From: a virus
Lineage: Duplodnaviria > Heunggongvirae > Uroviricota > Caudoviricetes
Reading direction: 5' to 3' (one strand)
IMG/VR virus record: IMGVR_UViG_2619619134_000014
Length of the DNA stretch: 6,359 nucleotides
Part shown: positions 1 through 6,359 of the stretch, in pieces
Layout: each line of letters begins with the position of its first letter
How positions within the stretch are numbered: position 1 is the first letter of the stretch
Notes under the pieces: model-generated
Database searches by the model: none
Told to the model about the DNA's origin: nothing
The model's input: only the letters and a program-made list of their open reading frames with translations
Program-made: the position numbers and the translations under genes

Positions 1-276
1 TTACCGACTGCGGCCTGAGTTTTTTAAGTGACGTAAAATCGTGTTGAGGCCAACGCCCATAATGCGGGCTGTTGCCCGGCATCCAACGCCATTCATGGCC
101 ATATCAATGATTTTCTGGTGCGTACCGGGTTGAGAAGCGGTGTAAGTGAACTGCAGTTGCCATGTTTTACGGCAGTGAGAGCAGAGATAGCGCTGATGTC
201 CGGCGGTGCTTTTGCCGTTACGCACCACCCCGTCAGTAGCTGAACAGGAGGGACAGCTGATAGAAACAGAAGCCAC
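1..276 (-). CDS. insA: IS1 InsA protein (91 aa)
   Basis: Translation [91 protein letters not shown] matches IS1 InsA from memory, including the zinc-finger-like CxxC...CxxC N-terminus and the HTH region. Confidence 0.95.
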
Positions 277-308
277 TGGAGCACCTCAAAAACACCATCA
301 TACACTAA

Positions 309-331
309 ATCAGTAAGTTGGCAGCATCACC
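309..331 (-). repeat. IS1 terminal inverted repeat (about 23 bp)
   Basis: Reverse complement of 309..331 is GGTGATGCTGCCAACTTACTGAT, matching the IS1 terminal inverted repeat as recalled. The transition to non-IS sequence is at 331/332. Confidence 0.85.
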
Positions 332-498
332 CGATGAACCATGAGAACGTCGTTGACGATGGCGTGCATTTTCCCGTCTTTATCATCAACGTATTTTCTG
401 ACCGTACCGCGACTACATTTCAGTCTGCGTGCTACTTCTGTCTGGTTTCCGTATGCTTCAACGAGCATGTCTGGAATGGTTTTTACTGAGAACGTCAT
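332..498 (-). pseudogene. ninH: ninH homologue, 3'-truncated by the IS1 insertion (first 56 codons intact)
   Basis: ORF 310..498 begins [56 protein letters not shown], matching lambda NinH (68 aa, from memory) up to residue 56. It then continues as VMLPTY-stop, which is encoded by IS1 terminal sequence. The ATG at 498 overlaps the ninG stop (ATGA). Confidence 0.8.
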
Positions 499-1106
499 GC
501 GGCCTCACTTCTGCTATTTCGCAGGTCTTTGAGTTTCTGCTGATACTCCGCCTTGATGGCCCTGCACTCTTCGACAGTCCAACGATGGCGGCTATGGTTT
601 GATTCGATTTCGTCTACTGCTTCCTGCCCGATGCGGCTAATCAGTTCGACGCGATACGGAACGAGATTTCCGCTTTTGTGCTGGTTGCACACCACGCATT
701 GCTTGTGAATATTGCGTTCATCAAATCGGAGTTGAGGTGCCGCAGCAGTTGTCCGGTAATGTCCGGCATCCCACTGAGCAGACGTGAGCGTTCCGCACGA
801 GATACATGGTAAGTCGCGGTCTCTTTCTCTGATGAAGGCGTTTACGGCTTTTTGGGCTTGTTTAATCCAGTAACTGCGGGGCTTTAAGGCGAGTTTTCGA
901 ATCTTAAGTTTATCTTTCTGTTTCTGCTCCTCTCGTCGTCGTTTCTTCTCTGCTGCCTTTTCCGCTTTTTCGCGTTCTTTGCTTCGTCGTTCGAGTGCTA
1001 TCTTTGTTCCACACTCTGGAGAGCACCACCACTGATTAGCGAATGCAGGGTGAAACCATTCCCGACATTCATCGTTTTTACATCGTCTTCGCGCTGGTTT
1101 AGCCAT
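495..1106 (-). CDS. ninG: NinG/Rap recombination-promoting protein (203 aa)
   Basis: Translation [41 protein letters not shown]... with a cysteine-rich N-terminus and a central lysine/glutamate-rich segment matches lambda NinG (Rap) as recalled. The gene sits between ninF and ninH as in lambda. Confidence 0.88.
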
Positions 1107-1275
1107 CGTCTTCTTCCTCGTACATTGAGCTATTCGGATCGCTCATCAGTTCTGCGCAGCAGTGCTCACACACGTGAACTTCCAGCACATGCAGCTTCTG
1201 ACCGCAGTTAGCGCACGTTAATGCCCGCTCGACGCTTTCTTTCTGGTATTGAAGGGATTGGGATGGGCTAAGCAT
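1102..1275 (-). CDS. ninF: NinF (57 aa)
   Basis: Not in the ORF track because it is under 60 aa. Manual translation of the minus strand from ATG at 1275 gives [58 protein letters not shown]-stop, with two CxxC pairs, matching lambda NinF as recalled. Its 3' end overlaps the ninG start. Confidence 0.82.
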
Positions 1276-1636
1276 TATTGGCGTCCTGAATCATGAGAAA
1301 TACAATCATGGCTGCGCGGAGAGGCGATTCACCGCAGAAGCAGTAGTCAGGAACCCAACAACCTTCCTCTAAATCACCTCCTGACCATGCGCACCATTCT
1401 TTTTCCGCTGTCATCCACATGGTGCTAATTTTGTTTTCAGTGATGATCGGATATGCGTCAGCGGCCATATTACATGGGTCGAAATATCCGCAAGGCAAAA
1501 ACTCACCACCATCAATTCCAGCCAAGTAAACTTCTTTCTTTTCTGGATCCCAGTCGTAATTGTTTTTTCCTAGCACGATATGCGCGACTTTTAAGTTAAT
1601 TTCAAAATCACTTAACTGTGAATAATCCATGGTCAT
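1268..1636 (-). CDS. NinX-like phage protein (about 122 aa) inserted between ninE and ninF
   Basis: ORF 1268..1672 minus. The likely start is ATG at 1636 ([44 protein letters not shown]...), preceded by GAGGAA and overlapping the ninE stop (ATGA). P22-type nin regions carry a ninX gene at this position; the family assignment is from memory and is not verified by alignment. Confidence 0.55.
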
Positions 1637-1809
1637 TTCCTCGCACGTTCTCTTAGCCACCGGATATCCCACAGGTGAGCCGTGTAATTGAAGGTTTTTA
1701 CGTCAGATTCTTTTGGGATTGGCTTGCGTTTATTTCTGGAGTGTTTCGTTGGAAGGTATTTGCAGTTTTCACAGATTATGTCGGTGATACTTCGTCGCTG
1801 TCGTCTCAT
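1633..1809 (-). CDS. ninE: NinE (58 aa)
   Basis: Internal Met of ORF 1633..1854 gives [58 protein letters not shown], matching lambda NinE as recalled. The ATG at 1809 overlaps the stop of the upstream gene (ATGA). Confidence 0.8.
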
Positions 1810-2216
1810 TCGTACCTCCTGTCGGTAAATCTGACACCCTGACCAATAGCCCATGCTGTCGTGTACTCAATCAGACTTGCCATACGCTTCACACTCATCT
1901 GCGCGCTACTTTCGCGAATGTTGACGTATTCGCCTTCAAGGCCGGGCAAAACATCAGCTTCCTGCTTTGTTGCCACTGCATGACCGCTGATCAACAAAAC
2001 CTTCCATTGTTCCGGTTTTAACCATTTGCCGCACCATTGAACCTGACGTGCGATATCCGCCAGCATCGCGTGAAATTTTGCGTTCTGGTCAAGGTTGCGC
2101 TTGTAGTCAGTAATGCGGATGGTGACTGGCTTGTCTTTATCGAGTGGTGTTGCGAGGATGGCATTTATTGCAGCTTGCTGTTGTTGCTTAGTTCGGAGGA
2201 AGATTGTTTGCTTCAC
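1806..2216 (-). CDS. ninB: NinB-family (NinB/Orf-like) recombination mediator, GTG start (136 aa)
   Basis: Translation [79 protein letters not shown]... shares the conserved pattern of lambda NinB (..RSLDQNRKLWACLGDVSRQVEWHGRWL..ESWK..). AAGGAG lies 6 nt upstream of the GTG at 2216. Confidence 0.7.
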
Positions 2217-2227
2217 TGAATACTCCT

Positions 2228-2413
2228 TTATTTTTTATGCCTGTAACCCCATTCTTCCAGCAACCTTGCGGCGTACCACCCAAGAAACAAAGGAAAGAAC
2301 ATTACAATGAGATATTCCCCGCCACGGTCAATGTTCGAAATTGACCAGATTACGATGTAACCAGTGCAGGACAGGAATATTACAAACCCCAAAAAGCTAC
2401 TTCGTCGACTCAT
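2228..2413 (-). CDS. small predicted membrane protein with two hydrophobic segments (61 aa from ATG 2413; the ORF track starts 2 codons earlier at GTG 2419)
   Basis: Translation MSRRSSFLGFVIFLSCTGYIVIWSISNIDRGGEYLIVMFFPLFLGWYAARLLEEWGYRHKK has two hydrophobic stretches of about 19 residues and a basic C-terminus. AAGGAG lies 5 nt upstream of ATG 2413, and the stop of the upstream gene (TGA 2416-2418) sits between that SD and the ATG. No family recognised. Confidence 0.5.
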   Translation of the reverse strand: MSRRSSFLGFVIFLSCTGYIVIWSISNIDRGGEYLIVMFFPLFLGWYAARLLEEWGYRHKK

Positions 2414-2415
2414 GC

Positions 2416-2742
2416 TCACTCCTTCACTTTGATTCCAGCAGCGCGGATGTTTTCCTCATAAGCATCCATTGCATCACCGAAGCCATTGGAATAATCAACA
2501 GTAAACCCTTTGGCTAATGCTTCTCTGCTGTCGATAAACTTTGGCGCGGTTATTTCAATAGCTGCTCGCGATGCCTGCCACGTTTGCCAGTGGCCTTGAA
2601 CATCGTCCATCACGTATTGACCACCAATATTACCGCTGCCAATTTCATGGTGATTTTCAGGGTAACGGATAAGGTCTGAAGATTCGCCTCCACGTCGCAA
2701 CCAACTTTCTTCAAACTGGCATCTGCTTTCGTCATCTTTCAT
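2416..2742 (-). CDS. hypothetical phage protein, probably N-terminally truncated (108 aa from ATG 2742; the frame stays open upstream to 2820 with no start codon)
   Basis: ORF 2416..2742 minus (MKDDESRCQFEESWLRRGGESSDLIRYPENHHEIGSGNIGGQYVMDDVQGHW...). The same frame is open for a further 26 codons upstream (YAAFNSAVGGGSTPWGEPIFIECDCL) with no ATG, GTG or TTG, and there is no Shine-Dalgarno before ATG 2742. This suggests the true N-terminus was lost at the junction near 2820. Family not recognised. Confidence 0.45.
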   Translation of the reverse strand: MKDDESRCQFEESWLRRGGESSDLIRYPENHHEIGSGNIGGQYVMDDVQGHWQTWQASRAAIEITAPKFIDSREALAKGFTVDYSNGFGDAMDAYEENIRAAGIKVKE

Positions 2743-2820
2743 AAGGCAGTCACATTCAATAAAAATCGGCTCTCCCCAAGGAGTAGAACCTCCGCCAACG
2801 GCGGAGTTGAATGCGGCATA

Positions 2821-3309
2821 TCAATCAAGATTGATTCCGAATGGGTAACCAAATGGGATGCTGCTGAAAACACGCAGGTAGAAGCCGTCAAAGGTGGTCG
2901 TTCCGGTGCAATGAAGCGCGCTGCCGTTCAGTGGGGAATCGGTCGGTATCTGTATAACCTTGAGGAAGGTTTCGCACAAACATCTCTCGACAAAAAGCAG
3001 GGATGGCACAGGGCAAAACTCAAGGATGGAACAGGATTTTACTGGCTCCCTCCATCGCTGCCGGGCTGGGCAATCCCAGCATCAGATAACAAACCATCAC
3101 CAGAAAATACCAACCAGAAATCTCCATCGGTTGACTGCGAACAAATCCTGAAAGACTTCAGCGATTATGCAGCGACAGAAACTGACAAGAAAAAACTCAT
3201 CGAGCGTTATCAGCGTGACTGGCAATTAATGGCTGGCAATGAGGATGCGCAGGCTAAATGCGTTCAGGTAATGAACATCAGAGTTAACGAGCTAAAACAG
3301 GCGGCATAA
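2821..3309 (+). pseudogene. erf: C-terminal fragment of a Rad52/Erf-like single-strand annealing protein (ORF from Met 2911 is 132 aa; protein-like frame is open from about 2821)
   Basis: The frame reads ...AVKGGRSGAMKRAAVQWGIGRYLY..., resembling the conserved KRA..FG.G motif region of Rad52/Sak-type annealing proteins. The C-terminus (CEQILKDFSDYAATETDKKKLIERYQRDWQLMAGNEDAQAKCVQVMNIRVNELKQAA) closely resembles the P22 Erf C-terminus as I recall it. The 150 or so residues that should precede the motif are absent, and upstream in-frame sequence before about 2821 is not protein-like. Confidence 0.6.
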
Positions 3310-3825
3310 ATGGCAAGCAGAGGCGTAAATAAGGTGATCATTATTGGTCGCCTTGGGCATGATCCAGAAATCAGATATTCACCATCAGGAACGGCATTTG
3401 CAAACCTTACAGTTGCTACGTCAGAACAATGGCGTGATAAGCAAACTGGAGAGCAAAAGGAGCAGACGGAGTGGCACCGCGTGGTAATGAGCGGGAAACT
3501 GGCAGAAATTGCCAGCGAATATCTGCGAAAAGGCTCTGAGGTTTATCTTGAAGGAAAATTGCGGACAAGAAAATGGCAGGATCAAAGCGGACAGGATAGG
3601 TTCACTACCGAAGTCATCGTGGGCGTTGGTGGAACCATGCAAATGCTTGGTGGCAAGCAAGGAGGCAATGAACAGTCTTCACCTCAGCGAAATAACGGTC
3701 AGCAACAAAGACAGCAATCTCAGCAGCAGGGGAATCACAGCGAACCACCTATGGATTTTGACGACGATATACCCTTTGCACCAGTAACTCTCCCCTTCCC
3801 TCGTCACGCTATTCACGCAATTTAA
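3310..3825 (+). CDS. ssb: single-stranded DNA-binding protein, phage-type, with a 15-residue extension beyond the canonical DDDIPF C-terminus (171 aa)
   Basis: Translation [115 protein letters not shown]... is near-collinear with E. coli SSB (OB fold, Gly/Gln-rich linker, [10 protein letters not shown] tail). The ATG at 3310 directly follows the erf stop (TAAATG). Confidence 0.95.
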
Positions 3826-3838
3826 TCAGGAGAAAATC

Positions 3839-4132
3839 ATGCCAGCGCCTCTGTATGGTGCGGACGACGCGCGCCGCTGTTCCGGCAATTCCGTATCAGA
3901 GGTGCTGGATAAATTCAGAAAAAACTACGATCGGATAATGTCGCTACCGCAGGAAACGAAAGAGGAAAAGGAATTTCGCCATTGTATATGGCTTGCAGAG
4001 AAAGAAGAACGCGAGCGGATTTACCAGACATCAATCCGACCATTCCGCAAAGCCACATATACCCACTTCCCTGAAATTGACCCGCGCCTGCGTAATTATC
4101 GATCACGCTATGGCGCTATCAGTAATGACTGA
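3839..4132 (+). CDS. hypothetical small phage protein (97 aa); possibly Abc2-like anti-RecBCD, unverified
   Basis: ORF with AGGAG 6 nt upstream of ATG 3839. Translation [97 protein letters not shown]. Its size and position downstream of the recombination genes are reminiscent of P22 abc2, but I cannot confirm sequence identity from memory. Confidence 0.6.
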
Positions 4133-4142
4133 GGAATTTACC

Positions 4143-4310
4143 ATGAGAGGACTTGCATACAATCCCGGCATTCTTCCGGCAGAAATGATTATTCGCCAAC
4201 GCGTAAAGCCAATGCCATCGAGAGAGGAATTGCTTAAAAGGAAGAGTTTCGGTTCTGTTAATGACAACAAATATCTGAATGCGATGTGGCGTAAAGGAGG
4301 CAAGCAGTGA
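4143..4310 (+). CDS. hypothetical small basic protein (55 aa)
   Basis: Internal ATG 4143 of track ORF 3993..4310, chosen because GAGGA lies 7 nt upstream and it starts just after the stop of the preceding gene. Translation [55 protein letters not shown]. Its stop overlaps the next gene's GTG start. Confidence 0.5.
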
Positions 4311-4606
4311 GTGTATGTCTTATTGATAAACGTCGACGTGGGCAACAAATACCATCTGTTGGAATGCCGAATCACACATGGTTTTGCGTACTTGATATCG
4401 ATGGTATGGATGCGTTGGTTGACACTCGTCATTACTGCGATACCGCAACAGCTACTCCGGCGAAAGCAAAGAAAATGGCTGCTCTGATAGAAAACTGGAC
4501 TCCACCTGATGGTTGGTGCAATGGGAATGATCGAGATTGGCATGAAAAAATGAAGGGCTATATCTGCGATTTCTTACGTAAATGCAACGGCTTCAGGGTG
4601 ATGTGA
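4307..4606 (+). CDS. hypothetical phage protein (99 aa, GTG start)
   Basis: AAAGGAGG lies 6 nt upstream of GTG 4307, which overlaps the upstream stop (GTGA). Translation [99 protein letters not shown]. No family recognised. Confidence 0.5.
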
Positions 4607-4607
4607 T

Positions 4608-5216
4608 ATGACCAAAATTAACTATCAGGCGCTGCGTGAAAAGGCAGAGAAAGCAACGAGTGGTGTGTGGTCGCTCGAATATGGAGAGGAGAGATTTGAT
4701 GCTGGTGATGCGCTAATTCATCGTGAAGTTGTTGGATATCTTCCCATTTGCAGAATTGAAGGAGCGCATCCTGAAAGCGGTTTCGATGAAGATTTCCAAA
4801 TGGAACAGCAGGCCAATGCTGAATTCATCGCCGCAGCCAATCCGGCTACCGTCTTGGCGCTGCTTGGCGAGCTGGAAGCAGCAAAAAAGCGCATAGCAGA
4901 ACTGGAAGCCGAACCTGTAAGCCAAACTTGCAAGTTGAACGAGCCATCGGGCAACTCTCCGGTAACTCCGGATGGTTGGGTTATAGTGCCGAAGAAACTA
5001 ACCGCTGAGAACGGCGCTAAGGGTGTGCTATCCGGTGAATTTTCAGAAACTACGTTTATAAGCTGCCCGGAATGCTTTGGTGATGATGATTGCGAAACTT
5101 GTGACGGCAGCGGGAGAATCGAAATCAAGGTTCCAGTCAGTTGGACAACTATCAAAACTATTTGGGCTAAAGGGTGTGAGTACTTTTCAATAGTAGCACC
5201 GCAGCAAGATGGGTGA
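4608..5216 (+). CDS. ead/Ea22-like protein with a C-terminal double-CxxC (CxxCxGxG-like) zinc-ribbon motif (202 aa)
   Basis: The N-terminal region (MTKINYQALREKAEKATSGVWSLEY ... ANAEFIAAANPATVLALLGELEAAKKRIAELEAEP) resembles the conserved N-terminus and coiled coil of lambdoid ead/Ea22-like proteins as I recall them. The C-terminus has CPECFGDDDCETCDGSGRIE. The start at 4608 follows the upstream stop by 1 nt. Confidence 0.55.
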   Translation: MTKINYQALREKAEKATSGVWSLEYGEERFDAGDALIHREVVGYLPICRIEGAHPESGFDEDFQMEQQANAEFIAAANPATVLALLGELEAAKKRIAELEAEPVSQTCKLNEPSGNSPVTPDGWVIVPKKLTAENGAKGVLSGEFSETTFISCPECFGDDDCETCDGSGRIEIKVPVSWTTIKTIWAKGCEYFSIVAPQQDG

Positions 5217-5303
5217 TGAAAACAAGTATTTATAACTTAAAAGCATTAAAAAATCGCTTATAGATCAAAAGAAATCTACGTCAAATATTACTATATTTCA
5301 ATG

Positions 5304-5312
5304 TGTTATAAT
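5304..5312 (+). promoter_or_regulatory. putative sigma70 extended -10 promoter element (TGtTATAAT) in an AT-rich intergenic region
   Basis: TGTTATAAT at 5304..5312 is a perfect -10 hexamer with the TGn extension, about 30 nt upstream of ATG 5343. No convincing -35 is present, consistent with an extended -10 promoter. The surrounding 5217..5340 is visibly AT-rich. Confidence 0.4.
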
Positions 5313-5342
5313 TACCCCGTACATAAAATGGGGGGACACAAA

Positions 5343-5585
5343 ATGTTCAAACGCTGCATCACCAAGTGTGGAAGCACACCTGACATCCAAGCTTTTATTA
5401 ATGAAGATGGTAAGCTTGTTGTTGAGAGGAGTGGTCCTTTTATTAGCAAACAACTTATCATTACCTCTCCAGCGGAGATGGCCGGGGAATGGATAGTTTC
5501 TGAACCAGAGGAGTTGCACATCCCGCTTCCTTATGGCCCTCAGGGACTGATTTATAACCGTTATGTTCAGAAGGAGGCGGGTTGA
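5343..5585 (+). CDS. hypothetical small protein (80 aa), moron-like
   Basis: Internal ATG of track ORF 5301..5585, with a G-rich SD-like GGGGGG about 7 nt upstream. Translation MFKRCITKCGSTPDIQAFINEDGKLVVERSGPFISKQLIITSPAEMAGEWIVSEPEELHIPLPYGPQGLIYNRYVQKEAG. No family recognised. Confidence 0.5.
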   Translation: MFKRCITKCGSTPDIQAFINEDGKLVVERSGPFISKQLIITSPAEMAGEWIVSEPEELHIPLPYGPQGLIYNRYVQKEAG

Positions 5586-5661
5586 CAATGTCAGGCATAA
5601 CATCGCCGAGAAATCGAAAGAAAAACAGAACAAGGTAAACGTTGACCTTGCAGCATCAGGC

Positions 5662-5844
5662 ATGGAGTACAGAGAGCGCCTTAACATACCTGTTATCACT
5701 GAGCAGGTATCATGAGAGCAACCTGAGCACTCACGCGAGTATTTCATGGAGCGCATCAGATACTATCGCGAGCAGTCGTTAAACATGCCCAAGGGAAGCA
5801 ACCCATGGTATATCGATATGGATGAACAGAACGCCAAGAAGTAA
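5662..5844 (+). pseudogene. small ORF interrupted by an in-frame TGA at 5713..5715 (about 60 codons if read through); candidate decayed gene
   Basis: Manual translation of one frame gives MEYRERLNIPVITEQVS-stop-EQPEHSREYFMERIRYYREQSLNMPKGSNPWYIDMDEQNAKK-stop. The same frame is open back to 5551. A second frame carries AAGGAGG (5571-5577) followed by ATG 5588 encoding only 16 basic residues (MSGITSPRNRKKNRTR). An intrinsic terminator follows. Confidence 0.35.
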
Positions 5845-5864
5845 ACGCAATTTGAACGAATGCG

Positions 5865-5890
5865 AACCCGCCGAGTGCGGGTTTTCTTTT
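5865..5890 (+). terminator. putative Rho-independent terminator
   Basis: AACCCGC (5865-5871), loop CGAGT, GCGGGTT (5877-5883), followed by TTTCTTTT. This is a 7-bp GC-rich stem with a T-rich tail, 20 nt after the TAA at 5842-5844. Confidence 0.6.
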
Positions 5891-5933
5891 ATCTGAACTC
5901 GCTACGGCTAGTTTTGTTTTATGGAGATGATAA

Positions 5934-6101
5934 ATGCACTTCCGAGTCACAGGTGAATGGAATGGAGAACCATTCAACAGAGTTATCGAAGCGGAGAACA
6001 TCAACGACTGCTATGACCACTGGATGATATGGGCGCAGATAGCGCATGCAGACGTAACCAATATTCGAATTGAAGAACTGAAAGAACACCAAGCCGCCTG
6101 A
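5934..6101 (+). CDS. hypothetical small protein (55 aa)
   Basis: Below the ORF-track size cutoff; found manually. GGAG lies 7 nt upstream of ATG 5934. Translation MHFRVTGEWNGEPFNRVIEAENINDCYDHWMIWAQIAHADVTNIRIEELKEHQAA. It is flanked by intrinsic terminators on both sides. Confidence 0.55.
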   Translation: MHFRVTGEWNGEPFNRVIEAENINDCYDHWMIWAQIAHADVTNIRIEELKEHQAA

Positions 6102-6114
6102 TGGCGGTTTTTTA
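6093..6114 (+). terminator. putative Rho-independent terminator overlapping the stop codon of the 55-aa gene
   Basis: GCCGCC (6093-6098), loop TGAT, GGCGG (6103-6107), followed by TTTTTTATT. The TGA stop (6099-6101) lies in the loop. Confidence 0.6.
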
Positions 6115-6158
6115 TTGCCTGATTTGCAGGTTCGATTCCCTATTCGGAGATAGCACTC

Positions 6159-6359
6159 ATGCAACACGAACTACAACCTGATTCACTGGTTGATTTGAAA
6201 TTCATCATGGCTGATACTGGCTTCGGTAAGACCTTCATCTATGACCGGATTAAGTCCGGCGACCTGCCAAAAGCCAAAGTTATCCACGGGCGAGCAAGAT
6301 GGTTATATCGTGACCATTGTGAATTCAAAAATAAGCTCTTAAGCCGCGCCAATGGGTAA
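6159..6359 (+). CDS. alpA: AlpA-family phage regulatory protein / excisionase-like DNA-binding protein (66 aa)
   Basis: Translation MQHELQPDSLVDLKFIMADTGFGKTFIYDRIKSGDLPKAKVIHGRARWLYRDHCEFKNKLLSRANG fits the AlpA/Vis-type helix-turn-helix pattern (..TG.S..TIY..I..G.FP.P.K.G.R...W.). GGAG lies 9 nt upstream of the ATG. Confidence 0.72.
   Translation: MQHELQPDSLVDLKFIMADTGFGKTFIYDRIKSGDLPKAKVIHGRARWLYRDHCEFKNKLLSRANG

Follow-up and report, generated by a model that had tools for sequence, protein, structure and literature searches.

What happens to the late genes of a prophage when an insertion sequence occupies the place where the Q antiterminator should be? This question is raised by a 6,359-nucleotide stretch of phage DNA (the whole of it is hereafter called the window), in which ninH runs directly into one end of an IS1 element. 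A sequence-only reading of the window proposed that the IS1 terminus, at about base 331, replaces the last 12 codons of ninH, that IS1 sits where Q and the late operon should follow, and that the late-gene switch is at least uncoupled and may be deleted. In the E. coli draft contig L012 (GCA_000700485.1) the window is matched exactly, and as this contig ends inside IS1, the far side of the element was read from near-identical genomes: L001 and L002 span the element, and L014 and L015 begin within it. The 62-aa NinH-IS1 fusion protein, looked up by exact match, occurred in 118 index blocks. The RefSeq complete genomes of E. coli served as a source of intact nin-Q-late layouts alone.

The IS1 end and the truncation of ninH

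The features of the window on which the argument draws are the following.

1-331, minus strand: left (IRL) end of IS1, nt 1-331 of the 768-bp element, compared with K-12 IS1A
1-276, minus strand: insA, whole gene; the window starts at the insA stop codon
309-331: the 23-bp IRL
310-498, minus strand: truncated ninH, 62 aa (Pfam Phage_NinH)
310-330: six codons and a stop supplied by the IS1 IRL at the end of ninH
331-498: ninH codons 1-56, the third base of codon 56 being the terminal base of IS1
331..332: the ninH::IS1 joint
332-340: the 9 bp flanking IS1, CGATGAACC (on the ninH sense strand, GGTTCATCG)
495-1106, minus strand: ninG, intact, 203 aa (Pfam NinG, E = 2e-91)
2416-2742: 108-aa fragment left by a second deletion
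2795..2796: joint of that second deletion, blunt and IS-free, with 6,771 bp missing relative to L006 933-7703
2911-3309: 132-aa Rad52 fragment left by the same deletion
6159-6359, plus strand: excisionase gene, its product 100% identical to the K-12 TorI protein, marking the attR/dsdC end of the prophage

Altogether the minus-strand open reading frames are insA, the 62-aa frame, ninG, ninF, ninX, ninE and ninB, and the early-left genes on the plus strand are the Rad52-family fragment, ssb, an anti-RecBCD gene, an ead/Ea22-like gene and the 66-aa excisionase gene.

The reverse complement of window 1-331 is identical at 331 of 331 bases to nt 1-331 of K-12 IS1A, which take in IRL and insA, and the insA frame matches both InsA Pfam domains, PF03811 and PF12759 (E = 1e-21 and 5e-31). 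IS1 terminates at window base 331 (...GCAGCATCACC). On the other side of the joint the DNA is identical to nt 1-167 of an intact 68-codon ninH and departs from it at nt 168, and a perfect 331-base IS1 match beside a perfect 167-base ninH match cannot be a product of chance. Of its 68 codons ninH thus retains 56, and the other 12 give way to 6 read from IS1. The sequence-only reading had placed the terminus and counted the lost codons correctly.

Residues 1-56 of the 62-aa product match positions 1-56 of the 60 in the Pfam Phage_NinH model (PF06322, E = 4e-41). NinH is a Fis-like homodimeric DNA-binding protein with a helix-turn-helix in residues 6-37, and its residues 44-68, His55 and Arg56 included, are implicated in dimerisation (PMC7166090). 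A full-length NinH has about 68 aa, with the N-terminal helix-turn-helix and the C-terminal dimerisation region, and the protein encoded here is a truncated member of the family; it is predicted to retain the helix-turn-helix and to lack residues 57-68, half of the C-terminal region implicated in dimerisation. As ninG, which lies upstream of ninH in the nin operon, is intact and the gene order equals that in the relative L011 and in phage Sf6, the nin region is collinear with theirs up to the joint.

The far side of IS1 and the missing late region

The chromosome L001 (5.04 Mb) has a single mismatch to the window over its 6359 bases (99.98% identical) and carries a complete IS1 of 768 bp at 10168-10935. 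The copies in L001 and L002 both have IRL and IRR, are identical to IS1A at 765 of 768 positions, and show the length, the imperfect terminal inverted repeats of about 23 bp and the order insA (zinc ribbon and helix-turn-helix) then insB' (DDE transposase) that define IS1; in L001, the product encoded downstream of insA matches PF03400 (DDE_Tnp_IS1). In L001 the element is flanked by GGTTCATCG on the ninH side vs CATGCAGAT at the far end, and in L002 the far flank is GTTTTCCTG, with no 9-bp target duplication in either genome. A copy without the duplication is still IS1, but it is something other than a simple insertion. A complete IS1 with no duplication on its far side is what the sequence-only reading had predicted for an IS1-mediated deletion, and on this 99.98%-identical chromosome that is what lies beyond the window.

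The DNA beyond IS1 in L001 belongs to a P22-type tailspike gene. A stretch of 335 aa encoded in the right flank shares 99% identity with residues 258-592 of an intact tailspike of 592 aa, and the IS1-tailspike joint in the DNA falls exactly after nt 750 of the gene (codon 250 of 592), so that the remnant, counted from the DNA joint, comprises residues 251-592. It is followed by genes for a 383-aa membrane protein, gtrB, gtrA, a 385-aa integrase, the tRNA-Arg(CCU) gene argW, yfdC, mlaA and fadL, and on the opposite side the excisionase gene adjoins dsdC. Many contigs likewise begin in IS1 and run on through the tailspike remnant, gtr and int to yfdC.

The ninH::IS1 joint is common to every related genome examined (L001-L008, L012 and L018). 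In L002 the IRL-ninH joint is identical and the IRR joint lies 3,258 bp further out, within gtrA; L002 has lost the tailspike remnant together with the 383-aa gene and gtrB, and retains only a part of gtrA. L001 and L002 thus provide two nested end points that share one joint. The protein P0019 (275 aa) was considered as a third end point and rejected, as its joint is no different and the difference lies in a later start-codon call.

The content of the missing interval can be read from L011, whose nin region is near-identical, and from Sf6. In both, ninH is followed by a ninI-like Ser/Thr phosphatase gene, the gene for a Q-type antiterminator and the holin, endolysin and spanin genes, and then by the terminase, portal, scaffold, coat, head-completion and ejection protein genes and the tailspike gene; PR', qut and tR' are annotated at the Q-type antiterminator in Sf6. 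The distance from ninH nt 168 to tailspike nt 750 comes to 17.6 kb in L011, a prophage with minor internal losses of its own, and to 18.7 kb by the map of Sf6. A composite of the early-late half of L011 and the late half of L009, immI region included, gives about 21 kb, and our estimate of the deletion (about 18-21 kb) rests on these three values. None of the late-region genes is present in L001 between IS1 and gtr. The near-identical genomes accordingly lack the ninH 3' end, the ninI-like phosphatase, Q, the lysis genes, all virion genes and the tailspike head-binding domain. Both IS1 flanks are oriented as in intact relatives, and they are collinear with these relatives except for a gap that starts exactly at the ends of the element (ninH nt 167/168 and tailspike nt 750/751).

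The relatives with near-identical nin regions bear out the proposal that IS1 occupies the place where Q and the late operon should follow ninH. Of the two fates offered for the late switch, deletion is the one borne out, L001 having neither Q nor late genes, and mere uncoupling is not. It is very likely that the deletion and the loss of Q and the late genes hold in the window's own genome too.

The RefSeq complete E. coli genomes contained neither the ninH::IS1 joint, nor the reciprocal joint, nor the tailspike/gtr segment, and the lineage is unrepresented among them. Among JGI metagenome contigs, the joint was seen in a single one (L018, OLIC01000429.1, 6,299 bp), which breaks inside IS1. A Shigella origin, which the presence of IS1 and gtr had led us to expect, was rejected, as the sources name the proteins as Escherichia coli (one as E. 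coli O130 and one as "MULTISPECIES Enterobacteriaceae").

Identity of the element and its integration site

The window forms the right-hand part of an E. coli prophage of the P22-like podovirus type (Sf6/HK620-type, Lederbergvirus), now decayed. The element is integrated in the tRNA gene argW, between yfdC and dsdC. In L001 the tRNA-Arg(CCU) gene lies at 15917-15991, and the 16-nt att core ATGGTGTCCCCTGCAG occurs at 15916-15931, at the 3' end of argW, and again at 4051-4066, between dsdC and the excisionase gene and 74 bp past the end of the window. These repeats bound an element of 11.9 kb. The integrase (385 aa) shares 99.2% identity with K-12 IntS, and the excisionase matches TorI throughout, as noted above; with the att core at both ends, the integrase at attL and the excisionase at attR, the arrangement is that of the KplE1/Sf6/HK620-type module at argW. 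This recombination module is common to KplE1, HK620, Sf6 and CUS-3, and its int and excisionase genes are transcribed independently (Panis et al., PMC2951348).

An intact relative, L009, occupies the same argW-yfdC site and has the same gtr cluster, a full 592-aa tailspike with its PF09008 Head_binding domain, and a complete P22-type late region (coat, gp4, gp10, gp26, gp14, gp7, gp20, gp16 and mnt/arc/ant). This relative, together with the IntS/TorI module and the Sf6-like early-left region, identifies the ancestor as a P22-like Lederbergvirus prophage. The P22-like virion module itself is deleted from the window's element, with only tailspike residues 251-592 left, and the element is a remnant of a Lederbergvirus member, not a functional member.

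In place of a serotype-specific gtr glucosyltransferase, the cluster in L001 has the gene for the 383-aa multi-pass membrane protein (11996-13147, minus strand), for which we found no Pfam match and no significant similarity to K-12 YfdI. The protein may be an uncharacterised O-antigen-modifying enzyme. Elsewhere, a 212-aa partial protein from another E. coli genome (P0025) has the same tailspike cut near residue 405 and preceded by the unrelated N-terminal stretch SVRHISKPISYFKIHLLSGISGGQ, which suggests an independent rearrangement, possibly by another mobile element.

Origin of the deletion

IS1 is established as a source of adjacent deletions, which arise by intramolecular replicative transposition; IS1 adjacent deletions were reportedly described by Reif and Saedler in 1975, and the process is reviewed in PMC11708052. 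We suggest that the same happened here. IS1 would have inserted in ninH after nt 167, between bases 2 and 3 of codon 56, and its IRR end would then have attacked a site some 18-21 kb downstream on the same molecule. The interval between them would have been lost, taking with it the 12 ninH codons, the ninI-like phosphatase, Q with PR'/qut, the holin, endolysin and spanins, the terminase, portal, scaffold, coat, head-completion and ejection genes, the immI region and the tailspike head-binding domain, and the IRR end would have become joined to tailspike codon 250, where the joint is now seen. The outcome would be a single complete IS1 without a target duplication, in a prophage unable to start late transcription, lyse the cell or build particles. 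A genome with IS1 in ninH between two copies of the 9-bp duplication, the state that the first step presupposes, was not found. A pattern in which one end is fixed and the other moves, as between L001 and L002, is the signature of IS adjacent deletions. In the E. coli long-term evolution experiment, IS-associated deletions without target duplications were found that often "increased in size over time" (PMC11708052).

Recombination between two IS1 copies predicts an identical product, with collinear flanks and no target duplication around a complete IS1. One copy in ninH and another, in the same orientation, in the tailspike gene would have recombined by way of RecA and excised the 18-21 kb, leaving one hybrid IS1. 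IS recombination is an accepted reason for absent target duplications (PMC11708052), and E. coli genomes are rich in IS1: most of 5,426 complete E. coli genomes matched the IS1-end queries, at a median of 10-11 places, a figure in which lambdoid ninH/ninG matches are counted too. This route, however, takes two independent same-orientation insertions in one prophage, against one for an adjacent deletion, and to reach the state of L002 it takes a third IS1, in gtrA, and a second recombination. A two-IS1 intermediate was not seen among the contigs read, a weak test given that short-read contigs break at IS1. The present-day sequences are compatible with both routes, and equally with an IS1 that was first in ninH or first in the tailspike gene. 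As the fixed end and the moving end of L001 and L002 call for one IS1 only, we favour a one-ended adjacent deletion, with modest confidence, as the origin of the joint, and regard two-copy recombination as rather unlikely.

Two further explanations were considered. The window's own contig ends in IS1 and its far side is seen in other genomes only, so that a simple insertion could be imagined there, with the ninH 3' end, Q and the late genes intact beyond IS1 and a 9-bp duplication. Both genomes that cross IS1, however, lack the duplication, the ninH 3' end and Q, and the many contigs noted above run from IS1 directly into the tailspike remnant. The reciprocal joint (IS1 IRR, GGTTCATCG and the ninH 3' end) was likewise absent from two public collections, metagenome_contigs and genome_contigs, in which the control joint was itself found just once, so that this search had little power. 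A simple insertion is accordingly most improbable. Just as improbable is a false ninH-IS1-tailspike adjacency created during assembly: IS1 occurs in many copies, a kind of repeat at which short-read assemblies break or are wrongly joined, and most of the joint-bearing contigs do stop at it, but IS1 is spanned in two independent assemblies, and the flanks belong to one prophage in the right relative orientation, with the expected host genes dsdC and argW/yfdC outside them and the 16-nt att repeat bounding the whole. Such a collinear arrangement is not expected of a random mis-join.

Loss of the immunity region and continuing decay

The adjacent deletion that we favour was not the only loss. The second joint in the window, at which we found neither microhomology nor an IS, marks the removal of the Rad52-family N-terminus, kil, cIII, the genes for a cI-type repressor, cro, cII, O and the primase/helicase, and the start of a phiTE_015-family gene. 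With pR gone, the nin operon as a whole is probably without a promoter. In L006 the ninH::IS1 joint is the same, and the genes for the cI-type repressor, cro, cII, O, primase/helicase (O/P), kil and cIII are all present, so that the IS1 joint is older than the 6.8-kb immunity deletion. Further deletions are found in other isolates: L002, L004, L005 and L007 are without window 1615-3601, and L008 is without window 757-5478. In some isolates a deletion extends past the prophage end into the host chromosome: L002, L004 and L005 are also without attR, torI and the 3' part of dsdC (a deletion of approximately L001 3601-4469), and L007 is without attR, torI, all of dsdC and part of dsdX (approximately L001 2567-4829). 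From their gene content, the strains with attR/torI/dsdC deletions have probably lost regulated D-serine use, and the remnant in them is probably unable to excise.

A plausible reason for this order of events is that, once the late genes were gone, induction would yield no phage and would still express kil and start replication in place, so that loss of the pL/pR-immunity-replication region would be harmless or even helpful. The genomes can be arranged as a series that runs from an intact prophage at the same site to the IS1 joint with immunity, then to loss of immunity, loss of gtr, and loss of attR, torI and part of dsdC. This comparison supports the stepwise decay proposed by the sequence-only reading. 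The "domestication" that it proposed, in the sense of selection for useful parts, is not supported: other isolates lose the gtr cluster, attR, the excisionase gene and part of the host gene dsdC, which looks like continuing erosion. There is no sign of selection keeping particular parts, and neither the gtr cluster nor the excision module is present in every isolate.

The remnant is thus an ordinary case of the IS-driven decay of a dead prophage, a well-known process. We think it improbable that it is instead a streamlined 11.9-kb island, excisable and O-antigen-modifying, rather than debris. That reading would draw on the two att cores, the intact IntS-type integrase, an excisionase identical to TorI, and the completeness of the gtr cluster, whose third gene belongs to no known family. 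If it were true, IS1 would have trimmed precisely the lethal and structural phage functions, and the island might persist through serotype conversion or TorI-type regulation and be transferred by a helper phage or by transduction. For annotation, the locus is best described as a defective P22-like prophage remnant at argW and a sibling of KplE1/CPS-53 that has lost the late switch and all virion genes in an IS1-associated deletion, and not as an inducible prophage. Beyond annotation its importance is small; the erosion series could serve as a teaching example or a lineage marker, and it opens no new question.

Comparison with known elements

Of the known systems, the K-12 cryptic prophage KplE1/CPS-53, a sibling of the element, comes closest. 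The two share the argW-dsdC integration site, the 16-nt att core at the argW 3' end, IntS and TorI at opposite ends and a gtr cluster beside int, and both are without an immunity (cI) module and morphogenesis genes. They are also similar in size, at 11.9 kb vs 10.2 kb for KplE1/CPS-53. They differ in their interiors and in the route of decay, and their DNA aligns at the two ends only. The gtr allele differs from that of K-12 (GtrA is 57% and GtrB about 25% identical, and the third gene has no significant match), and the K-12 element retains tail-fibre remnants and yfdK-T, has no nin region and has no IS1 annotated inside it. TorI also inhibits the TorR response regulator, and the identity of the excisionase in two remnants with otherwise unrelated interiors indicates a module conserved across mosaic phages.

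Among phages, Sf6, N7 and IME10 have early-left genes and an excisionase that are 96-97% identical to those of the element over large blocks, and Sf6 and its relatives (HK620, N7, IME10 and CUS-3) share with it the int/attP/xis layout and a lysogenic-conversion gene between tailspike and int. The Sf6 order of ninG, ninH, ninI-like phosphatase, Q and lysis genes shows which genes ninH should precede here. Sf6, however, is a complete and viable phage of 39 kb, whereas the element has lost about 25-28 kb in two deletions, and Sf6 carries oac and an IS911 in ninG where the element carries gtr and an IS1 in ninH. IS insertions in the nin region are not unusual in the P22-like group, as the IS911 of viable Sf6 illustrates.

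The deletion joint itself resembles those made by IS150 in the long-term evolution experiment (PMC11708052), in having an intact IS at the joint, no target duplication, and one fixed end while the other joint lies further outward in related genomes. The difference is that the order of insertion and deletion in time was observed in that experiment and has to be deduced here, the ancestor with a simple insertion not having been recovered.

The host region between mlaA and fadL also varies, in a manner unrelated to the prophage. L001 has neither of two genes found there in other genomes, namely a gene for 418 aa in L009 (18045-19301) and a gene for 224 aa in L014 (7567-8626) and L015.

Follow-up and report, generated by a model that had tools for sequence, protein, structure and literature searches.

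ORF61, a gene of 61 codons in the 6,359-nucleotide stretch of viral DNA analysed here (the window), very probably encodes a real accessory protein of the delayed-early phase that forms a membrane hairpin. The reading that we prefer as a whole, and to which we give about an even chance of being right, is that ORF61 is an optional cassette whose product would be made in the lytic programme and act within the bilayer. The features of the gene, of its predicted product and of its surroundings are collected in Table 1.

Table 1. Position of ORF61, its translation signals, its predicted topology and the neighbouring features in the window
Feature	Position	Strand	Details
IS1 insA	1-276		adjoins ninH
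ninB	1806-2216	-	GTG start; Pfam NinB 1e-55
ORF61 coding sequence	2228-2413	-	61 codons and TAA stop (2230-2228); translation MSRRSSFLGFVIFLSCTGYIVIWSISNIDRGGEYLIVMFFPLFLGWYAARLLEEWGYRHKK
Predicted cytoplasmic C-tail	2231-2257	-	residues 53-61, EEWGYRHKK; charge count
Predicted transmembrane helix 2	2258-2314	-	residues 34-52, YLIVMFFPLFLGWYAARLL; Kyte-Doolittle 1.66, octanol -13.0 kcal/mol; most conserved part
Predicted periplasmic turn	2315-2338	-	residues 26-33, SNIDRGGE; hydropathy minimum, break between AlphaFold2 helices
Predicted transmembrane helix 1	2339-2395	-	residues 7-25, FLGFVIFLSCTGYIVIWSI; Kyte-Doolittle 2.08, octanol -12.4 kcal/mol; AlphaFold2 helix 3-26
ORF61 start ATG	2413-2411	-	junction on the coding strand AAGGAG-TGA-GC-ATG
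TGA stop of upstream gene	2418-2416	-	2 nt 5' of the ORF61 ATG; translational coupling
ORF61 Shine-Dalgarno sequence AAGGAG	2424-2419	-	within the last codons of the upstream gene (K-V-K-E); read from the sequence
Upstream gene	2416-2742	-	108 aa, phrog_343; phage records call it 'Sf6 gene 48 protein' or 'similar to P22 EaD'
Deletion junction	2743-2795		nin block (-) joined to a 5'-truncated Rad52-like recombinase gene (+)

A preliminary description of the window had placed the upstream stop codon between the Shine-Dalgarno sequence and the ATG of ORF61 and had proposed that the gene is translationally coupled to its neighbours. This arrangement proved to be exact (Table 1). Ribosomes that end the upstream gene would restart 2 nt further on, at the ORF61 ATG, by means of the Shine-Dalgarno sequence embedded in that gene. 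At the other end, the AAGGAG of ninB (2228-2223, minus strand) overlaps the TAA stop of ORF61, the start of ninB being the GTG at 2216. Methionine occurs at residues 1 and 38 only, and a second start near the N-terminus is absent. The left-flank string AAAGTGAAGGAGTGAG is preserved in 18 of the 18 upstream sequence classes among the E. coli-type loci, one class having AAGGGG for AAGGAG, and the right-flank string TAAAGGAGT(A/G)TTCAGTGA(A/C)GCAAAC is preserved except in one frameshifted copy. A divergent orthologue (L003) has an AGGAGG of its own, 4 nt 5' of the ATG, in an unrelated sequence context.

Comparison with this orthologue indicates that ORF61 is a genuine gene under purifying selection, and in this respect the small ORF of 61 residues put forward earlier is real and conserved. 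Both genes have 61 codons and are 75% identical at the nucleotide level, with 0 indels over 186 nt; the differences fall 17/8/22 on the three codon positions, and the Nei-Gojobori dN/dS is 0.19, with dS near 1. When the same substitutions were placed neutrally (20,000 runs), 28 ± 2.5 amino-acid differences were expected, as against the 17 observed, a value reached in none of the simulations. The other five frames all contain stops, both in ORF61 and in the orthologue. The similarity is confined to the ORF, from ATG to stop, with unrelated flanks. In the protein, which is 72% identical to ORF61 (orthologue cluster P0004), 17 of the 19 positions of predicted helix 2 are the same, the turn motif IDRG is kept, and so are LEEW and RH in the C-tail. 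The cluster is found on two short contigs, directly after a DnaB-type helicase gene. The replication genes of these contigs scarcely match E. coli, and even with phages of Enterobacter, Erwinia and Yersinia their identity is only about 70%. The divergent orthologue is that of a non-E. coli enterobacterial phage.

Among 91 further copies, all close to that of the window, 89-90 retain the 61-codon frame and premature stops are absent. In one copy a 1-nt deletion near the end lengthens the protein to 74 residues, and on one low-coverage metagenome contig the 5' end of ORF61 is replaced, with an alternative in-frame ATG. The variable sites of these copies (5 synonymous, 14 non-synonymous) are near the neutral ratio, and the evidence for selection therefore rests on one divergent orthologue together with the absence of premature stops in the 91 copies. 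The variants cluster in the loop, with most at residues 29-33, at residues 15-16 and in the tails; the variation in helix 2 consists of F39Y and one synonymous change.

The family is narrow. A word-indexed search of 5.8 billion proteins with the single ORF61 sequence gave four clusters at 90% identity, and a profile built from four sequences, run against the same 5.8 billion proteins, gave these four clusters and added none. With HMMER, run exhaustively over 1.84 billion representatives, four weak matches were obtained, none below E = 1e-10, and no credible relative. Three of the four were inspected and rejected as spurious, because they are long repetitive proteins whose score is summed over the repeats; the fourth is a protein of 5434 residues, listed without the matched stretch. 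Scans of genome, viral and metagenome contigs found about 90 further copies, all with at least 88% protein identity, and no divergent orthologue beyond L003 and L004.

Of 5426 complete E. coli genomes, 195 (about 3.6%) carry ORF61, always with at least 95% identity, and so do four sequenced phages, Gally (whose copy is identical), HZ41, vB_EcoP-611R6 and phiv205-1, all of them Lederbergvirus (P22-like). In mEp235 the site is empty (AAAGTGAAGGAGTAACGATGAAGCAA): the KVKE stop of the upstream gene is followed by 2 nt and then by the ninB ATG. In HK022 the slot is occupied by an unrelated, non-hydrophobic ORF of 84 residues. Across 89 loci, ORF61 has a median identity of 99.5% to the window copy (minimum 93.5%), the 321 nt upstream of it have a median identity of 76%, and the 411 nt downstream are unrelated in 17; the upstream gene itself belongs to many sequence classes. 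By these comparisons ORF61 is an optional cassette in a variable slot before ninB. The preliminary description had held that a lack of conservation in related prophages would speak against the gene. ORF61 is indeed absent from most relatives, but it is nearly invariant where present and is found across genera once.

Its location in the nin part of the early-right operon, also proposed earlier, was borne out: the minus-strand genes around it are ninB, ninE, ninX, ninF, ninG and ninH. The further suggestion that it occupies the slot of lambda ren was not, since in an intact relative, the prophage of E. coli UTAK-6, which has an identical ORF61, ren lies three genes further upstream. The position directly before ninB is that of ninA in P22, which is likewise a small ORF after the replication genes; unlike ORF61, ninA has 26 codons and overlaps a terminator, and the two have neither length nor sequence in common. 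Another protein of the delayed-early block that resembles ORF61 in being a two-helix hydrophobic hairpin is that of phrog_1165 (HK022_58, mEp235_046, WP_000229806.1), with 68 residues, which in intact relatives is encoded two genes upstream of ORF61. The two are unrelated in sequence (BLASTP E = 3.6), and phrog_1165 is far more widespread; the deletion has removed its gene from the window. With up to three unrelated small hairpin ORFs, the block from the replication genes to ninB suggests a hotspot of membrane-targeted accessory genes.

The window itself is, judged by its gene content, a defective P22-like prophage, in which the immunity region, the repressor, N, ren, the O/P-type replication genes and the pL and pR promoters are absent. 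Its right half holds ssb and other early-left genes, the two early operons being joined back to back at the deletion junction. Homology of the upstream gene to the allele of L001 and L002 stops at about 2717-2718, the first 25 bases or so being of a different allele, and the Rad52-like homology begins at 2796, which is 194 nt into the L070 gene, on the plus strand and pointing away from the nin block. None of the complete E. coli genomes carries the window contiguously. ORF61 is intact in the window, but as pR has been lost it may be silent there.

According to the predictions, ORF61 is probably a helical hairpin inserted in the cytoplasmic membrane, with both ends inside and only the turn outside. 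Both of its Kyte-Doolittle peaks, computed in 19-residue windows, exceed the usual threshold of 1.6 (the octanol sums of Table 1 are on the Wimley-White scale), and AlphaFold2, run on the single sequence, gave helices at residues 3-26 and 31-59 with a mean pLDDT of 75.6. Two such hydrophobic windows appeared in 0.03% of composition-preserving shuffles, so the pattern is not an effect of composition, and among the 18 ATG-started ORFs of 50-90 residues in the window ORF61 alone has two. The predicted layout comprises an N-tail of 6 residues, a turn of about 5-8 and a C-tail of about 9-10. The N-tail holds 2 lysines or arginines, the loop 1 and the C-tail 4, counts from which the positive-inside rule predicts an N-in/C-in topology. 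The two hydrophobic helices and the basic tail noted at the outset were thus recovered in silico, by hydropathy, AlphaFold2 and charge count, and the topology prediction that had been recommended as a check favours a two-helix hairpin with N-in/C-in orientation.

ORF61 has no transcription signals of its own. A simple consensus search, which a weak or non-sigma-70 promoter could escape, found no sigma-70-like promoter or intrinsic terminator beside ORF61 in the window, and no promoter on either strand near it. In vB_EcoP-611R6, which is intact, there is likewise no promoter before ORF61 and no terminator adjoining it; a strong terminator-like hairpin with a T-run, similar to tR2, directly follows the helicase gene, and a terminator is annotated at the matching place in mEp235. 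The GC content of ORF61 is 0.43 (GC3 0.50), that of the neighbouring genes 0.44-0.51. Morons are defined by their own promoter and terminator and by a deviant GC content (PMC3594210); with an ordinary GC content and neither of these signals, ORF61 is therefore not a moron. In an LF82 lysogen of Gally, the repressor alone was transcribed more than 5-fold over local background levels, and the authors of that study described Gally as 'devoid of any moron' (PMC9928086). As the Gally record has no annotation for ORF61, the gene was not scored in that published transcriptome.

Taken together, the position in the operon, the coupling, the promoter and terminator scan, the GC content and the Gally data indicate that expression of ORF61 is probably delayed-early and dependent on antitermination, and expression in the lytic cycle appears more likely than exclusion expressed from the lysogen. 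In intact relatives, ORF61 would be one of the delayed-early genes of the rightward early operon. As transcripts begun at pR have to cross the tR2-like terminator, ORF61 should need N-type antitermination. The protein would then be made on infection or after induction, and not in the quiescent lysogen.

The search for homology to exclusion and toxin families that the preliminary description had called for gave no match. Pfam, scanned at E <= 0.1, yielded no family, the sole match being a sub-threshold one to Acyl_transf_3, which was rejected as typical hydrophobic noise. PHROG and NCBIfam scans found no family, the PADLOC-DB defence models gave no match at E <= 0.1, and Foldseek found none at E <= 0.001 among viral predicted structures, a comparison for which a two-helix hairpin is too simple to be informative. 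Rfam found no family over the whole window. The peptide string had no occurrence in a full-text literature search, and a literature search on membrane or exclusion proteins of the nin region returned nothing specific.

T4 Imm resembles ORF61 in being a small phage protein in which a short loop with R-G joins two hydrophobic helices. It is an early lytic protein that acts at the inner membrane on DNA entry (PMC11436027). Early lytic timing is known for Imm, and for ORF61 it is deduced from the operon position; neither protein would come from a repressed prophage. The two differ in length (83 versus 61 residues), and ORF61 comes from a temperate P22-like phage. Their sequences are not significantly similar (BLASTP E = 0.48), and PF14373 (Imm_superinfect), which matches T4 Imm at 7.4e-16, does not match ORF61. 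The likeness, drawn by analogy, is architectural only.

Since ORF61 is almost devoid of extramembrane mass, its action should be confined to the membrane or to its cytoplasmic face. We propose that it binds another inner-membrane protein, or self-associates, inside the bilayer; the most conserved part of ORF61 comprises helix 2 and the adjoining AAR-LEEW segment. As an intramembrane binder, ORF61 would alter a function of the host inner membrane during phage growth. Our leading guess, a tentative one with a modest chance of being right, is that it blocks the entry of DNA from a secondary phage at the inner membrane, as T4 Imm does. It is doubtful, though conceivable, that ORF61 founds a new, very narrow family of delayed-early inner-membrane hairpins in P22-like and lambdoid phages that close DNA entry or another membrane function during phage replication, as a temperate-phage counterpart of Imm unrelated to it in sequence. 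ORF61 would then show a temperate phage acting on the inner membrane in the delayed-early phase, a stage with few known functions. Should it exclude or sensitise other phages, it would also matter for competition among prophages in E. coli of the gut, for instance in LF82, the Crohn's-associated strain that carries Gally.

We considered the possibility that ORF61 serves other ends than these. With so little mass beyond the bilayer and a conserved helix 2, the hairpin also fits intramembrane binding by a modulator of a host inner-membrane protein with no part in exclusion, such as a factor that counters membrane-acting (RexB-type) abortive-infection systems or one that tunes FtsH/HflKC, transport or division while the phage grows. 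The neighbouring early-operon genes are accessories of host interaction and recombination, and the other unrelated small hairpin ORFs of the block, with the membrane-accessory hotspot that they suggest, point in the same direction. No homology or co-occurrence signal was found, however, and the present data do not separate such a modulator, which we consider unlikely, from the preferred reading. The preliminary description had seen in ORF61 a candidate for superinfection exclusion, abortive infection or a toxin-like effect. If such a factor were made constitutively by the prophage and blocked or aborted the infections of other phages, ORF61 would resemble HK97 gp15 and P22 SieA, which are inner-membrane proteins, as ORF61 is predicted to be, encoded by accessory genes of lambdoid and P22-like phages (PMC3594210); ORF61, too, is an accessory gene of a temperate phage and spreads horizontally among prophages. 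Yet the genes of gp15 and SieA have their own promoter and are expressed in the lysogen, and morons have in addition a terminator and a deviant GC content, whereas ORF61 has neither promoter nor terminator of its own nor a deviant GC content, and lies tightly coupled in a repressed operon, downstream of a tR2-like terminator. Moreover, the Gally lysogen showed no autonomously transcribed gene but the repressor (PMC9928086), ORF61 being unannotated there, no PADLOC or Pfam match was obtained, and direct BLASTP comparisons with P22 SieA and P22 SieB were not significant. Of the earlier suggestion, the small membrane protein stands, as far as in silico evidence goes, while the match to a known family and the features of lysogen expression do not, and a factor of this kind made by the quiescent prophage seems quite improbable. 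Exclusion during lytic growth would be a possible role.

Class II holins and pinholins (phage 21 S21 type) have about 60-70 residues, two transmembrane helices, an N-in/C-in topology and a charged C-tail. With two predicted helices, both ends inside, a charged C-terminus and about 60 residues, ORF61 resembles them, which would suit a pore or depolariser of the lytic cycle, either a timer of the holin or antiholin type or a toxic hairpin that associates with itself and shuts off the energetics of the host membrane. Unlike class II holins, however, ORF61 is an early-operon gene remote from the lysis cassette (in vB_EcoP-611R6, L002, the genes for holin, lysozyme and spanin follow Q, about 3 kb downstream of ORF61), it has no dual start, its helix 1 is strongly hydrophobic, and it gave no match to a holin in Pfam or PHROG, nor to a toxin in Pfam. 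The relatives that carry ORF61 own a lambda-type holin, an endolysin and a spanin, and a true holin expressed early would be fatal to the phage itself. Type I toxins (Hok/Gef, TisB, Ldr) are also small hydrophobic membrane peptides, often encoded on prophages, but as a rule they have a single helix and are encoded with a promoter of their own and an antisense RNA, whereas ORF61, with its two predicted helices, is embedded in an operon, showed no promoter near it on either strand and matches neither Rfam nor Pfam. A pore or depolariser is in our view very unlikely. Finally, ORF61 might have no function as a protein: the frame may be open by chance, or the sequence may persist merely as a linker over which ribosomes pass on to ninB after translating the upstream gene. 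The lack of annotation by PGAP in any RefSeq row inspected, the lack of a family match, the near-neutral variation among close copies and the fact that most related phages do without ORF61 would all fit this. It is nonetheless highly improbable in view of the dN/dS of 0.19, the equal length at 75% nucleotide identity, the Shine-Dalgarno sequence kept in an unrelated context and the homology that ends exactly at the borders of ORF61. Two amphipathically sensible helices are, besides, rare by chance (0.03% of shuffles), and the empty site of mEp235 argues against a linker, since coupling to ninB needs no ORF61 spacer.

ORF61 illustrates how annotation pipelines systematically pass over the genes of small membrane proteins: in RefSeq it was unannotated in 41 of the 41 E. 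coli rows inspected (40 listed and one locus in detail). Small hydrophobic phage genes without known relatives are common, and ORF61 is one more of the large class of small hydrophobic phage accessory proteins; it is not a new kind of system and points to no new principle. It does provide a clean, testable candidate in an inducible phage (Gally) of a well-studied clinical strain. The sequence is already public, without family, name or study. The exact protein appears as 'hypothetical protein' in GenBank, UniProt and metagenome sources, on about a thousand contigs, and is found in E. coli, Shigella and Salmonella.

The ORF61 cassette, which encodes a predicted two-helix membrane protein of 61 aa, lies directly before ninB, and the start codon of ninB was GTG wherever the cassette occurs and ATG at the empty site of phage mEp235. 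Because the motif AAGGAGT is repeated at the cassette borders, the sequence suggests that ORF61 was inserted or exchanged through recombination at ribosome-binding-site junctions. Additional hydrophobic coding capacity was present 3' of ORF61 in L025 and some 16 further IMG/VR loci, all of which have DUF7301 as the gene preceding ORF61. The order in these loci is ORF61, a remnant of 13 codons from the start of ninB, a 60-aa ORF, a paralogue of the upstream gene and full-length ninB. The 60-aa product (MVNAFICSLF...KYYW) is hydrophobic, its ORF is AT-rich, and it had no match in Pfam or PHROG. The block around ORF61 appears to be a hotspot of small membrane ORFs.

In the window, the minus-strand nin block is joined, back to back, to a plus-strand gene for a Rad52-like recombinase, which lacks its first 194 nt. 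The immunity region, N, the replication genes and the promoters pL and pR have been deleted, a loss that marks the window, on its gene content, as the remnant of a defective P22-like prophage. At the left edge, an IS1 InsA reading frame adjoins ninH and has probably interrupted or replaced the Q/late region. The whole window was found as a contiguous stretch in none of the complete E. coli genomes of the collection. Intact relatives carry phrog_1165 (function unassigned), a second two-helix hydrophobic protein, which has 68 aa and is unrelated in sequence to ORF61; its gene directly follows the tR2-like terminator, with the ORF61 slot two genes further downstream, and the window has lost this gene through the deletion.

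Coordinates of the features discussed
Feature	Sequence	Position	Strand
phrog_1165 gene	phage vB_EcoP-611R6 (L002)	5490-5696	
phrog_1165 gene	apparently UTAK-6 prophage (L001)	6655-6861	-
phrog_1165 gene	apparently HK022 (L068)	2274-2480	
phrog_1165 gene	mEp235 (L069)	2322-2480	
Junction nin block/recombinase gene	window	2743-2795	
Rad52-like recombinase gene, 5'-truncated	window	2796-3309	+
IS1 InsA reading frame	window	1-276	-
ninB start codon, GTG	window	2214-2216	
ninB start codon, ATG	mEp235 (L069)	2815-2817	
ORF61, annotation gap	Gally (L102)	1499-1697	
ORF61, called as 54 aa	phiv205-1 (L100)	1522-1686	
ORF61, 5' end replaced	L096	2940-3190	
Region with third hydrophobic ORF	L025	4186-4425	

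Among 185,579 species-representative genomes, ORF61 had a single match, 100% identical, on a 10-kb contig (JAEZIN010000021.1) from a MAG named 'Bacillota bacterium'; the contig most likely comes from an E. coli phage and was binned wrongly. Two copies were altered. In L096, a gut-metagenome contig of low coverage, roughly 34 nt at the 5' end are replaced. The normal start codon is out of register with the reading frame, which can be read from an internal ATG instead (MTTRLLGF...). This copy could have arisen naturally or during assembly. In L047 (IMG/VR 2526164666_000010), one base is missing from the A-run ahead of the stop, and the frameshift yields a 74-aa protein running into the ninB ribosome-binding site.

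The annotation of ORF61 differs between records. No PGAP feature covers it in the 40 inspected RefSeq E. coli rows, it falls in a gap between the annotated genes of Gally, and the phiv205-1 record lists a shorter version of 54 aa that begins at a start codon further downstream. In one record derived from a metagenome it goes by the name 'Renin receptor-like protein'.

Follow-up and report, generated by a model that had tools for sequence, protein, structure and literature searches.

The KplE1 (CPS-53) element of E. coli K-12 lacks a repressor and does not respond to SOS induction, but IntS and TorI can excise it; its 16-nt att core reads CTGCAGGGGACACCAT (PMC2951348). The DNA analyzed here, a stretch of 6,359 nucleotides that we refer to as the window, appears to be the core of a defective P22-like prophage with a lambdoid early region, residing in E. 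coli at this same site. The remnant as a whole can be followed in chromosome CM127658.1 (locus L013), where it lies between two copies of the 16-nt core that are 11.9 kb apart and outside the window, and where the chromosomal flanks are collinear with K-12, between argW and dsdC. KplE1/CPS-53 and the remnant thus share the argW-dsdC site, the att core, an identical TorI protein, an intS end that is about 97% identical in DNA, gtr-type O-antigen modification genes beside intS, the lack of a repressor and a length of about 10-12 kb (PMC2951348). Their interiors are unrelated: K-12 keeps yfdK-yfdT, whereas the remnant keeps ninB-ninH and ssb-abc2-ead. Because only the two ends align, the two elements are best regarded as the remains of different mosaic phages that decayed independently at one site.

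Two further comparisons are informative. Intact P22-like phages of the Sf6/HK620/phiv205-1 type (Lederbergvirus) and the prophages of E. coli ws5-3 and APEC IMT5155 have the same gene order as the window, including torI beside attR, and their DNA is 88-99% identical to it on either side of the joint described below. They differ from the remnant in possessing the 7-8.5-kb immunity/N/replication interval, full-length Rad52/Erf and PF26207 genes, and Q with the late genes. A related prophage at sbcB in E. coli VE-T2 (NZ_AP027960.1) resembles the remnant in that it lacks N, cI, cro, cII, O and P, and in that a 5'-truncated nin-region methyltransferase gene stands head to head with leftward-operon genes (at about 3342-4239 of locus L018). 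Since its breakpoints and site are different, and since kil, cIII, Q, the lysis genes and an uncut Rad52 gene are still present in it, it represents an independent event.

The gene layout of the window, based on the ORF list and on precomputed Pfam labels of identical contigs, is presented in Table 1. The nin region of the rightward operon and the recombination/early-left region of the leftward operon meet head to head, with nothing between them. Beyond the window, past torI, lie attR and dsdC, and the complete order in L013 is argW side, intS, gtrA, gtrB, a 383-aa ORF, half of a tail-fibre gene, IS1, the cut ninH, the joint, torI, attR and dsdC. The small hydrophobic ORF next to ninB has no family match beyond a sub-threshold one to acyltransferases and is not called as a gene on identical contigs; a 54-aa hypothetical protein is annotated at the equivalent position in phiv205-1. 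Within the 300 nt upstream of torI, two strong terminator-like hairpins on the plus strand (5864-5884 and 6091-6110), each with an 8-bp stem followed by a T-run, bracket a 55-aa ORF (5934-6101, phrog_676) and may limit read-through into torI.

Table 1. Features of the window, with the corresponding interval in intact relatives
Feature	Position	Strand	Basis or remark
End of an IS1 copy	1-331	-	insA 1-276; terminal inverted repeat 309-331
ninH, 3' end cut by IS1	310-498	-	62-aa fusion product instead of 68 aa
ninG	495-1106	-	
ninF	1099-1275	-	
ninX	1268-1630	-	
ninE	1633-1809	-	
ninB, Orf-family recombination mediator	1806-2216	-	Orphaned rightward (nin) operon; first gene in it that is clearly intact
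Small hydrophobic ORF, 63 aa	2228-2419	-	Between ninB and the PF26207 gene
5'-truncated gene of the PF26207 (phiTE_015)/phrog_343 family, nin region	2416-2795	-	DNA and protein alignment, profile matches
Perfect GC-rich 7-bp inverted repeat formed by the joining, CTCCGCC-AAC-GGCGGAG	2790-2806		No T-run after it
Deletion joint	2795|2796		Homology switch in alignments with both parents
5'-truncated gene for a Rad52/Rad22-type single-strand annealing protein (Sf6 gp28-like)	2796-3309	+	DNA and protein alignment, Pfam
Phage ssb	3310-3825	+	First intact gene of the orphaned leftward operon; start codon directly after the truncated Rad52 stop
abc2 (anti-RecBCD)	3839-4132	+	
DUF2737	4143-4310	+	
DUF7739	4307-4606	+	
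ead/Ea22	4608-5216	+	Small ORFs between this gene and torI
torI (excisionase/RDF)	6159-6359	+	Protein 100% identical to E. coli K-12 TorI
Interval in Sf6	22,425-30,969 of Sf6		About 8.5 kb; genes 29-47
Interval in phiv205-1 and APEC IMT5155			About 7.1 kb between equivalent breakpoints
Interval in E. coli ws5-3			About 7.2 kb; intact prophage, same torI-dsdC site, Rad52 gene 99% identical

We conclude that the arrangement very probably reflects one illegitimate-recombination deletion of about 7-8.5 kb in a defective Sf6/HK620-type prophage at argW, next to dsdC. The evidence for this comes first from the joint itself. When positions 2200-3400 of the window were compared by megablast with 50,697 phage records, matches extended only over 2796-3400 (query positions 597-1201), the Erf-like/Rad52 and ssb part, at 89-98.5% identity. 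The left part (2200-2795) matches other phages and ends exactly at query position 596 in phiv205-1 and vB_EcoP-683R2, so that the best matches of the two flanks come from different phages. Alignment of the window with both parents shows that 2795 is the last base of the nin-region homology and 2796 the first base of the Rad52-gene homology: in the left parents (phiv205-1, vB_EcoP-683R2 and APEC IMT5155) the match stops at 2795, and in the right parents (Sf6, IME10, CurroJimenez, E. coli ws5-3 and more than 600 E. coli genomes) it begins at 2796. Breaks at adjacent nucleotides, with 88-99% identity to intact relatives on either side, are not a pattern expected by chance. The initial annotation had proposed that two divergent genes lose their N-terminal portions at a single point and had suggested alignment with intact lambdoid and P22-like phages; this alignment indeed reveals collinear homology on both sides and one break point. 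It had also placed the beginning of the protein-like Rad52 frame at about 2821. The truncation on this side holds, but the position must be moved 25 nt earlier, to 2796/2797.

The joint is blunt, with no microhomology, filler, IS fragment or target duplication. The parents carry a T after the left breakpoint and an A before the right one, where the window has a C in both comparisons. A microhomology-mediated deletion was considered and rejected, because the parental bases beside each breakpoint differ from those of the window.

The damage to the gene on the right is unambiguous. Its frame is open from 2680 to 3309, with no ATG, GTG or TTG before the ATG at 2911. The match begins 194 nt into Sf6 gene 28, which encodes 235 residues, so that 64 2/3 of the 235 codons have been deleted, and in the protein alignment Met2911 corresponds to residue 104 of Sf6 gp28. 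It is therefore not the natural N-terminus of intact homologues, as it would be in a native arrangement. The residual ORF (2911-3309) encodes 132 aa and retains only the tail of the Pfam domain. Whereas intact Sf6 gp28 covers positions 7-153 of the 153-position Rad52_Rad22 profile (PF04098), the fragment covers 91-153 and the product from Met2911 only 119-153. Thus 59% of the domain is missing from the gene, the complete N-terminal annealing domain is absent from the product, and the earlier description of a frame lacking most of its annealing domain was roughly right. Because the 5' 194 nt and most of the profile have been lost, the annealing protein must certainly be inactivated.

The gene on the left requires a more careful argument. 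The minus-strand frame that ends at 2416 can be read without interruption as far as 2820, where it meets an in-frame stop (2821-2823), and its first ATG, GTG or TTG is the ATG at 2742, upstream of which no Shine-Dalgarno sequence was found (GTGACTGCCTTATG); the initial annotation had correctly described an open frame with neither start codon nor ribosome-binding site at its head. In phiv205-1 and 683R2 the match to the window covers a gene of 138/144 aa except for the first 43 nt after its annotated start. These 43 nt amount to 14 1/3 codons of the long, Cys-rich form of the protein, which is 138-144 aa in length and begins with a GTG preceded by a GGAGG Shine-Dalgarno sequence. The GTG, the GGAGG and the first 14 codons are thus deleted in the window, and alignment with the long form shows that the window protein lacks MSKCQKCNNTGMCDS and is identical from GGSTPWGEPIFIECDCLMKDDES onward. 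What remains from the internal Met is an ORF of 108 aa (2416-2742) that keeps the whole family core; it matches phrog_343 with E = 2.8e-29, aligned across the full core SRxQFEESWLRRGG...AAGxKVK. The gene carries a precomputed PF26207 label on an identical contig. Proteins of this family were matched by PHROGs and by precomputed Pfam labels, and gave no match with NCBIfam and one Pfam profile set.

It may be asked whether this gene is truncated at all. If its real start were Met2742, the deletion endpoint would fall in upstream DNA that is non-coding or separately coded, and only the Rad52 gene would be damaged. Natural short forms of 106 aa that read MDESRK..., found on hundreds of contigs, start two residues from Met2742, so that homologues with a natural N-terminus at this place do exist. 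Even for the intact IMT5155 prophage, PGAP reports a 106-aa product that starts at the internal Met; the phrog_343 core is fully kept in the 108-aa ORF, and the N-terminal extensions of the family behave as interchangeable modules. Against this, the upstream 96 nt of the long-form genes are in frame, encode a CxxC...C...CxC pattern as an N-terminal extension, and place the GTG five nt after the GGAGG and 12 nt from the preceding gene. The natural short forms carry GAGGG before their ATG, whereas Met33 of the long form has no Shine-Dalgarno sequence, and for the long form two phage annotations and several gene callers arrive at 138-144 aa. We consider an untruncated left gene unlikely, and we still read the gene as truncated at its 5' end because 2743-2795 matches the in-frame 5' part of the long form, with its GTG/GGAGG spacing, and because Met33 lacks a Shine-Dalgarno sequence. 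If the PGAP start were real, the left breakpoint would not fall inside a gene but 53 nt upstream of an intact one. Even so, the 106-aa forms do not rescue the arrangement as a native one, since 2743-2795 has its homologue in coding sequence, at the 5' end of the long form, and since the Rad52 gene has plainly been cut. Truncation need not mean loss of function: as the 108-aa ORF keeps the whole core and matches the natural 106-aa forms, the left gene may not be inactivated, and its product could be functional if expressed.

Two observations on this family may be added. In nature the PF26207/phrog_343 core is preceded by no extension (87-106 aa), by the 32-aa Cys-rich one, or by an unrelated one of about 48 aa, and these three N-termini are interchangeable. 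Annotation pipelines differ on the start of the long form, giving either 138 aa or 106 aa.

The second line of evidence concerns what lies between the two breakpoints elsewhere. In intact relatives this interval is 7-8.5 kb long, and the modules that it holds and the window lacks are kil, cIII, N, pL/OL, cI, pRM/pR/OR, cro, cII, an O-like initiator with ori, and a P/DnaB-like helicase. Genes 29-47 of Sf6, for example, comprise kil, cIII, N, nutL, pL/OL, the repressor, pRM, pR/OR, cro, nutR, tR1 and cII, followed by an O-like initiator with ori, a DnaB-like helicase, ninA and tR2. The modules listed as absent in the initial annotation (N, pL, cI, pR, cro, cII and O/P) are therefore found between the same landmarks in intact relatives. 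Illegitimate recombination would have joined nt 43 of the PF26207 gene, in the rightward operon, to nt 195 of the Rad52-type gene, in the leftward operon, and would have taken everything between them, from kil through the P/DnaB-like helicase, together with the repressor, the early promoters and the origin. The comparators are mosaic relatives and not the true ancestor, and the size of the deletion is therefore given as a range; nor can a single event be proved from such relatives.

The same end result could have been reached in several steps, by nested deletions, by insertion of an IS followed by an adjacent deletion and loss of the IS, or by recombination between two resident prophages. The lineage is certainly prone to deletion, as an IS1-bounded deletion lies 2.5 kb from the joint and a further deletion of about 2 kb crosses the scar in sister assemblies. 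That the best matches of the flanks lie in different phages is expected for mosaics, and it would also be expected of a two-parent origin. However, the clean structure of the joint, with neither filler nor an IS fragment nor a target duplication, speaks against a stepwise history. Both flanks are in normal order between attL and attR of one site in a chromosome collinear with K-12, and the same gene order occurs in the intact prophage at that site in ws5-3. We regard a multistep origin as quite improbable. The abutting breakpoints, the interval present in relatives and the simple internal position of the deletion between the att cores together support the single deletion that was proposed initially.

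A second, separate deletion must be distinguished from this one. In L013 (10223-11964), IS1 separates the cut ninH from a tail-fibre gene of which only the C-terminal half remains (phrog_14879 positions 315-640 of 642), and therefore an IS1-bounded deletion removed Q, the lysis and head genes and most of the tail genes. Throughout the remnant in the complete chromosome we found no repressor, replication, packaging or virion genes other than this half tail-fibre gene.

The gene content has predictable consequences. Loss of pL, pR, N and the nut sites would leave the two divergent blocks without a native early promoter. With no repressor to inactivate or cleave, and no O, P or ori, induction to lytic growth would not be expected, and the element is thus predicted, from the absence of the repressor, early promoters, N, O and P, to be non-inducible. 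Excision may nevertheless still be possible, as in K-12 KplE1, given that the element retains intS, torI and the two att cores, with TorI at the attR end and the integrase gene at the opposite one. That kil, N and the replication functions are missing agrees with the usual purging of harmful functions from prophages.

One could go further and propose that the remnant, far from inert debris, is a domesticated module, from which precisely the toxic and autonomous functions (kil, N, the cI/cro switch and replication) were shed and in which another set was kept, and that the GC-rich inverted repeat at the joint could be the trace of a hairpin-associated joining or act as a weak insulator between the orphaned operons. 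The kept set would consist of recombination and DNA-metabolism functions (NinB/Orf, NinG/Rap, SSB and the Abc2 anti-RecBCD protein), the core-only PF26207 protein, which resembles the natural short forms, the O-antigen glucosylation genes, and IntS/TorI, still able to excise the island. Among 20,000 random joints simulated between the parent sequences, 0.86% had a joint-spanning stem of 7 bp or more (p about 0.009), a value that refers to a post-hoc observation. Lacking a T-run, the palindrome is not a terminator-like site. A crude consensus scan of 2200-3400 found no promoter-like or terminator site, an Rfam search found no RNA family, and the window as a whole has fewer promoter-like sites than shuffled sequences; on these grounds a new regulatory element at the joint is not supported. 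As a whole, this proposal seems to us very doubtful. An origin of the palindrome by template switching or from P nucleotides was rejected by reasoning, in that six bases of its left arm come from the left parent; a strand switch at the repeat would moreover yield an inversion joint, unlike the one observed.

Might the arrangement be native, that of a functional phage, satellite or island with a compact regulatory region where its divergent nin and recombination operons meet? The retention of intS, torI and both att cores does make the remnant a formally mobilizable unit. On the other hand, none of the 50,697 phage records spans 2795|2796 by megablast, so that the same gene order was not found in a functional phage among them; both genes are cut mid-codon with respect to close homologues; no promoter-like site is present at the joint; and of the repressor, replication, packaging and virion genes only half a tail-fibre gene is left. 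A native arrangement is barely credible and has effectively been refuted already.

The distribution of the joint places the deletion within a lineage. Among 5,426 complete E. coli genomes, 646 have the right side and 472 the left side, and in none are the two joined; nor does the exact 42-mer across the joint match any GTDB species-representative genome. Four independent assemblies (a draft from NCBI, an ENA metagenome contig and two Logan assemblies of SRA data), 99.96-100% identical to the window, share one and the same 41-mer across the joint, and a 5.04-Mb chromosome is 99.98% identical over the whole window. Exact-protein look-ups placed the diagnostic 132-aa product on 61 contigs, where it is named as an E. 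coli protein. A Shigella origin, which IS1 and the lack of the joint in complete E. coli genomes had suggested, was rejected on account of these E. coli names. The question raised at the outset, whether the joint is shared or strain-specific, is answered by these data, and since the same joint recurs in independent assemblies and on 61 contigs, the scar is no artefact but has been passed on within a lineage of E. coli. Many assemblies are broken by IS1 repeats at the left end of the window, but nothing else points specifically to an assembly artefact or chimeric contig, and the identical joint in the NCBI draft, the two Logan assemblies, the ENA metagenome assembly and the 5.04-Mb chromosome leaves such an explanation with negligible probability.

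The practical consequence is one of annotation: in these E. coli assemblies the 108-aa ORF and the 132-aa "hypothetical protein/recombinase" are both products of the deletion, and the appropriate label for the element is that of a defective prophage at the KplE1/CPS-53 site, which should not be scored as inducible. The deletion is an ordinary step in prophage decay, which leaves a known kind of scar in cryptic lambdoid/P22-like prophages; it is not surprising and opens no new biological question. The argW-dsdC site does present a small series of decay states, which comprises the intact prophages of ws5-3 and IMT5155, the doubly deleted remnant, sister assemblies with the additional deletion of about 2 kb and without torI and dsdC, and the unrelated remnant of K-12, and this series could serve studies of prophage domestication.

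The sister assemblies (loci L014 and L016) share the ninH::IS1 junction with the window. Their further deletion runs from ninX into ssb (1615-3601 in window coordinates) and swallows the scar; it lies at a short, imperfect microhomology, TCACT(T)A, and may have arisen either in an element of the window type or in an intact ancestor. Compared with the window beyond 6029, they are also without torI and dsdC.

Follow-up and report, generated by a model that had tools for sequence, protein, structure and literature searches.

Organization of the four-gene block

The window considered here, namely the whole stretch of DNA that was analyzed (6,359 nucleotides, from the virus IMGVR_UViG_2619619134_000014), contains four small ORFs that follow one another closely between positions 3839 and 5216. 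Their arrangement raises the question of whether they constitute a single counter-defense or host-takeover cluster, as had been proposed in a sequence-only reading of the locus, and, if not, which of them belong together. All four lie on the plus strand, and comprise abc2 (ORF1, 3839-4132; 97 aa, full length), a DUF2737 gene (ORF2, 4143-4310; 55 aa), a DUF7739 gene with a GTG start codon (ORF3, 4307-4606; 99 aa) and an Ead/Ea22-like gene (ORF4, 4608-5216; 202 aa). The start of ORF1 lies 13 nt after the stop codon of ssb, as read from the sequence, and a 10-nt spacer separates it from ORF2; ORF2 and ORF3 overlap by 4 nt (GTGA), and a single nucleotide separates ORF3 from ORF4. Each gene is preceded by its own ribosome-binding site, these being AGGAG (3828-3832), GAGGA (4131-4135, overlapping the stop codon of ORF1), AAGGAGG (4294-4300) and the weaker GGGTGA (4596-4601), respectively. 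The four packed ORFs with individual Shine-Dalgarno sequences described in the sequence-only reading are hence confirmed, down to the exact coordinates.

Each of the four proteins scores far above the cut-off with a curated Pfam family and is matched along its entire length by a PHROG family, and across related loci purifying selection was detected on abc2, DUF2737 and DUF7739 (dN/dS of 0.22, 0.34 and 0.25, respectively). Given these family matches and the purifying selection acting in the same frames, the four ORFs are real genes and chance ORFs are ruled out. A 105-aa ORF spanning 3993-4310 was rejected as a separate gene, since the family match starts at the ATG at 4143, indicating that it is merely ORF2 extended upstream. 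No convincing family support was seen for antisense ORFs or for ORFs in alternative frames of this region, the best match having an E-value of 0.0064.

The block shares 94–96% DNA identity with phage Sf6, and a wider comparison of window positions 3310-5300 with the same phage gave 94.9% identity over 84% of the length. It is also very common in E. coli prophages, where it is annotated as 'phage anti-RecBCD protein / DUF2737 / DUF7739 / ead-Ea22-like'; the gene block is thus already known and extremely common. The plus strand corresponds to the direction of the PL operon, and a TorI/Xis-like gene (6159-6359) occupies the end of the window. A 2025 survey (PMC12315714) defined an 'HK75 type' of Rec module, which combines an anti-RecBCD protein, an SSB and an annealing protein without a nuclease, and the module in the window, with an anti-RecBCD protein, an SSB, an annealing protein and no nuclease, is of this type. 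The best joint explanation for the four ORFs, which we consider highly probable, is that they represent the accessory genes at the distal end of the early-left (PL) operon in a lambdoid prophage of the HK75/Sf6 type.

The first gene encodes Abc2

ORF1 was recovered with PF11043 (Anti-RecBCD_p2) at an E-value of 5.6e-63 (209.6 bits against a curated cut-off of 25 bits), with the match spanning residues 1-97 of 97, and with phrog_656 at 7.7e-55. It also aligns without gaps over residues 1-97 to chain A of PDB entry 8b1t, which is the P22 Abc2 bound to RecBCD (2.8e-57). The identity is 92.8% with P22 Abc2 and 99% with the Abc2 proteins of HK75 and HK446, and the sequence collection has 12,368 blocks in which this exact protein is indexed. 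These observations turn what had been a tentative Abc2-like call into a certainty: ORF1 is a bona fide Abc2. Cryo-EM has placed Pro68 of Abc2 in the active site of the host protein PpiB (PMC9836394); this proline is retained in ORF1, and the motif IRPFRK is conserved in the alignment with 8b1t_A. The near-identity to the P22 protein suggests that ORF1 should bind to RecBCD through the RecC subunit and turn the enzyme from destruction of phage DNA towards recombination that depends on the phage recombinase. Through the conserved Pro68 it would also be expected to engage host PpiB.

A conserved pair of abc2 and DUF2737

ORF2 matches PF10930 (DUF2737) with an E-value of 1.7e-29 (101.9 bits; cut-off 25 bits) and phrog_1117 with 8.8e-38, and its homologs include P22 orf56, Sf6 gp23, HK75 gp29 and HK022 gp38. 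An alignment with P22 orf56 and gp24 of the Jerseyvirus SE2 revealed that the core of the family, P-x-P-[ST]-R-E-E-L-L-K-R-x-S-F...N-K-Y-L-N, is present in ORF2. The protein is strongly basic, with 12 K/R against 4 D/E over 55 residues. The DUF2737 profile retrieved no solved relative from the PDB sequences, and a search of the literature for DUF2737, PF10930, phrog_1117 and orf56 returned no functional data.

We examined the association of the two genes by using each in turn as the anchor in viral contigs and genomes. DUF2737 lies downstream in all 77 informative Abc2-anchored viral contigs, at a gap of 10 nt in 70 of them and of 297 nt in the other 7. The longer gap matches the size of the Sf6 gp24-like gene, which separates abc2 from DUF2737 in Sf6, in HK446 and in 9 DUF2737-anchored loci. 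Conversely, Abc2 is found upstream in 73 of 79 DUF2737-anchored loci. The pair is likewise present in all eight of the diverse genomic contexts in which the exact Abc2 protein was examined, where the upstream recombinase may be Rad52-like with SSB, ERF or of the Sak4 type, and it recurs in P22, HK022, HK75, HK446 and Stx phages. Among the phage records of GenBank, Abc2 occurs in 225 and full-length DUF2737 in 221. By contrast, the flanks are highly variable, with the gene preceding abc2 belonging to at least 10 unrelated families, and that following DUF2737 to at least 8, in the 204 loci that contain the pair. abc2 and DUF2737 therefore form a conserved two-gene unit, with neighbors that are swapped on either side. 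The new element reported here is the quantification of this near-obligate pairing, which we regard as a modest lead.

One reading of the pairing is that DUF2737 represents an overlooked third Abc component, which would either modulate the Abc2-RecBCD-PpiB complex or protect the phage against abortive-infection sensors triggered by tampering with RecBCD, such as guards of the retron Ec48/Se72 type or similar ones. This would account for the occurrence of DUF2737 after abc2 in essentially every phage with abc2, whatever recombinase lies upstream. The pairing makes it reasonable to regard P22 orf56 as a candidate missing player in the conflict between Abc2 and RecBCD, and DUF2737 may be a small basic adaptor acting in the same RecBCD/recombination conflict as Abc2.

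A serious rival to such a partnership is that the adjacency is functionally meaningless, with DUF2737 hitch-hiking at a conserved DNA joint that serves as a site of mosaic exchange. Synonymous divergence is lowest precisely across the joint, with pS values of 0.11 in abc2 codons 65-97 and 0.04 in DUF2737 codons 2-22, as against 0.23–0.24 elsewhere, so that the linkage could partly reflect conservation of the DNA joint rather than joint function. An explanation of the conserved joint as an RNA element was dropped, as the joint had 0 matches in Rfam and its folding was not unusual (z = -0.10). The allele types of the two genes, 5 for Abc2 and 3 for DUF2737, also reassort freely (r = 0.17 for the divergences of the two), and the intervening Sf6 gp24-like gene and the 297-nt gap described above speak for this rival as well. 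Further, the DUF2737 core is encountered in virulent Jerseyvirus and Kagunavirus phages without abc2, and Abc2 co-expressed alone with RecBCD binds and modifies it without DUF2737 (PMC9836394), which implies that DUF2737 is not an obligatory cofactor. However, equally tight junctions in these loci, for example the 4-nt overlap that follows DUF2737, are mosaic breakpoints with many alternative neighbors, suggesting that short distance alone is insufficient to hold genes together. The pairing moreover persists across Abc2 proteins that are only 61% identical to each other, including those of Stx phages, and abc2 is missing from only 6 of the 79 DUF2737 loci. On balance, we see mere hitch-hiking as a substantial possibility, though one that we lean against. 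Given the reassortment of alleles, the conserved DNA of the joint, the ability of Abc2 to work alone and the presence of the DUF2737 core elsewhere without abc2, we also judge it rather unlikely that DUF2737 is a functional partner of Abc2.

DUF7739 is an independently shuffled cassette

ORF3 was detected with PF24881 (DUF7739) at an E-value of 8e-21 (74.9 bits; cut-off 27 bits) and with phrog_1239 at 2.6e-55. Its homologs include Sf6 gp22 and HK75 gp27, the latter being 95% identical to it, and relatives with 35–43% identity are seen in P1-like and other phages. The family is small, with 72 representative clusters among 1.8 billion proteins. ORF3 has the C-terminal CNGFR of DUF7739, in which C93, N94, G95 and F96 are invariant in an alignment of 21 members. 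An AF2 model of the protein predicts an alpha/beta fold (pLDDT 82.8, pTM 0.74). In a Foldseek check this model had no match in the PDB at E <= 0.001 and recovered one unnamed protein from BFVD at that threshold; the DUF7739 profile likewise found nothing among the PDB sequences. A search of the literature for DUF7739, PF24881, phrog_1239 and hkaI returned no functional data. The two middle genes thus have no known function, as the sequence-only reading had surmised, but they are not orphans, belonging as they do to the families DUF2737 (PF10930) and DUF7739 (PF24881).

A role for DUF7739 as a DNA mimic was rejected because the protein is not acidic, having 12 D/E versus 14 K/R. The model provides a weak lead towards a small inhibitor- or immunity-like fold, and a function as a small protein-binding inhibitor would be plausible but weakly supported; we accordingly describe the protein as a putative small protein-binding modulator. 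In terms of its genomic distribution, 23 of 80 DUF7739 loci have neither abc2 nor DUF2737, and the gene is missing from 7 of the 8 contexts of the identical Abc2 protein. It is therefore an independently shuffled accessory cassette, which is found with or without the abc2-DUF2737 pair.

The Ead/Ea22-like gene

ORF4 matches PF13935 (Ead_Ea22) over residues 3-102 (1.8e-19, 71.1 bits; cut-off 27 bits), and the call of the last gene as ead/Ea22-like is thereby upheld for its N-terminal 102 residues. The protein is 100% identical to P0107, a common E. coli protein present on 83 contigs. A short coiled coil links its N-terminal Ead_Ea22 domain (1-102) to a C-terminal domain about 85 aa in size, which contains a zinc-ribbon-like motif, CPEC...CETCDGSG. 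An alignment of its relatives points to a modular organization, in which a conserved N-terminal domain and a C-terminal domain are joined by a coiled coil with variable inserts, and additional inserted domains are optional. The C-terminal domain gave only sub-threshold matches to zinc-finger families of the DnaJ type. A search of ORF4 against the PDB sequences at E <= 10 returned only chance matches, and the dimeric C-terminal domain of the lambda type, which has been solved by NMR, was not among them. An AF2 model built on a 20-sequence alignment had a pLDDT of 35.5, which is too poor for fold comparison.

The Ea22 proteins of lambda and Stx phages have a pro-lysogenic developmental role and a variable C-terminal domain. 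ORF4 may be a tetramerizing developmental factor of the Ea22 type, in which the variable C-terminal domain would pick the host target. The published pro-lysogenic role speaks against the host-takeover or counter-defense function that had been suggested for the cluster. Like DUF7739, the Ea22-like gene is an independent mosaic cassette that occurs with or without the abc2-DUF2737 pair.

A counter-defense hotspot rather than a single operon

The general idea that this region of lambdoid phages houses counter-defense genes, which had been raised in the sequence-only reading, is supported by published work. Silas et al. listed accessory regions termed 'EaaRecBCD' and used a homolog of Abc2, which is homologous to ORF1, as a control. 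A 2026 preprint reported that Oad2 (HK446 gp27, P22 EaE-like), encoded right after DUF2737, inhibits the OLD abortive-infection nuclease of P2, and proposed the post-DUF2737 locus of HK446 as a hotspot of anti-immunity genes. BLASTP comparisons with HK446 gp27 gave E-values of at least 1.1 for ORF4 and at least 3.5 for ORF3, both were rejected as Oad2 homologs, and the window is consequently devoid of an Oad2-type gene. The same preprint found HK75 to be sensitive to OLD, and since HK75 carries both DUF2737 (gp29) and DUF7739 (gp27), neither protein is likely to block OLD.

Other comparisons with defense-related sets were negative within their scope. Peptide motifs of ORF2-4 do not occur in any of the 200 accessory genes that Silas et al. 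tested, as given in the supplementary tables; the defense-system components of PADLOC had only chance-level matches to the four proteins (E >= 0.014); and a search of the four proteins against NCBIfam returned nothing.

These data bear on the proposal that the four genes form one co-functional anti-defense or host-takeover operon, with products acting jointly on RecBCD or on another defense. The tight packing and probable translational coupling of the genes, the recognized status of the region as an accessory and counter-defense hotspot, and the recurrence of the same four-gene order in many prophages speak for such an operon. However, the distribution of DUF7739 reported above, both in loci without the pair and in the contexts of the identical Abc2, argues against joint function. 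The slot after DUF2737 is occupied by an EaE/Oad2-like gene in 127 of 199 loci and by DUF7739 in only 35, and the documented role of Ea22 proteins, as noted, lies in lysogeny. We hence consider a single co-functional operon very improbable, and the coupled four-gene cluster of the sequence-only reading is not sustained.

Decay of the prophage

The statement that the four genes directly follow erf and ssb needs qualification. ssb (3310..3825, plus strand; 171 aa; Pfam SSB, 2.1e-38) does lie directly upstream, but erf is not intact. What remains of this gene for a single-strand annealing protein of the Rad52/Rad22 type is a C-terminal fragment (2797..3309, plus strand), with 98% identity to residues 66-235 of Sf6 gp28 by BLASTP; its 65 N-terminal codons are missing, and the first in-frame start codon is at 2911. 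The SSB has a tail of 14 residues beyond its DDDIPF tip, and the DNA encoding this tail equals the 3' end of Sf6 gene 26. Left of the deletion junction at 2796/2797, the minus strand carries a nin region, with a 108-aa phiTE_015-like ORF, NinB, NinX, NinF, NinG and NinH, followed by InsA of an IS1 that lies at the left end. Such a layout is expected if a deletion with one end within erf has removed kil, cIII, N, PL, the immunity region and the replication genes. The junction is absent from species-representative genomes and is spanned by no complete E. coli genome, in which the matches begin at 2796. A search with the exact truncated Erf protein located the identical remnant, beside dsdC, in 99 blocks of the sequence collection; assembly GCA_045749785.1 is one example of a strain with this remnant. 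The decay of the prophage and the deletion of the operon promoter had escaped the sequence-only reading.

With PL, N, the immunity region and the replication genes lost, the four genes are carried intact by a defective prophage as cargo that is probably poorly expressed, and their expression here is doubtful. It could be held that they are silent relics that at present serve neither host nor phage and are turning into pseudogenes. A prophage that lacks immunity and replication genes cannot be viable, the PL/N region is deleted and erf truncated, an IS1 has come to lie at the left end, and a consensus scan of the plus strand from 2200 to 3839 found no promoter of the sigma-70 type. On the other hand, none of the four ORFs is disrupted, two of them encode proteins with widespread counterparts that are 100% identical, the same remnant recurs in the 99 blocks mentioned above, and read-through or weak promoters could still drive expression. 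The intact ORFs and the widespread remnant agree with a deletion that arose recently in a successful clone, and loss of function is not thereby implied. We place the silent-relic interpretation slightly short of an even chance.

Significance of the conserved pair

The window itself matters little, as its genes are nearly identical to those of a prophage block that is very common. abc2 is the only gene of the four with a known role and is structurally well characterized. The stretch that follows abc2 in lambdoid phages is, through Oad2, an experimentally supported reservoir of counter-defense genes, and DUF2737 and DUF7739 are abundant families under purifying selection that are wholly uncharacterized. 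The near-obligate pairing of abc2 with DUF2737 provides a testable lead for work on the manipulation of RecBCD by phages and on their evasion of immune systems monitoring this enzyme.

Comparison with known systems

The lambda Ea22 and P22 Ead proteins (PF13935), which are encoded in the exo-xis region, share the N-terminal Ead_Ea22 domain with ORF4. They also resemble it in their three-part plan of N-terminal domain, coiled coil and variable C-terminal domain, and in the location of their genes between the recombination genes and xis. A difference is that the solved C-terminal domain of lambda Ea22 is unrelated in sequence to that of ORF4, as judged from the lack of a PDB match, the latter having instead the CxxC...CxxCxGxG zinc-ribbon-like motif. 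The pro-lysogenic role, moreover, is known for the lambda and Stx-phage proteins only.

Oad2 shares its locus with ORF3, immediately after DUF2737, and is the only experimentally proven counter-defense gene of this slot, but similarity to its sequence could not be detected in either ORF3 or ORF4. In coliphage HK75 (genes 32-27), SSB, Abc2 and DUF2737 are arranged as in the window and gp27 is the close relative of ORF3 noted above; the difference lies in an EaE/Oad2-like gene (gp28) that is inserted between DUF2737 and DUF7739.

Genes 28-21 of Shigella phage Sf6 comprise erf, ssb, 26, abc2, 24, 23, 22 and 21, and present abc2, DUF2737, DUF7739 and the ead/Ea22-like gene in the same order as here. 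Sf6 differs in having two extra cassettes, with the HNH gene 26 separating ssb from abc2, and gene 24 separating abc2 from DUF2737. The C-terminal part of the Ea22-like protein diverges from Sf6 gp21 past about position 4994 of the window.

In phage P22, Erf and Abc1 are encoded upstream of abc2, whereas the corresponding place in the window is taken by a Rad52-like annealing protein and SSB, as in the HK75 type; Abc1 and Arf genes are absent here, and the annealing-protein gene is truncated in the present copy. The two systems nevertheless agree in their central features. P22 Abc2 (PDB 8b1t/8b1u; PF11043) and ORF1 are both 97 aa long, are closely similar throughout and share Pro68. Furthermore, abc2 follows the recombinase and accessory genes of the PL operon in both, and is itself followed in both, at the same spacing of 10 nt, by the DUF2737 gene, which in P22 is orf56.

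A prophage remnant with an internal deletion

The prophage is a remnant, as positions 1-3309 of the window show. At the left end the insA gene of an IS1 element (1-276) adjoins ninH; on the minus strand, ninH is accompanied by ninG, ninF, ninX, ninB and an ORF coding for a 108-residue phiTE_015-like protein. We noted that these nin genes are joined directly to codon 66 of erf, with the junction at 2796/2797, and therefore the deletion took out everything from the 5' end of erf through the replication genes. Identical copies of this remnant, adjoining dsdC, were recovered from 99 public-collection blocks (GCA_045749785.1 is one), but it was absent from all the complete E. coli genomes searched.

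Sequence variation in the abc2-DUF2737-DUF7739 genes

Comparison of the abc2 product (3839-4132) with those of the loci L094-L173 revealed two clearly distinct versions of the central, RecC-binding helices, spanning residues ~23-64; the N-terminal 22 and C-terminal 30 residues are nearly invariant. The C-terminal 30 residues are disordered in the cryo-EM structure of P22 Abc2 on RecBCD (PDB 8b1t; PMC9836394).

The slot directly 3' of DUF2737 is occupied by the EaE/Oad2-like family, to which the anti-OLD protein of HK446 belongs, in 127 of 199 loci with the abc2-DUF2737 pair (for example, 3353-3880 in locus L259). The window belongs to the minority lacking this slot, with DUF7739 (4307-4606) placed immediately after DUF2737 (4143-4310). 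A few gene calls of 153-154 residues (proteins P0005, P0008 and P0009) join DUF2737 and DUF7739 in a single protein; a frameshift or misassembly at the GTGA overlap is the probable cause, but genuine fusions are possible.

Virulent siphoviruses without abc2, such as Salmonella phage SE2 (locus L004, 2441-2596) and many Jerseyvirus/Kagunavirus records, also conserve the C-terminal core of DUF2737 (PxPTREELLKRNSFP..NKYLN). In these phages its neighbours are tiny ORFs, in the interval separating the lysis genes from the terminase gene. Distant relatives of DUF7739, sharing 35-43% identity, were detected in phage genomes of ~95 kb, which are probably P1-like, and ~35 kb (for example, OL631484.1, OR620963.1 and PQ738613.1); the relative in Yersinia phage fHe-Yen8-01 is annotated as a 'particle associated protein'.

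Small genes downstream of the Ead/Ea22-like gene

The Ead/Ea22-like gene is followed by an AT-rich spacer (5217-5885; GC ~0.38), in which an extended -10 element, TGtTATAAT (5304-5312), precedes a gene for an 80-residue protein of phrog_9613 (5343-5585), with a terminator-like hairpin after it (5864-5884). A second small gene, of phrog_676 (5934-6101), ends at another such hairpin (6091-6110). This stretch is a moron-like unit, possibly expressed autonomously, within a remnant that may be silent.

The SSB tail and its Sf6 counterpart

The SSB encoded upstream of abc2 runs 14 residues past the canonical acidic tip DDDIPF (window 3760-3838). From the tail through the intergenic spacer before abc2, the DNA matches the 3' end of the HNH-endonuclease gene 26 of Sf6 and its spacer near base-for-base, the sole mismatch lying just inside abc2. 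Thus, in Sf6 an HNH cassette sits within the counterpart of the 3' end of the window's ssb.

Follow-up and report, generated by a model that had tools for sequence, protein, structure and literature searches.

The Ea22-like gene and its prophage setting

The window, by which we mean the whole stretch of 6,359 nt that was analysed, is a decayed P22/lambda-like prophage. Positions 1–3309 hold, on the minus strand, IS1 InsA at the left edge, NinH, NinG, NinF, NinX and NinB, and then a plus-strand recombinase ORF. The nin genes abut this ORF, which matches only profile positions 119–153 of 153 (the last ∼35) of Rad52_Rad22 and is a Rad52/Rad22-type remnant. Immunity and replication genes, expected between nin and the early-left genes, are missing from the window, which indicates that a deletion joined both arms. 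On the plus strand the Rad52-like remnant is followed by SSB, Abc2 (anti-RecBCD), DUF7739, the Ea22-like gene, an 80-aa hypothetical, an interrupted theta homologue and a TorI-like excisionase. Three small ORFs lack any Pfam or PADLOC match: a 107-aa ORF adjoining the deletion joint (2416–2742, minus strand), a 105-aa ORF with a TTG start that overlaps the end of abc2 (3993–4310, plus strand) and the 80-aa ORF downstream of the Ea22-like gene (5343–5585, plus strand).

The location of the Ea22-like gene, between recombination genes and xis/int, is that expected of Ead/Ea22 (early-left accessory region). Gene order is the same in relatives, where it ends in excisionase and integrase or in torI adjoining dsdC, the latter being what we take to be the KplE1/CPS-53 site, and this order places the gene in an accessory 'ea'/exo-xis-like stretch. 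No conserved neighbour gene pointing to a partner was found in the relatives' gene neighbourhoods. Further downstream, what remains of a homologue of DNA polymerase III theta (5563–5715, plus strand) matches profile positions 2–39 of 70 of PF06440 (E 3.4e–15); two E. coli relatives carry an internal stop in the corresponding gene, which their annotation lists as a pseudogene. The last ORF (6159–6359, plus strand) is excisionase-like, and E. coli LR-27 has a counterpart that bears the annotation TorI and adjoins dsdC, a neighbour that suggests the KplE1/CPS-53 attachment site. Two strong terminator-like hairpins with T tracts (5864–5884 and 6091–6110, plus strand) stand between the theta remnant and the excisionase gene, the second directly 3′ of a 55-aa ORF (5934–6101). 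The local biological impact of the Ea22-like gene is probably small, since it sits in a decayed prophage.

The gene itself (4608–5216, plus strand) is the longest frame here. It encodes 202 aa, with the stop codon at 5214–5216 and a translation ending in ...FISCPECFGDDDCETCDGSGRIEIKVPVSWTTIKTIWAKGCEYFSIVAPQQDG, and the exact protein is found in NCBI on 83 contigs as 'ead/Ea22-like family protein [Escherichia coli]'. Its N-terminal domain (aa 3–102, nt 4614–4913, plus strand) matches Pfam Ead_Ea22 (PF13935, E 1.8e–19, 71.1 bits versus a cutoff of 27), which bears out the family assignment made in the original prediction. The match is confined to these residues and to profile positions 2–89 of 139; PHROG 60, 368, 250 and others match aa 1–102, and the PHROG matches as a whole, all to families of unknown function, fall mainly in aa 1–105. 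A short coiled-coil-like segment, LALLGELEAAKKRIAELEAE, lies within a predicted long helix (aa 60–101), which AF2 builds in the full-length model as helices 60–76 and 79–101 (pLDDT 58–75).

The next 18 residues (aa 103–120, PVSQTCKLNEPSGNSPVT, nt 4914–4967, plus strand) form a linker and recombination junction, as judged by pLDDT, phage matches and converging N-termini. In the full-length model aa 102–128 are disordered, with pLDDT below 50. Megablast matches of phage DNA to the gene end at its nt 257–387, so that those to sequenced phages cover only the 5′ 42–63% of the gene, and unrelated N-termini converge on the linker ...(CRAAMLQA)GNSPV(T/I)PDGW. The portable C-terminal module follows (aa 121–196, ∼76 aa, nt 4968–5195, plus strand), as supported by 1315 sequence clusters, two AF2 runs and dN/dS. 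It is laid out as a helix (TAENGAKG), a strand (EFSETTFI), a Cys4 loop, a second strand (RIEIKVPV) and a closing helix (WTTIKTIWAKGCEYF).

The Cys4 loop within the module

The loop, CPECFGDDDCETCDGSG (aa 153–169, nt 5064–5114, plus strand), contains C153, C156, C162 and C165 (nt 5064–5102) together with G167 and G169, all within the last 50 residues of the protein, which include CPECFGDDDCETCDGSGRIE. A cysteine motif at the C-terminus of an Ea22-like protein, as originally predicted, is therefore real in the ORF translation, and it is beyond chance: any CxxC-x3-14-CxxC arose in 215 of 200,000 residue shuffles that preserved the protein's own composition, with its 7 Cys. Its details differ from those predicted. 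The spacing had been given as CxxC-x7-CxxCxGxG, while the sequence reads CxxC-x5-CxxCxGxG, and of the supposed CxxCxGxG pair only knuckle 2 (CETCDGSG) is perfect, knuckle 1 being CPECFGDD, that is CxxCxGxD.

Comparison of homologues, which had been set as a check, came out in favour of the cysteines. All four are invariant in three alignments (A1, A2 and A6) that include 35–43%-identical phage homologues, as are K138, G143, E144, F145, W179, K183 and I185 elsewhere in the module. Across 104 distinct inserts (330 proteins) the four Cys are kept in 100; knuckle 2 has the form CxxCxGxG in 78 of these, and knuckle 1 that of CxxCxG(xG) in 88. Spacers between Cys2 and Cys3 are 4, 5, 8, 9, 10 or 14 residues long, and in the subfamily with the 4-residue spacer both knuckles are perfect and adjacent CxxCxGxG, e.g. 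CHECFGEGCEDCSGDG. The four exceptions are two single Cys substitutions, one CCC variant and one lineage, L104, that has the Cys-free PELDEDGNEH in place of the entire loop while keeping LTAENGMKAALIGEF and VPWTVIKKI. The Cys-free copy (IMG/VR UViG_2721756095_000001, 2992–3531) stands at the N-terminus of a 180-aa protein. As a separate observation, many E. coli alleles (P0007–P0017 and others) read CDCSG for CDGSG, which adds a fifth Cys beside the site.

The most conserved parts of the module are LTAENGAK..L.GEF and W..IK.I. The Cys motif is a variable-length insert in a larger module and not the domain itself. The variable spacer and the Cys-free lineage, whose flanks are conserved, argue that the metal site is a structural clasp on the tip of a β-hairpin and not the core of the domain; the same lineage shows that the metal site is not essential to the module's role, and it offers a built-in natural control for the site's contribution. 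The proposed zinc-binding C-terminal domain accordingly holds as far as the conserved Cys are concerned, while the domain has to be redrawn as a ∼76-aa module into which the motif is inserted.

AF2 models of the full-length protein (pLDDT 52.1, pTM 0.23) and of aa 112–202 (pLDDT 60.7, pTM 0.30) are of low overall confidence and agree in topology: in the full-length model helix 133–140, strand 145–152, a 17-residue loop, strand 170–177 and helix 179–195. Both low-confidence models place all four Cys in this one loop between antiparallel strands, so that a single hairpin carries both knuckles. In both, confidence is highest over the loop (pLDDT 82–86; 82–84 in the aa 112–202 run). The predicted clustering of the four Cys rests on their position within one hairpin loop. 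Fold searches gave nothing significant; the top Foldseek match, also not significant, was anti-TRAP.

Distribution, selection and profile matches of the module

As DNA, the last 317 nt of the gene are present in 873 of 5426 complete E. coli genomes. Copies under different E. coli genes are 94–100% identical, and the genes that carry them are annotated as ead/Ea22-like, DUF551, DUF550, hypothetical or, for a fragment, 'molecular chaperone DnaJ'. Exhaustive searching with HMMER, for which aa 118–202 served as query, returned 1315 representative clusters (50% identity) at E ≤ 1e–3, with 248 at E ≤ 1e–30; among the matches listed, the module is 71–100% identical and lies inside proteins of 95–442 aa. 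Of the 279 proteins collected, 269 have it at the C-terminus; in a Pseudomonas phage and some IMG/VR contigs it is N-terminal. Among 143 representatives Pfam recognises 10 DUF550 dATP/dGTP pyrophosphohydrolases, 7 Ead_Ea22, 7 DUF551 and 1 ASCH/DUF3850, most others being without any Pfam domain. By tblastn the module occurs in phages of Escherichia, Klebsiella, Enterobacter and Salmonella (ST64B sb31), with more distant copies in Serratia, Pseudomonas and Vibrio phages; distant members were gathered from IMG/VR with subfamily queries. These data support a C-terminus that is a separate, swappable module found behind many unrelated N-termini, in line with the modularity that had been ascribed to Ea22 proteins.

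Over the 228 nt of the module, 38 distinct IMG/VR relatives with dS > 0.1 gave a median dN/dS of 0.146 (Nei–Gojobori), with dS up to about 1.3, which shows that purifying selection acts on the encoded protein module and that it is more than a recombination cassette. It is also acidic, with pI 4.3–4.7 across the family and 12 D/E versus 7 K/R here. No Pfam, NCBIfam or PADLOC model covers it, and scans of the tail and its distant homologues against Pfam, NCBIfam, PHROGs and PADLOC found no family of known function.

The DnaJ-type resemblance that had been pointed out for the knuckles is upheld by profile comparison, as well as by the subfamilies in which both knuckles are perfect. Against all PDB sequences the only notable matches of the module profile were 2ctt (human DNAJA3, E 1.4e–3) and 1exk (E. 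coli DnaJ, E 4.2e–3), both DnaJ Cys-rich domains. With hhalign the probability was 64% against E. coli DnaJ and 78% against a nine-species DnaJ alignment (P 1.8e–5, 34 columns over DnaJ knuckles 3 and 4). No match to PF00684 or PF01556 was seen at E ≤ 10 for the tail, nor to PF00684 for four homologues, and a J-domain Pfam match is absent from the protein and from the 143 representatives. Sub-threshold Pfam matches on CETCDGSGRI were to Anti-TRAP and GRXCR1-2_C, both of which are DnaJ-like fingers; that to Anti-TRAP (PF15777) scored 12.1–13.6 bits versus a cutoff of 32, over 12–13 residues only. A classical zinc ribbon, the alternative offered in the original prediction, is not suggested by these results: the spacer of only 5 residues speaks against one, the low-confidence models set both knuckles in the loop of a single hairpin, and no zinc-ribbon or nucleic-acid-binding Pfam family matched at E ≤ 10.

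We also considered that the module could be a cut-down DnaJ CTD-I with zinc centre I, an idea prompted by the likeness of LTAENGAKGV...C to LTLEEAVRGV...C and of GRIEIKVPV to GRVE..SVKIPAG. A profile of the pre-Cys flank alone, run on nine DnaJ sequences and 1800 shuffles, gave –20 to +1.9 bits on the DnaJ flanks, of which seven of nine fell within the shuffles and two reached P of about 0.014. The idea thus found no support and was dropped.

Possible role and relation to known systems

At about even odds, we read the locus as a mosaic Ea22-like gene that ends in an autonomous acidic, zinc-clamped module for docking or oligomerisation. It would count among the accessory genes that a defective P22/lambda-like prophage carries in its early-left ('ea', exo-xis-like) region, and would presumably be expressed from the early-left promoter as part of a leftward operon. 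Its product would consist of three joined pieces: an Ead/Ea22 head whose short helix is coiled-coil-like, a flexible linker and the acidic ∼76-aa module, predicted to fold as helix, strand, Cys4 loop, strand and helix. At the hairpin tip, the two CxxC knuckles most likely chelate one structural metal, presumably Zn2+, that would clamp the hairpin, with the DnaJ Cys-rich domain and anti-TRAP serving as models for such chelation. Protein–protein docking or oligomerisation seems the module's most likely role, the analogies being anti-TRAP and the acidic, partner-seeking domains of lambda and Stx Ea22 (PMC10834534, PMC7093339), and the module could bring many N-terminal 'heads' to the same partner, or into the same state of assembly, soon after infection or induction. 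In lambda and Stx phages Ea22 biases the lysis–lysogeny decision, and lysogenisation, induction and burst have been scored for their ea22 genes (PMC7093339); an effect of the present protein on that decision may be supposed by analogy with these phages. It should be noted that the invariant polar residues E134, N135, K138 and K183 could equally mark a small-ligand site.

Other readings of the Cys4 module have to be weighed against a docking or oligomerisation role. Cys4 fingers often bind nucleic acids, the gene stands among recombination genes (Rad52-like remnant, SSB, Abc2) and one fusion partner is the ASCH/DUF3850 domain, all of which would suit a zinc finger or ribbon that brings the Ea22-like protein to DNA or RNA. 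The nucleic-acid-binding adaptor, one of two options in the original prediction, nevertheless appears unlikely to us, given the acidity of the whole family and a Cys loop rich in D/E (FGDDDCETCD), besides the lack of a fitting Pfam match and the existence of a Cys-free homologue. A true co-chaperone element of DnaJ-like kind, recruiting or modulating host DnaK, would have in its favour the PDB and hhalign matches to DnaJ Cys-rich domains and several NCBI, UniRef and nr members named 'molecular chaperone DnaJ' or 'DnaJ-like protein'. These record labels look like automated name transfer, and we regard a co-chaperone as very improbable, because the J domain is missing, DnaJ-family Pfam matches are absent, there are two knuckles versus four in DnaJ, and the likeness stops at the knuckles, as the flank test showed. 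The fragments that bear the NCBI label include a truncated copy that a deletion has fused beside NinF (AP027506; the loci noted here include L144:3048–3317). Judging by its charge and by the missing J domain, the module is probably neither a nucleic-acid binder nor a chaperone.

The same truncated copies at deletion joints, such as the one adjoining NinF, might be taken, together with the near-identical DNA copies under different E. coli genes and the recurring linker junctions, to mean that conservation reflects only DNA-level recombination of a recently spread 'boundary' cassette, with a tail lacking a function of its own. This too has very little probability in our estimate: the median dN/dS is low at dS values approaching 1, and 35–50%-identical homologues from Pseudomonas, Serratia and Vibrio phages retain the invariant residues. 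[quoted passage not shown] We find this improbable, as the spacing is unlike the ferredoxin CxxCxxCxxxCP, CxxCxGxG is typical of zinc knuckles, and the Cys-free lineage retains the remaining module.

Within the docking reading, a bolder version is that the module acts as a widespread 'address tag' which takes hundreds of N-terminal effector heads (nucleotide pyrophosphohydrolases, DUF551, Ea22 heads and unknowns) to one conserved host or phage target; this target might belong to the host's or phage's machinery for replication, recombination or chaperoning. We think it rather doubtful that so broad a scheme applies, yet if it did, knowing the partner would reveal at one stroke where in the cell's machinery more than 1000 orphan prophage protein families have their target. 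Being common to more than 1000 protein clusters, small and probably stable, the module makes a suitable bait for partner hunts. For annotators it is a new domain, missing from Pfam and NCBIfam and sometimes labelled 'molecular chaperone DnaJ', and it belongs to a group, the Ea22 family and neighbouring 'ea' genes, that ranks with the most poorly understood early genes in lambdoid and P22-like phages.

Ea22 proteins are mosaic, with swappable C-terminal domains (PMC10834534, PMC7093339); other C-terminal domains of the family are also acidic, and a partner protein was proposed for that of lambda (PMC10834534). Our protein shares with lambda and Stx Ea22 the N-terminal family (PF13935), the neighbourhood from recombination genes to xis/int, and the overall plan of an N-terminal segment, a coiled coil, a mobile linker and a swappable acidic C-terminal domain. 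Its coiled coil is much shorter (about 20–40 aa), and neither the lambda Ea22 CTD (NMR) nor any of the Stx variants V1–V3 (PMC10834534) is related to its C-terminal domain. A phmmer search of the full protein against all PDB chains (E ≤ 10) found no Ea22 chain and nothing relevant, and no Cys/zinc or DnaJ-like Ea22 tail was found in the searchable Ea22 literature (lambda CTD and three Stx variants). The Cys4 module is thus apparently undescribed, a further portable tail of Ea22 type built around a known type of zinc knuckle.

A closer comparison is offered by gp21 of Shigella phage Sf6, whose Ead/Ea22 N-terminus and linker are nearly identical to ours and which has the same entry motif, SGNSPVTPDGWVMVPKELTPE, but continues past it into a Cys-free tail (MMRAVQIRSELGGY...), another C-terminal module. 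Several tail types seem to share the entry strand 'PDGW..VP..LT.E', seen in Sf6 gene 21 (L145:601–1281), which may be where recombination really joins the parts or may hint at a wider superfamily. As a mark of the junction between N- and C-terminal parts, the Sf6 'bsq3 boundary sequence' was considered and ruled out, since it covers the first 31 nt of the gene.

Regarding the cysteines, the knuckles are of DnaJ/anti-TRAP type by pattern, possibly through distant descent; the module itself belongs to neither the DnaJ nor the anti-TRAP family and is probably no classical zinc ribbon. Like DnaJ it would present CxxCxGxG-type knuckles at the tip of a β-hairpin, but DnaJ has four knuckles and two zinc sites, while the module has two knuckles and presumably one metal site, lacks both the J domain and the DnaJ C-terminal domain, and differs from DnaJ/Hsp40 in its flanks. 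DnaJ-type central-domain proteins have been noted in some marine phages and form a different family. Anti-TRAP (RtpA; PF15777; PDB 2zp9) resembles the module in being small and acidic and in having a single pair of DnaJ-like Cys4 knuckles, after which come a strand and a C-terminal helix; the sequences give no evidence of common descent. Anti-TRAP acts purely via protein–protein binding and oligomerises through its C-terminal helix. Compared with it, the phage module has an extra conserved helix at its N-terminus (LTAENGAK) and is normally fused to other domains.

Follow-up and report, generated by a model that had tools for sequence, protein, structure and literature searches.

The prophage gene orf80 and its upstream region: a probable accessory cassette with a putative extended −10 promoter in lambdoid prophages of Enterobacterales

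Introduction

Small accessory genes of prophages are hard to spot from sequence and are mostly without known function. Accessory loci in general are hard to call from DNA alone (PMC7067206). The known prophage morons include bor and lom of lambda and the morons of HK97 and HK022 (Juhala 2000, Cumby 2012, both as cited in PMC7067206). The gene described here, orf80, resembles these morons: it is an extra gene in a variable lambdoid slot, it has a promoter of its own (here a predicted one), and it has spread horizontally among unrelated backbones. It differs from them in that it has no terminator of its own and that the base composition of its ORF, though not of its AT-rich upstream region, is close to that of the neighbours.

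Sigma-70 promoters of the extended −10 (TGn) type work without a −35 hexamer. The predicted promoter of orf80 resembles this type, having TG at −15/−14 and a perfect TATAAT with no −35 match. Unlike plain extended −10 promoters, it is accompanied by a conserved non-sigma box between −45 and −34, and a DNA-binding factor may therefore exert further control. The locus can also be compared with IS10 and IS50, in which transcripts that enter from outside are silenced by fold-back inhibition. As in those elements, the 5′ arm of a hairpin masking the Shine–Dalgarno (SD) sequence of orf80 lies at or just upstream of its own predicted start, so that only transcripts coming from outside would be silenced. 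In contrast to IS10 and IS50, the orf80 hairpin exists in silico only, is predicted in two of six lineages, and has a short stem and marginal statistics.

The gene ea8.5 is, to our knowledge, a gene of the lambda pL operon with no described promoter of its own, and we take it to fill the lambda slot between the ea22-type and orf55-type genes. orf80 occupies the same slot, between an ea22-type gene and a small orf55-type gene upstream of xis, but has no sequence similarity to ea8.5. Finally, the downstream neighbour of orf80 (not orf80 itself) resembles Hot of phage P1 and HolE of E. coli (PF06440, phrog_1105). Unlike Hot and HolE, this neighbour carries a TGA stop in the analysed DNA and in most other copies.

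Results and Discussion

Genomic Setting

The window, i.e., the whole stretch of 6,359 nucleotides that was analysed, belongs to an E. coli lambdoid prophage that has undergone rearrangement. Positions 4894–6359 are 100% identical to the genome of E. coli strain LR-27, where they lie between intS and torI-dsdC in a KplE1/CPS-53-type prophage. On the + strand, the gene order is a recT fragment, ssb, abc2 (anti-RecBCD), a DUF7739 gene and an Ead/Ea22-like gene (4608–5216). The orf80 cassette follows, and 3′ of it there are a theta-like pseudogene, a lambda orf55-like gene (phrog_676) and torI. The coordinates of the features are given in Table 1.

Upstream of 2820, genes of the nin region are found on the minus strand (NinG-like, 495–1106; NinB-like, 1806–2216; and others). 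They abut a truncated recT (2911–3309) at about 2750–2910, and an IS1 insA gene occupies positions 1–276. With the nin genes inverted and IS1 upstream, the early-left genes have no normal early-left promoter region beside them.

It should be noted that the gene at 4608–5216 is itself a mosaic of an Ead/Ea22 N-terminal domain and a Cys-rich C-terminal domain, the latter sometimes being named 'DnaJ' in RefSeq. Its C-terminal part (from about 4950) travels with the orf80–theta block, and in other genomes the same part stands behind DUF550, DUF551 or pyrophosphohydrolase-domain N-termini.

Table 1. Features of the orf80 locus, numbered by position in the window.
Feature	Position	Strand	Basis
Putative regulatory AT-rich gap, from the Ea22-like gene to orf80	5217..5342	+	base composition
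Inverted repeat TAGAT-N8-ATCTA, possible operator		5261..5278		sequence; function putative
Leftward promoter-like site TTGAAA-17-TAGATT, over the conserved blocks	5273..5301	−	promoter scanner
Conserved box ATCTACGTCAAA	5274..5285	+	CTACGTC.AA invariant in six lineages
Conserved TTTCAATG, then predicted extended −10 TGTTATAAT (5304–5312)	5296..5312	+	T.TG.TAT..T invariant in six lineages
Predicted hairpin CCCCGU/AUGGGG over part of the ribosome-binding site	5315..5333	+	ViennaRNA
Predicted transcription start	5319 (±2 nt)	+	usual 7-nt distance after the −10 hexamer
SD-like GGGGGGA, 7 nt before the ATG	5330..5336	+	sequence
orf80 CDS, 80 aa, phrog_9613	5343..5585	+	homology searches, dN/dS, AlphaFold model
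Theta (HolE/Hot)-like pseudogene, TGA at 5713–5715, overlapping the end of orf80	5563..5844	+	RefSeq 'DNA polymerase III subunit theta, internal stop'
Intrinsic terminator-like hairpin and T run, first terminator 3′ of the promoter	5864..5884	+	terminator prediction

The orf80 Gene and Its Protein

orf80 is a real gene. Checked in relatives, as the first-pass annotation of this DNA had proposed, the ORF proved to be kept under purifying selection: between the window and the 70%-identical form of lineage L035, dN/dS was 0.11 (pS 0.68), and across all pairs where it was measurable the ratio was 0.11–0.56. In distant pairs the synonymous sites were saturated, with pN only 0.27–0.42.

The protein matched phrog_9613 over its full length (E = 2.6e-50, residues 1–80 on profile positions 3–82 of 82). 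This is its only family match, and the family carries no function annotation. Scans against Pfam, NCBIfam and PADLOC gave no match (for the PADLOC defence profiles, none at E ≤ 0.1), which agrees with the earlier statement that the 80-aa protein belongs to no recognised family. Relatives were sought among 5.8 billion proteins with a word index and, exhaustively with HMMER, among 1.84 billion representatives. The only ones obtained were near-identical E. coli proteins together with broken versions of them, one form with 70% identity (P0005) and four with 45–52% identity (P0011, P0012 (Pectobacterium carotovorum), P0013 and P0015). A tblastn search of 50,697 phage records with orf80 gave no match, and no confirmed relative came from a profile search of genome contigs with the protein alignment. 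The family is tiny and was seen only in E. coli, Pectobacterium and a few other prophages.

The start codon was placed at 5343, because all homologues begin at an aligned 'MF..C' and a diverged copy has a stop codon in the upstream extension. The longer frame of 94 aa from ATG 5301 was rejected: its extension is unconserved and is closed by that stop. Many database entries nevertheless use the 94-aa reading (e.g., P0001, with 278 members), and its ATG falls inside the predicted promoter. Two entries, P0007 and P0009, are chimeras in which an unrelated N-terminus is joined to the C-terminal half of orf80; in P0009 this N-terminus is the start of an orf55-like protein. Such chimeras suggest that parts of the module have been deleted or recombined in some strains.

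The homologues have 74–80 aa, a pI of 4.9–6.1 and no hydrophobic or transmembrane segment. An AlphaFold model based on an alignment of eight sequences was all beta with six strands (pLDDT 76, pTM 0.66), while an earlier one from a four-sequence alignment was unusable (pLDDT 42). No informative structural match was found for the predicted fold. A PilZ/split beta-barrel domain, considered on the basis of fold matches, was rejected, as the c-di-GMP binding motifs RxxxR and (D/N)xSxxG are absent. The product of orf80 would be a soluble, mildly acidic 9-kDa all-beta protein. It most likely binds another protein and not DNA; our best guess, with low confidence, is a protein-binding modulator.

The Upstream Region

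The abrupt switch to an AT-rich intergenic region, described in the first-pass annotation, is evident from the base composition: GC is 0.28 in the gap at 5217–5342, compared with 0.45 in orf80 and 0.47 in the surrounding 6 kb. Members of the orf80 family share a long AT-rich gap upstream, of 170–420 nt.

The perfect extended −10 element reported earlier within this gap is indeed present, and it is the sole occurrence of TGNTATAAT in the window. Taken alone, the motif is not beyond chance: 0.21 occurrences are expected per window, and at least one was found in 36 of 200 shuffles (18%). No −35 hexamer was found upstream of it, the best candidates matching at most two of six positions, and for this reason a two-hexamer scanner missed the site. 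The extended −10 is conserved as TGnTATnnT in six lineages.

These lineages are the window, L035 (an E. coli Rac-like prophage), L036 (Pectobacterium), L042, L043 and L039. Their proteins are only 45–70% identical, and synonymous sites between them are largely saturated. Alignment of their upstream regions revealed two invariant blocks, CTACGTC.AA and T.TG.TAT..T. In all six, TGnTATnnT is kept 27–42 nt before the ATG, and T.TG.TAT..T lies 24–25 nt from the CTACGTC box. The invariant positions are those critical for an extended −10 (TG at −15/−14, T at −12, A at −11 and T at −7); variation is seen at −9 and −8, where changes are tolerated. Mean identity is 74% in the 42-nt core versus 43% in the leader. 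Likewise, among 34 E. coli copies nearly all variation lies in the leader, not in the core, and the extended −10 is intact in 33 of them; the exception, L033, has CG in place of TG. Since the element is conserved in related loci, it is more than a chance motif, and the view that orf80 may have its own promoter gains comparative support.

The window has a single copy of the box, which spans about −45 to −34 relative to the predicted start. Pectobacterium-type loci have two direct copies of it, 22 bp apart. It lies partly inside the inverted repeat TAGAT-N8-ATCTA, which is perfect in the window and in three Pectobacterium-type lineages, has one mismatch in L035 and is absent from L039. A pattern scan of viral contigs for the box combined with the extended −10 gave many matches. 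Among the matches listed, all those that share the intervening sequence precede an orf80 homologue; the remaining ones lie inside unrelated genes and look like chance. As this architecture was found only before the orf80 family among the matches listed, the control region and the gene appear to travel as a unit.

We know of no convincing match between the box and the sites of common E. coli regulators (IHF, CRP, NarL, MetJ, OxyR, MarA and others). A TorI or IntS site was considered and rejected, because the box is also found in prophages with unrelated excisionases and integrases. The factor that would bind it is more likely a host factor than orf80 itself, given that the protein is acidic and its model all beta.

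The Leader and the Ribosome-Binding Site

According to the first-pass annotation, a CCCC run in the leader could pair with the GGGG of the SD-like run and occlude the ribosome-binding site. The G run is found at 5330–5335 as described (in several E. coli copies, a G5334A variant turns it into GGGGAG), but the CCCC run lies at 5315–5318, one base away from the position 5314–5317 given there. In the ViennaRNA prediction, CCCCGU (5315–5320) pairs with AUGGGG (5328–5333). The 48-nt region folds with −11.7 kcal/mol (z = −1.8), a stability that 11 of 200 shuffles also reach. The CCCC arm corresponds to −4 to −1 of the predicted start and the whole 5′ arm to −4 to +2. Consequently, the cassette's own transcript would lack the CCCC arm, and the full stem would form only in read-through RNA.

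In the window, the mean probability that the SD region is unpaired was 0.04 for read-through RNA versus 0.25 for RNA begun at the predicted start. The corresponding values for L035, whose hairpin differs in sequence, were 0.16 and 0.45. No such difference was seen in the three Pectobacterium-type lineages. In L039, the SD was accessible (0.65–0.82) in RNA begun at the −10 or at the predicted start, and the value was 0.25 in a long read-through construct. The masking hairpin is thus not conserved outside the two E. coli lineages. Of the proposed occlusion, what stands is the prediction for the window and its closest diverged copy; it does not extend to the four other lineages or, as predicted, to the cassette's own transcript. 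Silencing by the hairpin is a weak, lineage-specific possibility.

Distribution and the Variable Slot

The 369-bp segment 5217–5585 was present at full length and at least 95% identity in 88 of 5426 complete E. coli genomes (1.6%). The E. coli copies are associated with two integration modules, IntS/TorI and a lambda-like int adjoining ybhC. The block that moves among E. coli prophages is usually 4950–5936, which takes in the C-terminal domain of the upstream gene and the theta-like gene. The diverged forms (L003/L035) share only 5229 to about 5552 with the window: homology sets in just 3′ of the stop codon of the preceding gene and runs out about 10 codons short of the stop of orf80. The C-terminal tail of orf80 is different in each context.

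The cassette lies after the replication genes in the Rac-like prophage (L003/L035), in the nin region in L039, before xis/torI in the window, and just before xis-int in Pectobacterium. In L037, it is found where the upstream genes point the opposite way. This supports the gene and its AT-rich upstream region being one unit, placed differently in different lambdoid prophages. An IS element is located about 0.5 kb upstream of the cassette in L035.

No empty site was seen. In strain E50, an ASCH-domain gene and a gene for a 266-aa protein lie between the gene with the Ea22-like C-terminal domain and orf55-torI; this slot is tightly packed and has no AT-rich gap, so that E50 represents a replacement in a variable slot. 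Lambda itself matches the window only at 5879–5950 (lambda 29269–29340).

The moron-like nature of the unit, suggested in the first-pass annotation, is thus upheld in part. A conserved predicted promoter of its own and the variable slot speak for it, whereas the absence of its own terminator does not. The base composition points both ways, as the upstream region is AT-rich and the ORF is close to its surroundings. Judging from these sequence features, orf80 is probably an independently expressed accessory ("moron-like") gene, which is an ordinary kind of element.

Downstream Genes

A theta homologue lies 3′ of orf80 in both E. coli lineages (PF06440 in L035, phrog_1105 in L030). Its reading frame is interrupted by TGA in the window and most copies at a position where relatives have CGA. 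In a few diverged copies the gene is intact (L030, 93 aa) or broken elsewhere. Relative to L035, one base is missing after the original ATG (5588) in the E. coli copies examined, as a result of which the frame opens at ATG 5563, inside orf80.

In the other lineages the neighbours are unrelated, being either a 158-aa phrog_1636 protein or an HNH_2 protein, so the link with theta may be a feature of the lineage and not a clue to function. In Pectobacterium-type prophages, the phrog_1636 protein always lies 3′ of orf80, followed by xis-int (L036 6284–6760, L042 3273–3749, L043 1163–1639). In L035, an AT-rich gene for a 181-aa protein with hydrophobic segments and no family match is located 3′ of the theta-like gene (5515–6060). 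A common functional theme was sought among the phrog_1636, HNH_2 and 181-aa membrane proteins, and none was found.

No terminator was predicted directly after orf80 in the window, L035, L036 or L039, nor between the orf80 homologue and xis-int in the scan of L036. Transcription would therefore run into the next gene and, in Pectobacterium, toward xis and int.

A search of window 4900–6359 against Rfam gave no RNA family apart from a sub-threshold match to the STnc130 sRNA on the minus strand (6082–6209; 24 bits versus a gathering score of 55, E 0.58). This match overlaps the terminator 3′ of the orf55-like gene and the start of torI, and is probably due to chance.

Proposed Cassette and Alternative Explanations

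Based on the above results, we suggest that orf80 and about 115 nt upstream of it are probably a self-contained accessory cassette of Enterobacterales lambdoid prophages, with an extended −10 promoter of its own. orf80 would be transcribed rightward from the sigma-70 promoter TGTTATAAT without a −35, whose place would be taken by the box, in a position expected for the binding of a class II activator or a repressor. With the box in this place, the promoter is probably under the control of a factor that E. coli and Pectobacterium share. A short leader of about 24 nt would precede orf80 in the transcript, which would run into the downstream gene. In E. coli, this is the theta/Hot-like gene (decayed in the window), after which the terminator at 5864–5884 would be reached. 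Expression from this promoter may take place in the lysogen.

A more elaborate version of the cassette is quite unlikely. It would be a three-part module in which a host factor, shared by E. coli and Pectobacterium, switches the promoter through the CTACGTC box, the fold-back hairpin guards against read-through, and orf80 acts as a new kind of inhibitor, directed at a protein of the host or of a rival phage, or as an anti-defence or exclusion factor. The target of such an inhibitor could belong to DNA replication or repair, because both E. coli lineages show the linkage to theta/Hot and because ssb, anti-RecBCD and recombination genes lie nearby.

The gene is rare, and nothing so far points to a striking function; the value of the locus lies in a well-defined candidate, not in surprise. 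The six diverged copies turn the upstream region into a precise, testable candidate for a promoter and an operator. In E. coli as in Pectobacterium, about 40 conserved bases accompany this one gene family, so that their regulatory role should be easy to test and a factor binding them easy to fish out.

Other explanations of the conserved upstream region were weighed against the cassette. It is unlikely that orf80 is a delayed-early gene of the pL operon, like ea8.5 of lambda. The gap would then be a mosaic joint, and the conserved block would have a role other than transcription initiation, e.g., as a site for a nucleoid protein or as a linker that helps the module to move by recombination. 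This would suit the co-orientation of all genes from 2911 to 5216, and no terminator was predicted between these early-left genes and orf80, so that read-through transcription could also express it. The gap also falls exactly at a mosaic boundary, with homology to L035 starting at 5229. However, the positions that are invariant 27–42 nt before the ATG are those that an extended −10 needs (TG, T, A, T...T), and the cassette also occurs where the upstream genes face the other way (L037) and in rearranged prophages, including that of the window. Autoregulation, in which orf80 would bind DNA at its own promoter, would account for box and gene always travelling together; the restriction of the box and promoter architecture to the orf80 family, among the matches listed, and the lack of any other gene common to all contexts are consistent with it. 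Such a role is nonetheless very doubtful for an acidic to neutral protein (pI 4.9–6.1) that has no helix-turn-helix or ribbon-helix-helix, has a predicted all-beta fold and matches no regulator family.

The leader, too, could be the element of interest, as a regulatory RNA whose CCCC/GGGG hairpin occludes the ribosome-binding site and opens with temperature or a signal or, in a variant, silences only read-through RNA. The hairpin of the window, the hairpin of different sequence over the SD in L035, and the lower SD accessibility of read-through RNA in both (0.04 versus 0.25 and 0.16 versus 0.45) are in line with this. We consider it very unlikely, as the z-scores do not go beyond −1.8 and −1.9, the effect is absent from the three Pectobacterium-type lineages, L039 is inconsistent, and the 5′ arm sits at −4 to +2 of the predicted start. 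Furthermore, the leader is the most variable part among the E. coli copies and has no compensatory changes. Equally improbable is a leftward promoter (−35 TTGAAA at 5301–5296, −10 TAGATT at 5278–5273) whose RNA would be antisense to the end of the early-left operon; it could act by itself or as one of a back-to-back pair with the rightward promoter. The scanner reported the leftward site in the window and a corresponding one in L035, and the TAG of its −10 is invariant. On the other hand, its −35 degenerates to ATGAAG, ATTAAA or ATGGAA, the key last T of its −10 is lost in L039 (TAGAAA), and both hexamers are less well kept than the rightward TGnTATnnT. The invariance also reaches into CGTC, which a −10 does not need, the second box copy of Pectobacterium has no partner hexamer, and neither a conserved leftward ORF nor an Rfam RNA family was found.

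Two further promoter-like arrangements were seen in the region. A leftward promoter with TTGACG as its −35 was rejected, since its −10 is not conserved in the other lineages. In L039, a second perfect TGTTATAAT (2540–2560) immediately precedes the box and is 45 nt upstream of the conserved TGATATATT. This could be another promoter, and transcription from it would start at the box.

Follow-up and report, generated by a model that had tools for sequence, protein, structure and literature searches.

Relatives of the interrupted frame in the theta/HOT family

Theta, a small subunit of DNA polymerase III, and its phage homologue HOT bind and stabilize epsilon (DnaQ), the proofreading subunit of this polymerase, and HOT is able to replace theta in stabilizing epsilon (PMC2528190). 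The theta/HOT family and its occurrence on temperate phages are already known, with annotated copies in P1, in HK639 and in phages of Klebsiella, Serratia, Proteus, Yersinia and Pectobacterium. The locus described here lies in a 6,359-nt stretch of phage DNA (hereafter the window) and already carries a pseudogene label in RefSeq, where an identical sequence equivalent to positions 5563–5844 is annotated by PGAP as 'DNA polymerase III subunit theta (internal stop)', for example as HF562_RS07655 in E. coli SCZE5 and in the copy in E. coli IAI1. All ten RefSeq records that we inspected carry the PGAP pseudogene flag, nine as 'internal stop' and one as 'frameshifted'. The RefSeq entry records the internal stop but neither the displaced start nor the origin of the stop from CGA; our analysis adds both of these, as well as a series of independent second lesions.

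One frame of the window, frame 1, is open from 5551 to 5844 except for a TGA at 5713–5715. It is directly preceded by another TGA (5548–5550) and translates as FITVMFRRRRVDNVRHNIAEKSKEKQNKVNVDLAASGMEYRERLNIPVITEQVS, stop, EQPEHSREYFMERIRYYREQSLNMPKGSNPWYIDMDEQNAKK, stop. Upon re-translation we recovered exactly the positions given in an earlier note on this DNA for the frame, its TGA, a Shine–Dalgarno (SD) sequence and a 16-codon ORF. The features of the locus are listed below, with the basis for each in parentheses.

5343–5585, + strand: upstream 80-aa phage ORF of unknown function, with its stop TGA at 5583–5585 (ORF list; RefSeq WP_000476264.1)
5571–5577, + strand: SD sequence AAGGAGG of the ancestral hot start, 10 nt before ATG 5588 (sequence)
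5588–5638, + strand: 16-codon stump ORF, MSGITSPRNRKKNRTR and stop, in a frame other than frame 1 (translation)
5594–5598, + strand: 1-nt deletion, GGCAT for GGYCAT, which parts the start codon from the gene body (alignment A1)
5599–5844, + strand: hot/theta-like gene body in frame 1, NIAEKS...NAKK, with stop TAA at 5842–5844 (Pfam, PDB, PGAP)
5713–5715, + strand: premature stop TGA for Arg43 (CGA) in the AREQPEH motif, inside helix 2 (homologues, sister alleles)
5864–5893, + strand: intrinsic terminator-like hairpin and T run, 3' of hot (terminator scan)

With its stop masked, the frame-1 product matches the Pfam family DNA_pol3_theta (PF06440) at 98.9 bits, above the curated cut-off of 34.6 (E = 1.3e-28), over profile positions 2–67 of 70, and it also matches phrog_1105 (E = 1e-31). 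Its alignments to phage P1 HOT (PDB 1se7, E = 2.7e-29) and to E. coli theta (PDB 1du2, E = 5.7e-16) both run across the stop. Because the Pfam and P1 HOT matches continue across the stop, the openness of frame 1 is not due to chance. The repaired translation aligns to HOT residues 5–77 (1se7, 2ido) with ~70% identity and contains the same KVNVDLAASG, REQPE and YFMER motifs. Both genes are phage-borne, but the window copy is broken by a start-proximal frameshift and a nonsense codon, and it sits in the early-left region of a P22/Sf6-like lambdoid prophage rather than in P1. E. coli HolE (theta; 1du2, 2ae9, 2axd) belongs to the same Pfam family and aligns over residues 3–67; it is an intact chromosomal housekeeping copy of 76 aa, whereas the window holds a diverged, dead phage paralogue. 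The closest intact relatives are 85-aa theta homologues from lambdoid phages and prophages of Escherichia, Citrobacter, Klebsiella and Salmonella (74–79% amino acid identity), including P0004–P0006, that of phage HK639 and that of Klebsiella phage 2b LV-2017, which share the MSGH-NIA start and, unlike the window copy, are intact. In another intact homologue, the E. coli prophage locus L007, the gene lies in the nin region and not beside xis, as it does in the window.

An uninterrupted ORF of ~76–87 codons with its own start and ribosome-binding site is absent from the window. Codon 43 is TGA and codon 3 carries a deletion, which makes the sequence a family pseudogene rather than a functional member. 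The intact homologue P0004, modeled with AlphaFold (pLDDT of 79.6), has helices spanning residues 11–31, 38–44 and 47–64. Because the stop at residue 43 falls inside helix 2 of this model, a window product ending there is predicted to lose helix 3 and, with it, the three-helix fold.

A one-base deletion at the start and a stop at Arg43

The start of hot is indicated by its homologues, 99 of 120 of which are 85 aa long and 103 of 120 of which have exactly four residues, most commonly MSGH, before N-I-A. The intact gene of L007 begins ATG TCA GGT CAT AAC ATC GCA (M S G H N I A), with the SD sequence GAGGGGG before the ATG. At the same place, the window reads ATG TCA GGC AT AAC ATC GCC, in which Gly codon 3 is one base short (alignment A1: window ATGTCA-GGCATAAC versus intact ATGTCAGGTCATAAC). 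This alignment identifies ATG 5588 and AAGGAGG as the original hot start. Only 2 nt separate this ATG from the stop of the upstream 80-aa ORF, a normal spacing for coupled genes in an operon. The upstream ORF matches phrog_9613 (E = 3e-50), returned no match in a Pfam search and is intact in 48 of 49 related loci. A 152-aa antisense ORF at 5298–5756 has no match in PHROGs and was taken as spurious. The other candidate start, ATG 5563, is in frame 1, and no SD-like sequence lies within 15 nt upstream of it (TTTATAACCGTT ATG).

The 16-codon ORF is accounted for by the same missing base. Its ATG-TCA-GG comprises the first hot codons and, because Gly codon 3 lacks one base, the remainder is a frameshifted stump; it is basic because the A-rich stretch that encodes KSKEKQNK is read out of frame. 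The stump is not conserved, since its ATG is AGG in L004 and its SD sequence is AAGAAGG in L005. The earlier note had assigned the strong SD sequence to a competing short basic ORF. That SD sequence, ATG and frame were correctly read, but they belong to the displaced start of hot and not to a separate element.

The internal stop aligns to the Arg of the A-R-E-Q-P-E motif in the HOT and theta alignments. This column is Arg in 119 of the 120 best database homologues, the exception being a Trp in P0001, and the Arg is invariant (119 of 119) once P0001 is set aside as an artefact. We rejected the Trp of P0001 as an ancestor of the TGA, as its sole contig, L004, has TGA in its DNA, and the gene (L004 493–774), read with the bacterial code, does not translate to the listed protein. 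The gene caller evidently applied a TGA = Trp code to a short E. coli-like contig, and the resulting false 'intact' 93-aa protein could mislead searches for revertants. At the stop site, the sister alleles L005, L006, L023, L029, L033 and L040 have CGA, the intact gene of L007 has CGT and the Klebsiella phage gene of L003 has AGA. Because the sister alleles carry CGA, the lesion is a C-to-T transition from CGA to TGA. The stop had been suggested to derive from TGG; both the sister alleles and the homologues point instead to CGA, encoding Arg43.

These comparisons suggest a two-step course of decay. The ancestral hot gene would have comprised ~85 codons from ATG 5588, served by AAGGAGG and placed 2 nt behind the upstream gene. 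Loss of a base from Gly codon 3 would have sent ribosomes from this SD/ATG pair out of frame to a stop after 16 codons, leaving the rest of the gene as an open frame without its own ribosome-binding site. The gene body presumably drifted after the start deletion, and the C-to-T change in the codon for the invariant Arg43 would then have cut the protein inside helix 2. Ribosomes loading at the SD/ATG pair of the window would make only the 16-residue peptide, and functional HOT would not be produced. Every allele of the subfamily has the start-proximal deletion, which is why we place it before the nonsense mutation, an order that we consider likely.

Sister alleles and competing readings

The allele is present in 92 of 5,426 complete E. 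coli genomes and is always chromosomal. Its copies are set apart by a gap in identity, at ≥95% versus 60–80% for all other hot/holE genes in these genomes. A 61-nt segment spanning the TGA is identical in 72 complete E. coli genomes, and another of 61 nt spanning the start is identical in 82. No intact close allele was found in the complete E. coli genomes; all ten of the close copies inspected there have T at 5713, and none is intact. A search of 5.8 billion protein clusters likewise yielded no full-length intact protein above 79% identity (P0003 being the best). Two closer cluster proteins were rejected, P0001 as a translation artefact and P0002 as a frameshifted fusion.

To include alleles with either codon at the stop site, we used a degenerate pattern accepting CGA or TGA, which retrieved 30 IMG/VR and 13 metagenome contigs. 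The 56 related loci comprise 22 haplotypes, and the codon-3 deletion is present in all 56 with the site covered. Most alleles have TGA at 5713. In L018, a TAG at 5716 follows straight after this TGA; L061 has a TAG at 5773, L029 a 2-nt deletion at 5697–5698, and L005, L006 and L033 a 1-nt deletion at 5802. Further changes include ATG 5588 to AGG in L004 and Pro to Leu within EQPEH in L013. The alignments thus reveal at least five independent disabling lesions downstream of the common deletion (at 5713, 5716, 5773, 5697–5698 and 5802). Frame 1 is uninterrupted in only one of the 22 haplotypes, h12 (L023), in which it runs for 93 codons from ATG 5563.

The same hot pseudogene has undergone further decay events in E. 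coli ML775, NT1W25 and HE302 (L010, L011 and L012). Among these three loci we observed a deletion that fuses the truncated erf to hot codon 2, an IS3-family element abutting the hot start and an IS100 inserted inside hot at approximately window position 5650.

We consider it very probable that the region is a dead phage-borne hot gene, an ordinary pseudogene. Its homology to the theta/HOT family extends across the lesion, the family has intact members, and a number of independent lesions are seen in relatives. Sequence comparison establishes that the frame is homologous to theta and HOT, in which direction each of its two lesions arose and that sister alleles have lesions of their own, and it finds no conserved recoding signal. 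Decay by nonsense and/or frameshift was also the reading preferred in the earlier note, and it is borne out by the intact homologues and by the sister alleles with other lesions. The alignment with homologues that the note had proposed yielded intact 85-aa forms and located both lesions, the codon-3 deletion and the CGA-to-TGA change. Neither short ORF proved to be conserved as such, whereas the long frame is.

Against a gene dead since the deletion, an N-terminally extended HOT from ATG 5563 may have worked in the ancestor of the subfamily, because frame 1 of L023 is open from this ATG. On such a reading, the functional form would be a 93-aa protein whose gene overlaps the upstream gene by 23 nt, the codon-3 deletion would be an old tolerated change and the TGA would be the sole inactivating lesion of the window. 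L023 combines the 93-codon open frame with Arg (CGA) and a normal C terminus, and PGAP also models the pseudogene from ATG 5563. We nevertheless regard this single-lesion history as unlikely: ATG 5563 is without an SD sequence while a strong SD/ATG pair (5571–5590) is kept in the wrong frame, the frame is open in just that one haplotype, and alleles no more than 4% apart carry four other independent disabling lesions, which fits a loss of constraint since the common deletion. The window copy is dead under this reading too. It is far less probable that the region holds independent small genes, whether the 16-aa basic peptide, a 50-aa N-terminal HOT fragment and/or a 32-aa ORF at 5746–5844. Separate PHROGs families do match residues 1–50 (phrog_10131) and 42–93 (phrog_29833) of the conceptual protein, but both probably represent fragments of this same pseudogene called as ORFs in prophages that are nearly identical, a sign of repeated ORF calling rather than of conservation. 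In L004 the 16-codon ORF has no ATG and in L005 its SD sequence is partly gone, the fragments gather stops, frameshifts and radical substitutions, and a protein ending at residue 43 would lack helix 3 of the modeled three-helix fold.

Programmed recoding, by a –1 slip in the 16-codon ORF (for example, at CGA-AAG, 5615–5620) and/or by readthrough or selenocysteine insertion at UGA 5713, has very little probability. An A-AAG tetranucleotide and an A-rich run do lie inside the stump ORF, and the 60 nt 3' of the UGA fold slightly better than shuffled sequences (z = –2.1). Intact genes have the A-rich run too, however, and there it simply encodes KSKE(E/K)Q(D/N)K as part of the ancestral coding sequence. 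Neither the shift site nor the stop is conserved, the homologues having Arg in 119 of 119 cases and an in-frame start, and the sister alleles CGA; this agrees with the lower rating that the earlier note had given to frameshifting and readthrough. No recognizable stimulatory RNA element was identified, and neither SECIS nor any other Rfam family was detected at E ≤ 1 across the whole window. The downstream frame is not kept by selection, as it has acquired stops (5716 and 5773), deletions (5697–5698 and 5802) and IS insertions, and some alleles add a stop to the supposed signal (TGA TAG in L018, TAG in L061) or lose ATG 5588 (L004). Two independent low-efficiency events would, moreover, both be needed. 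Similarly slight is the chance that the crippled allele is kept for use, through trace amounts of full-length HOT (from a –1 slip at CGA-AAG combined with UGA readthrough), or through a helix-1-only fragment or the 16-aa basic peptide acting on the epsilon of the host; if true, this would explain the occurrence of the same TGA allele in about 90 of 5,426 genomes and in several prophage backgrounds. An error of sequencing or assembly as the source of the stop or the frameshift can be excluded for practical purposes, because the allele recurs in independent assemblies: the same states are found in 72 and 82 complete E. coli genomes, respectively, and in 43 IMG/VR and metagenome contigs from unrelated projects.

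The dead-gene reading removes a candidate recoding site; beyond correct annotation, its importance is slight. Pseudogene fragments of this kind contaminate protein databases, here as a protein with a Trp-translated TGA and as two PHROG families. Of these families, both described as 'unknown function' and probably built from pseudogene fragments, phrog_10131 ends exactly at the TGA.

Constraint and prophage context

Polymorphisms in hot and three neighboring genes were counted across the same related loci, as follows.

hot body: 5 synonymous, 12 nonsynonymous, 3 stop changes, 2 indel events
torI: 9 synonymous, 0 nonsynonymous, 0 stop changes, 0 indel events
downstream 55-aa ORF: 13 synonymous, 11 nonsynonymous, 1 stop change, 0 indel events
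upstream 80-aa ORF: 9 synonymous, 16 nonsynonymous, 1 stop change, 0 indel events

Set beside those of torI, the counts of the hot body favor decay. With a crude pN/pS of 0.68, however, the hot body differs little from the intact upstream 80-aa ORF (0.52), and the polymorphism ratio alone is therefore weak evidence. Outgroups polarize the following substitutions on the window lineage: V>M, A>E, A>S, R>stop, L>M and V>I, with no synonymous change; the first five of these all fall at columns that are near-invariant in homologues. The locus offers a small, clear example of the stepwise decay of an accessory prophage gene beside a strongly conserved excisionase gene, torI. Across the related loci, torI (6159–6359) has ten nucleotide haplotypes and a single protein sequence. 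The protein sequences of the three small genes upstream of it (5343–6101) are freely variable, with a stop in the 80-aa ORF of L023 and a broken 55-aa ORF in L019, L036 and L037.

The window belongs to a defective P22/Sf6/HK620/KplE1-like prophage. Its early-left genes, on the + strand, run from the truncated erf through ssb, abc2, DUF2737, DUF7739, an Ea22-like gene, the 80-aa ORF, the hot pseudogene and a 55-aa ORF to torI/xis; torI adjoins dsdC in related genomes. The features to the left of these genes, together with erf, are the following.

1–276, – strand: IS1 insA, a complete 91-aa frame (Pfam Zn_ribbon_InsA and HTH_Tnp_IS1)
310–498, – strand: ninH, 33 nt from IS1 insA
310–2216, – strand: nin region (ninH, ninG, ninX, ninB)
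2416–2742, – strand: 108-aa ORF between the nin region and erf (phrog_343, unknown function)
2911–3309, + strand: truncated erf, retaining only positions 119–153 (the last 35) of Pfam Rad52_Rad22

With insA at the left edge of the window, 33 nt from ninH, IS1 appears to have cut the nin/Q side of the prophage. The nin region, in which ninB ends at 2216, lies only ~700 nt from erf, and homology to Sf6-like early-left DNA begins at 2796. This proximity of nin to a truncated erf indicates that the immunity, N, kil and replication genes have been deleted and that the prophage is defective. Such a defective prophage, which carries an IS1, has only part of erf and lacks the immunity and replication region, is a setting that supports the reading of hot as dead. 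None of the complete E. coli genomes is collinear with the window, the best coverage being 54–55%.

The slot between hot and torI (5934–6101) is variable. The window and many genomes have the 55-aa ORF there (phrog_676), with its own terminator at 6091–6110, and other genomes have an unrelated 114-aa ORF; in some, a different excisionase replaces torI. The variable slot and the excisionase swaps suggest that recombination has moved the hot pseudogene into several prophage backgrounds.

A further relic of hot, unannotated and internally deleted, is present in the Salmonella prophages Gifsy-1 (L062 640–790) and Gifsy-2. Each relic fuses an N-terminal piece, FNIAAKSQEDRDKV, to the C-terminal end, RYMEMSEQNTKK and stop, in a different frame; behind it lies the same terminator hairpin as that at window 5864–5893, with 86.7% identity over 90 nt.

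Follow-up and report, generated by a model that had tools for sequence, protein, structure and literature searches.

The lambda orf55 cassette in a defective KplE1-type prophage: a promoterless small gene bracketed by terminator-like hairpins

The window, by which the whole analysed stretch of 6,359 nucleotides is meant, carries on its minus strand IS1 insA and the nin genes ninH, ninG, ninX and ninB, with the nin genes abutting a 5'-truncated Rad52-family gene at 2742-2911. According to Pfam and PHROG assignments, the plus strand then reads in the order Rad52'-ssb-abc2-DUF7739-ead/ea22-...-theta'-orf55-torI. The genes N, cI, cro, O and P, and with them the promoters pL and pR, are absent from the element as judged from the gene assignments of the window. 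In a related genome, tRNA-Arg/intS and dsdC border the prophage, with dsdC right after torI and the integrase gene at the opposite end. The element is a defective KplE1-type (argW-dsdC site) lambdoid prophage, in which the cassette described here is found without its usual promoter and antiterminator. The features at the right end of the window are the following.

5563..5844, plus strand: theta pseudogene (DNA polymerase III theta, HolE/HOT-like), PF06440 at E 3.4e-15, with an in-frame TGA at 5713-5715
5864..5893, plus strand: upstream hairpin (5864-5884) and T-rich tail, GAACCCGC-CGAGT-GCGGGTTT, in the position of lambda t3 with another stem
5895..5920, plus strand: leader element resembling the predicted lambda t4, GAACTCGC-TACG-GCGrGTTT followed by TTTTGTTTT
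5923-5926, plus strand: Shine-Dalgarno motif GGAG of orf55, 7 nt before the ATG
5934..6101, plus strand: orf55 (lambdap35) coding sequence, ATG start, 55 aa, acidic product with a predicted β-β-α-β fold
6091..6116, plus strand: downstream hairpin (6091-6110) and T6 tail, AAGCCGCC-TGAT-GGCGGTTT, corresponding to the predicted lambda t5
6146-6149, plus strand: Shine-Dalgarno motif GGAG of torI
6159..6359, plus strand: torI, KplE1-type recombination directionality factor (RDF, excisionase), RefSeq WP_001163428.1 'TorI', phrog_66 excisionase

The 55-aa reading frame with a Shine-Dalgarno sequence of its own, as proposed in a first-pass annotation made from the letters alone, is borne out, and a search with its protein leads directly to a known gene. 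The product is identical over residues 1-55 (100% amino acid identity) to Orf55 of phage lambda (J02459, 29121-29285, complement), which in lambda is encoded directly upstream of xis in the pL direction. It matches phrog_676 over profile positions 1-55 of 55 (E 6.6e-40), a group listed as being of unknown function, and has a RefSeq entry as a hypothetical protein, WP_000545733.1; the RefSeq genome carrying this entry (locus L001) is 100% identical to the window over 5700-6359. In the record of phage HK140, the corresponding copy is labelled 'similar to lambdap35' and a 'rho-independent terminator' is annotated downstream of it, and a DNA alignment of the window with lambda and HK140 supports the identification as orf55. 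In the literature, orf55 appears as the final open reading frame in a list of the lambda exo-xis region (PMC3824215), and lambdap35 was left out of a CRISPRi essentiality screen (PMC10695390); later papers date its naming to 2002 and a model of its structure to 2021.

The agreement with lambda orf55 (lambdap35, NP_597778) extends beyond the protein to the leader, the Shine-Dalgarno sequence and a downstream hairpin with the stop codon in its loop, as well as to the place of the gene as the last of the pL operon before the excisionase. The two loci differ in the stem upstream, which here is the theta-module pair GAACCCGC/GCGGGTTT and in lambda ATCCTCGC/GCGGGGAT, in a weaker equivalent of t4 in the window, and in the gene downstream, which is torI instead of lambda xis and is not followed by int; the host element in the window, furthermore, lacks pL, N and the immunity region. 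The layout had been regarded as unusual for a prophage early region, but it is the canonical lambda order ea8.5-t3-t4-orf55-t5-xis (PMC4195576), and HK140 has its downstream terminator annotated. The feature is the already catalogued lambda orf55 cassette in standard lambda layout, residing in a defective KplE1-type prophage.

RefSeq flags an 'internal stop' in the theta homologue of the identical locus L001, and the upstream hairpin forms part of this theta module. The gene downstream had been taken for an AlpA-like, xis/int-type regulator. It is indeed an excisionase gene, but the Pfam matches of TorI to AlpA (E 0.12) and HTH_17 (E 0.0079) are sub-threshold and no integrase gene follows; there is no alpA-int pair at the locus, since intS sits at the other end of the prophage. 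This arrangement is shared with the KplE1/HK620/Sf6 module of TorI as RDF and IntS as integrase, where torI is attR-proximal beside dsdC and intS lies at the other end beside argW (PMC2951348).

Whether the segment between ea8.5/theta and xis/torI is translated at all can be judged from its variation. Among 38 distinct 168-nt alleles, variable sites number 3, 1 and 16 at codon positions 1, 2 and 3, respectively, and pairwise dN/dS values against the window allele are approximately 0-0.16. An exhaustive HMM search of 1.84 billion representative sequences returned no more than 53 proteins at E ≤ 1e-3, mostly the E. coli protein in fragmentary or fused form, with a few true divergent homologues of 51-57 residues. 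In homologues from phages of Proteus and Morganella and from a bat-gut virome (33-50% identity), the length is unchanged, W9 and E19 are invariant, and F3, N10, D22 and D25 are nearly so. The GGAG motif is common to nearly all upstream variants of orf55 among the fetched loci, and the AlphaFold2 model is a confident β-β-α-β fold with a pLDDT of 89.5. An untranslated leader or 3' UTR would not be expected to concentrate its changes at third codon positions, to hold dN/dS this low, to preserve length and the core residues W9, N10, E19, D22 and D25 down to 33-50% identity, or to combine a conserved Shine-Dalgarno sequence with a confident fold prediction; the chance that the segment is such a region is close to nil, and the comparative data effectively refute it. 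An antisense frame of 82 aa (5919..6167) was also considered as a gene; it is open in most variants, yet the substitutions hit its first codon positions, and it was rejected because the third positions of the plus-strand frame, where the substitutions fall, are the first positions of the antisense frame. Judged by this pattern of substitution, orf55 is a real, conserved small protein-coding gene under purifying selection, and the conservation across related elements that the first-pass annotation had made decisive is present.

The two hairpins flanking the gene, both on the plus strand, rank as the two best terminator-like sites of the window, in which 10 such sites were counted against 6.4 +/- 2.6 in shuffled sequences. 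In the consensus scan, the upstream hairpin (5864-5884) has 8 pairs, 5 of them G-C, and the tail TCTTTTATCT; the downstream hairpin (6091-6110) likewise has 8 pairs with 5 G-C and the tail TTTATTGCCT, and the orf55 stop codon TGA (6099-6101) lies inside its loop. RNA folding gave -12.3 kcal/mol (z -2.3) for the former and -13.0 kcal/mol (z -3.1) for the latter, and for both the T-tails are found on the plus strand only, the reverse strands being without them. Across related loci, the upstream hairpin was found in 90 of 104 and the downstream (t5) hairpin in 96 of 106. The upstream hairpin occurs with at least three different stem sequences, each combining a hairpin with a T-run, namely the lambda type, the window type tied to the theta gene, and an ATCCTCG/CGAGGAT type; the t5 stem-loop is identical between window and lambda, with the T-rich tail differing by one base. 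Both elements thus show what is expected of intrinsic terminators, a G+C stem with a U-tract directly following on the transcribed strand, in a structure kept despite sequence change. Recurrence of both predicted hairpins across related loci is more than chance, and the proposal of terminators upstream of the gene and overlapping its stop codon holds in that sense. The leader element in the t4 position is weakened in the window, where GGCTAG replaces GGCGAG/GGCGGG by a G-to-T change; no hairpin was detected at this position by the scan of the window, and one is present in 84 of the 104 loci. A minus-strand match to Rfam STnc130 (24 bits against a gathering score of 55) was discarded as chance.

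In lambda, t3, t4 and t5 were predicted by Bloch et al. in 2014 with ARNold, which combines Erpin and RNAmotif (PMC4195576), and the sequences printed in PMC4195576 are those of three lambda hairpins, one upstream of the gene, another within the orf55 leader and one downstream. Our own scan of lambda agrees with t3, t4 and t5 of PMC4195576. In the papers found, no link is drawn between t3 or t5 and a named experimental terminator such as tL3, the latter occurring there only as a vector part. The lambda hairpin at 31265-31287, designated t1 in the same 2014 set, is presumably tL3. The terminators tL1, tL2 and tL3 are N-suppressible terminators of the lambda pL operon. The orf55 hairpins resemble them as putative intrinsic terminators within an antiterminated early operon, with the difference that t3 and t5 are computational predictions, and in one divergent lineage (P0107) the order N, orf55 homologue, terminator places the hairpin in the tL1 position of the N-tL1 arrangement.

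The cassette is present in approximately 54% of complete E. coli genomes (2946 of 5426). In most E. coli copies, the DNA match begins inside the upstream hairpin, in its 3' half or its T-tract, and runs to about 13 nt beyond the downstream T-run. Among 106 fetched loci, the downstream hairpin is near-invariant, and after its T-tract at least five unrelated contexts follow. The downstream homology boundary of the cassette falls within or just past the T-tract. Searches spanning the junction in complete E. coli genomes gave the following counts for the next gene.

Lambda-type xis (PF07825): 1748 genomes
torI: 653 genomes
AlpA/HTH-type gene: 235 genomes
Unrelated 114-aa gene, itself followed by xis-int: 422 genomes

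A scan of genome contigs for further relatives returned almost exclusively exact lambda DNA in contigs of approximately 48.4 kb from unrelated taxa, which is laboratory contamination and uninformative on synteny. KplE1 of K-12 lacks orf55, and its homology with the window starts at the T-tract before torI.

In these alignments, mosaic homology breaks at or beside the two flanking predicted hairpins. Such breaks could mean that the hairpins are chiefly stabilisers of RNA 3' ends or barriers to processing, or relics of the joints at which mosaic modules recombined. Inter-phage homology does end in or beside the T-tracts on both sides, the K-12 torI module has a T-tract without a hairpin, and the hairpins would still form in the RNA of an antiterminated operon. 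Against this stand the full intrinsic-terminator anatomy of both elements on the transcribed strand only, its maintenance across different stems, and the independent calling of terminators by ARNold (PMC4195576), and a primarily stabilising or relic role is considered unlikely.

Beyond E. coli, homologues of orf55 were followed in divergent lineages, listed here with their identity to the window protein, the position of the gene and the flanking hairpins.

Klebsiella type (L107), 76%: directly before an Exc-Int pair; downstream hairpin and U-run with the stop in the loop
P0107 (L114/L115), 50%: directly after N; downstream hairpin and U-run with the stop in the loop (tL1-like position)
P0110 (L116), 49%: in the order theta ... 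orf55 homologue ... DUF1233-Int; no flanking hairpins
Bat-gut phage (L105), 47%: between N and cIII/kil; downstream hairpin and T6 over the stop codon
P0108 (L108), 45%: one gene before an RDF-Int pair, overlapping its neighbours; no flanking hairpins
P0111 (L111), 43%: after a cI-like repressor and before kilR/gam/recT; strong upstream terminator and downstream hairpin (z -4.2)
Proteus (L103) and Morganella (L104) phages, 40% and 33%: early-left operon; no flanking hairpins
P0112 (L117), 38%: rightward operon, after O- and P-like genes; no flanking hairpins
P0116 (L118), 36%: after the repressor; strong upstream terminator only

A predicted downstream terminator overlapping the stop codon is found in 5 of 11 lineages (E. 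coli, Klebsiella L107, L114, L105 and L111), down to 43% identity, and an upstream one is kept in 3-4 of 11. Linkage to an RDF gene is present in E. coli, Klebsiella, P0108 and P0110 and absent in L103, L104, L105, L111, L114/L115, L117 and L118. In approximately six divergent lineages, the distant homologues are found directly behind N, behind the repressor, ahead of kil or among the nin genes. Adjacency to an excisionase is therefore not family-wide, which argues against a dedicated role in excision control, and the distribution fits a mobile accessory gene that would be expressed delayed-early and possibly immediate-early in some phages.

The first-pass annotation had pointed to excision control or exclusion as the kind of role expected of a small insulated gene beside an xis/int-type regulator. 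In E. coli, an excisionase-type gene does usually come next, and three excisionase types directly follow orf55 (1748, 653 and 235 genomes); the Klebsiella homologue precedes an Exc-Int pair, and in P0110 and P0108 an RDF-Int pair is no more than one or two genes away from the homologue. The synteny fails outside these lineages, and at the present locus no alpA-int pair exists. Another gene separates orf55 from xis in 422 genomes, and KplE1 of K-12 excises with TorI and without orf55 (PMC2951348). The protein, moreover, is acidic, has no family in Pfam, DNA-binding or other, at E ≤ 1, no match in NCBIfam, and no match to the PADLOC defence models at E ≤ 0.1. Together with the missing promoter described below, these points make it very unlikely that the cassette is an autonomous, insulated unit encoding an excision-control or superinfection-exclusion factor tied to the neighbouring regulator.

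A scan of the plus strand for σ70-like promoters found no site downstream of position 1306 and none between the upstream hairpin and the ATG of orf55, where only approximately 40 nt follow the T-run. With no promoter near orf55, the cassette depends on read-through from upstream and is not the unusually self-contained transcription unit that it had been taken for. The gene is co-directional with the early-left operon (Rad52-ssb-abc2-ea22) and with torI. N antitermination allows transcription from pL to reach xis and int in lambda (PMC2951348), and the simplest reading is thus that orf55 is made only from N-modified transcription. In an intact phage, only RNA polymerase that arrives from pL in the N-antiterminated state would transcribe orf55, which would make it a delayed-early gene, with N antitermination overriding the orf55 terminators. 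Unmodified polymerase, on the other hand, would be stopped at the hairpins, keeping orf55 and above all the downstream excisionase gene silent in the lysogen. In KplE1-type modules, the genes for integrase and RDF are transcriptionally uncoupled and excision follows at once when the RDF is made (Panis et al., PMC2951348), so that RDF production would by itself suffice to trigger excision there. As pL, N and the immunity region are deleted in the window, the cassette is probably silent in this element.

Morons are promoter-gene-terminator insertions of lambdoid phages, a concept going back to Hendrix and Juhala. Like them, orf55 is a small accessory gene, present or absent between syntenic genes, with a terminator of its own and mosaic joints at its edges; a downstream terminator and presence/absence polymorphism, as in the K-12 KplE1 without the gene, are both found. 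Unlike them, orf55 lacks its own promoter, the upstream place that a promoter takes in a moron being filled here by a terminator-like hairpin. Being promoterless with a terminator upstream, orf55 is predicted to be silent in the lysogen instead of expressed, the opposite of a moron.

The position of the stop codon within the downstream hairpin allows for a further layer of control. Terminators overlapping stop codons have been reported to be weakened in a ribosome-dependent manner. If ribosomes finishing orf55 masked the hairpin, the passage of unmodified polymerase into xis/torI would follow the translation of orf55, and the gene would in part act on RDF expression as a sensor of the leader type. 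In five lineages, reaching down to 43% identity, the stop codon is located in the loop or next to it despite differing C-terminal tails (GCC GCC TGA; GCC GCC CAC TGA; GCC GCC TAA; ACT GCC TAA; GCT AAC TAG), and in L111 the sequence GCC GCC TAA forms the 5' arm and loop of the hairpin. Purifying selection, however, acts over the whole protein and not just its end, the gene after the hairpin in L111, L114 and L105 is not an RDF gene, N-modified polymerase would ignore the hairpin anyway, and forming the hairpin from the final codons may be no more than a space-saving way to fit in a terminator. Such a gate is a long shot, and the combined proposal, in which a translation-sensing gate on xis/torI coexists with a separate role of the protein as a small acidic host-factor binder, stands at the same low odds.

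As for the protein itself, the only published proposal of a function is that Orf55 resembles Gp2 of phage T7 and might bind RNA polymerase (PMC8614690). In its full form, Orf55 would be a temperate counterpart of T7 Gp2 and of the Gram-positive RNA polymerase subunit epsilon, binding the beta' jaw and the downstream-DNA channel and dampening σ70 transcription early in lytic growth (PMC8614690). A Foldseek search of the PDB with the predicted structure placed Gp2 first (4lk0_M, E 0.055, TM 0.59-0.62, 23% identity), below significance, and the epsilon subunit YkzG third. The putative likeness to Gp2 and epsilon (YkzG/RpoY), the best PDB matches at a TM score of approximately 0.6 and 18-23% identity, would be that of a small β-β-α-β fold. 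Orf55 is small and acidic, with a pI of 4.9 and a net charge of -6. T7 Gp2 is likewise small and acidic. An hhalign alignment of Orf55 with Gp2, the sequence of which was validated, is in register at 26% identity, with a probability of 2.3% and a pairwise E of 0.021. In BFVD, no match was found at E ≤ 1e-3, Gp2-type inhibitors being among the matches at ranks 29-40, and Gp2 was not among the matches of a PDB profile search at E ≤ 10. The neighbouring lambda protein Orf73 is a proven modulator of RNA polymerase (PMC9239242).

Two arginines on strand β3 of Gp2 are needed for function and binding to the beta' jaw (PMC8614690). In the hhalign register, these residues, R56 and R58, correspond to N43 and R45 of Orf55. 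Across the family, the residue at position 43 is N, D or E and in no case basic, and an R at position 45 is confined to the E. coli/Klebsiella clade, with E, V, H, N, D or Q in its place elsewhere. As the Gp2-type arginines are not conserved in this register, membership of Orf55 in the Gp2 family is unsupported, and a Gp2-like mode of action is a doubtful prospect. More generally, the small acidic product of orf55 would most likely act in early lytic growth by binding a host protein and modulating it; RNA polymerase, through a putative Gp2/epsilon-like fold, would be the best candidate. Another possible role would lie in the block of host replication and the cell cycle, as a block of replication initiation was mapped to orf73-ea22-ea8.5-orf55 as a whole segment (Sergueev et al. 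2002, as cited in PMC9239242).

Taken as a whole, the locus is best explained as the lambda orf55 cassette, a promoterless, presumably delayed-early gene for a probable host-factor binder, the predicted flanking terminators of which would silence the downstream excisionase, a reading to which we give a probability of roughly 0.65. The first-pass annotation is partly supported, in its gene and its hairpins, and not in the autonomy and role that it attached to them. The value as a discovery is small, since the gene, the predicted terminators (2014), the structure model (2021) and the RefSeq annotation all predate this analysis. Modest additions are the counts that tie the cassette to three families of excisionase in E. 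coli, the finding that mosaic joints coincide with predicted terminators, the stop-in-loop terminator down to 43% identity, the varied operon position, and the non-conservation of the Gp2-type arginines. The gate, if true, would mean that the excision of prophages is subject to a further level of control that had gone unnoticed. Carried by approximately 54% of complete E. coli genomes and under strong purifying selection, orf55 is an uncharacterised gene of the best-studied phage, and the promoterless bracketed layout, the stop-in-loop terminator, the varied delayed-early position and the non-conserved Gp2-type arginines provide concrete handles for testing it.

The prophage in the window has lost its entire N-cI-cro-O-P immunity and replication region, pL and pR included, and is therefore defective. 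The minus-strand genes ninB, ninX, ninG and ninH directly adjoin a Rad52-family gene (window 2742-2911), of which only profile positions 119-153 of 153 remain. The outer and early-left features read as follows.

Features of the window with Pfam matches
1-276, minus strand: IS1 InsA ORF at the window's left edge (PF03811 and PF12759)
3839-4132, plus strand: P22-type Abc2 anti-RecBCD gene (PF11043, E 5.6e-63)
5563-5844, plus strand: homologue of DNA polymerase III theta (HolE/phage HOT-like; PF06440, E 3.4e-15)

Downstream of abc2 lie a DUF7739 gene and then an Ead/Ea22-like gene, and this gene content makes the early-left region P22/HK620-like rather than lambda-like, and yet orf55, the 55-aa gene within it, is identical to that of lambda. 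The theta homologue upstream of orf55 is broken by an in-frame TGA at 5713-5715, and an identical copy is classed by RefSeq as a pseudogene. Among complete E. coli genomes, the order theta-orf55-torI, the last being the excisionase gene, occurs in only about 19. Theta is likewise present a few genes upstream of the orf55 homologue in the divergent lineage L116. No complete E. coli genome covers at least 80% of the window, so its exact arrangement is absent from that collection; the source may be Shigella or a draft genome.

In O26 and other STEC-type prophages, orf55 is separated from a lambda-type xis-int by an inserted 114-aa gene (MSDLAMKVLKWQSTGDVG...) that matches no Pfam family, as at positions 3197-3541 of locus L069, and this insertion after orf55 is found in 422 complete E. 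coli genomes. Several loci with the insertion have the stem of t5, the predicted terminator hairpin downstream of orf55, altered from GGCGG to GGAGG. Exact lambda orf55 DNA also occurs in loci L004, L008, L012, L013, L016, L017, L019 and others, on contigs that reach about 48.4-48.5 kb in length and are labelled Shewanella, Pseudomonas, Oceanobacillus, Kitasatospora, Neobacillus and others, and its presence in such assemblies is almost certainly contamination by lambda control DNA.

TorI itself (window 6159-6359, plus strand) matches the PADLOC model mad1 (mads_1) over its full length (E 7.6e-14), so a candidate defence system has an excisionase-like HTH protein among its component models.

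Follow-up and report, generated by a model that had tools for sequence, protein, structure and literature searches.

TorI was first discovered as an inhibitor of the response regulator TorR (PMC3509656). It is the directionality factor (RDF) of the prophage KplE1 and is needed to steer IntS recombination to excision on KplE1 or HK620 substrates (Panis et al. 2010, PMC2951348). TorI, HkaC of phage HK620 and P18 of phage Sf6 were stated to be 100% identical (PMC3509656). Its winged helix binds five sites on attL cooperatively, IntS and TorR compete for contact with its C-terminal part, and the protein is stabilised by DnaJ (PMC3509656). The five sites are arranged in two blocks on attL, where the IntS arm-type (P') sites share a conserved TAAA motif (PMC2951348). 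attL overlaps with the intS promoter, at which both IntS and TorI act as repressors, so that excision is controlled solely by torI expression; the torI promoter itself, PtorI, was called 'non-characterized' (PMC2951348). According to works that cite Menouni 2013, the KplE1 region of K-12 increases in copy number when Rho is inhibited. The torI gene, its structure and binding sites, its partner integrase, the split layout, the core and the regulation have all been published already (Panis et al. 2010, 2012), and the locus described here is another copy of a module found in roughly half of complete E. coli genomes.

We analysed a stretch of 6,359 nucleotides, henceforth referred to as the window. 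Its last gene and the sequence just before that gene were assigned as follows.

6159 to 6359, plus strand: torI, assigned from the open reading frame, the identity to 1Z4H, the torI annotation in E. coli genomes, HK620 and Sf6, the match to phrog_66, and the AlphaFold (AF2) model searched with Foldseek.
6147 to 6150, plus strand: GGAG, a putative Shine-Dalgarno-like motif 8 nt before the torI ATG, identified by direct reading.

Both the list of open reading frames and a direct reading of the sequence gave an ATG-to-TAA frame of 66 codons, the stop codon being the final three bases of the window. The product is identical at 66 out of 66 residues to the 'Tor inhibition protein' (TorI) of PDB entry 1Z4H (E = 6.6e-43). 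This is far beyond chance, so the open reading frame is a genuine known gene, and the original prediction that it encodes an excisionase (RDF) is confirmed. In E. coli genomes the gene is annotated as 'response regulator inhibitor TorI', and a query covering positions 5300-6359, which includes torI, was matched in about 2,959 of 5,426 complete E. coli genomes. At the DNA level, torI is 98.4-98.7% identical to hkaC of HK620 and to gene 18 of Shigella phage Sf6, and the final 306 nt of the window are 98.7% identical to HK620. The gene closes a plus-strand series (truncated erf, ssb, abc2, DUF2737, DUF7739, ead/Ea22 ... torI) that is the counterpart of the leftward early operon of HK620 and Sf6. 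We are highly confident that positions 6159 to 6359 are torI, the RDF/excisionase of a KplE1/CPS-53-type prophage remnant at the argW tRNA-Arg(CCU) gene of an E. coli-type chromosome.

The gene product had also been assigned to the AlpA family, and this assignment holds in part. TorI scored 12.7 bits (E = 0.12) with Pfam Phage_AlpA (PF05930), for which the gathering threshold is 21, and 16.9 bits with HTH_17, for which the cutoff is 27; both scores are sub-threshold. The control proteins AlpA and P4 Vis scored 83.9 and 73.1 bits with Phage_AlpA. An NCBIfam scan of the 66-aa protein returned nothing meaningful, its sole match being a spurious 13-bit hit to bactofencin. Among the PHROGs, TorI falls into phrog_66, 'excisionase and transcriptional regulator' (E = 2.7e-8), which is also matched over the same profile region by Vis of P4 (4e-15) and AlpA of CP4-57 (7e-5). 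Lambda Xis was placed in phrog_629 and in Pfam Exc (PF07825), and the Pfam scan of TorI gave no match to Exc. We used a profile of 26 TorI relatives, which were drawn from a tight Enterobacterales clade. With hhalign, this profile aligned to AlpA and Vis at 84% probability (E = 7.4e-6, 48 columns, with a target profile of two sequences only) and to lambda Xis at 1% probability. Compared with the PDB sequences, it matched none besides 1Z4H. BLASTP of TorI against AlpA gave a 20-residue match only. The AlphaFold model has a winged-helix fold (pLDDT 86), and its top Foldseek match is 1Z4H, an entry titled 'TorI belongs to a new family of atypical excisionase'. The next matches are MerR-type winged-HTH domains and excisionases of islands and ICEs (GIsul2 Xis 8C3T, RdfS 8DGL, 2KVV). 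The label 'excisionase' is thus right, and 'AlpA-family' is loose: Pfam membership is not supported, and a relation to AlpA is defensible only as remote homology.

The same similarities could be read as evidence that TorI is an AlpA-type activator of a neighbouring integrase gene, comparable to AlpA acting on intA in CP4-57, and not a directionality factor. Several sources name TorI relatives 'AlpA family', the three proteins share phrog_66, and the hhalign result links their families. However, the Phage_AlpA score is below threshold, intS is not adjacent to torI in the prophage, and the identical protein represses intS and is needed for excision in vitro and in vivo (PMC2951348, PMC3509656). 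We regard an activator role as extremely unlikely and treat TorI as the excisionase.

To describe the sequence past the window end we used near-identical genomes, namely a 5.04-Mb chromosome (L004), which differs from the window by one mismatch, and L001, L003, L005 and L008, which are 100% identical over the shared region. The attachment region begins within the last bases of the window, since the first IntS arm-type repeat starts at 6354.

6354 to 6359, plus strand: the opening 6 nt of an IntS arm-type repeat, GGGTAAAAT, the first in the attR P arm; the repeat shares bases with the final Gly codon and stop codon of torI and continues past the window end.

Repeats of GGGTAAAAT are located in L004 at 11747 and 11759, equivalent to window positions 6354 and 6366, and the HK620 annotation marks the same 23 nt as an attP repeat that extends over the end of hkaC. 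At the intS end, the 3' end of the argW tRNA-Arg(CCU) gene forms the 16-nt core CTGCAGGGGACACCAT (L005 4206). A second copy lies 74-89 nt past the torI stop codon, at 11826-11841 in L004 and L005 (window equivalent 6433-6448). The core and the arrangement attL-intS / torI-attR both agree with the published description (PMC2951348). The sequence from torI to the core is that of the HK620 attP P arm with two mismatches, and host DNA directly follows the core. At the attL end, host tRNA sequence extends to the core, beyond which come the HK620 P' arm and intS. The attL sequence contains five TorI-site motifs in two blocks, the first at L005 4228 and 4248 (GTTCG, GTCCG) and the second at 4291, 4301 and 4311 (GTTCG, GTTCG, GATCG); these sites are recorded as sequence motifs and agree with those published (PMC2951348). 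Judging from these genomes, the DNA beyond the window end would be expected to begin with GGGTAAAATATTTC, to reach CTGCAGGGGACACCAT at +74-89 and then to pass into host DNA on the dsdC side.

The integrase gene is at the other end of the element. In phage HK620 the order is hkaC(torI)-attP(core)-int, and int starts 250 nt after the torI stop codon. With attP between the two genes, integration puts them at opposite ends of the prophage. Accordingly, intS and the tRNA gene are located about 10 kb upstream of torI in L004, and both L005 and L001 show tRNA-Arg(CCU), the core and then intS about 160 nt on. IntS sits at attL beside argW and is transcribed away from the tRNA gene, with a promoter region that overlaps attL. 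The K-12 prophage CPS-53 has argW-intS at one end and torI as its last annotated gene at the other, and the order in E. coli LR-27 is argW-intS ... torI-dsdC; L004 and L005 likewise have intS ... torI-dsdC. What follows torI in L004 is a series of host genes, dsdC (convergent), dsdXA, emrYK and evgAS, and this flank is 99.85% identical to LR-27. With IntS, lambda Int and P4 Int as queries, phmmer detected no integrase-like open reading frame within the 8.86 kb that follow torI in L004.

The original prediction therefore located the attachment site correctly and the integrase incorrectly. The attR P arm and core lie just beyond the torI coding sequence, and a tRNA gene, argW, does provide the att site, its 3' end carrying the core that recurs past torI. 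An integrase just beyond the window was also foreseen, and the absence of one within a few kb downstream had been named in advance as evidence to the contrary; this absence is what we found in L004. The proposal of a boundary between two adjacent mobile elements also fails, as the junction at attR is between prophage and host.

The idea of a lambdoid prophage with a P4-type module proved right for the integrase. L004 IntS is intact, full length and identical to K-12 IntS at 382 of 385 residues. IntS is 35% identical to P4 Int from end to end (402 columns, E = 5e-77) and 33% identical to IntA of CP4-57 (E = 4e-69). It has no significant similarity to lambda Int (E = 0.034, over 48 columns only). 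The Pfam architecture, Arm-DNA-bind_3 with Phage_int_M and Phage_integrase, is common to IntS, P4 Int and IntA. By identity and architecture, IntS is a P4-type tyrosine integrase within an otherwise lambdoid/P22-like phage.

We then considered the state of the element. L004 covers window positions 1-6359 at 99.98% identity with a single mismatch, and this match of a chromosome to the whole window identifies the window as a decayed prophage remnant at argW. In a whole-window megablast search of complete E. coli RefSeq genomes and a phage collection, no record covered at least 80% of the window, and the best phage coverage was no more than 39%. L004 was one of the chromosomal contigs recovered by an exact match to the Ead/Ea22-like protein encoded in the window. 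The following features document the decay.

1 to 332: the end of an IS1 element, with insA at 1-276 on the minus strand and a terminal inverted repeat that ends at about 332.
310 to 498, minus strand: a ninH-like gene, its 3' end cut by IS1.
2416 to 2742, minus strand: a phiTE_015-like gene, truncated by a deletion and now 108 aa.
2911 to 3309: an erf/Rad52-like gene, truncated by the deletion and now 132 aa.

The gene order in L004 begins with intS, gtrA, gtrB, gtr, a 335-aa open reading frame, IS1 and ninH-ninB (minus strand), and after the deletion it continues with ssb, abc2, DUF2737, DUF7739, ead/Ea22, small open reading frames, torI and then host genes. This chromosome has a complete IS1, which lies between the nin genes on one side and the 335-aa open reading frame and the gtrABC serotype-conversion genes near intS on the other. 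The deletion junction is at window 2795/2796 and amounts to 6.77 kb relative to the intact relative L003 (L003 1417|8189). The deletion removed the immunity and replication region, comprising the primase/helicase gene, O, cII, cro, cI, cIII and kil; pL/N is also deleted in the remnant. Inspection of the junction revealed no obvious microhomology.

If the window were a non-integrated phage genome, attP and an integrase gene would follow within about 250 nt of torI, as they do in HK620, to which the last 306 nt are so similar. The truncation of ninH by IS1 speaks against this, as does the deletion, which took cI, cro, cII, O, the primase/helicase gene, cIII, kil and part of erf and means that the window cannot be a viable phage. 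Phage records cover too little of the window, and its sole whole-window match is the 5.04-Mb chromosome, where attR and dsdC come after torI. A free phage is therefore very improbable, and we retain the reading as an integrated, decayed remnant.

Additional signs of change were observed in the region before torI and in related chromosomes. Positions 5563-5844 encode a prophage-borne, holE-like homologue of the DNA polymerase III theta subunit (Pfam DNA_pol3_theta) with an internal stop codon at 5713-5715, and in the identical DNA of LR-27 this holE-like gene is annotated as a pseudogene. Five related chromosomes (L006, L009 and L011, and also L010 and L012) match the window only to 6029 and are without torI, attR and all or part of dsdC. 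In some of these dsdX comes directly next, and in others dsdC is shortened to 198 aa. Loss of the torI/attR end in these chromosomes means that one excision end is gone, which would lock the remnant in place.

The published work suggests how the module would operate in this copy. The phage form torI-attP-intS is split upon integration to give argW/attL-intS ... torI-attR-dsdC, with the window stopping inside the attR P arm and the core 74-89 nt further on. TorI, as a small winged-helix protein, would bind cooperatively at the opposite prophage end, where attL carries the five GTTCG-type sites. Its C-terminal part would contact IntS and, together with host factors, promote attL x attR excision. 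TorI binding, together with IntS, would also repress the intS promoter that overlaps attL, and binding of TorI to the response regulator TorR would inhibit torCAD expression. Excision activity, DNA binding and TorR inhibition are published for the identical protein, and we infer that they carry over to this copy. With intS, torI and both cores intact, as in K-12 KplE1, the remnant may still be excisable.

A different view of the retained gene is that the host has domesticated torI, which would be kept chiefly as an anti-TorR regulator and for which excision would no longer be the relevant role. The discovery of TorI as a TorR inhibitor fits this view, as does its perfect conservation in remnants without lytic genes. 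The present remnant has neither pL/N nor a repressor and thus no induction circuit. However, torI is still accompanied by intact copies of intS, the two att cores, the arm-type repeats and the five TorI sites, which argues that the whole recombination module was retained and not torI alone. The equally decayed KplE1 of K-12 still excises when TorI is given (PMC2951348). L006, L009 and L011 lost torI, attR and dsdC together, so torI is dispensable. We consider domestication as the main reason for its retention quite unlikely, and favour retention of torI as the excisionase of an intact recombination module.

Four features that bear on the expression of torI or on its leader precede the gene.

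5864 to 5884, plus strand: an intrinsic-terminator-like hairpin with a T-run, from a terminator scan.
6091 to 6110, plus strand: an intrinsic-terminator-like hairpin with a T-run, of putative function, between an upstream 55-aa open reading frame and torI.
6109 to 6158, plus strand: the conserved torI leader, common to K-12 KplE1 and HK620 and the presumed site of PtorI.
6124 to 6139, plus strand: 16-nt TTGCAGGTTCGATTCC, a copy of the argW T-arm and the longest exact match between argW and the window.

Upstream of torI, identity begins at window 6109 in the comparison with K-12 and at 6054 in that with HK620, and the start of the leader is the left edge of the conserved recombination module. 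A scan of positions 5700-6359 for sigma-70 consensus promoters found no site. The HK620 annotation includes a predicted cII-dependent promoter in the torI leader, at TTGC-N5-TTGC. The terminator scan returned 4 sites, compared with 0.5 expected from shuffled sequences, and both hairpins listed above are within 300 nt 5' of torI. An intact phage would need N antitermination to pass these two hairpins, and N is deleted here. Given the pL/N deletion, torI is probably silent or weakly expressed in the remnant.

Within the leader, TTGCAGGTTCGATTCC is identical to the argW T-arm segment directly 5' of the att core, its last C being the first base of the core. All torI loci examined, those of K-12 and HK620 among them, have it at the same offset; it lies about 294 nt from the attR core and contains a GTTCG motif of the TorI type. 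We found no mention of this copy in the KplE1/TorI literature examined. It might be more than a passive tRNA fossil and have a function, for instance as a TorI/IntS operator that autoregulates PtorI, or it might be a relic of the insertion of torI and the P arm into a longer tRNA-like ancestral attP; we consider such readings speculative and rather unlikely.

The locus matters little as a discovery, and its practical value is for annotation logic. In the widespread xis-attP-int class of tRNA-inserted prophages, an excisionase gene at the edge marks attR and the junction with the host. The integrase and the tRNA gene should then be looked for at the opposite end, and the assumption that xis implies int next door fails predictably.

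We compared the locus with the systems described above. The closest is KplE1/CPS-53 of K-12, which has the same 66-residue TorI as the last prophage gene beside attR/dsdC, the same IntS partner at argW and the same 50-nt leader. Upstream of window 6109 the sequences are unrelated, and the interiors differ: K-12 carries yfdK-yfdT, whereas the remnant carries HK620/Sf6-like nin genes, ssb, abc2 and ead/Ea22. HkaC of HK620 and gp18 of Sf6 (Lederbergvirus, P22-like) share torI and leader DNA at 98.4-98.7% identity, the attP P arm and the core, and their upstream early-left genes are similar. These are, however, intact phages in which int lies about 250 nt after torI, past attP, whereas the remnant has its module split by integration and is defective through IS1 and the 6.8-kb deletion. 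AlpA (CP4-57) and Vis (P4) are, like TorI, small winged-HTH proteins that work with P4-type integrases, but AlpA activates its integrase gene and TorI represses intS. Lambda Xis has the same role as TorI, each being a small RDF that bends DNA, binds to an att arm and makes contact with Int, and both genes are at the distal end of a leftward operon. The two proteins have no detectable sequence relationship and belong to different PHROG and Pfam families. Their targets differ, TorI binding to attL and lambda Xis to attR (PMC3509656). In lambda the order is attP-int-xis, and int and xis stay adjacent in the prophage; in the torI module attP lies between xis and int.
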